Part shown: positions 1 to 64,000 of the stretch, in pieces
How positions within the stretch are numbered: position 1 is the stretch's first letter
Layout of the letters: the number at the start of each line of letters is the position of its first letter
Origin: Adineta vaga
Lineage: Eukaryota > Animalia > Rotifera
NCBI GenBank assembly: GCA_021613535.1
Contig: CP075495.1
Span: 13,764,001-13,828,000 of the forward strand
Direction of reading: 5' to 3'
DNA: 64,000 bases
Program-made: the position numbers and the translations under genes
The notes under the pieces: model-generated
What the model saw: only the letters and a program-made list of their open reading frames with translations
What the model was told of the DNA's origin: nothing
Database searches by the model: none

Positions 1-899
1 TACGTTCGATATGTCCAATAAATTTTTCAAAAAAAGCTCATATATAGCACGTTTTAAAACTTTTTAATATTGTTCTTTTTGCTCATGATATATTTTCGTA
101 TGTAACTCGTGAATTAGTGTTTAGCTTCTATAATTAAATCTTAGGATCGAATAATTAAAATTATTACGATACTTTCTATAAATATAAGTGAATCATAAAG
201 AAGAAAATCGGTACGCCTAAATCACGAAAAAGGTTGAGCCGTAGTACTATAGTTTCGTATATATACACTTCATACACCGATGTATGATTTGACAACTTTC
301 ATAGATGACGTCATTCTTCCAAAAAGAACAACTGCATTGATTGCTGTTAGTCAATGAATAGCACTCGTTGATTTCTATGTTGATCGAATTCATAAGCATA
401 TCTATTGGGAACATGTGTGGATCTCCGTCTAAAATATTCTCCAAATATTTAAAAAAATAACAAACAGAGAATTATAGTATGATCTAGAATTATTCAGAAG
501 GTCACATTTACTTCTCACATATTTATAGACTATATGTCGAATACTAGTTAATGAAATGAAGATTTACAATTATTGTTTTATTCTCTCGATTGTTCTTGTT
601 TTAAAATTTGATTTGTTTTGCATATCGTATAATTAGGATTTGCGATAGACAAAGAGAAAACAAAACGGAATTACACAACAAAGAAAGACAATTGACAATA
701 GTTAAGAGTTCGATTTTTGTGCAATCTAAAAGAAACGTTTACATATGTTTATGTTAATATATCCACACTTATCAGTTAAAAGTCAACGGTGAACATACAC
801 CCATGAGAAAAGATACATTAAATATGGAAGAATGTGGAACATACAAATAAATTATTGTTTGATTGTCTCACAAAGATGAAAATGTCGTTATATTTTTTT

Positions 900-2491
900 T
901 TATTCATTATCCGAATGATTCGTTGTATCAATCAGTTTGCTGTCTATTAATGAACTAGTAGTCGAGTCATTATCATCATTGATCTGATTTGATTTGAATT
1001 TTTTGGCAGAATTTTTCAATGCTTGTCGTTTATTACAGAACCTAGAAAGTAGATATTGATTATATTGACAGTAACATAAATTGAAATTTGCGATTCATAC
1101 CAAACGCGTATGACTTCTCGATCATAATTCAATTGTTGGGCAAGTGTTGACATATCAATACCAGATGGATGTGTATTGATTTCGAATGCATCATTCAATC
1201 TTTCTAATGCTTGAGGAGTAAATGATGTTCTTCGTTTACGTTTCTTTGCATTAAGATCTGTTACAAGTTCATGTAAATTTGTTGGACCATTTTTCAAACT
1301 TTAAATATAAAAATCAAATGATATATAATTAAGCTCTAGTATTCAGTTCAAGAAAGGTTCTTCATCTTACCGATCACCATATTTTAATTCAGCTTCATGC
1401 ATCCATTTCTCAAGTACCGGTTTAATTTTTGATGCACTCTTTGGTGTTATGTCAAGTTTTTCAAAACGACATATAGCGGATTGGCTATATGCTGGTCCAC
1501 GAGTAACACTCAATGCTTGACCAACTTGTGTTTGTGTTAAGCCTAATGCTAATCTTCGTAATTTAAAAGCTTTAGCAAATTTTTTAATTTCCTCTAAATT
1601 AATTCCATCAACTGTTGTCGTTGATGTTATAGCTGTTTCATCTGAAATACAAGATAAACATAATAAAAAAACAATCATTATCATCAATAATCATACTATT
1701 ATTTAGAGGTAATGTTGCAAGTGTTGTTGCAATTGTTGGAGAATTATCTTCATCATCAAAGGTTGATTTTTCATTTGTATCCGACGAACTATTTAGATGT
1801 ATTATATTATATCAAACCAATCAATGATCATTAAATGTGTACCTGCCATCAATTGATTCATTTCTGTACTTCATATTCACAGGTGAATTTGTTCTTGTCT
1901 AAACATAATATTAAAATGGATTCTTATTTTATTCAATTAATTATTTTTTACGGAAATTGGTTCTGTATGTGATGATTTTTGTATTTTGTTATTATCGATA
2001 AGTGTTGGTATTGGACCGAGTGCTATTTAAAAGAAAAGACAAACCGGAAGAGAATAATGACATACGAAGACATATATATATTATAAGAGAATAACTTACA
2101 AGAATTTTGTTGTTGAAATAGGAGAGCACTATTATTTAGAAGTAATTGTAATGCATTTGTAAGAGGATTATTAGTAAATGATAATAATGGAGGACAAGTT
2201 GCTCCTAATAAAAAAAGAAAGATGTAAATAATTTTTTTATTTCAAATATAAACCGATTCAATTACCAGAAAGTAATAATTGTGTGAACAATTGTTGCTGT
2301 TGTTGTTGAGATGTTAGATTAGGAAAAAGTGTTGAAAGAAAGGGATTCATATGAAAATTTGATGATGTACAAGATGTATTCATTGAATGATCTAAATAAA
2401 AGAAATTTTTTTAACAAAAATGATTGATATGAATCGATAAAAATTTACCTTGTGATTTTCGAGATTTTTCAGAAGTTGTTGGAAGTGTCAT
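900..2491 (-). CDS. POU6: POU class VI homeobox transcription factor (POU6F/pdm3-like), multi-exon
   Basis: POU-specific domain INLEEIKKFAKAFKLRRLALGLTQTQVGQAL...YSQSAICRFEKLDITPKSA (1367-1650). Homeodomain KRKRRTSFTPQALERLN...REVIRVW|FCNKRQALKN is joined across an intron at 1042-1100. Stop at 900-902. The ATG at 2491 (MTLPTTSEK) is inferred from short upstream exons. Confidence 0.93.
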
Positions 2492-4060
2492 ATAGTTATG
2501 TTCTAAAAGTGTATAATCTTCAATATATTTGACTTATCTTTATTTTAAAATCAACTGTTTACACATCTCTCATTCTTATTTTAACTTGACTGTTTATATA
2601 TTCTTATCGCGCGTGTATACTGCTCTCGCACTTACTCGAGAATGTGAAACACACCACACATACTCTATCACTTTCGAGTAAGTAAGCACCATCTCCTCGC
2701 GTTGTCCCATTGGTAATTTGATTCCACAACTTTTTTTTTGTTCTATACTACTCGATGACTATGCATTGTATTTTATGCGCAAACGAAACAGATAGATAGG
2801 CAATAGAGACGCCGGAACGAACTAAAATATAAATTGACTTTCGCTGTTTAGTGCTACATCGATCGAATAAAGTTAAACTCGAACCAGGTGCAATTTTAAT
2901 TGTATGTATGTATATGTATGCGCATATCTATCTCTATACGCATAAGTGAAATTTTCACTCATTTTCACCAAACAACGATCATAAAATAGGCAAGAGAGCG
3001 AAAAAAAAATTCGAAAAGAAACACATAAATTAAAGAGATTGTTCCATATAAGCAAGAAAGAAGAGAAGAAAGAGAAAAAGGAAAAAAGCTCATTAATATT
3101 ATCTTGATAACGAAATCGAAGTACATATGTAAAAAGAAGAAAAGAATAATGATGATACTGTTTATGCAAATGTAAAGAGAAGAAAAAAATTCGTAGTTGT
3201 TGCTGTCGTTTTGGATAATTTATGCTAAACGCACATCAACAGACAAAACGAAGAGAAAAGAATGATGGAGAAATAGAGAAAAGACTCTATCACATCCAAA
3301 AAATCGATGAGAATGAACAAAAAAAAGAATATTCACAATTATGCACAATCGACACTATCTCTCTTTTGCTTCTATTCTATCTCTACTTGCTTTGCTTGTC
3401 AACGAGCGATTCATATTTCTTTTCTTCTTGTTCTTCTTTTTTAGCCTCTTTTGTTATATGTTTCCAATATGTGCAAAAAGAATAAAAAAAAAGGAAGGAG
3501 AAAGAATATTGAAGAAGAGAAGAAAAGAGATTTCTTTCGATCATGATCATATGATGATAATGATGATGATGACGATGATGGTGATGAACATCTCTCTACT
3601 CGATTATTATAGCACGCAACTCTACGATCTTACGCACAGAGAGTATATATATATCTATGTATACATCGACAGAAGTTTTCTTTTTCTTTCTTTTATTTTC
3701 GTTATTATTATTATTGTTGTTGTTAAAAATACTTAATTTGGTCGCTTACTGATCGAGAAAAAGAAATTTCTGATAGGTCCACATTATAAAATAAGCTTCG
3801 TCACACCCATTATCTTTTTTTTCTCTATGCATTATAGATCGTTTCTTTCTCTTTCTCTCTTCCCTGATTATAATAAATCATCATCTCTTTTTCGGTCGGT
3901 CGTCGTCGGAATCACATTAGCAAAAAATCTTTTCCCTTCTCGTCTTCTTCTTTCTTGCGTTCATTCAAATGAAGAGTAGTGAATGCGGAAGAGAGGACAT
4001 TATCCCCCAAAAAAAATCTCACTATGTCGCTCGTGCAGAAATAGTAAGAGAACTTTTTTC

Positions 4061-4084
4061 ATATATATATATATATATATATAT
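4061..4084. repeat. (AT)n microsatellite
   Basis: Direct reading; similar tracts near 13459-13481, 43824-43843 and 53500-53523. Confidence 0.9.
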
Positions 4085-5266
4085 CGTCTTCATAATGATG
4101 TAGAAGACGCGACATCGAACAAATTAGTGAGTGTATGCTGACGAGTCTGTAAATTGGACAAACATGTCTCTATCGGAGTTCTCGCTCGTTCACTCACTTA
4201 TATACTCATGCATTCATTCAATCGAACGTTTGAGATATATAGAAAGAAAAATTGAAGATGACGAAGAAGAAAAATCATTCAGTATAAAACTTAAAGATAA
4301 CAAAATTCTTGTCAGAAATAATACTAATGAACAAAATCGAAGAGAATAATGTTAATAAATAACAAAAATGTTTTATATAGTAGAAAAATCTATCTTAAAT
4401 AAATTTTCACACATTTGACAAAGATCAATGGCAGAGAGATGAAAATAGATGTGTTAATAAATAAAAAGCATTATTATAATATATATATAATACAATATTC
4501 AAATCTAGATAAAGCACATAAAAACAACATTTAGAAAGTTTATTTCATTTATTGACATTTCCGTTATCGTGGATAGAAGTTAGACTATCTAAATACATTT
4601 TCTCAGAATGATTGCAGATAATTTTACATTTATGATGAAACAAAAACAATAAGATAGTTTCATGTTAGATATAAATAATTCTAGGCGAATATTGATTTAA
4701 ACAGGATAATTATTAATGAACTATTTATCTATAACTATTCAATTTCTCCATATGATTTAAAGAGAATTCTACTCATAATTTATCTTGAAGATACTGACAA
4801 TGATATAATTCGAAATCTAACTAATATGTCAAATGAATGTTACTAATACTTACGAAAAAGATCTAAGGAGGTAACAATTCCAAACGATATACTTGTGTGT
4901 CACAAGAAACAATCTGTGCAATTCTACTTATTATCGACTAAATAGTTTCACATTTTCCTGTTTTATACACTTCATTGATTGTGAGAAATTTGTTTTACTT
5001 TTATTAGATTGGAGAATAGAAATATATTGTTGATCGTACTCAAAATACGACAAGTTGAAACATTTTCTCATAATATAAAAAGAACTGAACTGAACTGAGC
5101 TGATAGTAATGGATAAATTCATTAGACAATAGACTCAATTCCATTCATCAAGGATCAAATAATTCAAATCTTCAATAATAATTGTCTTTTATTAGTTTAA
5201 GAGATAAATACAACAACAAAAATTCCGTTTCATTTTCACTATGCAAAAAATCGTCACTGTATATTT

Positions 5267-7217
5267 TCAAGTTAAAATATCAGTGACAATTTGAGTATAG
5301 TCATATGCGGAACTACAATTCAATGGTACTGTTGAAGAAGAAGACGACGACATTATTTGAAGAATCCATTGATGATAAGCTGATACACGTGTATATATTC
5401 CACCACTATTTGCACGACTACAACCATCACCAAATGATACAATACCAACGATATACCATCGATTATTTTTGTATAACATCAATGGACCACCTGAATCTCC
5501 GCGACCTATTACATACCGAATAAACAAACAATCTAATTATTAGATAGAAATTTTTGTCTTACAAGCATCTTTTTTTCCATCAGTCCAGCCAGCACACATT
5601 TGATATTCAGTTGATTCAATTGATGAACAAAGTGATGGTGGAAGCATATGTAAATCTGCGTGCATTAAAGTATTTAAACTTGAACTATATTCAGCATTGG
5701 AACCCCATCCAGCTACCCATACTCGTGTACCATTATCAATAGTTTGTTCATCTGTTGGTAAACAAATTGTATCTACTAATGAACTTCGTATAACTGGTTG
5801 TTTTAATTTTAATATTGCTATGTCATGTAGAAGTGTATTATGATTGAAACCGGGATGAATACATGTATGTTCAAGTGTAAATGTTCGTGGTTGTCTTTTA
5901 TTTGTATTATCACCATGAACAATATCATTTTCAACATTAATAACATCAAATGATACACGATATGTATCTTTTAATGATGATTGATAACGATTCGGCAAAC
6001 GCATCGTATCAAATGTTGGTAATTGATTACTAAGACAATGTGCAGCAGTTATTAAATAACGATTTGCAATTAATGTTGCTGCACATTTTTGTGTAATATT
6101 TATCCAACGATTCATATCATCACGGAAATACACTCCAACAACAGCCATCCATGGCCATTGTCCACGATAGGATTGATCGCCATTGACAATACGTGCAAGT
6201 CGTCGATTAACAGGTAAACCGCATTCTGTACATTCACCAGTATCACTTTTTGTAATATTTAACGTGCAACAATCAAAACGATCTCGTGTTAATATACATG
6301 AACGACCACGTTCACACATTGATGGCATTAATGCACATTCATTAATTTTCGAACATTGTCCATTTTCATACATAATATGACCTGGGAGACACTAAAAATA
6401 GACGTATATGATTCATTTTATGATAAGGATTCTTTTTTTTCTTATTTCATACCTGACAATTATATCCATCAGATGGTGATATAACACATTCACTATGAGG
6501 ACCACAAAGATCATTTTGTTCTGCACAAATATTTCGTGGTATACATTGTTCATTATTTCCTTGATTGACTAAACATTGACAGTAGTAACGACCTGGCAAA
6601 TTAATACATGTACTTATATTCGTATTACATGGATGATAAAGATTACATTCATCGATATCAATACAAGAATCTTTATCTTGTTCTCGAATAAAACCTGGTC
6701 GACATCGACATATATAACTACCGATAGTATTTATACATTGCATATTTAGACCAGTACATGTATGAAATCCAGCACCATTAAAACATTCATTTCGATCAAT
6801 ACATGTACATGATGATGTTAATAAATTTCGTTCGTATCCATTTGGACAAAAGCATGATGATGATGAGAAATGAATGGTAAGATTTGTTGTTAGAAGTAAT
6901 AGAAGAATAGCTATTAAGAAGAGTATTAAAATAAGAATAAATAGAAATAAATAACGATAACGATATCGATAGAAACACGTCTGTTTCTTTTTATCATTGG
7001 TAAAAATCGATGGAGTATATGTCGGATGAATTGTGAACGAACCATTTGTTCGAGTAGATACTGATGCTCGAGTCGGACAATTTGATTGATTCCGTAAAAC
7101 ATTGAGAGCATAAAGTTGATAAAATAATAAGGATCGAGTAGGTTCTGTCGGAGTTACAGAAGTAGAATTAGTTTGAAAAGGTAAACCATAGAGAGAACGT
7201 CGAAAATTTCTAAACAT
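5267..7217 (-). CDS. Type II transmembrane trypsin-like serine protease with EGF/calcium-binding EGF repeats
   Basis: Hydrophobic anchor LFLFILILILFLIAILLLLL; EGF repeats (CIDRNEC...CINTIGSYICRC, CIDIDEC...); activation site R-IVNG; catalytic motifs TAAHC, HDIAIL and GDSGGP; S1 Asp in KDAC. Introns near 6395-6451 and 5506-5558. Confidence 0.92.
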
Positions 7218-9246
7218 ATAAATGAATTATCAGACTAAATGTATTGCATGAACAACGACTAAAATTTCCAGTCAAATATCATTATCACAAGTTCTCGAAA
7301 GAAATCTGGATAATGATTGACCTAAATTCTGTTATCTGTGTCCCCGGTTTTTGCATGTTCTGGTTCTTGTTATAACATACTGAGAAAGACATCATTAATG
7401 ATCATCATGAAATCACACGTAATCACTAGTAGAAAACATGCATTCAAACCGGAAACTTATATTCACTCTCATTCTCTTGCTCATCTTCATAATGATAAGT
7501 AGTCTCTAAAACAAAAATCTAATAATTGACTCATTCAATTACAATACTTTTCAGATGCTGCGATATAATTCTTCATTAATAGACCAGTAACGATCATGAC
7601 ATGTCATTGAACTAATACTCAATAGATACAAATGAATTAACTCATTTATTCATCAATATTCTTTACTCGATTTACTTTTAATCTATATTTGATTCACATT
7701 GACATACGAAACACGTTCTAGCATGAATCTAAATCACATGAATTGTAAATTATGATTATGTATAGCATCATGAATTGAAAGAAAAGGTACTAATTTTTAT
7801 TATTCAAACAATTCGATGAATATAAGTTTGATTATTTTCTTCGTTATGAAGGATCTGTCAAAGTATGAAATCGAGGTTTTTATTTCTTTTGATAATCTCC
7901 AGATATCTATTCTATCGTCCTTTTTTTCTGACTAATAGTTTATATCTTTAGAAATAAATGAAAGCAGATGGCAAAGACATTTAAGAAAAATAATTGAATA
8001 TAACGATGAAGAACAATTATCAATGACTTACCTGATTGTATCAGTTGAAATTTTAGTTATGGGTATTGATATATCACTATTACCATCAAATAATGATGGA
8101 TCATCAACGATATTTTCATTCGAATGAATGGCATTATTTTGAATCTGAGAAAAATCCACTTCTGTATTCATCCATTCAACATATGTAAGACTCGTGCTTG
8201 TAACAATGAAAACTGGTCATTTATGTCAAATTGTAAGATGACAGGAGCCGAAGATAAATATCACCTTCGGCGTACGCGTACAAACCCTAAGCCATCACAC
8301 TATTAAGATAAACAGAGAAGAAAAAAAGGCGACAGTCGATGTCGACGATGTTTGTAGTATTATGTATTATGTTTGTATACTTCGATGACAAAACTTGTAA
8401 GAACAAAAAATGTTACATAAAGATTTAGAAAAAAAAGATTCTTTTTAAGTAGATTAACTGTAAATACTTTCGATGATTCATCATGTTTTTTTTATTATGA
8501 TCGATCAATAAAAATGGATTCAAGTGCATTTGATGAAATTTAATAAGATGTTATCGAATTTGTCGTTTTGATAATCTTAAATAGAAATAATGAATGCGTT
8601 CGTATAACTAGATTTAGTCTTTCCTATAAGAATGATGATGACGATGTAAATAAAACAAAAATTTCTGCTGAATAGATTGTTAGAATGTGCATATCACTGT
8701 CATGTTGCATCAAAGTGATTGTTAACATCTATCTCTTTACATATTTATATATGTGTTGATTGTTAGAAGACGAAGAAAAAAGAAAAATGAAGAGACTAAA
8801 AAAGAGATAAAAGAGGAAGAGAAATAAGGAAAAGAAGAAATTTCCAAACATAGTAATAAATGTAACAAGAATAGGAGTAGACTCTTGTTCGATTCTCTGT
8901 CAGCTAGAAAGCACGATCTGATAGACTACTAACCATCTGTCGATCGTACTGTAATAAAGAAATTTCTATATTGAAGATAATTTCATTTTTTTACAAAATT
9001 AATTTACAAACGAAGAAAAACGTTGTTCTCAGGTATGTGCATATAAATGATACTTCACTGTCATTATTCATTATATTCGCGTGAGAATAGATGGATGACA
9101 CATATGCATTATTGTGAGACAAACTATTTCCGTATTCATTGCATTACACGACTGTTCTATTTTGATTATCAACTTTTTAACTTTTGTCTTATAGTATTTC
9201 TAGAGAAGAAAAATATTCTTATTAGTATTGATTTATAACTTTAGAC

Positions 9247-12200
9247 ATGGAATCATTTTTTCGGCGCATGTCATCAATAGTTTCAAAGAATAGTTTTAAA
9301 TCAACGGATGTAAATGAAAATGAACAAGAAAATAGCGAAGAAGATTATGGTCGACTAAGATGTTTTCGTGAAATGCAAGAACGACGGAAGTCAGCACCTG
9401 ATATTCACAGACGTGCAAATGCGACTTCCATAGCATCCATGCAGATTGAAGAAAATGATATATCAACTGAACAAATGAATCTACCAAGATCAACAACAAC
9501 ATCAAAAACAAATTCTACTCAATTCTCACGGCCTCATTCTAATTCTACAAGTAAGTTGTTTGAAAAATTCCTTTGAGATTTCAGATTTTTATAAAAACGA
9601 GGACGTGTACTATGTTTTTCTTTTAAGGTTATTTTCAACATTCATGCAGTAGTGCCACTTTAACTAGCTATATGTTATTAATAGAATTCGAAAGATAGAT
9701 TTATAATTGATAATTCGATGATTAAAATAGAAAAAAATATGAATTATAAATTATATTTTAAGAAAAAGAAATCTTCATTGTATAAAAAATCTTTGAATTT
9801 TGAGAAATTAATATTTGACTATTCTCTTACACAATCAATCTTACTTATGATATAAAAAGCAAATAAGTGTTGAAAAAACATAGACAGTAAATTCATCAAA
9901 TATTTTAGATTAATTTTACAATGATCTGACGTAGGCTAAAAGAAGAGAGAAATAGAGAGAAATTCATTTAGCCGTTAGATGATCTTCATGAATAGAAAGG
10001 TCTATAATGTATTTCATAGTTTTTAAAGGTTTCTTTTCTTGTTTATATTCCTTGAACGTTATTATTTCGTGTCTCTACTCAATCATCACTAATAAATGCG
10101 TTGTTTCTATTTCTTTTGCTTTCAATTTATCTAAAAGAATAGAGTAGAAAAGTTCCTTTTTCTTTTTTCTTAAAGATTTCGGCCTGATTTTAAGAAATAT
10201 CATGTTTTCTTTTTCATGCTGTTTTGAAAACAAAAAAATGTCATTTTTGAGGTATAAATATATCTTAATAAAGTGTATTGTTACGAGAAAATAGCTTTAT
10301 TATTTGTAAATATTTCAAGTGCACTTTGATTCAATCCTTTGATGAATGAATCCATATAAGATTCGAGGGTAGAATCGAAGAATTGTTTTTTGGTCGGAAA
10401 ATCATGAATGAAGATGAAATTCTTTTCTTTTATTCAATCGAGAAGAATTTCTTGTGAATTAGTTATTCAATCTTGCATTCTTCAATCTTTGGAATCCACA
10501 CACATACATACAGAAATCTTTCTTTTGAAAACATTTTGTCGATTTCTGTCTTTTTCTTATTGATATTATGTGGAAAATATGCTTGTTAACTTTTATCAAT
10601 TGACTTTTTCTACATGAATGAATGATGTTTCACATTAATTTTTGCTGTATTAATATATAGATAGAAAATACTCATAATAATTCAGAGCAGAGAAATTTTC
10701 TTTCTCAATTTTTATTTGATTGTTTCCAATCGGAAGTTGAATGATGGAAAGTATGTATTCATTCAAAACAATGTAGCGGAATTAAATTAGTTTGTTAAGA
10801 AACGATATTGATCTCTGTTTGCTGTTATCTTGCCGATCTTTGATCATGTCAAAGTTTTGATGTTGCCTATTGTCTTATATGAAAGGAAAAGGAGGTACCA
10901 TCTAATATATGAATCATAAAATAAAGACAAAAGAATCAAGGAAACATAGAGCGAAACGACGCACAAATAAGTTATTGTTTCTCCTATATCTAGGACTTAG
11001 CTATTCAGATAGTCGCTTTCGTCACAAGTATTGAATGTGTTTCCTTTATGCTTACTTATTTTATTGTTCCAATGGGACACGGAGACTTAGAGAAAGAGAG
11101 GGAGAAAAAAAGAAGAAGTAGTAATCAAGAAAAAATATAGTAAGAATAAACCATATACGAGAGAGAGAGAGAGAGAAACAGGGTACGAGCAAAGGGAATA
11201 ATCAACATTTTTATTTATTCCTACTCGACAGAAGTTTAAATCTGCGTGACTTCGATAGTTGAATCAATATAATTATGTATTTTCGAATTCGCGACTAATC
11301 CGCATTTCATTTTACTTAATTTTCATATGTTCATGTCTATTAATGATTTCTGTCTATATAAAAACATTCATTGTTATATTATTTGACGATCAATAACAAT
11401 TCAAACGTATGGCTAAAATAGGTTCTTTTCTTCGTCGTTTTTTTAATTCACATTCTGCTGATGATCAGAATTCATCATCAACATCTGAACCTCAATGCAA
11501 TATCATTCTCATACCTCCATCATCACCAACGAATGTAATCACATCTAAACCAACAACTCTCGCCACACGATCATGTACAGTATCACCTCAATTATCTCCA
11601 CAGCCGATAATAAAACAAACTGTTGATAAAATCAATACAACATCAAATTCAAATTTTCTTTCATCAGATATTAATAAAAGCAATGTTCGACGTTTAAGTG
11701 CTCCTCTTCTTATTCAAACATTTACTACTCAGCAATCTCAATATTCATCAACAATTGTTAATGAAATAACTGAACAAGCATTAATAGCTTCACTTCATCG
11801 TCTCTCCATTTCATCAGTACCAGCTGCTACTCTCTATCATAAATCTAGTAATCCGAGTTTAGGTAATACTTGTATAAGTAATACACCAACACATCCTTTA
11901 TCACGACCAGAAGTTCGTTCAGCGTCTTTCAATTTAACAACATCGCCGAGTTCGATCAGTAACAATCTCGTAGGAAACAATAATTCATCATCATGCGGTA
12001 GGTGGAGAGATATTTGTTTACTTTATTTCATTATTTACAGATTTAAATACGCGATATAATCTAACTTCTGTTCAGTCTTTTATATTCTATTCGTAAGTTT
12101 TCTCTTGTGTCAACGATGTCAATCAAACAAATCTGATTTGTATTCATAATGAAAAGAGAAGAAAAGAAAAGAAAAGAAGAAGGGAACGACGACGACATGG

Positions 12201-14949
12201 AATAAAAGAGTGATCATTTCTCATTAGATAGAATCAAAACTGATCGCTTTTCTTTGTACTCAGTTCTTCTGCTTGTATTTTATATGTATCGTATAATCTA
12301 TCCAGAAATCTCATTTATAAAAAGGAGATGGAAATTTGTATGATGGTAACAGACATTGATTGAATGACGTCTATCATTTGTATTGTTCTTTAGATCTATA
12401 TAGATGCTTTTTTTTATTATTTTGATTGTACGCAAAAGAATTCTGAAGGACAACAATGAGAATAATCATGATCATCGTTGTGATAGAGAAAAAGTATAGT
12501 TTCAGCAAGATATCTAGCAAATATTGAAATGAAAATAAGAATAGAAACAACGGAAATTATCACGGTGTCAATGGATTGATTCTGAAGCACTAAAAAGAGA
12601 ACAGTTGACAAAGTCAAAGATGAAGAGCAAAAAAAGGTAGACAAAGGAAAAGATGTTGATGAATATGAGCATGAAGAAAAATAACTGTTTTATAATTGTG
12701 ACTGCTTGAAATAATCTTTGTTTGAAAGTAATGAGTATTTTTACAAGGTCTAGCTGGATGTGATTCAATGTGGTTATGTATGCTTTTGATTTCCGTTGTC
12801 GACATGTTGTATGTTCATTACTAGAACATGCCTTTTGCAAGAGTATTAAATGAGTTCAATGTGCCCGATCTTGCTCTTTCTCGCTTAATGTTATTCTTTT
12901 CCGAACACAATGACGACAGTAGAAGATCGCTAGAGAGAGTGTGGATGAGAAATAAGATTGTAACTACTCAAATATGTTAACTTTTGTCTTTTTAACTCTA
13001 ATTGATCTCAACTTTATTTTGTCGTTTAGTACCACTTACTATCATAATCAAATAGAAAATTCAAAAGAAAAAAGAAGAATGATAGTAAGAATATGTCCTC
13101 AGATATTTATTTGAAGAAAAATTGCATTTTCTATATTTTCCTTAAATTTGAAAAAGAAAAGGCATATATTCAAACAGCTCTAACTACAAACGATCAGTAC
13201 CAGATAACATTTTATTTTTTTGTCGTACATCAATATAAGCATGAGTTTTCTGATTTTATCTCATCTTGAAGAAATTCCAAATATAAGACAATGTCAATGA
13301 CAGTAATAGTACTGAGTAAAACTAGTCAAGTTGTCTTCTGTTTCTTTGCTATACATTTTTTTTCTTTACAATTTCTGTCTTGTCGTTAGTAATAAAATTT
13401 GCGCAGCACTCATGACCGAAACAGACATGAAAAATCGGAAAACTTTTTTCTCTTTACATATATATATATATATATATATATCTATACGCCTCTGATTTTA
13501 TTTTCTCTAGACACACCACCGTTACAATCTATCGTCGGTCCGCAATCTTCATCAACACGCGCCAGCATTCAATCAAATAATTCACCAGTACACAATAGTG
13601 TTATGAAAGATACTTCACCAACCAGTGAATCTATTATTTATAATCATTCAGATCGAAAAATGTCATTACCAGCAAGAGGACGACGTCCATCAATGTTTGA
13701 CCCAATTGATCCAAAAGAATTGCAACAAGCTTTATACGCATCTGCAGCTGCAGTAAGATGTTAATTTCTACAAATGAAACATATATCATTCATGTTTGTT
13801 GTTTTTTTAATATAATAGAAAGCATCTATTCCATCAAAAGCAGAAGATGAAATCGATTCCACTCGAGCTTTATCGTATATAAAACTTATTTATGATCGTG
13901 AAGGTGAACATGTTTTTATTGATAGCTTATCTTTTGAAAATATGCATATGCTCGATACATTCGCCAATTCTACTAGTAATATAAATTCTCCTTCAGCAAA
14001 TAATACCAATACAAATGGAAATAATAATAATAATAATAATAATGATTTAATTCCATTTTATTGTCGTTTTCGTTTATGTCCTGAACGGCGTAGTTTATTT
14101 CAAACCAATATTATTCGTCATCCACGTTCTCAATCATTTCATATATTCGATTTAAAAGAATTGCATGATATGAATATATCATCTGATCAATTATCAAATC
14201 ATTCTATTGAAATGATTTTATATAAAGTTGGAACAAATAAACCAACATATAAAGATATTCGTATTGCATCGGTTAAATACGATCTTGAAGGATTAATTGA
14301 AAGTGATGAAGTTTCCATTAAAAAACCACTTGATGAAAGTGATCCATCATCAATAATACAGGTGAAAATGTTTGTTATTCTTATGAAAATACAAAGTTAT
14401 GTTTTCTTTTAGGATCCTGATTTAGGTAATTTACTTGTTTCGTTATCTTATTTACAAAGTGCTGCTAAACTAGCTGTCGTTGTACTTGAAGCAAAAAGTT
14501 TACGACCACTTTCGATTGAAAGTAAACCATTTCCAGGTAAAACTAATTTTTCTCATTTCAATAAATAAAAATTTCATTTTCATCCTGTTTTTCATACAAT
14601 AGAAGCATGTGTCAAAGTTACATTATATGATCGCAATGGGAAAAAACTCAAACGTAAAAAGACAAGTGTTCAGAAAGCATCAGACTGTCCAACATTTAAT
14701 GAAGAACTTGTTTTTGAATTACGTCGTGATATAGCACAAGAAATTATGATTGAATTACGTATTGTACATGAATCATTATCTTACAAAGAACAACTTGGTT
14801 CGATTACATTTGGTCCAGCAATAGTTAATATGACAAAAGGATATATGACTCAAGAGAATGCATATTGGTCAATGATTTTATCTGGTGAATCTCTCAATGC
14901 CCAATGGCAAATATTGAAATTACCTACGAAAATTGAAGAATCCAAGTGA
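9247..14949 (+). CDS. Synaptotagmin-like tandem C2 protein without a TM segment, with two alternative first coding exons
   Basis: C2B-like DPDLGNLLVSLSYLQSAAKLAVVVLEAKSL...VKVTLYDRNGKKLKRKKTSVQK...PTFNEELVF...QWQIL, preceded by a degenerate C2A (13820-14361). Exons 9247-9550 and 11409-11997 both end in phase 1 and fit the acceptor at 13510/13511. Confidence 0.8.
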
Positions 14950-15346
14950 TAGAAAAATCAAACAATTTCTTTCTTTTATCTCTATATTGATGTGGTGTTC
15001 AGTCATACTTTGTTTCTGTTGGATAAAAGAGAAGATAAAACAAATATATATGTATAAAAACTAATCTATAAATCAAAAATGAAACAGCCTATGAAGATTT
15101 CTATGAACATGAATTAATAAAATGTCTGTCTTTATATCAAAGACAAACATCATTAGAGGAAAGAAAAACATCAGTTTTTTTCTTAGAAAAAACGAGAAAC
15201 AAAGCAATTTCAATGAAACTTTCAGTGCTACTAATCGATGATTAGTTTTCAAGTCGAGAAATTTATATTTATCAGTCGAATGAAATAAGTATCTTTACAA
15301 TTTTATTTGTATATAAAAAAATGAAATAAAAAACAATGCCTAATTG

Positions 15347-18300
15347 TTATTTTTTCTTTCTTTGACTTTCTTTTGAATTGATTTTATCTTGTAATTTTCT
15401 TTCTAAATACGGTCGTTTATCTTTATTAATCGTAGAATTTTCATAAACAGGTCGAACATTTGAATGTGTTGCTATATGTGTTTGTCGTATATCTGTACGT
15501 GCTTGATGACCACAACCATGTACTTCAGGCATTGAATGTTCAAAACAATAACGACGATTACAATATGAACAAAGTTGTCCTAATAAAGTTATTTTAATTT
15601 TACATCGTTGAGCATTACAAACATTATCTTGTTGTCGAGCAGCTTCTAAAAGATCATCAAATGATGTTTCACTATTCAGTGATTCTAATTTATTTGACTT
15701 TTTCTTCACAGTTTTTGGATGTTCAGCAGCAACATTTAATTTGGATGATGCAATGTTCTAAAGATTTTGTTTAATATTTTTAAAAGAAAATATATATCTT
15801 ACAGATGTTTCATTCGTCGTTGTAGATACAGATGGCAATGGATTCATTCGTTGACAATAAATTTCATGTAATTGTAGATTTTGTGGTGGAATATCTTTAT
15901 GACAAAATCGACAAAGATTCGTTAGATCTAATACAGGTGATGCCGTCTGAAAGAATACTGATTCTTATGAAATTCATAGGAAAACTTTGATTGTTTTACT
16001 TTTTCTGAGGAACTGATATCTTCATGAAGTGTTTCTTCTTGTGGTTTTGTTGTTGTTGTTGTTGTTGTTGTGATATTTTTATCTTTGTTAAATTTGGAAT
16101 GCTTTTCTTCTTTTTCTAACACAGAAAATGAACGAAATTGTGTCGTCATTTCTTCTTCCTTCTCCACTTTCTTAACTATTTTTGATTGCGTTGCATTTTC
16201 ATTCGAAGACTTTTTCATAATCGTGATGTGTCGTTGATCATCCATACCTTCACTGATATGTTGCAAATTACGTTTTTCTGCTAACTAAATCAGATTTTTC
16301 GATAGAAATTTCCTAAGCAATCTCTTTGCACACATACTTCATGTACATAACGTCTACCAAATGGTGATAGATCATCTTCAAATTGTAATCGTTGAGCATT
16401 GTGGTCTTTGAGAAAAGCATCAATGCGTTGATCAAGAATATTTGTAAGTACATTTTCAAGGATATTTGTTGCTTCTGATCGTGGTTTTGGTTGTTGTCTA
16501 ACAGTGAATTATGAAATAAGAATAAAGAGAAGAATTTTAGGATGGATTTACTTTGGTTTTTTTGTTTGTTGTTTAGTTTGTTTTGAAGAAGTTGTTGATT
16601 TTCTCGATGAAATCGCTCCTTGAAAAAAGTTATTGTCTATGAAAGAGATAATGAATAGTTTCTATGATACATCAGATGAATAAATACCATCGACTAATTC
16701 AAAAGCAGATCGAACTTCTCCATTTTCTAGCATATAATCAATCAATCGTTTCATGAATGGATCATGACTAACTGTTTGAACATTACATATAACACATAAA
16801 TGTCGACGTGCACGCGTTATAGCAACATTTATTCGTCGAGAATCCGATAGAAATCCAACTTCACCTAAATTTAAAAACAAAAAGCATTGCTCTCTTCCTC
16901 AATAAACTCCAATTTCTCCTATTCCTACTAACCCCGTAGATTCGATCGAACCATAGAAATAATTATAACTTCTTTTTCTCGTCCTTGAAATCCATCAACA
17001 GATTTGATTTCTAATGTTGGATATGTATTTAATAATTTTCGACGTAATAATTGTACTTGCATATTATAAGGTGTTATAACACCAATTTGATCAACAGAAA
17101 CTCCATAATTTTCAACTAATTCTTTGACATGAGTATTAACAAGAGCAACTTCGCCTTCATTTCCACGAGAATTTTCATCATCAAAACATATTTCTGGCAT
17201 ATCATAACCAGTCGTATCAATAAGAAATAATGGACATTGTGAAAGATTTTCATCATCAACTTCATATTCATTATCACGTTTCGAAATATTAGCTAAATCT
17301 TTTAGAAGATGTGATCGAACTGATTTATCAGCAACTAATTTTCCATGATAAAATTCTTCGGATGACCATTTCATAATTGCTTCATTCATACGATATTGAA
17401 TAGTTAACATACGAGTAATCTATTTGAAATGTTCTCTCAAAATTAACAGTTTTCTTCTAACAAAAAACATACTTTATCATCAAATTTTTCAATCAATCGT
17501 TGCATTAATGTTATAGCTAAACCATCTTTTGCAGCTTTTTCACTTAGAATTGTCGGTGGTAATTGAGATGATCACCTGCTAAGACACATTTTGGTGCACG
17601 AAGTAATGCAAGCCAACATGCAACTTCAAGTGTCTAAGAATACGATAAAAGAATAATCTAAGAAAACTCTATTTGTTTTTTCTATATACCTGTGAACATT
17701 CATCAATAACAACGAGATCAAAATGATTGGGTGGTAATAATTTCAATGGACTATCATCCGTTGCAGATGTTAATGTGCAAAGAATAACATTCACTGATTT
17801 CATGGCTTCTCGACTAGCTTTTTCTTCATAAACTCGAATATCTTTTCGTAAATGTTTTATTTCGTTTTTCAAACGTTCACGTTCACCACGATCTATCGAT
17901 GATTTTCGTAATTTTGTCTATGAATACAAAAGAAATGAATGAAAATAATTTGAGAAATCGTATCTCTTACAAAACATAGATTCAAATCTTCACGTATAGC
18001 ATTTTTCACATCTTGATAGTTTTCTGTCACAATTGATTCTAATGAGAAACATTGTATTGATTCAAGTAAACGTGCTGGATGACCAAGACGTATCAATTTT
18101 AATTGTTTCTTTCTTCCTAAACGTTCAACAAGATTATCTACAGCAATATTTGATGGGGCACAGCAGAGAATTTTCGCGTCACGTTTCAATGCTTCTTGTA
18201 AGATGTATTCAACAATTGTTGTTGTTTTACCAGTGCCTGGTGGACCATGTATAATCGATATATCACGTGAAGCTAATGCAAAACTGACAGCATCACGTTG

Positions 18301-19060
18301 AGATTCATCAAGATTTTCATTAAACCATTGTGTGGGACCAGTATTTTGAGAGAAATTTGATGGAATTGGATCATCATTATCAAATGCAATGTCAAGTAAA
18401 TGATGAGCAATACCTTGACGTTGTTTCATCATTAAAGTAAGACCACTGAAAGATAAAAAAAACGAGTTTTCTCAAATATTGATTTCGATTGTTTAACATA
18501 CTGTTTCAATCGTCGATAAGTTACATCATTTGCCATTTTAATAATCATAAAGAGACAAGTATCACCTAATGAATTAAATTGTTCATCATCAGTATCTTCA
18601 ATCGTAATATGTATTGTATTTGTTGTTAAACGAAATATTAATCCACGAGCTAAAGGATTTTGATCATCAATTGAATGACCTTGTTGATAAATACCAGCTA
18701 TATCACCTGAAATTCAAACAAATAGAAGTATATGAAAACGAGAAAATATTTAACAAGACAAACCTGGTCCAAATGTTTGTACACGTGATAGAGATTCGCC
18801 TTCGAAGACAAGAATAGTTCGTCCATAGAGACCTGTATATGTATATTGAAAATGAAGACGTGTCAAACATAAACCTCGTTCAGCAAGACGTTTTATTGGT
18901 TGACCTTTCAATGCTTCTCTAGAAGAATGATAATTGAAAAAAGATTTTGTTGTTTTGAAAACAAGAAATGACATTCTCACGTTGATTGATTGATTTCTTC
19001 TTCTCGTTCGATTTCTAATAAATCTCGACATTTTTCTGTGAACACCTCGACACCAGTCAT
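15347..19060 (-). CDS. IGHMBP2: IGHMBP2/SMUBP-2 UPF1-like SF1 helicase with R3H and AN1 zinc finger (one apparent frameshift near 17566)
   Basis: Motifs IHGPPGTGKTTT, CAPSNIAVDNL, VIDECSQ, GDHxQLPP, LTIQYRMN, SVDGFQGREKE and RRINVAITRARR; R3H LSPFGRRYVHE; AN1 finger CSYCNRRYCFEHSMPEVHGC. Start MTGVEVF at 19060. Confidence 0.95.
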
Positions 19061-19171
19061 CTATAAATCACATGAAGAAAAACGAGAGTAAATAATCTTC
19101 CTAATCTTTCCTTTATAAGTTATATAATACAGAATACAAAAGAAAACAAACAAACAGTAAATCAAGTCAAT

Positions 19172-21034
19172 TTATTTTTTCTTTTTCTTTTTCAATTTCA
19201 ATGCAAATTTAGCTGCTAAGAGAAAATGATCCGATGCAAATTGATGATTTGGTAAATGTAAATTCGACATGTGTTGTTGTTGATATAAATTATATCGACT
19301 TAATAAATTCAATCGAAATCGATCATTATCTTGTTTTGTATAAAAAATATAATCAACTAAATTAAATTCATTATCAATACATGTTGTAACATCTGTTGTA
19401 TCATTTAAATCATAAACTGAATGAAATTGTTTATTATGTGTTAAGATTGCTGATGATCTTTGATTGATATATTGTTCGAAGATGATTGAATTCGTTGTTT
19501 GTGTAGCAGTTTGTTTGGGAAAACAACAATTCGAAGTAACAAATGTTGTGGGAATTAATTCCTTAGATGGAAGTTGAAGAGAAAAACGATTTTGAACAAT
19601 TGATTGAGGAATTTGACCAGATATTTCAATCGAACGAAATGTATCATATTTAATATGTCCATTAATTAAAAATTTTGAAAGTGGTGAATGAGGCTGAGCA
19701 TTGAAATCACCACAAATAATAATTGGATAATAAGAATTTAATGAAGCAGTTCTCAATGCAAATCGATCAATTTCAGCAAGAAAGTATTGTAATTGTGCTA
19801 ATTTAATATCACCACGTTTCGGTGAAAAAAGTAAATGAGTTGTAGCAACACAGAAAAGATCATCGGAGGTCGCTTTTGATGATAATGGTTGAAATAAAGC
19901 AATTAGACCACAATTATCCCTAAAAAGATGAGAATTACATGGATGAAGTGAGATTCTTATTGCAATTACGGAGAGTGTTTTACCTGTCTAAAAGTGAGAT
20001 ATTTCTTTGATAGAATGGTACTGTTTTGCTATCGATTAGTTTCAATCGATCGGTTCGATAGAATAAACAACATCCATCGGATTTATCACCGGAACGTTTG
20101 ATATAAATTGAATCGTATCCTTTAATGCAGAAAGAATCGAAATCAATTCATGTATAATTAATTTCTTACTTACCATAATCAATCATTTTTGGTCGAAAAT
20201 CATATTTGTAATGTTCTCTTTGCATTTCTTGTAAACAAATGATCTAGTAATAAGGATAATTCATTTTTTCGTAATAATTTAAAAAAAAAACACCTACATC
20301 AGCATCTTGTTTTAGCAATTCTCTTAATAATCGTTCTTTTCGTCGATGCCAATGAAGATTACTGTCGAGACAATCTTCATATAAAACTGGATTATCTTCA
20401 ATTAATTTTTGTGCAAGAATATTATAACTGATCAGATGAAAATTAAAATGATGATAACGACTTTTAGTTAAATGTTCGTCGTAAATTGTATTCGACCATG
20501 TTCTTTTTGGTAAATTAAACTCCACTAGGAAAAATTAGCGTGGTTTTTAGTTGAATAAAAACATTGAAACTTACTTGGTGAATATCTCTCACGTTTGTGA
20601 GGAATTTCTACAGGTGACTGTAAATCTCGTGATCGTTTAGGCATTGATATAGTTTGTGATTGATCGAGAAAATAGATTCGATCTATTGATAATGAATTTG
20701 TTTGTTGAGAAAATGGTAGAAGTGGAAGTGCTTGATGTTGTTCAAACCACGAATCCCAATTTTCACTTGTTTGATCGTCTTCAACTTCTTCTGTTTTTAG
20801 TTTCGATTGACGAAAACGTGAGCTCCAATGTAGACGTGGTTCACGTGGTTGATGTGTTAATTTCCATGAATAAAGATTAATTAGGAAATAAGTAATAGGT
20901 GATTGGCTTTTGCTAGGATGAAATTGCCGAGTATTGGGTAAGATTGAAGAAGAGGAAAGTAAACAACGGGTTAAATATTGGGAAGAAGAAGAAGAAGAAG
21001 AATAAATATTAAACCGAGCGAGTGAGGTGAGCAT
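19172..21034 (-). CDS. ANGEL: Angel homolog (EEP/CCR4-family 2',3'-cyclic phosphatase-like)
   Basis: Motifs ISYNILAQKLI, ICLQE, DGCCLFY, DNCGLIALF, VATTHLLFSPKRGDIKLAQL, IIICGDFNAQP, VDYIFY and ASDHFLL. Likely ATG at 21034 (MLTSLARF). Confidence 0.92.
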
Positions 21035-21971
21035 AGACCATGAGATTGTCAAACAAATTTCAAATGAAATTATATATTTCTTATAATCTGGAAGATAGTT
21101 GTTAGTATCGTATTTTTTAGAATATTTTTGACTCGCGACATTCACATTATTCGCCAATTGGTCTAAAATATTAACAAATCATGTAATTCCTACTCTAATT
21201 GCACCACTAAACAGTCGTTTGATATATACGTAAGGATCGTCGTTAGCAATCATAAACAAAAACATTTTTCAAACACTTGTCAATTTCTCTTTTCGAAGTA
21301 TCTATGAAATACAAATAACATATTCTCTTAGTCTTAATTAGTATAAGACTTCGATGTGTTAAATGACATTAATTATCTATTTATATGTAGTAATGACTAG
21401 AATTACATCCGATTTGTTAATGCTTTAGTCAAAATAGTTTTGAATAGAAATTCTCTAGCAAGAATACACTTGCCTTCTCTAAAATGGACTATTTTATGAT
21501 CTTTATCAATCCTTGCTGTTTTATTAAGAACAATCAGATTGCTTTATTGCTCACCAAACTATTTCAAGTATGTGAAAATATCTGTTTTACTAGTTTGAAT
21601 ATAGAGTTGAAGACATAACTGTTAGTGACTCAGTTGTATGTGGAAGAGATAATGTGATGAAATTACGTTATCAGTTGATCATATATAATATTACTTCTTT
21701 TAAATATAATCGAGAACTATTTTATACACAGATTTACATCTCTATTAAACGTCTTTGATAACTAACCATTATTAAATATAGTTGTTTCTCAAATGATTAA
21801 CATCAAATCGTCTAAAAAGATCAGTTTTTTGCTAGAACACTGATTGTATTATTCTATATACATAACATAATACCAAGTGCTTTTCTGTTTTTAGATCAAA
21901 TCAGAAAAATCATCGTTTATTCAGTTTTAGTCTATGTCATTGATAAATGTCTTCAAATAATTAAATAAACG

Positions 21972-24506
21972 ATGAGTATCGCTTCAGTTGATGAACATTC
22001 TTCCATCCTACGAAAACAGAGTGCTGATGTTACCTCTGAACAACTGAAAATATCATTTGATGTATTTGTTTCAGTTTTAAAAGAAACGAACGAGTACGAT
22101 ACAAGATATACCATATATGAACAAATCTGTTCTCCGTTAATCAATTTACCATATAAAACAAACAAATTCAGTGATTCTGAACTGATCGAACATGAATTAT
22201 TTATTATTTTACGTGATGATGTAATCATCGAGCAATTTCGTCAAAGAGAATCTGAAACTGGTACAACAAGAAAACAGGTACAATTAATCTCAATGCTATT
22301 TATGAATCTTAGTCACAAAATAACTGAAGATAATATCGTTGGATTTCATAATCTTCTTTTTCATCAACCATTGATTAATGAACTAGCGAATTGTCTTCAT
22401 GAAATTGGTACGTACGGTAAATATTTTAACAATTTTATACTTTTTCGTTCAATTAAATTCTTACTATGCGCTTTTAAAAATTATCTAAGACACAAATTAA
22501 TTGGTGATGAATATACATTACTTACATCAATATTGTTCTCTGCTATTCAATGTTTATGTTCATCATATGCTGTTGATATGATAAAACAGTTAAAATTCAA
22601 TTTTACTCAAAAATTAAATGATTGTCAAACATTATTTCTTGATACATTACCATTCTATTTACAATGGTATCCGGAATATCAAAAGCCGGAAAATTTTATT
22701 GGAATTTTACGAACTCTATTGAATGAATTTACGAATTGGATAACAAACTGTTCACCCCAATCATATATCGATTGTACGAGTCATATTGGACGAATGATTC
22801 GACATTTAAATTATTTTCTTGTTCGTCCTATTGAATCCGAAAACGTACATTTATTTAGTGATGAATTTTACCATGACTATTGTAAATTAGTTGCGTATTG
22901 GTCGTTAGTTTTGTCAACAATATTGCCATGTTTTCCCGATCAACCAAATGTCAAGGACAGTACACGAATCATTATTAAAAATTTGTATAATTTCACACTG
23001 CATTTAAACGTTTTAAACTACATGAAAACTATACCAAATTTGATTCCTATGCTTTTGCAAACGACTGATATTGAAGATGATGAAATACAAGTAAATGCTT
23101 ATCGTTGTTTAGGCAAAATTATGACTGAAGCAGACATAAAAGCAATGACAAATCCAAGTAAAATTGCTAGTGTATATATTGATTTTATTACAAATACGAT
23201 TGATGATCAATATCAAAAAGAACGATTTCATAGTCTTTTAAAAAGTTTAAAAAGTAAATCTTAATTATTTAGTATAAAAGAAAATTTATTTGGCATTTTC
23301 TTTCTCTTTTAGATTTTGTACAACATGATCAAGTAAAAACAGAGTTAATTGAATTAAAAGCACTTCCACTTCTAGTCAAATGTGTAGTCGAAACTCAATT
23401 TGATCCAATTAAAGTTCAGCAAACATCTTTAGAAATTCTTCTTGCTCTTTCATTTAATACAGACGCTTGTTCTTTTCTAAGACAAAATTCAAATTTTATC
23501 AATCATATTCGAACACTCGTCCTTAATACACTACCAGATAAATCAGGTTTACAACGAGCTGCTGAAGGTCTTCTTTGGAAATTAGAAGAAGAAGAAAAAG
23601 CTGTTGCTAAACCATCGATTTTAAATTTGTATAAATATGATGTTATGATAAGTTATTCACATAAAGATCAAGAAATATGTCTTCAAATTCATGAACAACT
23701 AGTCAAAGATGGATTTCAAGTATGGTTCGACAGAGATTGTTTACGTGGATCAACTATGGTTGGTATTGCAAATGCTATAGAAAATTCCAAACATGTACTT
23801 ATTTGTATGTCAAATACATATAAACAAAGTGTTTACTGTCATTCCGAAGCACATTATGCATTTGAACGAGGATGTCGTTTAATTCCAATTATTATAGAAC
23901 CAAATTATAAACCAGATGGTTGGCTTGGAATCATTGTTAGCGGAAAGATCTATGTAGAATTTGGTAATGTGGAATTTTCTTTTGCTTATGAAAGATTAAA
24001 GAATGAAATTATGCAACAAGAATATCACGATCCTACTTCGTCACCATTAAAAATAGAAGAAAAAGATCACACTGATACAATATTTACATATTCCGAAGGG
24101 GCAGACACATTCTATCAACCAACTCTGTAAGTTCATTTGATGCATCATTGTACACAAAATTGTCTTTGTATTTATTAGTGATCTACCTAATTGTATTACT
24201 GAATGGACTTGTGAACATGTGAAATCATTTTTTCTACGAAATGGATTGGCAAATACACTTCTTTTCCTCTTTCCACATACAGATGGTCATCGTCTTCAAC
24301 AATTATATGAAATATGTCTTCTAAATCGCGAATCAATGTATCAATCATTGAAATTTGAACTGAATGAACGATATCATATATTACTACCAATTTCTGATTA
24401 TCTCAATTTTCTTCATGAAATCAAAGCATATATTTCGACCAGTCCAACAAATACAAGAACTACACAGTATTCTTTTCTTTCCCTTACGTTTTGTAATCTT
24501 TTGTAG
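21972..24506 (+). CDS. Helical (ARM/HEAT-like) repeat + TIR + C-terminal SAM-like domain protein
   Basis: Exons about 21972-23253, 23313-24126 and 24179-24506. ARM-like LIPMLL...IQVNAYRCLGKI and LQRAAEGLLWKL; TIR YDVMISYSHKD...VWFD...AIENS...YCHSEAHYA...LIPII; SAM-like ITEWTCEHVKSFF...DGHRL. Confidence 0.88.
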
Positions 24507-24940
24507 AAAAAGAAAAGAGAGAGAGAGAGAAAAGTATTTAAAATGGTAACAGATGATATACTTTTGGGAATGTATTTTTGTTTTTTTTCTAAATATAACT
24601 ATTCACAGATTTCAAGTTTTAAAACCAAGCACTAGTTGCAATTTTACACTATAGATACATCCGATAAAATTAAGTCGAATATGGTTTATATACATATTTA
24701 CTACTGAATGATGGTGACCTCTTTCGTGCTTTCAACGGTTATACTGACATGATGAAATTACCAGCCAATTGATATGTTAATAATTGCATACACTACACAC
24801 AACATACACTCACATTTTTCTATTTCGATTACATTTGATTTTATTTGTAACGTTTGTTGAAAAACAATAAAAATCGGAGAAGTACTTTTTTCCTAAGTAC
24901 AATTATTTATAGAATTTAATTTTTCACATTTTCTTTAAGA

Positions 24941-25762
24941 ATGACTGATTATGTTGAAGAATCATTTACAGTAATTACACCACGTCACAACCATAAACTA
25001 TCATGTATTTTTCATCGAAAACGTTCCCCTTATATTGATGATCAAAATCGTGAACATGTTGTTATTCTCTGTCATGGTTATTTGGCGACTAAAAATAGTG
25101 CTTTCCTTCCACAATTAGCTCGTGATATATCCGATTCAACGATGAACCAATTTCATTCAGTACGTTTTGATTTTCATGGTTGTGGAGAATCAACTGGACG
25201 CGAAGAATGGAATTACGGAGGATATGAAGATGAAGCGAAAGATGATCTTAGATCAATTGTTGAATATTTACGCAATGAAAAGAAGCAATATTTTGTTCGA
25301 GCACTTCTAGGACATTCACGAGCGGGAACAACTGTTTTACTTTATGCATTGTATTTTGATGATGTACCAATTATTATTAATGTAGCAGGTCGATATCGAC
25401 TCGAACGTGGTATCTACGAACGATTTTCTCAAAAACAATTAGATGAATTAAATAAAAATGGTTCATTTTTAATTCATACTTCAGATCAGGGAGATTTTCG
25501 TATTACAAAAGAAGCAATTGAACGTCGGAAAAGTTTGAATATGGATGAACTAGAAAAAATTCGTCATGCTCGTGTATTAAATATATGGGGTGATCAGGAT
25601 AATGTTATGCCGGGTGATGAAATCTATTTATATAATGATCAATTAAAAAATACGAAAAAAACCGAAATGGTCATTGTGTCTGATGCTGATCATTGTTTTC
25701 AAGGCACAGAAAAGGCTTTATTTAAAATTATTAGACCTTGGATTGAACAGTCCATTGAATAA
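24941..25762 (+). CDS. Intronless alpha/beta-fold hydrolase (esterase-like)
   Basis: VILCHG oxyanion motif, RFDFHGCGES, nucleophile elbow GHSRAG, Asp in WGDQD and His in DADHCF, all in a single 273-aa ORF. Confidence 0.93.
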   Translation: MTDYVEESFTVITPRHNHKLSCIFHRKRSPYIDDQNREHVVILCHGYLATKNSAFLPQLARDISDSTMNQFHSVRFDFHGCGESTGREEWNYGGYEDEAKDDLRSIVEYLRNEKKQYFVRALLGHSRAGTTVLLYALYFDDVPIIINVAGRYRLERGIYERFSQKQLDELNKNGSFLIHTSDQGDFRITKEAIERRKSLNMDELEKIRHARVLNIWGDQDNVMPGDEIYLYNDQLKNTKKTEMVIVSDADHCFQGTEKALFKIIRPWIEQSIE

Positions 25763-25803
25763 AATATCTACAATTCTTTCATCTGTTTTAGATAATAATA
25801 AAA

Positions 25804-27487
25804 ATGGATGTACAAACAAACGCAGAAAGCATCACAACAACCAGTGGAGATAGTAATAATAATAATTTTAGTTCTTCACAATATTCGCCCAGTAATACAT
25901 CATCCGCATCGCCATATGTAGGAACTTATCAAGTTGATATATCATCGACTACTTTCGATCTTGAATCAATCACATCATCCTATACTGGATTAATGTGTAT
26001 TTATCGTTTATTATATGTAGCTGAACATTGTCAGACATTACGTAATGAAGCTTTATTAGCAAGTTTAAAATATTTACAAGGCACACATTTTACTACTCTG
26101 TATAAACAAGTATATGAGAAAATCTTGAATCATTGTATTTTTCTGAACTGTATATGTTGTTGTTGTTGTATTTAGATTCTGGATGAACTCAAAAAACAAG
26201 ATATTCCATTATCAAATGATTTTGATATGGGATGGTTTGAACGAACACAACGTGCTTATGTTCAAAAATTAGAAAAACTTGATACTGATTTACGAAATTT
26301 TCGTACAAACTCAATTAAAGATTCCATTCGTCGAGGTCATGATGATCTTGGTGATCATTATTTAGATGCGGGAGATTTTTTTAATGCAGTTCGTTGTTAT
26401 GTACGTTCAAGAGATTATTGTGTTTCACCAAGACATATGATTACAATGTGTATGAATGTTATTAAAGCATCATTTTTTATGCAAAACTGGTCGAATGTTT
26501 TATCATATATTAGTAAAGCTGAACAAGCTATTGAAAGTTTAGAAACAACAGCAAAAACAACTATAACATCATCGATGAATAATCCAATGGCAGGTGCAAC
26601 GACTTCGTCAACAGATATACCTGATGTAGTATTAGTTTCACGTTTGAAAGTTTATGCAGGTATTGCTGAATTAGCTACTGGAAGATATAAATTAGCTGCA
26701 CGACATTTTCTTGGTGTATCATTTGATCATTGTTCAAATTATTTTCAAGTAAAATTAATTTTTCGATACAAAAATCTCTCCTATTCAACTGTTTTCTCTA
26801 TAGGATCTTCTTTCACCACAAACACTTATTCAATATGTTTGTTTATGTAGTTTAGCAACATTTGAACGATCAGAAATTCATCGTTTAATAATTATGTCAA
26901 CAAATATGAAACAATATCTTGAGTTAGAACCATCAATTCGTGAAATACTTTTGAAATTTTATGAAACATCCTATTCATCTTCATTAGCTATTATGTCCCA
27001 ACAAGAACCCATTTTTGCATTAGATCAATTTCTTGCCCCACATTTACGTTCATTATATTACGAAATTCGTCATCGTATTGTTATCACTTATTTTCTTCCA
27101 TATAAAAATGCGAGTATGATAACAATGGCTAAACAATTAAATACAACCATCGATGTGCTCGAAGATGAACTTGTTCATTTAATTCGTTTAGGAAAAATTA
27201 AAGCACGCATTGATTCAAAAGATAAAATTTTATATGCTGATGATACGGATCAACGCTGGTATGCATATCAACATGCGTTAACAATAACAAAACAATCGGA
27301 AAAAATAACACGTGCATTTTTACTTCGTTCAGCGGTTATCAAAGCAAATTTAGCCGTTAGAGATGATTCAGCACTAATATCAGGTCGTTCTGGAAATAAT
27401 AAGAATAAATCTCGTGGACATTTCGTACCAGAAATGGATGGTCATATGATGATTGATGATACATATTATGATGATAGACGAATGTAA
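25804..27487 (+). CDS. GPS1: COP9 signalosome subunit 1
   Basis: YTGLMCIYRLLYVAEHC, KLEKLDTDLRNFRTNSIKDSIRRGHDDLGDHYLDAGD, YVRSRDYC, and PCI end LIRLGKIKARIDS. Introns about 26110-26175 and 26749-26802. Confidence 0.96.
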
Positions 27488-27734
27488 AATAATTTCGTCT
27501 TTAGTGAAATCAGAAAAACATGAAAACTTTTATACTATTTTTTTACTTCTTTTCTTTGCGTTCTTTAACCGATGATTAAGTTAATATCAATGAAAAATCC
27601 TATTTTGTTCCTTTTGTTTTGTAGTTTTACAATTTATTCAAGAAATTTTGTTTTCTTTTTAATAATTCTTATTATTTATGAAGAAGAAAACGTCTTTTTG
27701 TGATAATTGAATCAAAATAAATACTTTCTTTCAG

Positions 27735-30700
27735 ATGTCGACAACGAAAAAAAGAAAAGCCGGTGAAGACAATAATCAATTATCTTCGAAATCACCAAGT
27801 AAAAGTAAGTTTTGATTTTCTCTAATTGACATAGGATCTATTTGTATAATGAGAGCTCTAACTTAGTGAAATTTGCAATCAATTTTAAAAATATAGAAAA
27901 GAGAACCATTAGAATTACTTTTAATAGATTGAAAATCATATGGTCATTTTTGAATTTTGATTGTGATGATTATTTGTTATATAGAAAATCGTCCATCGGT
28001 GGATAAACACTCAAATGTCGTAGAAAAATCGAATAGTACAATCTTTCAACAACAGTACTCATCACTTTCATATCCAAATATATCTTCATCATTGGATACT
28101 TCAAATACGTGGAGTCCATCAACTTCTTCAAAAATGGATTATACCAATAATCAATTGACTACGACGACAACCCCACATGCTTTATCGATGATCTATAATT
28201 CCAATCACCAACAAACAAACGAGACAGGTTCTGAATTAAAACCAGAATTGTCATCACCAATAAATGGTACACAGACACCGAAGAAAAAAGGTAAAAGTGA
28301 AAAATCATCTGTATTCGCAACACCTCCACCATCTACTGGCAATACAATTGCAATTGCGAAAATGATGGTAATTAATCTTTTATATTCGATTATATGTACA
28401 AGATGAAATCTATTGATTTGATTTTTAGCAAAAAATGGGTTACGATGAAAAACGTGGTCTTGGTGCTAATCCTCAAGCTCCAACAAAATTAATTGAAGAA
28501 AGTAAACAAAAGGGTCGTCGTGGTCTTGGCTTTTCATTCAAAGAATTTAATGATGATTCAGCTGAATGGGATTTTGATATTGATCCAGTAAGTATATCCA
28601 TGCATAGTTTATTTCATTTATCATTTCCATTGTTCTATTTGTTGTTTAGGCTCCTATTGAAGAAGAAGTTCATTGGTGTCCACATAATGAACAAATGGAA
28701 AGTCCTTTGGATCTCGACGAAATGCGTCAATGGATTCAACTTGGACCAGTATGTGCCAAGATGTTCATAGAAAAAAAATGTTTAACACACATTGTATCTT
28801 AATTCTAGAAAAAGAGAATCATTGATGATGAAACTGAATTTTGTGATGAACAAATTCTTCAAGATATGTTGAATGGAAAAGTACATAGTTCTTATTAATA
28901 CAAAAAATTAGTTCATAATTAATTGATCTTTCATTTTAGACTGTATTCGATGAATTACCACAAAAAGAAATGGAAGAATCACGTGCACGTAGTAATGTTT
29001 ATGAAACTATTGGACAATCAATTTTTCTCAATCGGTAGAGAAATGAAATGATATTTGAACGTATTTAATTCTATTTTTTCGTTCATTTTAGAGCGGCTGT
29101 TAAAATGGCAAATATCGACTCTGTTTTTGATCGAATATTTAGTGATCCTCGAACACCAGATAATCAAGTAAGTCAACTTCTAGTTATCTTTTGTTGCATC
29201 AACACGCTCTTTTTTTAGCAATCATTGGTTTATTCGGATGAACCTCTTTATTTTGCGGACATTTGTGCTGGTCCCGGTGGTTTCAGTGAATATATTTTAT
29301 GGAAAAAACAATGGCGTGCACGAGGTATTCTAAAATGATCTTCTTGATTATTGTACATGATCTCGTTGTTTTTATCGACAAGGTTTTGGTTTTACATTAA
29401 AAGGCGATTGTGATTTTAAGCTAGGTAAATTTCTTGCTGGTACGCCTGAAACATTCGATACATATTATGGTGTTCATGATCTTAATGGTGATGGAGATAT
29501 CTTTAAATCGGAAAATATTGATGCTCTACAAAATTATGTAAATAAATGTACAATGCATCGTGGTGTACATATTGTAATGGCTGATGGAGTAAGATTTAAA
29601 TGGAGAATAGACAATAAAAATTATCATTGACTTGTCAATTGTAGGGATTTTCTGTTGAAGGACAAGAAAATATTCAAGAAATTCTAAGTAAACAATTGTA
29701 TCTATGTCAATTCTTAACGGCTTTGACAATACTTCGACCAGGTATGAAAGAAAGTTTTCTTTAACTATTGAATATGATATATCTTCTATTTGTTTTTATT
29801 TAGGTGGTCATTTTGTTTGTAAATTATTTGATGTATTTACGCCATTCAGTGTGGGTCTTGTTTATTTAATGTATCGAACATTTCATCATATATCTTTACA
29901 CAAACCAGTTACTAGTCGACCTGCAAATTCAGAACGGTATGAAAATGATTTGATTAAGATTCAATAATAATACGATGTTTTCTTCTATTTCTTGCCAGAT
30001 ATATTATTTGTAAAGGTCTCCGTGGTGATATTCGAGATATTGTTCGTCCGTATATGTATGAAATCAATATATTACAAAATCGTTATTCTCAAGATTCTGA
30101 ACTCGAAGATGTGCAATCTATTGTTCCATTGGATATGTTAAAAGGAAACGAAACGTTCTATGAATATATTCAAAATTCAAATGATCAGTAAGAGAGTATT
30201 TATTGATAGATTGAACAATGTTTTGAAATTCATCTAGAATGGGTTTACATCAAATAAGAAATTTGAAAAAAATCCGTGCTTTTGTTAGTAATTCATCGTT
30301 AAAAGACATTCGACAACATGAAATTCGTACACGATGTCTCCAATATTGGCAGGTAAATAATTGCTTTATATGCATTCTTAAACAAAAAGAAAACCTAATA
30401 ATTTCACTTCGATTTAAAGTTACCAGATGAGCCCCGACAAAAATTTCGACGATTAATGTATGATGATGTACAACGTGATCTTTTCTATAAAGTAATTCAC
30501 TTTTTTGTATTGCATAAACTATTTCTAACCTAATTTCTTTTATTTAGCTTGGTCATGGTATTGATAGTTTTCTCTTAAATATACCAACTAGTTTGAAAAA
30601 TTCCATTCTTACACAGCATCGTATACAATCTTTATTTGATTATCGATGTGTACTATCAATAGGTGAACCTATTCTAATTTTATCCTGTGGTGTAAGTTTG

Positions 30701-31798
30701 ATAGATATGTACTAATCTTCTTTTCATATATATCAGCGGTTTTACTCTTCTAGCGAAGTTCTGTTTACATTTGGGAATTAAAATCGAGAAATAAAGGATG
30801 GACATCATTGGAACGTACACAGTTTAAAATCGAATTACCACCGTATACATTATTACTTGGTGAACGTGTACAAGAACATTTACAAGATGTATAAGAATAA
30901 ATCATTCTTTCTTCTCTGTTCTGTAATTTGATAGTTTAAATGAACTATTTTAGAGTCGAAATAATCGGCTGCGATCAGTGATTTATGTCATTGATGCATA
31001 TTTTATTGGAAATGAAAATATGCTTTTGCAAAATGGCAAACCAGCTGTTTTTATGGATCGGTATTAGTCGTAATTTCGAGTGCATTTCATTGAATTAGTT
31101 TTCTTTTTTGTTGTACAGTTATCGTGAATTGAAACTATTTGAAAAAGCAATCAATAAACCAGCTCGTACTGATCTTTCAACTATTCGAATTAGTGAACAA
31201 TTACGTTTAGAACAAATGGATGTTCAATTTGAAAAGTACGTTTTATTAATGTGAGTGATCGAAGAGATGAACAATTTATTATTTAGATTATGTCTTTCTG
31301 GTAATCTACAACAAATTGATACAGAAAAATTATGGTTTACAAATACAGATATTGAAAGTAAACCACGTGTAGGAGTTTGTGGTTTGTGGATATTCAAATT
31401 TGTACAATGTAAGAATTGATTGATTACTTTTGTCTTTTCAAGAGGATTTATTTCTATGTTGTTGATTTAGATCCATGGACAATTCTATTAAGTAAATCAA
31501 GACAACAGAAATACTTTCATAATCAAAAGGATCGAACATCTATCGAAGGGGCTCCAGGTGATGGTGCTCATGTCGCTTCCATACGGTAATAGATCAATTC
31601 ATTTATTAAATTAATCCTATGAAATTCCAAAATATCTTTTCTAGATCAATGCTTGAAAACAGTTTCTATTGGGATTTCAGTAATCGTGATGATGCACTAC
31701 GCAAATCAACTTTTATTTCATTTATTCAACAGAAAAATCATGAAGCACAATTACAACAACGTATTACCCATCCTCCTTCTACAACTGCTCATCATTGA
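27735..31798 (+). CDS. CMTR1: Cap-specific mRNA 2'-O-methyltransferase 1 (G-patch, RrmJ-type MTase, GTase-like, WW); many short exons
   Basis: G-patch [11 protein letters not shown]...KGRRGLGF; [67 protein letters not shown]; WW-like [18 protein letters not shown]. Stop at 31796-31798. Confidence 0.95.
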
Positions 31799-32232
31799 AG
31801 AAAGCTAACTCATATGTTATCTCGCTTCTTTTTTTGTTTTAGCTAAATTGAAGAGACAAAATCTTTGTTCTTTCTGAATATTATTTCCTTGTGTTATAAT
31901 ATCTAATTTTTTTGTTTGTTTCATTTTATCAAACGAGACTAGAAGAAAAGAGATACAAACGAAATCCTTTCTGTGTGTTTTACCAAAGAAATGGAACATT
32001 GTTGCATGAAAGAAAAAGGGTTTTTTGTGCGAGTGTATACAAGTGTGTTTAGTTCAACTGAATTCGTTTCGTTTTCTTTATAAAGAAAAAAACAAAGCAA
32101 ACACATAAGTCATGTATTTTTTTCTAAATAAGACTTTTCTACTAGAATTTAATAAGAAACGACATCGTAGCGGTTAAATTTATTCGTACAAGACAGAAAA
32201 GAAAACATTGCTACAGTATATGTTTGCTTGAT

Positions 32233-33151
32233 TTATTTACAATAACGATCAGATTTCATTTTTTCACGTCGATCAAGCAAAGTTTCATGTAATAAACCTG
32301 ATTTTTTCGCATCAACTAAATCTTTGACATCACCTTGATTAATACGTAACTTTTTATCTTGAAATTTTTGAAATTTTTTCACATAATTTAATTCCGTTTC
32401 ACGAATTGAACCTTGTTCTTCAACGGGCAATTCTTTTTGTCGTTTTTCTTTCTCATGAATACGTTTAGAATTTGAACGTATATTAATAAAATTCGCTTCG
32501 GTAGCACTATCATCCATTGCTACAAGATCACCTTCTTCATTAAAACGAATAAATTTATCATTACATGCTGATAATGCCAAATTTCCATTTTCAAAAACAG
32601 GTTCAAAATATTCACGCATTCCAATAGCATCTAAAAGTTTTCAATCAACATTTTCTTCATTATTCTCAATTATTCTTACCTGATCGACCGATAACTAATC
32701 CATTTTTATTAATAGCTAAATATTTACCAAAACCAGATTTGAATGCAACTTTATTTTCTGATATACGTATTGCTGTTAGAATTTGTTGCTGATCAGGTCC
32801 TTCACCAAATGGTCGTGTTGGGCCAACACAAAACAAACCGTTGTCTAGCGTATGAGCATAACTATTTGTACCAAACTCAATAGCAACATTGCCAGTAATC
32901 TCATGAAATTTTGATACTTTCCACCAGCCACCATGTCTAAAAAATCATCAACGTTTTTCCTTATGGAAAAAAGAACAATGATAAACTTACTGAACATAAT
33001 CTTGTTCTCCGTCGTCTTCATCATTGTCAATAGTAGGTTTCTGTTTTTTTGAAGATGACGATGATGATGAATGTTTTTTTCGTTTCTTCGAACTCGATGC
33101 ATCATCAGCGGCACCTTTTAAATTCAATTTTCCTCCGCGAACTGCATACAT
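32233..33151 (-). CDS. FRG1: FRG1 (FSHD region gene 1) homolog
   Basis: MYAVRGGKLNLKG...HGGWW...VAFKSGFGKYL...GRSDAIGMRE and C-terminal YVKKFQKFQDKKLR...LHETLLDRREKMKSDRYCK. Confidence 0.96.
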
Positions 33152-33271
33152 CTGAAATGAAAACTAAAGTTGTTTACTTTGCTTATTTATCTTGAAGTTG
33201 AAAATAAACAAGACAAAAATCAAACTCAAAAGTTTAACGATAAAATCATCACACGATGGAAAAACAATATC

Positions 33272-35635
33272 TCATTCTTCAGTTTTTGCAGGAATCACAC
33301 GACAAATTGGATTTCGTCGACACATTTCCAAATCAACTTTAGGTCCAAATAAATCTCGAATATTGTTTATATCATATAAGATCATAGTTGGTCTTAAATA
33401 GAATAAAACGAAAGAATTATTTTAAATATATATCTCTATATAAAATACTCACCGTTCAAGAGAAAGACCCCAGGCAATTACGGACACATCTTCATGAAAA
33501 CCCATTGGCAGTAACATTTCAGGTCTAAACATTCCAGAATTTCCGACTTCAATCCATCTTTGTAAACCTAATTCAAAACAAAATTTTATTCGATTATTAC
33601 TCTAAATATCTTCATACCTTCATGATAACTGAAAATTTCCATGGATGGTTCAGTATAGGGATTGTAAGCTGGCTTAAAACGAAGTTTTGTCATACCTAAT
33701 TCAAATCTTTGTGATTATAGAATTGAAAATAAGGAGGGGAAAATTCGTTACCAAGTTTTTGAAAGAATTGATAGAGAACACCGATTAAATCACCTAAAGT
33801 TAAATTATAATCAGCAATTAAACCTTCAATTTGATGAAATTCTGCTAAATGTGTTGCATCAAGATTTTCATTTCGAAAGACTTTATCAATCGAGAAATAT
33901 TTTGCTGGTTTAAATTTTTTCTAATTAAACAAAGAAAAGAAAGGTTAGATCAATTTTCTTTATTTCTATTTACTTCTTGTGCTAATTGATAGAGTATTCG
34001 TGTACTAACAGCAGTTGTGTGCGTTCTTAGAACGTTCTTTTGTGTTTCATCACGTTGCCAATCATATTGATAACCAATCGAACCAAATGCGCCGGTAGAA
34101 TGAACTTGTTTAATTTTTTCAAGATAATCTTCTGGAAATTTTGTTGTCACCGCTGGATCAGATATGAAAAATGTATCTTGAACATCACGTGCTGGATGTT
34201 TTTGAGGAGTGAAAAGTGCATCGAAATTCCAGAAACTATTTTCAACGTAATTATTCGTTGGCATTTCAGTGAAACTAAAATCAAGATAAGAATTTGTTTT
34301 AGAAAAAACAAAAAAAGAAATATTCATCAAGAAAATTTACCCCATTTCAAGAAAGATTTGTCGATATTCCGTACGAACTTTTAATAATGGATGTAAACAT
34401 CCATAGGATGGTAATAAACCTTTAGCATTGAAATTATATGCTTTAAAATTTAAAGTTTTCCATGAACCACTAAAAGATTTCATATTAATCATAGAAATAC
34501 AATTTGATTGAATGAAAAAGATCAACAATTACCTTTGTAACATATCAGCTGTTAATTCTGTTTCACCTTTGGATACATTTGTAGAAAATCCCGTTGACTT
34601 TGTGACAATAAAATAATTAATAACACTAATTAAAGTGAAAATATGATTATGAAAGGTAAAGAAGAAATCTAATCGTACACATCTTCAACTAATTTACGTT
34701 TTTTCAATTCAACAACTTCCTTTACACTTGAATCAGTTACTTCTAACGATTGAATACGTTGAAGTAAATCTTGAACTTCATCTTGAACAGTATCAACCTA
34801 GAAAGAAAAAGAAATATATATATAAACGAGTTTTGAATGTGTCAGATAACCGCATCAAGATAGAAATCCTGATGAATCACAGACAATCAATTTTTATTAA
34901 AATCTCATCAATCACATTCAAACTCGTTTACCTTTCGTTTAACAATAGCTGGTTTAGATGTTTTATCAACTTGTAACCATCCATTCGACATGGCTTTAGC
35001 AAAACCAATATTAGCATTGGGAAATTTCTAAAATTTAAAATAACATATTTATTCTTTATCATTGCAAATGACCGTACGTAGATTCGAACTCAATAAGTTA
35101 TGCTATTTAACTAATACGCTATTCTTTCTCGATGTTTTATATTTGATACGATGAATGAAAAGAAAAGAAAAATTTTACCATTAATTCAGGTTGTTCAATG
35201 CCTTTATCTGCAGGAATAGCTTGAAATAAATTATATTCATAACTTCCATTAGTTAACAATGTTTTTCCTTCAACACTAGGTGCTATTGATCTTGATGTTC
35301 GTTGTTCAATCTTAATAATCTATAGAGGGAAAAAAAACGAAGATTGATTATTCATAAAAGAACAATAAAATGAAAGTTTTTTCTTATTTACATCACCCAT
35401 GGATTCAATACTACGAACAGTACCGATAATAATTTGATGATCAATCTTATGTTCATTAGCATATGACCATGTATTTAATTCATCATGTGTATTTAAATAA
35501 GAAAGAAGATCAGATTGTAAAGACGATGCTGAATGTTTCTAAAAGAAATTGAAATTTGTCGTTTAGAAGAAATTTCATGAAATACTTTACTTCAGTTGTA
35601 GATGCTGATGCAGAATGTTCTTTGTGATTAGACAT
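33272..35635 (-). CDS. FARSA: Phenylalanyl-tRNA synthetase alpha subunit (cytosolic)
   Basis: [113 protein letters not shown] and [11 protein letters not shown]. Confidence 0.97.
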
Positions 35636-36171
35636 ATTTTAACTTTGAAAATTCGATCTGAAAATAAAAGTATTTCTCATAAGAAGAGATAAATATAAAG
35701 TGAAATGATATGATGATTTTCTTTTCATTTCATCATCCTCTCCGATCGGTTCTCACAATCTAGCAATCATAAATTTTCTCCTTTATTTCATTACAAGAAG
35801 CAAGCGACATCTAATATTTCATAGAAGAAAACAACAAATACTTTTCCATTTCTGTATATTTGTTAGTAGTCATCATATTTTAACTTAACGATTTCTTTAG
35901 ATTGGAGAAAAAAAAACTGTAAGAATAATATTACCAAACATTATGTCTCAATATTTTTTTATAATTGTGCAATACCGAAAATAAATTAACATCAAAGGAA
36001 AAAAAAGTAAATTGACGAAAAGTTTCAAAAAGAAAAAGAAGATAAAATTTTCGTTTTTGTTTTTCGTTTGACAGTTAGTTTTTACGTTCGTAACGTTAAT
36101 TTGTGGTGTATATAACTTGAGTATTCATAAATATTCTGTTTTTTCTTTATTCTGTAGCGCAATCAAATGTA

Positions 36172-37456
36172 ATGGCTTCATCGATTGAAACACGAGAAGA
36201 ACAATGTAAAACTATGATTGATTTTATTTATTTTTTTGTCTTTTAAGAACTATTCTATCTTTCTATTTAAAAGGGGTATCACGTGTTGTAGAATATTCAT
36301 CACAATATAATAATGATACATGGTCTGCTAATCAAGTTATTGGCGCACCAAAAGTTTATCCACGATATGGTAAATATCAAGAGAAAATCTTCTGAAAATA
36401 TCGTGTAGTTTTCAGGTGATCTGAATGGTGCTTGGGCTCAAGGAAATCGAGCGAATAATGAATATATAATAGTTGAATTTGCACAAGCTGTTAATCCAGA
36501 ACAAATTGATATTTATGAAACATACAACGCAGGTGCTGTTGTAAAAGTTTCTGTACGTAATGGTACGTTTTGAATATATATATATTCGAAATAAATATCA
36601 TTCTGATTACGTAATTCAAATAATTCTAGGTGCTTTCAATGGTGAATGGCAAACTGTTTGGGAAGTAGATGCACCTCATGTTGAAACTCATTGTACGTAA
36701 AATAGGACAAAGGGTTTTTTTTTCAAAAGAAAATCTATATTTAAATCATTTCTAGCTCGTATTTTTTCTGTGCCATGTGTAAATCGAGTATTTCATAGTA
36801 TTAATCAAATTCGTTTGAATGTTAACTGTACTGCTGCTGGAAGTTGGTGTGAAATAGATTGTATTAAATTGATTGGACGTGCATCTTACTATGATATAGC
36901 ACAACGAGAATTAGTTATAGATTTTAGACAATTTCTAAAAGATGATTGTTTAGCTGATGTTATTTTTCAACTTGATGATGGACAAACCATTGCAGCGTAT
37001 CGAAATATACTTCGTTCACGTTGTATTTATTTTAATCAATTATTTGATGATTATCCAAACATTTCCGACACACCAATTCGAATAAATAATATTTCATATG
37101 ATGCATTTTATCAAATCTTAAATTTTATCTATACGGCTAAGATTGACTCGACTCTTCTGACTGAAACATGTTTAGAATTAATGCGTAAAGCGGATGAATA
37201 TTATCTCAGTCCCATTTATAATTATGCATTTAACATAATCGAACAACTTCTTAGTAATAAAAATGTCTTGAAAATATATATGGGTGCAAATTCGTTGAAT
37301 GATAATCAACAAGACGATAATAATATTATTCTTAATGATGTCATTGAATTATGTGTTAATTTTGTTAAAAAAAATCGACAAGAAGTTTATCAAAGTGATC
37401 AAATGCAGTTATTACCCAAAGATTTGTTATTACAACTTATTCAACTAGTACTGTGA
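36172..37456 (+). CDS. BTB/POZ protein with an N-terminal FBXL4-N-like beta-sandwich domain
   Basis: Spliced N-terminal half reads QWVSRVVEYSSQY...GAPKVYPRYGD...IDIYETYNAGAVVKV...WQTVW...SRIFS...QIRLNVN...EIDCIKLIG. BTB: LADVIFQLDDG..IAAYRNILRSRCIYFNQLF...AFYQILNFIYT...LMRKADEYYL. Confidence 0.88.
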
Positions 37457-37662
37457 TATAGAAAGCGTGAATTTATTTTTCATTGCTTCTGATTTCATTT
37501 TTTGTTTGTTCTTTCAATACAAGATATAATGTTCATGAAATGTAGTTTGCTTTTCATTTCGGAATCGATCATGAAAGAGCGCGAATGAATATCAGATTCT
37601 TCGTTTTTTTTTCCAAATAAAATATTCTTTCATTTTATCGACATTTCTCTTCAATATAATTG

Positions 37663-38827
37663 ATGTCGCGAGTAGCTAATCGTAGATTAACGACAATTAA
37701 AACTTTGCGAATGTATACACAACGACCACCACGACAGAGATTAAGAAGAACTATATCAAATCATATTATAAAGACGACTGTATCCTTGTTATCGAAAACA
37801 TATGGAATTTTACCATGTTTTTGTGAACATGATCCAAAACGACTTCAAACAATGAAATTATCGAAATCATCGAATACTAATAAATCACATAATCAGAAAC
37901 AACAAAGAAATAATTCAAGTATGTTGAGAAGTCAACGGAAGAATTATTTTCAAACATTCCGAAAATCTCTTGCCAACGATTCAAACGAAAGAAGAAAAAA
38001 CGTACAATTACAGCTCGAACAATTATTCGTAAACAATCTCATTCGACTTCAACAAAACATACAAAGAATGCAGAGAATCTTTCAATTAATCATTCAAATA
38101 CATCACAAACTACTAGTCTTCATCAATCTCCTTTAATTCTTGATAATAATGAACATTCATCTCATTCTTTTCTAACACAAGATCATTTATATACTAACAA
38201 TGAAATAGAAATGAATGATACATTATTAGAATTACCATTATCATCAAAGAATGTGAATGCAACTAATAATTCTGATCACAAAAGATCTCAAACAATGATA
38301 AAGAATTCAAGTTCGACAGGTAAAACAAGGCGTTCTATTAATATTCAACATATTTTATCTCTCAATTACAGTTACATCAAAAAGAAAAACAAACCAAACG
38401 ATACATAATCAAAGTCCTTTTCCTAATCCAAATATTTTTCATTCATTACCACGAATGCATGATTCGTAAATATATTTACGATCCATTCATTTAAATTCTT
38501 TTCTTCATTTATATATTTTCATTTCAGTGATGAAATAACTGAAAATAATGTTCATGAAAATCATCTTTGTTGTAAACCAATAACTTCAGTTAAAGGTTTA
38601 TCAACCAATGATCAGAAGAAATTAATCGAGAATGATTATCTTACATTAATATCTCTTCTACCAATTACCTCAGTTCACAAGGTTATTTTTCGAATAAACT
38701 TCAAGAAAAAATCAAGATCAGTTTGAATGGTGCCAATGAACTTGATCGTTTAATGAATGAATGGAGTTCCGCACGATTATTCATTGGAACAACTAATCCT
38801 ACCAAGACATTAGTACAAACAATTTGA
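37663..38827 (+). CDS. Basic low-complexity protein with a C-terminal BAF-like domain; needs two 1-nt frame corrections (about 37998 and 38663)
   Basis: Arg/Lys-rich N-terminus; GT-AG introns about 38320-38371 and 38466-38527; C-terminal KPITSVKGLSTNDQKKLIENDY...YFSNKLQEKIKISLNGANELDRLMNEWSSARLF, which aligns with BAF by eye. Confidence 0.55.
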
Positions 38828-39005
38828 GAAAAACAAATCCAATGTTTATTTTCATATGTTACTTTTTTGATACAAAAAAAACACACACACACATACAAAT
38901 ACAAAAGAATCGAAATGATATCAAAAGAACAAAACATGTTCTTCAGTTTATTTATAGTTCAATACTAACAAATATGAAAAATAAAGATGAAAATAATACT
39001 CATCA

Positions 39006-39644
39006 TTATTTCTTTGTTTTCGAATGTAAATCAATAGTTTTTTCTGAAAATAAATTTTTGAATATGGAATATGTTTTTGTTAATTGATGACTTGTACATG
39101 AATCAATAAGATTAAAAGATTTCAAAACAGTTCCGTCAATATGTCGACGTATGGAACTGATCAAATGTCCGAGAATTTCAGGTAATCTTGTTATTTGAAT
39201 AATAATATAATCAATCAATGTTAAGATCCAAACAATAGGTCTTTGTTGAGTTGATGAGCATTGAGAAGACGACGAGATAGAAAAAAGATCACTTGTAGTA
39301 GTGGATGTTGTTGCACGTCGCACACCATAGACTTGTAACATGAGTAAATAGAGATATTTTATGATAGTAAATGGAAGAAGAAATAATTGACCAAATAAAC
39401 AAATAGTACGCCAAAATGTAAGCAATAGAAAAGTTATTGGATTATCGGAATAAAGAAAATCACTTAAATTTAATTGTTTACGTTCACGAATAGATGCATA
39501 ATCAACAAGAATCGGTGTCGGAGATGGAGTTACAGGTGGTTGTTCTTCACGAAGTGGTAAAACATTGAAAGATACACCACGACGACGTAATGGTCTTCCT
39601 TCACGATTTGCTTTGGGCGTAGATATATTTGATCTTTCGTCCAT
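39006..39644 (-). CDS. Uncharacterised intronless protein with hydrophobic segments and an RVxF-like motif
   Basis: 212-aa ATG-initiated ORF with codon usage like neighbouring genes; contains RRRGVSF and the hydrophobic stretch PITFLLLTFW...LFLLPFTIIKYLYLLML. No family recognised. Confidence 0.6.
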   Translation of the reverse strand: MDERSNISTPKANREGRPLRRRGVSFNVLPLREEQPPVTPSPTPILVDYASIRERKQLNLSDFLYSDNPITFLLLTFWRTICLFGQLFLLPFTIIKYLYLLMLQVYGVRRATTSTTTSDLFSISSSSQCSSTQQRPIVWILTLIDYIIIQITRLPEILGHLISSIRRHIDGTVLKSFNLIDSCTSHQLTKTYSIFKNLFSEKTIDLHSKTKK

Positions 39645-40842
39645 ATCGTTTATTTTAAAATATATATAGAGTCGATATTTGTATATCAGCAGCTTAGTTA
39701 TTCTTTCATGTGAGCTGAAGAAGAAGACGAAAGGAAAAGAAAGAAAACGAGCAAAGATAGTCGATAAAATACCGATTGGTTGGTCTCAGCAACATGTCAA
39801 ATTTACGCAATCTTTTATCAAACGAAGGGGGCGCAATAGTTCAGATATAGACAGCTCATTAAAAATAAATTGTTCGAATAACCATATTGATGTCGATTAT
39901 ATATGTATACGAAACATATTTTTAATGAAATAAAGAAAACTTGCATAATCAAATTATTCGTTCAAGGTTTAGTTAATCATTTGTGAACTTCAACATTCAT
40001 GATAATAATGTGTTCAGAACAGCTGAAATTAAGAATGATAAGTTTCAATGATTTCCATGCTATCGTTCATTGAACAAGATAATATATTATCAAAAGACAG
40101 AATTCATTTTAGTCTATCTCTATGTGTACACATTACTCAAATTTGTATAGCAATTTAGATAATCAACTTATCAATATATAATCAAATCAACATTGATGGT
40201 ATTAGTCTGGAAGAAATACCATAGTTGAAAAATTTTCAGAGCTGCTCTATTACTTATATCTAATGTGTCATATATGTTCGACTTGTTACCACACATACAT
40301 AGCTTTAATACGATAACTGAAGTGATGGAAAGAATGATGTTATTGTTTTTTTCATTCATAGTCATTATCTAACGTCAACGATACGTATGTAAGTACTTTT
40401 TTCACAAAATGATTAAACAAGTTTTGAGGCAAAAATAGTACGATGGCATAGTTCAATGAAATTGTATTTCTAGATGGAATTGAATTTGTCATGAAATGAA
40501 GAAAAATGCTAATATTTATAAGAAAAGAAAATGGAACATAATTGTTAATAATTTAAAGAATGTAAAATGAAATAAAGAAATGAACAAAGCACAATGGAAG
40601 ATGCATAATAGTAGTAAAGATGTGAGTGAAGAACAAAATGAAAACAAACAAGAAAACAACAACAGATCAATCACTGCCGATTTGGAAAACAAAAAAATTT
40701 ATAGAATTCATTTTTTTTATGTAAAGCAAAGTACAAGTTTAATTTGCATAGACAAAAACAAAAAATTCACTGCATTGTCTGTGGAAAATATTTAGACGAA
40801 AGACGACATAGTGAACATAGTTTATATATATATATGTCTTCA

Positions 40843-43800
40843 TTAATATTGACCATTGTCTCCTAAAAATGAGAAATAATAAGAGTTTGTTAGAATATTT
40901 CTATGATGATATACCTCGTAACACAAGTGTCACAGGTCCCGGATGCATATGTCCCGTTTGTAAATAGATTGATGGAGATATAGGTGGTGTAGGATAATAA
41001 AAAACTTGCATAGGATAATAAGTAGCGTTGGGATGAAGTCCATTCATTGCAGCTGTTGTCATTGGAGAATTCACTGTTGAAGCAGATGTTGTTGTTGGTT
41101 GTGGAAGAGAACCATTAGATATCGTTGCTGTTTGCGAAGAAGCAGCAGCAAGAGATATAGGCATTGTTTGTGATAACATTTGTGGTGGAATTGATGATAT
41201 CGGTACAAGTGGTGCAGCTATAATGAAAATAATCAATTGATATGTATTCAAAAAGAAAGAAAATATTTACCTCGATGAGAAGAATACATTGGTTGCCGTT
41301 GTACATTATGTGGAATTAAATTTGATGGAACAAGACCAAGTAAAATATGATTCATATCTTCACCTGAACATTGAAGTATTTCAATATACTTTTTTTTACC
41401 ATTAAAAAACATATATTTATTATTTTTATGCATAGCTGTATTAAATGAAGCTGCTTCAGAATCCATTTGAATGAATGCTTCACCCGATGGTTGACCCTAA
41501 ATATACATAATAAAACGAAATTTATCTAAATATATCGAATGATGTCACTTACATGTGCATTGTATACCATATGAACACCTTGTGCCAACTTAATAAACAA
41601 AACAAAAGATTCTATTTGTCAACAAAAATCAGAGTTGTCTTACAATATGTTGTGAATGCATTCCAAGAAATTCAAGTATTTGTTCTATACCGCATTCAAC
41701 AGGTAAATTACGAACACGAATACAATCTTTTTTATTACCACCTGTTAACATTTCCGGTGGTAAAATTGGTAATGGTGCAAATGGAATATCTTTTAATGAT
41801 GTCTGAAAATTTTTCGGATCTTGACTTCGACGAAAAACCTAAATACAATCCAATATCAATTATATCTTCGAAAGAAAGAAAAAAAAACTATTCGGTAATC
41901 AAACTAACTTGTTGTACTTCAGCTGTTGTACTACGAAAAAGTTCGATATATCGTGTACCCATGATTTCTTTATGTTTAAGTAATGCATCTGTTGCATCAT
42001 TTTCACTTTTAACCATAACAAAAGCATCACCTGTACTTCGTCCATCAGGATAATGAACAAATAGAACACCTTCTTCACCATCAACGACATACGTTGGTAT
42101 ATCTCCACGTGTGAAAAATTCGATCTAAATATGATAAGATTAAAGAAATAATGAATATATATGAGAATTTATTGTAGAAATTCGAATGAAATTGGAAAAT
42201 TCTTTTTTGTGTGCACCCCGTTTTAGAAAGAGCAAAGTTGAAGATTTGCCTTTTTTTGTTCCTATCAAATCTACATTATAAATCGTGCAAAATATAAAAG
42301 AATTTCTCTAGAAGACCCATTTTCTTTGCAAAGTATTTGTTTTTTGGTATTTTATGAAAGAAAATTTTCCTATTCACTAGTTTTTCTTTTACACTATTCA
42401 ATTTCAATTAATAGAAACAAAAAATACCGATAAAAGAAAAATAAATGAGATGAATTCAATACTATAATATTAATGAAACCTACGAGACAATATATTATAT
42501 TTCCTTTCTTTTCCTTCTTCTTTAACTATTATATATTTATATATATATACTTTCCTAGAATGAAAATAAACAATGTCACTTTTTCCCAAAAGGCGTTTTC
42601 TTATGGCGTTAAATATAATTTCTTATTTATTATTAAATTGCATATACACACATACAAATGTATTTATATGATCATTAACCATCCAAATCCCAAGTTGTTG
42701 TGTTGTTTTGTTAAAGCATCTTACATACACGCATACATTCTGCCCACAGATGCGCCCTTTCCCCTCTGCACAATAAAACACGCAAGTCTGTACCCTATCC
42801 CATCGAAAACTTTTATCCCGGTTGAGTTTTTTTTTCAGTTTTGTCGTGCTCCCAACATTCGGTGTTTAACAGCTGCTATTTCCCTTCACATGTACACACG
42901 CATACACACATAAACAAAATGCGATTTAAGAAAAAATTCGGTAGTATCATTTTTTAACTATAACCTTCCCGCTGCCCGCAAGAGATTGAGAAAAAAAACA
43001 ATGAATAATAGTAAGATTTCCCCGCGTGCATAGGTTTTTTTTACACAATAACGCTGTATTATTATGTTTTGTTGTTCTGCAATACCTGTATTTTCTATTT
43101 CATCATCGACTCGATTTATCTGCAATAAAAATATACGTATTGAAAACTTCAACATGACCCGACATAGAAAACATTCAAATTTGTTTGTGTTTTTGTTTTA
43201 TGTTAGAAAAGTCATAAACAATTAACCATTATTCATTTTATAGAAGATTTCGCATACGACACCACTTAAGCACAGAGAGCTATACATGCATGAAAGATAC
43301 TCACCACATCTCGAGCTGTTGCATCGAAGGGTAAACCACGCATACGAATAATGACTTGACCATCACGTTGTAAAAATGCTTGAGCTTCCGAATTGGATCC
43401 TAGATAAATAAAAGAGAAGATTATTGATCATGAAATATAAAACAAAAAAAAATACAAGATTAGAGGATCTTTCTTAGCATTCTCACCGAATTTCTGCATC
43501 AAGTTGAATAAATTGATTAATGAAATAACTTTTCTCTTTCTACTTTAGTCAGAATTGGGCTTTAATGTTATTAAAAATATCAAAACGTAAAGAAAAAAAC
43601 GAATGCATTTCTCCCTTCTTTTTCCTTTGTCATTTTAGTGTGCTAACCGGTATAACTTATATTAAAAACAGATTGTATGATTACAATAAGAAAAAAAGAA
43701 AAGAATGCAAATGAACTAAATCTATTCCAAAATATCGATACAAACTTTTTAGATAATTTAAATAATGATAATATAGATTGCCGTTGTAGGACACGCCTTT

Positions 43801-46800
43801 TGTGTTGCCCATTGATGTGTATTTATATATATATATATATATATCGATGAAAGATTTTACATTGAACAGTGCAGTATTGCTATGTGTATGTAAACTTATA
43901 TGAGAGTAGAGTAAAACCTTAGAGAATTTGTTGCGCGTGTTTATATGTGACGTGATTTCTTTTCTTCTTTTTTTGTGCACAACGTTTAAGAAGAAGAATG
44001 CAAGAGGGACACCTTACCGGCGTCAATTATTTACCACCACTTTCGATTAGAGAGAAAGAGAGAATGAATGATGAAGAAAGAACATCGGATCGAAGTAGTA
44101 AAGTATTTAACACGTCTGACAAGCATCAGCATCAGTAGTAAGAACGATAAATTTTCGTTGTTGTCGTTCGGTTGACAGACATATTAGTAGCTTGAACACA
44201 CATACATACGCATGACGACTGACAAGTGTGCATTCACTCTCACATACACAAACTCTCTCTCTCTCTTTCTCGCCGTCTTCTTCTTCTTCTTCTTCTTTTT
44301 CGACAAAGGCAAAGAGAAGAACAAGAAAACGAGCCTACTTCATTGTTGTCCTTTCAATCTTTCTGTTTGTTGCCCTTCTATTTGTGATGATGACAATGAT
44401 GAGGATGATGATGATACTAGCGAAAGAACATTGCTACATTGAAAAGATTTTTAATTATTTACCTTCGATATAGGTATGATGATTGACAACAGAACAGAAA
44501 AAGATTAGCTTAGTCTTTCTATTTCTTTCAATATTTTTCTTTGGCAAAAAAACTCATCAATGTCGATGTCTGATATATATATATATATATACATATTTTT
44601 CTGTTTGTCGAGACATCAGACATATAGACAAAGACACGAACTGAACGGCGTTTTATAATGATATATGCTACAATTGTCCATCCGTTCTGTCTTTCGGTCT
44701 CTTTCTTTCTTTCTTTCTATTTCGAATAGCAGCAGTCGTGATTATTCGTGAGTGAATCTTTTAAATCCGCGAGTAAATAGAGATATTCGTTCACGGAGTC
44801 TTTCTCTCTTTTTCTTCTTCTCTTTTTCTTATTTGCATAACCTACTAAGATCGAAATGTTGTCATTCGCTAATGATTGACGACCTTTTGTCAAACAGAAC
44901 AAATTCGATCGTCCGGAAGTTCGAAGTCGAATCAGAATGCTGGCCATTAAAGAATGAATGAAACCTTTTCTTCTTTTATACATATACAGCCAAGTGACAT
45001 ATCAGATGATCAGTAGTTTAAGCCAATAACAACAAATAAATAATATTTGCTTTCACAAGAGGAAGCTCTCTTGTTCTCAGCTTTTTTTTTCTCTTCATCG
45101 ACTCGTTTTATTCTTTCTTTAGTATATGTATGTGTGAAGCACTTGACTGAAAGCATTTCACAATAGGTAGTGATACCTGAGAAATAAATTTGAGATTATT
45201 TTAGAAGACGAAGTGAAAAAAGAACGAAAATCTCGAGTCAATTAAATAAATGGATAGGGAGATGAAAATTCAATAAGTATTTACCTCCAGCAACATTGAG
45301 AAAATCGCGTCCTGTTGATTTATATACTTCAATATAACGTTGACCAATATGATGTTTATGTCGACGAAGAGCTAATTCTCGATGTTCAGCAGTAGTAAAA
45401 CGAATTAATGCTTCACCATTACGACGACCTTGACTGCTGAGACATAAAGCAACACCACCTCTACAAAAATAATACATCATCTTTCTTTTTTGCTCTAAGT
45501 ATGCAGTTCTTTAAATGAACAAAAATAACTTAATTTGAAGAAAAATTATCATAATTCTATTACACTATAGTTTCAATATTTCATACTTTAAAGTAACCAC
45601 AGATTTTAATTTTTATATTCTTTTTCATTAACTCAAAAATAATCAAAATCACAGAATCTCATGTTATGCTTCATAATTTTATTCGATGAATTTCTCAGAC
45701 GTTGAATTTATCTCAAATAACACAGTCGAGTTTTCTCTTCATGTCATAAGATCATTGCATATACTCTTCATCTGTTATGACTTACTTTTCAATATCAAGT
45801 CCACGAAAAAATTTAGCTACATCTTGATCTGTACATTGCCATGGTAAGCCACGTGCTCGAACAACTGTACTTTCTTCGATATTATCTTCTAATGAACTAA
45901 ATTAATCATAAAAAATAATATTCTGATCATCGAATATTAGTGATATTTTATACCATAAGCCTTGTTGTAAATGAAGCATTATCGATTCTGGTTTTTCAAA
46001 ACGATAACCTATAAATAATTGAAAGAAAAATGAATTAGATTTTTGTTTGTAAAGAAGAAATTAAATTTACCATCTTTTAACATTTGATAAACAATTAATT
46101 CCATATTTCTAACATTTTGCATACAATAATCAATTTCATCAACTGGAGCAATTGACAATTCTTAACGAAAGAAATACTGATATTAGAAGAAAAATCAAAT
46201 ATCAAATTTCAATTTAATCTTCGAATTCAAAATCGTCTTTTCAAGGCTACTGTCTATTTCTTTATGACGAATATTCTTACTTTCTAGCATAGTTTTTAAA
46301 TTATGACATTCTGTTGTTGTATACATATGTTCAAATTCATGTCTCATATCAAAATACGACCAGTAATACTTTGGTAATGATATGGTTGACTTTTTTACAC
46401 TTTCTGGATGAAGACATTGACGTAAAGGAAGACAATTCTCGCAAATAAGCGTAAAATTAATATCAAAATCTGGATGTAAGTAACGTTCTTGTAAAAATTT
46501 ATCAAACTATAACAAAAAACAAGTGATTTTTTAAAGAATATAATTCGAAGATATTTACTTTTACTAATGCATCATCAAGATCAGTTTCCGATGAAAATAA
46601 AAGATTCTCATCAATTCCACTAGTTTGTTTCGATTCATCAGTTAAATGTTCAACTAATAATGGTCGAATATATTGACGATGTAAAGCCACTCTCTAATAA
46701 GAATTTAGTCAAATATCTATTCAATAGAATCTATGTAAGAAAAAGAAACTAACTTGTCTTTGATCAACATCAATAATCAGACAAATCATTTCGATAATTT

Positions 46801-46954
46801 CCTGTTCATCAGAACCCATATCATCATCCAATAGGCCAGCAGTAATCACAGAAAATAAACATAGATATTGTTTCGTTTTTGTAGAATTTGTTTCAACATT
46901 CGCTTTTGGTACCACGGCTGTTGTCGACGGCAGAATAGACGATGACGATGTCAT
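40843..46954 (-). CDS. ESRP: Epithelial splicing regulatory protein (ESRP/fusilli): DnaQ-like N-terminal domain plus three RRMs
   Basis: N-terminal MGSDEQEII...[11 protein letters not shown]; RRM1 [23 protein letters not shown]|[21 protein letters not shown]...RYIEVYK; RRM2 [16 protein letters not shown]|IEFF...GRSTGDAFV...RYIELFRST; RRM3 DCIRVRNLP...[11 protein letters not shown]. Confidence 0.95.
43086..43119 (-). other. Candidate 34-nt frameshifting cassette (poison) exon in an ESRP intron
   Basis: Minus strand reads ttttattgcag|ATAAATCGAGTCGATGATGAAATAGAAAATACAG|gtattg inside a phase-0 intron (42125-43304). Confidence 0.5.
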
Positions 46955-49733
46955 TGCAGACAGCAACGTGGTCGGCGAATGCGTGCGAATCCGTTTACAA
47001 TTCAGGTTTAATAGCGTCGTAATAGTCAGTTTCGAAGGCGAACAAGAAATAAAAGATATGAGGATTGAAAGGAAGAGAGACAAAAAAGGATCGGAAAATT
47101 GAAGAAGAACAGAATTAAAGTCAAAGATAGATATCGAAAGTTAAGAGAAGAGAATAACAAATGGTGTCAATTGGCACAAGACTCAATAGTATAAAAAAAA
47201 AGAAGAAAAAGAAATCGATTGAAAAGAAAGACTAATATACATACACACACACAACTGTGACACGCTACAAATAATTGTAAGAGAAAAAAAAAATAAATCG
47301 ATGAGTACGAATAAATGATGACGATCTACTTTTTTTTCTTCTCCTCTTGCTTGATGATATATTTCATTTGAATCTAGAAGAGAAACGACAATCGAATTTG
47401 ATCGATATTTAAATGAAAAAGTAGTTTTTCTTCTTTTGCTTTCTTTGTCTTGTCATGAAAAAGGACCATCTGTTACCTTGGGGTCATCACTAGTGTTCAA
47501 CTTTTTTTTACTACTCTACTGTCTGGTCGTTTTTTGCGCAATCAACCGAACTACAATCACTCCTATGTTCTTTCATACGTTTCGTTTTTTTTCCTTCTCT
47601 TCTTTTCTTTGAATTTCATCTTCTAATGTCCTTCTGTGTTCAGAGGTGATTTTAAAATTCGTAGGCGACAGCTGCTCGTTGTATGAAGTTATTCACATTA
47701 ACGACAGTCGAGAACGCCCGCATCTACTCTCTCAAATAAAAAATGATAAACTATCATGACATCGATAAAGAAGAAAAAAAATCGAAGCAATTCATAGTCA
47801 ATCAGACGTTTTATTTTCTCACTTTTTTTTGGTCTTTAAATTTCTTTTTTAAACTGACCTGTTCATTCTAGAATTGTTAATCTAAAAATAAAATGCATAC
47901 ATATAGTCATACGAAGGTGGGCTATGATCAGAGTATAATGTAGAAGAAAAGAAGAAAAAAAATAGTCCATGAGCGAAAAAGATGCGCTTCAACGTTGATG
48001 ACGAACGTTACGCTTCACCAATTTTTGTCTCTTTGTCCCTAGATGTATAAGAGGGAATGCACATAATACAAAGTCACACCATCTAGCTCTCATCAATAAT
48101 GTTATATTTTCGAATGACCGATATAATGGAGATCAATTTAACATTGATATGATCAAATAGAAGAAAATCAACGAGAAATATCTCAAAGTTTCGTTTTTTT
48201 CTTTTCTTTCGATCAGATTCAATACGATTTCAGATTATTAACTACCATTGCAGAAAGTATCGTGTAAGAAGTGTGACTATAATGTAATACGATCGATTCG
48301 TATTTTGACTTTGTACATCAGATTTTATTTTTCATATTTGAAGAATATTAATTTGAATATTTCATGATTTTTTATAGAAAATCAATTTAGAAGGAGTTTT
48401 ATTGAAAGAAAATTTGATGGTAAATATACATCTCAAAATATTTCTATAGATAATGTTTAATAATTTGTAGAGGATCTAAACATAAAAAGAAAATCAAAAT
48501 GCTCATTAAAAATTCGGTTTTTTATATCAATAATAGAAAAACAGAATGATAGATAACTAATTGAAGATTGTTACCTTGACAATAATGTCAATGAAATTAT
48601 ATACATTTTGATTTGTAATGATTTGATTTTTATTTTTCAATAAATATAGTCTATTTTTCTTCATTGATAACTATTTTATATTTTTATCTATGGTAAGAAT
48701 TTGAATAATTATTTTGATATGAAATAAATGGTGTAAAAATATGACCATGGGTTGATTTTTATTATTATAGGAAAATGCATTCTTAAATAAGTCTTGATTT
48801 TATGTTTCTTTTATATTATTCATAAATATTGATATTATAAATATAATTGTTTATCATTATATTGATCCTGTAACTTCCATAAAGTTTATACATAACGGTA
48901 ACTTTCTTTTCGTACGAGAAATATCTGTAAAAACAAAATTGCTCAAACAATTTATGTATTAATGATTGGAAATATTGATAAAACTTTTCCTACAGCTAAG
49001 ATAGGTTTAGTTCGCACACTATGATATCTGATATTTATTCAAATGTTTCTAAGTGTTACCATTTTCGAAGTATCTAAATAATCTCATCTTCTATCTTTAT
49101 AGAAGACGATCTCCTACAGTCAGACAATAATGTATCAATGATAAGAGTCAACAGACTATTTAGATAAATATTTATTTATATTACCGATCTGATTCTAAAA
49201 GAATCAATATCTCAGTGTCGAATTTATCACATCAAACATCTGCAGTTTCAGAAGGTCTCTATAAAATATACAGAAAGAAAAAACCAATTGCTTCCTATTA
49301 ACTATAAACAATAGTTTATTTTTTTGCTTTCACATCGATGTATTTCTTTTCAATTAATCTTTAGAAAAGTCATTCTATTATGAAGGAAAAATGATTCATT
49401 GATTAGATTTGTTGTTAGAAAAACAAAGTTTTATGTATAGACAAAGAAACGAAGAAAAAAAACAAAATTTTGAATGAAATTTTTTTTGAAAATGCCTATG
49501 TCTTTGCTTATTGATTCATATACACAAGCGCGCGTACAAACACAAGATAATCACAAAGCAAAAAAATTGGAGCGCATTTTGAAAATAGAGGATGAAATAT
49601 ACCAGTGAGATCATTGATAAACGCACACACACGCACAAACACTATCTACATTTCGAAAAGAAATTCAAATGAAATGAAGAAGAAAAAGACGATGACGAAG
49701 AGAAAAAGAAAAGAAAAACAAGAATGAAATTAT

Positions 49734-51482
<1,749 letters not shown>

Positions 51483-51763
51483 TTATTATTCTAGTAGTAT
51501 TTGCTGTTGTTGTTATTTTATTGTATTGTTTGTATTTGTTGGGTCAAAGAGGTAAAGTATTAACACATTAAAAATAACATAAATTAATATTTATGTTGAT
51601 AATGGTGATGTTGTTAATATCACAGAGATCACTCGTGGTTTCAATAACACAAAGAAGAAAACAAAAACAAAAATAACATTGCAAGTATGAGCCAAGTAAA
51701 ACAAATAGGAGGGTTAGCCGGTGTGTGACACAGAGATCGGTTGATTCTGCTGCTGGCTGCTGA

Positions 51764-51815
51764 TGTTGTTGTTGTTGTTGTTGTTGATGATGATGATGAT
51801 GATGATGAGGATGAT
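51764..51815. repeat. Compound (GTT)n(GAT)n trinucleotide repeat upstream of FoxC
   Basis: Direct reading: tgttgttgttgtt...gatgatgatgat. Confidence 0.85.
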
Positions 51816-54800
51816 GGTGTAGACGCTTGTATGTTTTTCGTAATAATAAACAGAAGAATTACGATTTGATCGACTGTTTTTATTACTCTCTCTTTTCTCC
51901 TTTTGACAGCCTTGGACAAGCACACACAAGCGAAGATTTTTTTCTTGGTTAAACAAATATAAGTCTTTCCCGATAATCAAAAATAATATGAGAAGCGCGA
52001 AGAGACTGCTACTAGCGTATGCTTACTCATCAAGCAATTTTTTCTTTCGTCGTAATAAGAATAACAACTCCAATGATCGTTGGTTTGCTCTCGCATCGAT
52101 TTTCTTTTCTCTTTCTCTCTTTCTCTCGCTCTTTTTCTTCTCTGTTTCTTTCATTGTATTCCGTCTCCTGCCAATCGTTATTAGGATGACATTCTTTTTC
52201 TTTTTCTTTTTCTCGCTACTTCATCTTACACGAATCAGAATTTTTGACCAATCAAATCTTCTTGCTAGTCGTTCGTCGCCCAGGAGAGAAAGAATATGTA
52301 TGCGTATGTTGTTGCTGCTTTTGACAAGTCACGGCTGTTCTGCCCGAGCAAAAAAATGTGTGCACGAAAGGAAGAAAGCTTATCAAGCACTTTCGTCGTT
52401 TGCTACATGATTTATTGATAAGTCAATTAAAAGATGTACATACACATATGGCAATAAAGGAAAGATAGGTACTACGTAGAATATTTCTTCGTGTTCCTTT
52501 TCTGATCTATCAAGAGATTTCATAAAGTTTCTTGATGATTGACTAAATATGTCATTCAATTGATTGATCATTAGATCGTCCAGTTCTATAATAATCACTA
52601 AATGATAAAATATGTTTTCAATGTTATATTGATGATGTTAGACTCCCGCTGTTGCACATTGGAATATGAATTGGTAGTAATCAGGAAACAAACGAAGGCA
52701 TGACATTCCTGCTGTGTACAATCCATCAGTATTATAAAGATGAAGAGCAGAGCCAAAAAAAATCTTTTTTTTCCTTTTCTCCATCGTGTATACGAAGGTT
52801 AAAAACAGAAACGACGCAATCTGTGTACCCGTTATCATCATTTGTGCTTCATACTAATTGGAAGAATGATCCATGTGTTCTGATTGTTTTCTCTTGATTC
52901 TAACTTGAAATTTAATCCCATGTGAAATAATCATCTGGAGAAGAAACAATAATTTATAAGTTGAATCCAATCGAAAGATATTTGAAAGTTTATTTCTGGT
53001 TTTACTTTTGGTGTCATATCGAGTTAAAAAATAAAATTGATCTTTTGACACACGTAGATAATCCGTTCTTCCGGCGCCGCTTGATCAATCTCGACTTTTG
53101 CCCAATGGACACAATTAGTGTCCATGTGTATGTTTCGAATAGGATCGTCACGCGGCCATTTAAGATCAGTGACGTAGTTAAAATAATATTTGTATAAACA
53201 AATTTTCCATCGACAGCATCAGAAGGTGTTCATCTGGCTCTTTCCGAGATGATTTACACAAAAGGTTTCATTTCGTTTGTCAGCCTCAAGGCATCGAAAC
53301 TGAAGATGAAAAGATGAATAAATCAAGTGGCACGAGCCGCGCTTCTCCATTCCATCATTGATCATAAATCGCGTCTGTTAAATATCGAACAACATTAAAA
53401 TACACTTGTATTCATTAAGATTATATCTATATCTACCAGAAAAATGATTATCACCAATAAAAGACGATTCAATTACAGGCAAAGTTCATTTCTTCCTTCA
53501 TATATATATATATATATATATATCAATGGATTGGTTCGTAAGATACAAGATGAGTTCATAATTCTTGTTTCAACTGAATATCTAATTTGAAGAAGATGAA
53601 GATAAAAACTTGATCAATTGAATATTGTAAATAGTAAAACTTCATTTAGGTTCTAGTTGTGTCTTTCTGCTTCTCACACTTTCTCTTTCTGTCTGCTTCT
53701 CTTTCTTTTTACCCTAATGGGTTAGATTTTTTTTTGATCAAAGCACATATTTATACAGATTTGTAACATAAATACACATTCGTCGACGACAACGACGAGG
53801 TCTCATAGCAGCAAAAGCAACCATCAACTTTGTTATCCCAGCTTCTTTTCTTTGCTTTTCTCTCAAGCACTCAGAAGAGAGTGCAATGCATTTTCCTCCA
53901 TCCGATTTTCTTTTTTTTTCTTCTCTTATGTAGAACTACGTAGACACTCACACCATCAATATTATTCTTAGTTAGTGATAGTTGTGATTGTTTTAAAAAG
54001 AAAAATAATATGAGCGAAAAAAAAACAGTAGTAACAAAATGAGAAGAATTACTATTTCATTCATGTTCAACCAGAAATTCACATGCTCACATATATACAT
54101 ACAGGTAGGCAGAAAAAAACATCAGTATGGATCGTTTTTATCCGATTGAGTGATAGATAATTGAGCCGACAACGCCCACATATGGTAGTAGTAGTCGAGA
54201 ATTGTTAATGTTAAGAAAACAATTAATTTAGCAAGATTGTGAATGGCATCTTACACTACTACCACCTTTGATATTTCTTTCTCAAGAAGAAAGAAGAGAG
54301 AAAAAGGAAAGGAATCAAGCGTCTATATAAACATATCTCCAACGAGAAACTTATGATGATGATCACATACATATATATATATATCCTTTTAAGAAAGTGA
54401 ATTTTCTATTAATTGAACGTTTGAACATATGCGCTCTACAGATTGTATTGATTTTACGAATAGAAAAGTATGTGTAGAACTTTAATTTTCTTTTTCGATG
54501 AGGAGAAGAAGAAGTAGAGGAAAAAAACGAGTTCATGGCCATTATTTTCTTTTTTAATTTAAATCAGATCATCTATGGAAGCAACAAACTGTGAACTAAT
54601 GATGCCTAAAGAGAAACAATCTTGAAACAAATCAATTGACTGACAGATATCCACGCCCAATTTCGAGTATATTTTTGATTGAGTGCACATCCGGTATATG
54701 TATACATCTTACATGACGACGATGATGATGACGATTACGTATGTCTTGGATTTTCTCGTGATCTATGTGAAAATATACAGCCGGGAAGTCAGTTAGATGA

Positions 54801-56416
54801 AGAAGAGATCAACTGTTTTTCTATCAATGTGTCATCTTTTATGTATATAAACATCGAAAAAATGAATCAAAAGTCTTGTAGCTTGAAGACAATCTATTTT
54901 GATATCTATCGAGTGTGACAAATAGCATAGATGAAACAAAACAAGTAAATCTTTTCTTCTTCTTCTTCTTATAAGACTTAAAAAAACAAAACATGTTGAT
55001 GTGTGTGTTAATCACCAATCCTAAAGAAAGTGTTATGATTAAGAATTTCTTCATCCATTGCATCTATAGACACTTGGAAAAGAAGAAGAATACAATCGTT
55101 GTTCGCAGAATGCTCTTGACTTTTCGATTAACTATGTGCAAATGAAATGACAACAACTGTAGCAATCCAAATGTTTGCTCAATTCAGTGATGATGAAGAT
55201 GAAATTATTAATCATCAACTTTTCTTTTTTCATACAATTTCATAGCTTATGTAAGCATTGAAATGAATATTGAATGTAAATAATTCAACGATAAAGATTT
55301 TCTTTTCTTTTCATTATGATTAGATCATCGATGAGAAATCTAGGTCTTTTGTAAAACAACATGTATTAGAATAGATTATTCTCATGATTAGAGATAAATC
55401 AATCATCAATCGATGAGAACTAAATAGCAGTTGGTTCTGAAATAGTAAATTGTCTTCATTCCAACTTAATGATCATCACAACTGTTTGATTGATGAGAAA
55501 AAATTACATATCATTATCATTTTTTCATAGTTTTTGACAATAGAAATGAGACAGAATAATTTGTTCATAGTTTTTTTCCAACTGTTTCTCACATCAAATT
55601 GATCGGTTATAGACTAGGTACTAGTTTTAATGGCTGTTGATTTAAGGCAACAGCCGATCAACCCTCGGGTATTGCACGTATGCATTCATACATCTCTCTT
55701 TTTCTATGCATATCTTTAGAAATAGGTATGTATAGAGTTGAGTGCTCGTTTGGTCGCTCTCATAATGCACTATTCTCAATAGTGACAATTCATTCTTTAG
55801 CTTCAGATTGTTTGTGAAGAACTTGAAAATGAAAGAACAAAAGTTCCACACTTCTCACAATGATGAAATCTCAAAAAAGAACAACATTAATTCCCATTCG
55901 TTCTTTCATAGGGATTGATAAAGCTAAGTAAAGAAATATTTCCTCGACAAGAAATTGGTTAAGGCGGAGAAGTTGTCAGAGAGCGAGAGGAAGAAATGCA
56001 ATGTTTGTTTAACTTGTTCCATTAACATGTCTCGGGACCGTAGAAAGTACCAAACGTATTGATTCGATGAACAGGAAAATTGGGTGGGCTAATTTGAATA
56101 AACATACGCTAGGAAAGATAAGTGCAAGCATACACCGTGTCTTTATGCCTCAAGCCAATCATCAAACTCATCAATTGAATAATATTGGCCAAGAAAAAGG
56201 AAAGAAATAAAGCAAAATTCTTTGCTTTAGTCAAGCGAAAAAAAATAACTAATTTCTTTTTCTTTCATTGTAAATTGAGAAAATTTTCATTTTCTTTTCG
56301 TGATGTTATTTTAAGATATTATAAACGTCTGCTGATGTTGCTGATCATTCCCACATCGATACTCATATTTTTGTGTATATTGCAACCAACGATAAACTTG
56401 TTTACTGTTCTTCCTT

Positions 56417-56438
56417 TCTCTCTCTCTCTCTCTCTCTC
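56417..56438. repeat. (TC)n microsatellite
   Basis: Direct reading; a (GA)n tract also occurs near 11159-11175. Confidence 0.85.
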
Positions 56439-58142
56439 TTTCTAAACATCATGATCATGATCATCAATATGTTCGCTTTCTCCACAGGGATTTATGTTCA
56501 TCATGCGGAAGATACTCATTGGTTCATTACGAGTCAAGACGTTTTGTTTTTAATTCGAACCAGAAGGGTACAATAATGTAAAAGATAAAATTACGATAAT
56601 TAAGTTTCGCGATAAATTAGAACGACATTGAGAAAAATTTTCCTCGTGTTTCTTATCTAATCACAATGGAGAGCAAAAGAAAAACGAAAGTTTTAATTGT
56701 TAATTAAATAGATTACTCAATTTGATTTATCTCTATAAATGATCATCTATCGTAAAACGAAATATTTCAGATATGAAATCGATGGAATTTTTAATGAAGA
56801 CCAATATAAACTTAACCATATACTTTTTTGATTTTCTCGAATAGATTCAATTCAATTGGTATATATATATATAAATACATACACGATGCAAGAATTTTTA
56901 TTATAATTGAAAATAAAACTTTGCAGATGTGCATTGGATAGGTTTTTTTCTATTGTTTTATCTATTTAATTTACCCAATAGCATATCCGTTCAATACGTT
57001 TGATCATTTCACTACGAATGATGATGATGTGTGGCATCATTCATAATGTATGCTAGTGGCGATAAGGTGTCGAGTGCGTTAATCGGCATGCTGTGCTTTT
57101 GATCCTGCTGGTATTGACCAGTTTGCTTACTTATCTTGTTCGTCTTCTTCATCGAAAAGTGATCAAGTTACATGCGCTATGCACAGTATGGAACTTTCGT
57201 CTTTTTTTTCTCTCAACACCTTGACTTCAGCTTAATATAGTCGATGATCAGTCGCTTATTTTCTCAGCTGTACTCCTGCTGGTCGATCAAACGCATCTTC
57301 TGTCTCTCTCACTCTGTTCGTCTTAAAAAACGGTCATTATCATCTAAAATGACACAAAGAAGAAAATAGAGCACTCGTATCATCATCATCCTCATCCTCA
57401 TTTCCCAAGGTGCAGATAGAAATGACCTTTCATCATCTAGACTACATCAAAATGTCAATTGTAACGAACAAGAACGACAAATAGAGAAAGATGAAAGACA
57501 GACTTTTATCTGTCGATCAAAACAAATAATTCAATCTTTATAGATGATTTTCATGCTGGTAAATGAATTACTAATACCAATCGACGATGATTTCTTTGTT
57601 GTTCAAATGAAATATTTTTCTTCAATTATTTTTCAATAAACCATATCTTGTCTTATTATGTTATTAAAAGAATGGAGGATCATTTATAGATACATGTATA
57701 ACTTTATTAAAGTAATTGATAAGATAGATGATTGTGTTCACAAAATTTGTTCGATGAATGAAACAAAAAGAAGAATGGAATATGAAAAGCAAGTCGAAGA
57801 ATCGATTAACTGAAATTTGTTAATCAGAAAAAACCACGACGACAAGTGAAAAAAACAGAAACATTGGAAGAGTTTGATAAGTAGATTCCATTCAATTTCC
57901 ATTCAGCTTCCTAAGTAGAAGAAGAAAAAAACACAAAAACAACTTAGAGAAAAATTTTTTTTTTGTGTAAATTAAGCAACGTTATTTTGAAATATGTAAA
58001 TAGCTTTCAAGTACACATGCAAAAGATATGACAAATATTTTGGATTCTTGAATATTTGTTAACAAAATTCACGATTAAATAGAATAGTTAAAGAGAAAAA
58101 AAATACCAGGAAGAAAAGCATAGCTTGTTATTTCGAGCTTAT

Positions 58143-59468
<1,326 letters not shown>

Positions 59469-60138
59469 AATTTCAAAAATATTTTATCAAATAAATGAGA
59501 TTATGTTCTTAATAGTCAATCGATCAATATCTAAAATGAAACGCAAATCATTTGTTTATATTTATTTATAAAAGACCTGTGATGTCACAAATGCACAATA
59601 CATCTCGATTCTATTTGTATTTTTCTGTCGAGTGATTCTTTCTTTTCGTTTCTTTCTCTTACATGTTAATCGATGGTAAAATGACGAATAAGATAAAAGG
59701 CGTAGCTACTGATGAATAACTACATTCGAAATCCTCCTTTTACTTCTTTCATGTCATATAGGCAAAGGTAAACAGAGAACGAATGTAATCGAAATAATAC
59801 GTTGTTTCTGCGATCATGACGTGAAATATCAAAATACTGTCACAGTTACTTCAATGTCTATGAAGAAAAAACCAATTCGAGAATGAAACATAATTGAGGT
59901 AAAAACGTTTCTTCTCAATAATTCGTCTGTTTTTTATACTTTCTTTCGAAGATGAAGAACAAGAAAAACTCATAAACTTCTCCTTTTTCTTTCGTTCTTT
60001 ATGTTAAGATTTACTGTAACATAGGTAAATATCAAATTTCATTTTTAACACAAATTTATGATTAAGAATCTTCCTATATTTATGTATTAAAAAAATATAT
60101 TCTATATACAAAAAAACTGAATGTTTTTTTTTCTTCTT

Positions 60139-62091
60139 CTATTTCGAATTCATTTGATGATTATTCATGGATGTTTTCATTTCTTGTTGTTGTTGGCAAT
60201 GTTGATTAGTTGAAGTCATTGAATATCCATTCGGATATCTTTGTCGAAATCTTCGAACAACATCTGGTTCACTTAAACGAACACCGTCTAATTGATTTCC
60301 TAATGTAATCCAATTTGGTTGTACATTATGTGGTCGTCCAAATAATTCAACTTTACGTGTTCGAGGTGATAGACGTTCGATCATACCATAGATTTCATCG
60401 GGTTTGCGAGATGTAGCACGTACTTCAGCAACGATAATATCACAATCCAAACCACGATTGATACCAGCTGTTGAACCTTTGACACCAACAAGACAATGTT
60501 CTTTACCATGATTAAGCCAATGACCCGTTCGACCAGTACGTATAATCCGTTGTAATTGATTAGTTTTCACCCAAATCACTTCATCACATCGTTGATAACC
60601 CCAAATACGTAAACATTCACGACCTAGATAAAATTTAATAATACAATACTAACTAAACACAATAAATTTCATTACCTAATTCCATAGCACGACCAGTAAC
60701 CTAGAAAAAAAAGTAAATAAAAGAATATTATTTTCTAAATAGTTTCTTTATTCTTATTAAATAATTTACCCATAGAAATAAATAACCTTCGTCTTGTAAT
60801 GAAGGTATATCTAGTTTTCTCATTTCTTCATCTGCCATCGTTCCATATGGTAATTCCATATGAATATCCCAAGGTGGATCAGCCATAATAACAGAAAATT
60901 TGCCAAGTACAGACATATCAAATTGACGTAAATCACATTGAACCCACTGTGGTGGTAACGAACCTGGACTAATTCGTTCAACAATCGGTAAATGACGATT
61001 GGGTTTATTAATACTATTCGATGGTGGAACAAAATTTGTTTTATCAATTTCATAATGAACATATTTACAAACATCCTAGATAAGGAAAATAAGAAATAAA
61101 ATGAAAATTCTTTTTCTTTTTCTCTTACTGTATGAAAACAAGTATTAAGAAATGAACAATCACCAAGTGAATCTTCTGTATGAGATTTAATTAAACGTCT
61201 AAAATGTATCTTTCCACATGTATTTGAATTTCGTCCATTTTTTCGATAATGATATGAAGAACGTTTCGTTGATTCATTGATGCTAGTGGAATTATCTCGT
61301 TTTCTTTTTCTTCTCAATGATGATTCATCATCCGTGAGTTTTTGTTCATTATCAGATGATGTTGATAATGAACGAGAATGTCGATGTGAATGTGGATTTA
61401 ATAATGGACATTCATCACGTGTTGTATATTGACAATATTCTTGTATGGCATCATCTGTTTGAAAACGGCGTGCAAGCATTTTTTCCATTGCTGTTTGTCG
61501 ATAAAGTAATCGATCCATTTCAACATTAAAACTTTCTCGTTCTGATTCACGTACAGTTAAATGTGAAAGTAATTGAACAAGTTGACGAGGTGTTCGATCA
61601 CGTGATGATGTGCCAAAACGTGTTGGAATATCCATCCATGATGGAAGAGAATATTTCGATGAATTCGAAGAAGATTTCGATACAATTGAATTTGATGGTA
61701 AATCAGTATAGTTAAGAGGTAGAACAGTTTTACCATCGATATCAAGTTTTATTTTAAGATGTTGTAATGATTTAATAATTTGTTCGTCTTCTTTGGATAA
61801 TATTTGACCAAGATTCGTAATTGAGATCGGTGCATGTTTGATAATATAATCGATGAGTAAACGTTCAAACTGTGAATCATCATGAGCATCTGATGATGAT
61901 GATGATGATGATTTTTGTTGTTCTTGTTCTACAGGATGAATATCATCTGCATTTGTTTGACATGCTATAACAGCTGATGTAATTAAATCAGAAATATTTC
62001 GTTGTTTATCGAGCCATTTTTGTTTAAATGTTGTATGACGTCTATTAAGATCGTCAATTTCATTCTGTAAAGACGATATTGACAAAGTCAT
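60139..62091 (-). CDS. METTL3: mRNA m6A methyltransferase catalytic subunit
   Basis: CCCH fingers ([11 protein letters not shown]...CGKIHF; [22 protein letters not shown]), [31 protein letters not shown]|VTGRAMEL and [30 protein letters not shown]. Confidence 0.97.
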
Positions 62092-62679
62092 GATATATTT
62101 TATGAGATTTGCATGATAAGAAACGATTGAATCAATAAATAACAACACTTATGATCATAAAGCGTTTATTAAAATTAAAAGAGATAGTTTCAACTTATTG
62201 AATGAAGCCATTATGATATGTAAAAAATTAAACTCTACGAATACATGATATTTTCATTGGATGAATGAACCGACGACCACTGCCCTCTGGTGTAATGTTC
62301 TTTGAGAAGAGACGAATGAGTATTTTGTCATTATATAAATATCGGATATTAGAACAATAAGAAAAGAGAAAAAGACTTACAATTCATCATAAAGTTAAGA
62401 CGTGTTTGTTGTCGTTACGTTCGATATTCGAATATATTGAAATAGTAAAAAATAATACATTTGATTGATGATATCAATGTATCTACAAATCACTATGTTG
62501 ATACTTCTAAGATACATATTCAAAACGATTGTTAAAATCTCCTATCACTGTTGATTATGCTATCAGTATGATTTCATCCGTTTTTGTTTTTCAATTATCA
62601 GACATATATTTTGAATCAACAGCTTTATTACATTGAAACTCTTACATTTTTATATCTTTTATCAGTTGAGAGAAAAAAA

Positions 62680-63207
62680 CTACATGTTCAGATTTTTCTT
62701 CGCTGTATATTGCACAATTGGTTTCGATCGTTTATGAAAGAGTAATTTTCGTTTAATAATACATTCAACTTGATAACTTGTACTATTTGTACTATTTGCT
62801 GGTTGTTTACGCATTACTAATAAAGGTTTTTCCAATTCAACCATTTTCCCATCAAGAACATGTTGTCCAATGACGCATACAGGCATATCCTAAACAAAAC
62901 CAATGTTTTTTCTTACTTTTAGTCGAGTTTCAATTATATTTACATTTTGTGTAAAAAATAAAAAGCCCAGACGTTCACCAGACAAAGTTTGTTTTTCCGC
63001 AGCATATTCCTAGATATGATGACAATACTCAATTCTTGATTGAAGAATAAAAATAGATAAGAAAGGAAGATGGACTTACTAAATTGCCTTGTAATTCCAC
63101 TAGAATTAATTCGGATGAATTTTCTCCTCTTTTAATCGAAAAAATCAACTTGTCAACGAATGAAAAACAATTGAATTTACTCACTGTTCGATTAATATTT
63201 GCACCAT
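62680..63207 (-). CDS. CHTF8: Chromosome transmission fidelity protein 8 homolog
   Basis: Spliced MVQILI...LILVELQGNL...LGFLFFTQN|DMPVCVIGQHVLDGKMVELEKPLLVMRK...IIKRKLLFHKRSKPIV matches the Ctf8 pattern. Confidence 0.88.
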
Positions 63208-63422
63208 ATCTAAAAATTGATTATTCAAATTTCTTCTTAGACAAAACAAAATTATAGTTTTATTTTATTCCGGAAAAGGGGATATTTACACATTCAAATT
63301 ATTTGTGTTGAGAACAGAACAGCACAAACAGAAAATATACAGACACACACACACGTACATGAAAATTAGAGACAAACATCTGATTATTGCCATATATTTA
63401 TATAGAAAATGAACGATAAAAT

Positions 63423-64000
63423 TCATGTTTTTCGACGTTTACTTGAACGTAATGATGAATTATCAAGAGACGATCGTTTTCGATTGTCAAGTTTGATTGT
63501 AACAAGAGATGATTTTGTTGTATTCATTTTTCCAAGTTCATTATATAAACTAGGATCAGGTCTCATACGAATTGTCAATTTAGGTATAATTCTTCGTTGA
63601 GAGTTTTCATTTTGATTTTCATTCTTATTCATAATATTATCAGTATTTTCACTATCAGTTCTTGATGATAATGAACTGAAAGAAGATGTACTCGAATGAC
63701 GAAGTGAACGAATAGTTGGTCGCCAGATAAGAAAATTTGGATTATTAGAATGAATAGTTGTTGTTAATGAAGCTGATGAAGATGAATATTGTGAAATAGT
63801 TCGTTGGCGGCCACTAGCATATGTTCGGGAAGATGATGATGATGATGATGATGATGATGTAGATAAAGCAGGTGAAAGCAAACGAGATGAACGAGAAGGA
63901 TGTGTAGTTGTCTAATCGGAAGAATCAAAGTTATATGATACAAGATGAATTTTGACTTTACCTGTGAATGAGTCATATGTGATGTTGCTCTTGTTGTTTG
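63423..64000 (-). CDS. 3' end of a Ser-rich, basic, probably nuclear protein (runs off the window)
   Basis: Open frame 63423-63911 joined by a GT-AG intron (63912-63961) to an upstream exon; contains poly-Ser, IIPKLTIRMR and the basic tail KRRKT. Confidence 0.6.

Follow-up and report, generated by a model that had tools for sequence, protein, structure and literature searches.

Three functionally unrelated genes, encoding an alpha/beta hydrolase, CSN1, and CMTR1, lie head to tail in this order on the + strand of the Adineta vaga locus analyzed here. Are they tightly packed but independent genes, or are they cistrons of one transcription unit resolved by spliced leader (SL) trans-splicing? Rotifers have been known to use SL trans-splicing since 2005, with an SL of about 22 nt. 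The status of rotifer operons is given as "not determined" in PMC2481426 and as "not reported" in PMC7986045.

Gene content and spacing of the cluster

The window, a 64-kb stretch of A. vaga DNA, contains the following coding features.

24941..25762, + strand: alpha/beta hydrolase coding sequence, first cistron (open reading frame, single coding exon, 273 amino acids)
25804..27487, + strand: CSN1 (COP9 signalosome subunit 1) coding sequence, second cistron (domains, solved relatives, RNA joints)
25804-26109, 26176-26748, 26804-27487, + strand: exons of CSN1, with the stop codon at 27485-87
27735..31798, + strand: CMTR1 (cap 2'-O-ribose methyltransferase 1) coding sequence, third cistron, with many short introns
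27735-27804 and 27805-27984, + strand: exon 1 and intron 1 of CMTR1 (joint 27804>27985 in RNA run X15)

A sequence check recovered every motif that the initial annotation had placed on this locus, and its three gene identities hold, supported by domain matches and solved relatives. Protein searches were run exon by exon, with no joined spliced protein model. The hydrolase ATG (24941) follows ttttctttaAG (AG at 24938-39), the stop codon TAA is at 25760-62, and the protein matches Abhydrolase_1 (E 1.4e-16). Its orthologues, with 58-87% identity, were found in bdelloids only, and the next matches are plant proteins at 30-35%. CSN1 carries RPN7 (E 3.8e-41) and PCI (E 1.3e-16) domains, its best solved relatives are all COP9 signalosome subunit 1 chains (E 4e-52), and RNA joints confirm its introns at 26110-26175 and 26749-26803. 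Single exons of CMTR1 match the G-patch and FtsJ domains, and the best solved relative of one 69-amino-acid exon is cap 2'-O-methyltransferase 1 (E 1.3e-15); orthologues of 934-942 amino acids are annotated with the same two domains, and exons beyond 28300 were placed from open reading frames only. The coding sequences are separated by 41 nt (hydrolase/CSN1) and 247 nt (CSN1/CMTR1), the short same-strand spacing by which SL operons are recognized.

RNA evidence at the three acceptors

The RNA evidence consists of assembled contigs of four runs (X4, X5, X13, and X15); spliced joints are seen in all four, meaning that all are RNA. Contigs merge reads from different molecules, and single molecules are not provable from them. 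The features at the hydrolase 5' end and at the two junctions are as follows.

24713..24776, + strand: conserved non-coding block GGTGACCTCTTTC ... CTGACATGATGAAATTACCAGCCAATTGATAT, with CCAAT at 24765-69; candidate cluster promoter
24792..24881, + strand: non-coding 5' exon of the hydrolase mRNA (contigs X5, X13, X15; 5' limit uncertain)
24882..24939, + strand: 5' UTR intron of the hydrolase, cis-spliced, GT..AG, 58 nt (joint 24881>24940 in X5, X13, X15)
25758..25763, + strand: AATAAA overlapping the hydrolase stop codon (sequence)
25772..25791, + strand: CSN1 acceptor, pyrimidine tract plus AG (ctttcatctgttttAG, AG at 25790-91); SL joined to 25792
27488..27735, + strand: CSN1 3' UTR, occupying the entire gap to CMTR1 (X5 contig; AATAAA at 27716-21)
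27722..27734, + strand: CMTR1 acceptor, pyrimidine tract plus AG (actttctttcAG, AG at 27733-34); SL directly on the ATG at 27735

The SL addition claimed for the hydrolase at 24940 did not bear out. In three independent studies this acceptor is instead joined in cis to a non-coding exon ending at 24881, and no SL loose end was found at 24940 in the four RNA runs. Exclusive use in cis had been named in the initial annotation as the outcome speaking against it, and this is what was found at 24939/40. Since the hydrolase acceptor is spliced in cis and not to the SL, the hydrolase is the promoter-proximal gene. Two contig starts near its 5' end were set aside as start sites: the one at 24653 (X15) falls on an AG and bears a single unaligned letter, and the one at 24792 (X13) adjoins a polymorphic indel (24789/24804) and is possibly an assembly break. 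Same-strand gaps upstream of the hydrolase measure 435-680 nt and contain a conserved promoter-like block. Sequences from A. vaga, A. steineri, Adineta sp. L024, two Rotaria, and taxon L022 can be aligned over the block at 24713-24776, which is kept although the upstream neighbor gene differs among these taxa. From sequence conservation we infer a promoter role for this block, which is present as transcribed sequence in some contigs.

SL addition was found at both downstream genes, as predicted. In X15, a contig starting at 25790 has the loose end CTTACCAAG, equal, with the shared AG, to the final 11 nt of the SL, and on another contig the loose end ACTTACCAAG precedes 27733 and makes up, again with the shared AG, the final 12 nt, placing the SL at 25792 and 27735, respectively. 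Two of the three proposed acceptors are thus confirmed as SL sites by RNA. The genome contains 42 copies of TGCTTATTACAACTTACCAAGAG, each followed by GTAAAT and matching the published rotifer SL (PMC3795323, Table 1), and at least 40 copies of SL RNA genes of about 106 nt each; the tails at CSN1 and CMTR1 match the main SL form. No SL2-like gene class was found in the genome, only a single family of ~106-nt SL RNAs with single-base exon variants. In a genome of 30% GC, a pyrimidine tract and AG ahead of an ATG say little by themselves.

Could the loose ends be assembly artifacts or chance matches, with the acceptors joined in cis to unseen upstream exons? Each loose end comes from one contig and has 9-19 letters; the SL tails, 11-12 nt long, derive from the single run X15, and the poly(A) tail described below from a single X5 contig. 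However, two independent tails of 9 and 10 letters agree letter for letter with the SL 3' end and keep the register of the AG, with a chance of about 1 in 10^5-10^6 for each match. The SL tail has no match anywhere in the 64-kb window, ruling out a local cis exon as its source, and neither 25792 nor 27735 is the end of a cis joint in any of the four RNA runs. In addition, contigs of two further studies (X4 and X5) start precisely at 25790, the point at which an SL joined to CSN1 should create a branch in the assembly graph. An artifactual origin is therefore extremely improbable.

Only 29 nt separate the hydrolase stop codon from the CSN1 SL junction, leaving no room for a promoter there. The junction is transcribed across: an X13 contig joins 24792-24881 to 24940-26109 and 26176-26364, running from the hydrolase into CSN1, a bridge that may stem from nascent or read-through RNA. 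The end of an X4 hydrolase contig at 25792, where no tail is shown, is suggestive of a hydrolase poly(A) site coinciding with the CSN1 acceptor. The AATAAA at the hydrolase stop codon occurs only in A. vaga, Adineta sp. L024, and L023, being absent in 7 of 10 taxa.

At the second junction, the X5 contig 26893-27735 ends in ...TTTCAGA followed by 18 A, placing the CSN1 poly(A) site after 27734/35. The CSN1 poly(A) tail thus starts from the CMTR1 acceptor, 0-1 nt from the SL junction, in agreement with the earlier proposal that a poly(A) site abuts this acceptor, and there is zero intercistronic DNA between CSN1 and CMTR1.

This junction also bears on a mixed explanation, in which hydrolase and CSN1 form a true dicistron but CMTR1 is transcribed mainly from its own promoter within the CSN1 3' UTR, its outron of ~75-125 nt is removed by SL trans-splicing, and the adjacency of poly(A) site and acceptor stems from gene packing. 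The CSN1 3' UTR contains conserved blocks at 27631-27643, 27668-27680, and 27697-27707, which could hide an internal CMTR1 promoter. These blocks (AATTTATTCAAGA at 27631-27643, a purine-rich run, and TTTGTGATGAT) are conserved in up to ten taxa, outnumber the blocks upstream of the hydrolase, and do not occur downstream of the CSN1 ohnologue, which is not followed by CMTR1. Among the contigs shown from the four runs, none bridges 27488-27735 into CMTR1 (an X13 contig ends at 27643), and no RNA record spans all three genes. On the other hand, the entire gap is transcribed as CSN1 3' UTR with its poly(A) site no more than 1 nt from the acceptor, a coincidence that independent units leave unexplained, and the blocks may just as well serve 3'-end formation, trans-splicing, or UTR regulation. 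We consider this mixed arrangement unlikely.

Other candidates for the CSN1 3' UTR were examined as well. An Rfam scan of 24000-32500 returned only two sub-threshold snoRNA-like matches, meaning that no known RNA accounts for the blocks. GAT repeats that become GAC in a GC-richer taxon prompted the idea of a small open reading frame, rejected because its frame relative to the adjacent conserved motif varies between taxa. A bacterial promoter/terminator scan of 24400-27800, irrelevant to a eukaryote, gave fewer promoter-like sites than shuffled controls.

Conservation across bdelloids and the CSN1 ohnologue

The order hydrolase, CSN1, CMTR1 is kept in ten bdelloid taxa, including Adineta, Rotaria, and metagenome rotifers, and so are the acceptors. 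In all ten, 20-50 nt separate the hydrolase stop codon from the CSN1 acceptor, and the CMTR1 acceptor abuts the start codon in all ten taxa with a readable junction (YAG/ATGTC), Rotaria sp. L017 having ATATC instead of ATGTC. The AATAAA is not conserved at either junction across taxa. The gene upstream of the trio varies, encoding ARM/TIR in Adineta, DAGAT in Rotaria sp., and SIR2 in L025, and is divergently oriented in L019, L022, and L023. The neighborhood of helicase, Exo_endo_phos, and FRG1 genes is likewise syntenic in several taxa, and conserved gene order by itself is therefore weak evidence for an operon. Logan contigs with hydrolase orthologues (L024-L027) were considered as spliced polycistronic RNA and discarded, since their retained introns mark them as DNA.

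On contig 5 lies a second copy of CSN1, its ohnologue, which is not preceded by a hydrolase and adjoins a divergent gene but retains a TTTTAG/ACATG acceptor. CSN1 can thus use a promoter of its own, and SL use is insufficient proof of an operon. The region upstream of the ohnologue has no convincing match to the block upstream of the hydrolase, and an inherited operon promoter was rejected there. No second genomic copy was found for the hydrolase or for the single CMTR1 exon searched, making a comparison of ohnologous operons impossible.

These observations touch on the view that there is no operon at all and that the cluster consists of three independent packed genes, with the CSN1 and CMTR1 promoters inside the preceding gene, outrons overlapping the upstream mRNA, and the SL used as in many monocistronic rotifer genes. 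SL trans-splicing is indeed common in bdelloids, with about 60% of A. ricciae genes cited (PMC4824033), the ohnologue has its acceptor at the ATG without an upstream cistron, and bridging contigs are no proof of a functional precursor. Nevertheless, the 29-nt spacing would put the CSN1 promoter in the hydrolase coding sequence, the hydrolase stop-to-acceptor distance stays at 20-50 nt in ten taxa versus 160 to 680 nt for other gaps, and poly(A) site and acceptor are one at the second junction. Fully independent transcription is, in our assessment, quite improbable.

Operon interpretation and comparison with known systems

The reading as an SL-resolved operon survives in part: the SL at 25792 and 27735, the poly(A) site at an acceptor, and the conservation of the trio and its acceptors stand, while the SL at 24940 and the conservation of AATAAA do not. 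We favor, with some reservation, an operon of the Ciona kind without intercistronic DNA in a bdelloid rotifer. Transcription would start upstream of the hydrolase, probably near the CCAAT-containing block; the first cistron would retain its own 5' end and lose its 58-nt 5' UTR intron in cis; the polymerase would continue through CSN1 and CMTR1; and trans-splicing of the ~22-nt SL at 25791/25792 and 27734/27735 would free the downstream cistrons. Under this reading, one promoter would serve all three genes, the CSN1 and CMTR1 mRNAs would share primary transcripts with the hydrolase, and 3'-end formation and trans-splicing would be coupled or would compete.

SL addition at two downstream cistrons, a poly(A) site at an acceptor, and conservation across genera make rotifer operons directly testable. 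That this is a Ciona-type operon in a phylum without reported operons in the searchable literature seems somewhat probable. Whether bdelloids have genuine operons of this type with zero intercistronic DNA, predating the Adineta/Rotaria split and documented here for the first time in Rotifera, we regard as evenly balanced. One possibility is that the bdelloid-only and possibly foreign hydrolase was inserted between the promoter and CSN1, with SL trans-splicing keeping CSN1 expressed; the locus may then show how newly acquired genes can be placed before essential genes without silencing them. Gene annotation in bdelloids is also affected, as tiny gaps and SL-only 5' UTRs are easily mis-modeled, and the locus would provide a second animal system in which 3'-end formation and trans-splicing share one site.

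The closest parallel is Ciona intestinalis (Satou et al. 2006, PMC1488885), in which one SL family serves operon and non-operon genes, downstream cistrons are trans-spliced and the first not necessarily so, and members are functionally unrelated housekeeping genes. At Ciona boundaries, the downstream acceptor is the very point where the upstream mRNA ends in "...AG + poly(A)", as at CSN1/CMTR1, and PMC1488885 argues that, with no intercistronic DNA, transcription has to proceed across the boundary. A canonical AAUAAA is often missing near Ciona boundaries, comparable to the first rotifer junction across taxa, whereas A. vaga itself has AATAAA at both junctions. The rotifer locus further differs in its phylum (Rotifera, within Gnathifera), its unrelated SL sequence, and the cis-spliced 5' UTR intron of its first cistron, and it is known from contigs only, whereas Ciona has polycistronic precursor cDNAs.

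In SL1-type operons of Caenorhabditis elegans (PMC1488885, PMC7986045), the poly(A) site likewise adjoins the next trans-splice site, with neither an intercistronic region nor a specialized SL; there they are a minor class beside SL2-type operons, whereas the rotifer shows no SL2-like class. SL2-type and Oikopleura operons are also same-strand clusters resolved by SL trans-splicing. However, the former leave ~100 nt of intercistronic sequence, including a U-rich element, and use a specialized SL2, neither the spacing nor the SL2 being found at the rotifer locus, and the latter have 23-30 nt between poly(A) site and acceptor, compared to 0-1 nt at CSN1/CMTR1. The nearest phylum with reported operons is the chaetognaths, also Gnathifera (Marletaz 2008, PMC2481426; Paraspadella gotoi, PMC12460157), and the locus bears on whether operons arose in Gnathifera once, together with chaetognaths, or several times. 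About 18% of chaetognath genes lie in SL-resolved operons, without an operon-specific SL and enriched for proteasome, ubiquitin, and housekeeping functions (PMC2481426, PMC12460157); unlike the cluster described here, they were called from SL reads and gaps of less than 250 bp.

Gene content and splice acceptors of the trio

Reading of 24400-28200 upheld every coordinate in the initial annotation, and its gene identities were borne out by domain and solved-structure matches, with searches run exon by exon rather than on a joined spliced model. The hydrolase is an Abhydrolase_1 protein (E 1.4e-16); CSN1 has RPN7 and PCI domains, and its best solved relatives are all COP9 signalosome subunit 1 (E 4e-52); CMTR1 has G-patch and FtsJ domains, with one 69-aa exon matching solved CMTR1 (E 1e-15). 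The window, 30% GC, lies on contig 2 of the 100.8-Mb, six-contig assembly.

Sequence elements of the trio
24938-39 (AG), + strand: ttttctttaAG, hydrolase acceptor, before the hydrolase ATG at 24941
25760-62, + strand: hydrolase stop TAA, overlapped by AATAAA at 25758-63
25790-91 (AG), + strand: ctttcatctgttttAG, CSN1 acceptor, 12 nt 5' of the CSN1 ATG at 25804
27716-21, + strand: AATAAA, 11 nt 5' of actttctttcAG
27733-34 (AG), + strand: actttctttcAG, CMTR1 acceptor, abutting the CMTR1 ATG at 27735

The product of the next gene upstream (21972-24506, + strand) has an ARM-like repeat region and, C-terminal to it, a TIR domain (TIR_2, E 3.7e-23).

RNA ends, trans-splicing and junction bridging

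Assembled contigs from four RNA sequencing runs, each from a different study (X4, X5, X13, and X15), were aligned to 24101-28300; GT..AG joints in all four indicate that all are RNA. Addition of the spliced leader (SL) had been expected at 24940, 25792, and 27735. The first of these expectations failed: the acceptor at 24939/40 is cis-joined to an exon ending at 24881 (X5, X13, and X15), and 24882-24939 is a 58-nt 5' UTR intron of the hydrolase, not an SL site. The other two sites proved to be trans-spliced. An X15 contig starting from 25790 carries nine extra letters, CTTACCAAG, which with the shared AG make up the 3'-terminal 11 nt of the SL, and X4 and X5 contigs likewise start exactly at 25790. 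At CMTR1, an X15 contig has ACTTACCAAG before 27733, placing the SL directly against the CMTR1 ATG. No cis joint ending at 25792 or 27735 was present in the four runs, and no copy of the SL tail occurs in the whole window with one mismatch allowed; that the SL and poly(A) pattern is an artefact is very improbable.

PMC3795323 (Table 1) gives the rotifer SL as GGCTTATTACAACTTACCAAGAG. In the genome there are 42 copies of TGCTTATTACAACTTACCAAGAG, and a GTAAAT donor directly follows each copy read. A search with the whole SL RNA gene (~106 nt) recovered at least 40 copies at 90 to 100% identity, among which there was no distinct SL2-like class, only a few copies with single-base exon variants. 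Contig 5 holds the main clusters of these genes (9.88-9.93 Mb and 10.91-10.93 Mb), and many of the copies face each other head to head as inverted pairs whose SL exons are ~154 nt apart (e.g., 1490-1760 of the genome piece L001).

An X5 contig covers 26893-27735 and then carries 18 A, meaning that the CSN1 3' UTR takes up the entire 247-nt gap and that CSN1 is polyadenylated at the CMTR1 acceptor, the tail following G27734 or A27735. Contigs of the hydrolase stop at 25765 (X5), 25779 (X15), and 25792 (X4), the last again at the CSN1 acceptor, though without a visible tail. Across the hydrolase/CSN1 junction, one X13 contig is unbroken (24792-24881, 24940-26109, and 26176-26364). Taken with the conservation described below, the trio is probably one operon of three genes, with its promoter ahead of the hydrolase.

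Other contig ends were also seen. An X15 hydrolase contig starts exactly at the AG at 24653-54 with one unaligned letter; this AG, 148 nt past the ARM/TIR stop, is perhaps one more SL acceptor, as yet unproven, and it is not conserved in the other taxa compared. One X4 contig has at least 255 non-matching letters, not SL, before 26152, inside CSN1 intron 1 and beside a (TGT)n run; another has 12, AGGTCAAGTGAC, before 26285, with no match to the SL.

Conservation of the cluster among bdelloids

DNA around ten orthologues was compared, covering Adineta steineri, Rotaria sp. Silwood2, R. magnacalcarata, R. sordida, an Adineta-like Logan contig (L024), metagenome contigs L019, L022, and L023 (two from one sample), and a further Logan taxon (L025-L027). 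In all of them the hydrolase and CSN1 are direct neighbors in this order on the same strand, with CMTR1 next wherever the contig is long enough. The wider neighborhood (helicase, Exo_endo_phos, and FRG1) is also syntenic in several taxa, so gene order alone is weak evidence for an operon. Constrained spacing and conserved acceptors are the stronger signal. At the first junction, every taxon has a pyrimidine tract ending in TTT(T/C)AG followed by AT, 20 to 50 nt past the hydrolase stop; the CSN1 ATG lies 0 to 3 nt past the acceptor AG in Rotaria, the metagenome taxa, and the A. vaga ohnologue, and Adineta CSN1 has lost ~15 N-terminal codons. The second junction measures 163 to 380 nt, with a YAG acceptor abutting the CMTR1 start, ATGTC, in all taxa (ATATC in one Rotaria). 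The AATAAA signals pointed out in the initial annotation are present at both junctions in the window but are not general: only three taxa have one at the hydrolase stop, and in about half a hexamer, canonical or nearly so, lies close to the CMTR1 acceptor.

The gene upstream of the hydrolase differs, being ARM/TIR (in Adineta only), DAGAT (Rotaria sp.), SIR2 (L025), or a divergent gene (L019, L022, and L023). Between it and the hydrolase, GCGACCTCTTTC ... TGACATGATGAAAyTACCAaCCAATTGG is conserved (window 24713-24776), a putative promoter of the cluster. In RNA contigs the ARM/TIR 3' UTR reaches at least 24813, overlapping this block, and an X5 contig joins the ARM/TIR gene to the hydrolase, probably through a long ARM/TIR 3' UTR overlapping the hydrolase 5' exon. 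AATAAA is also present at 24866-71, 10 nt short of the donor of the hydrolase 5' UTR intron.

The CSN1 3' UTR (27488-27734) is unusually conserved across bdelloid genera.

Conserved blocks of the CSN1 3' UTR
27631-27643: AATTTATTCAAGA motif
27668-27680 and 27697-27707: other blocks, purine-rich (GAN)n run, TTTGTGATGAT

These blocks have no Rfam family match and no consistent ORF, and are missing downstream of the CSN1 ohnologue. An internal promoter for CMTR1 is one possible role for them; they may also serve in processing or as UTR elements. A hybrid arrangement, with a separate promoter for CMTR1 within the CSN1 3' UTR, would account for such conservation; we regard the hybrid as unlikely, though deserving some weight.

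The CSN1 ohnologue (contig 5 of the source assembly, 6274385-6276100, minus strand) is flanked by neither hydrolase nor CMTR1; its upstream neighbor is a divergent Exo_endo_phos homologue of the window gene at 19175-21157. It has lost the second intron and kept a 15-codon N-terminal extension absent from the window copy. Because this copy, without a hydrolase, retains TTTTAG followed by ACATG, CSN1 can be expressed alone, and SL use by itself is no proof of an operon. Three independent, overlapping transcription units, which would accord with such solitary expression, are decidedly unlikely. Neither the hydrolase nor the one CMTR1 exon searched has a second copy in this degenerate-tetraploid genome. 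Close homologues of the hydrolase are limited to bdelloid rotifers (58 to 87% identity), followed by plant proteins (30 to 35%), and from these comparisons the gene may have been gained by horizontal transfer and now forms the first cistron ahead of CSN1.

Relation to known operon types

Rotifer operons are listed as "ND" in a table of PMC2481426 and as "not reported" in PMC7986045, and rotifers receive no more than a passing mention in a 2025 paper on a chaetognath genome (PMC12460157). The locus would be an addition to a known operon type, with rotifer operons unreported in the literature searched. The pattern of the trio is unlike the C. elegans SL2 type. It agrees with the criteria applied to Ciona operons (PMC1488885), in that the downstream cistrons receive the SL, upstream polyadenylation falls at the acceptor AG, intercistronic DNA is absent, and a single SL family would serve all genes; Ciona operons likewise lack AAUAAA, as do many of the bdelloid taxa compared here.
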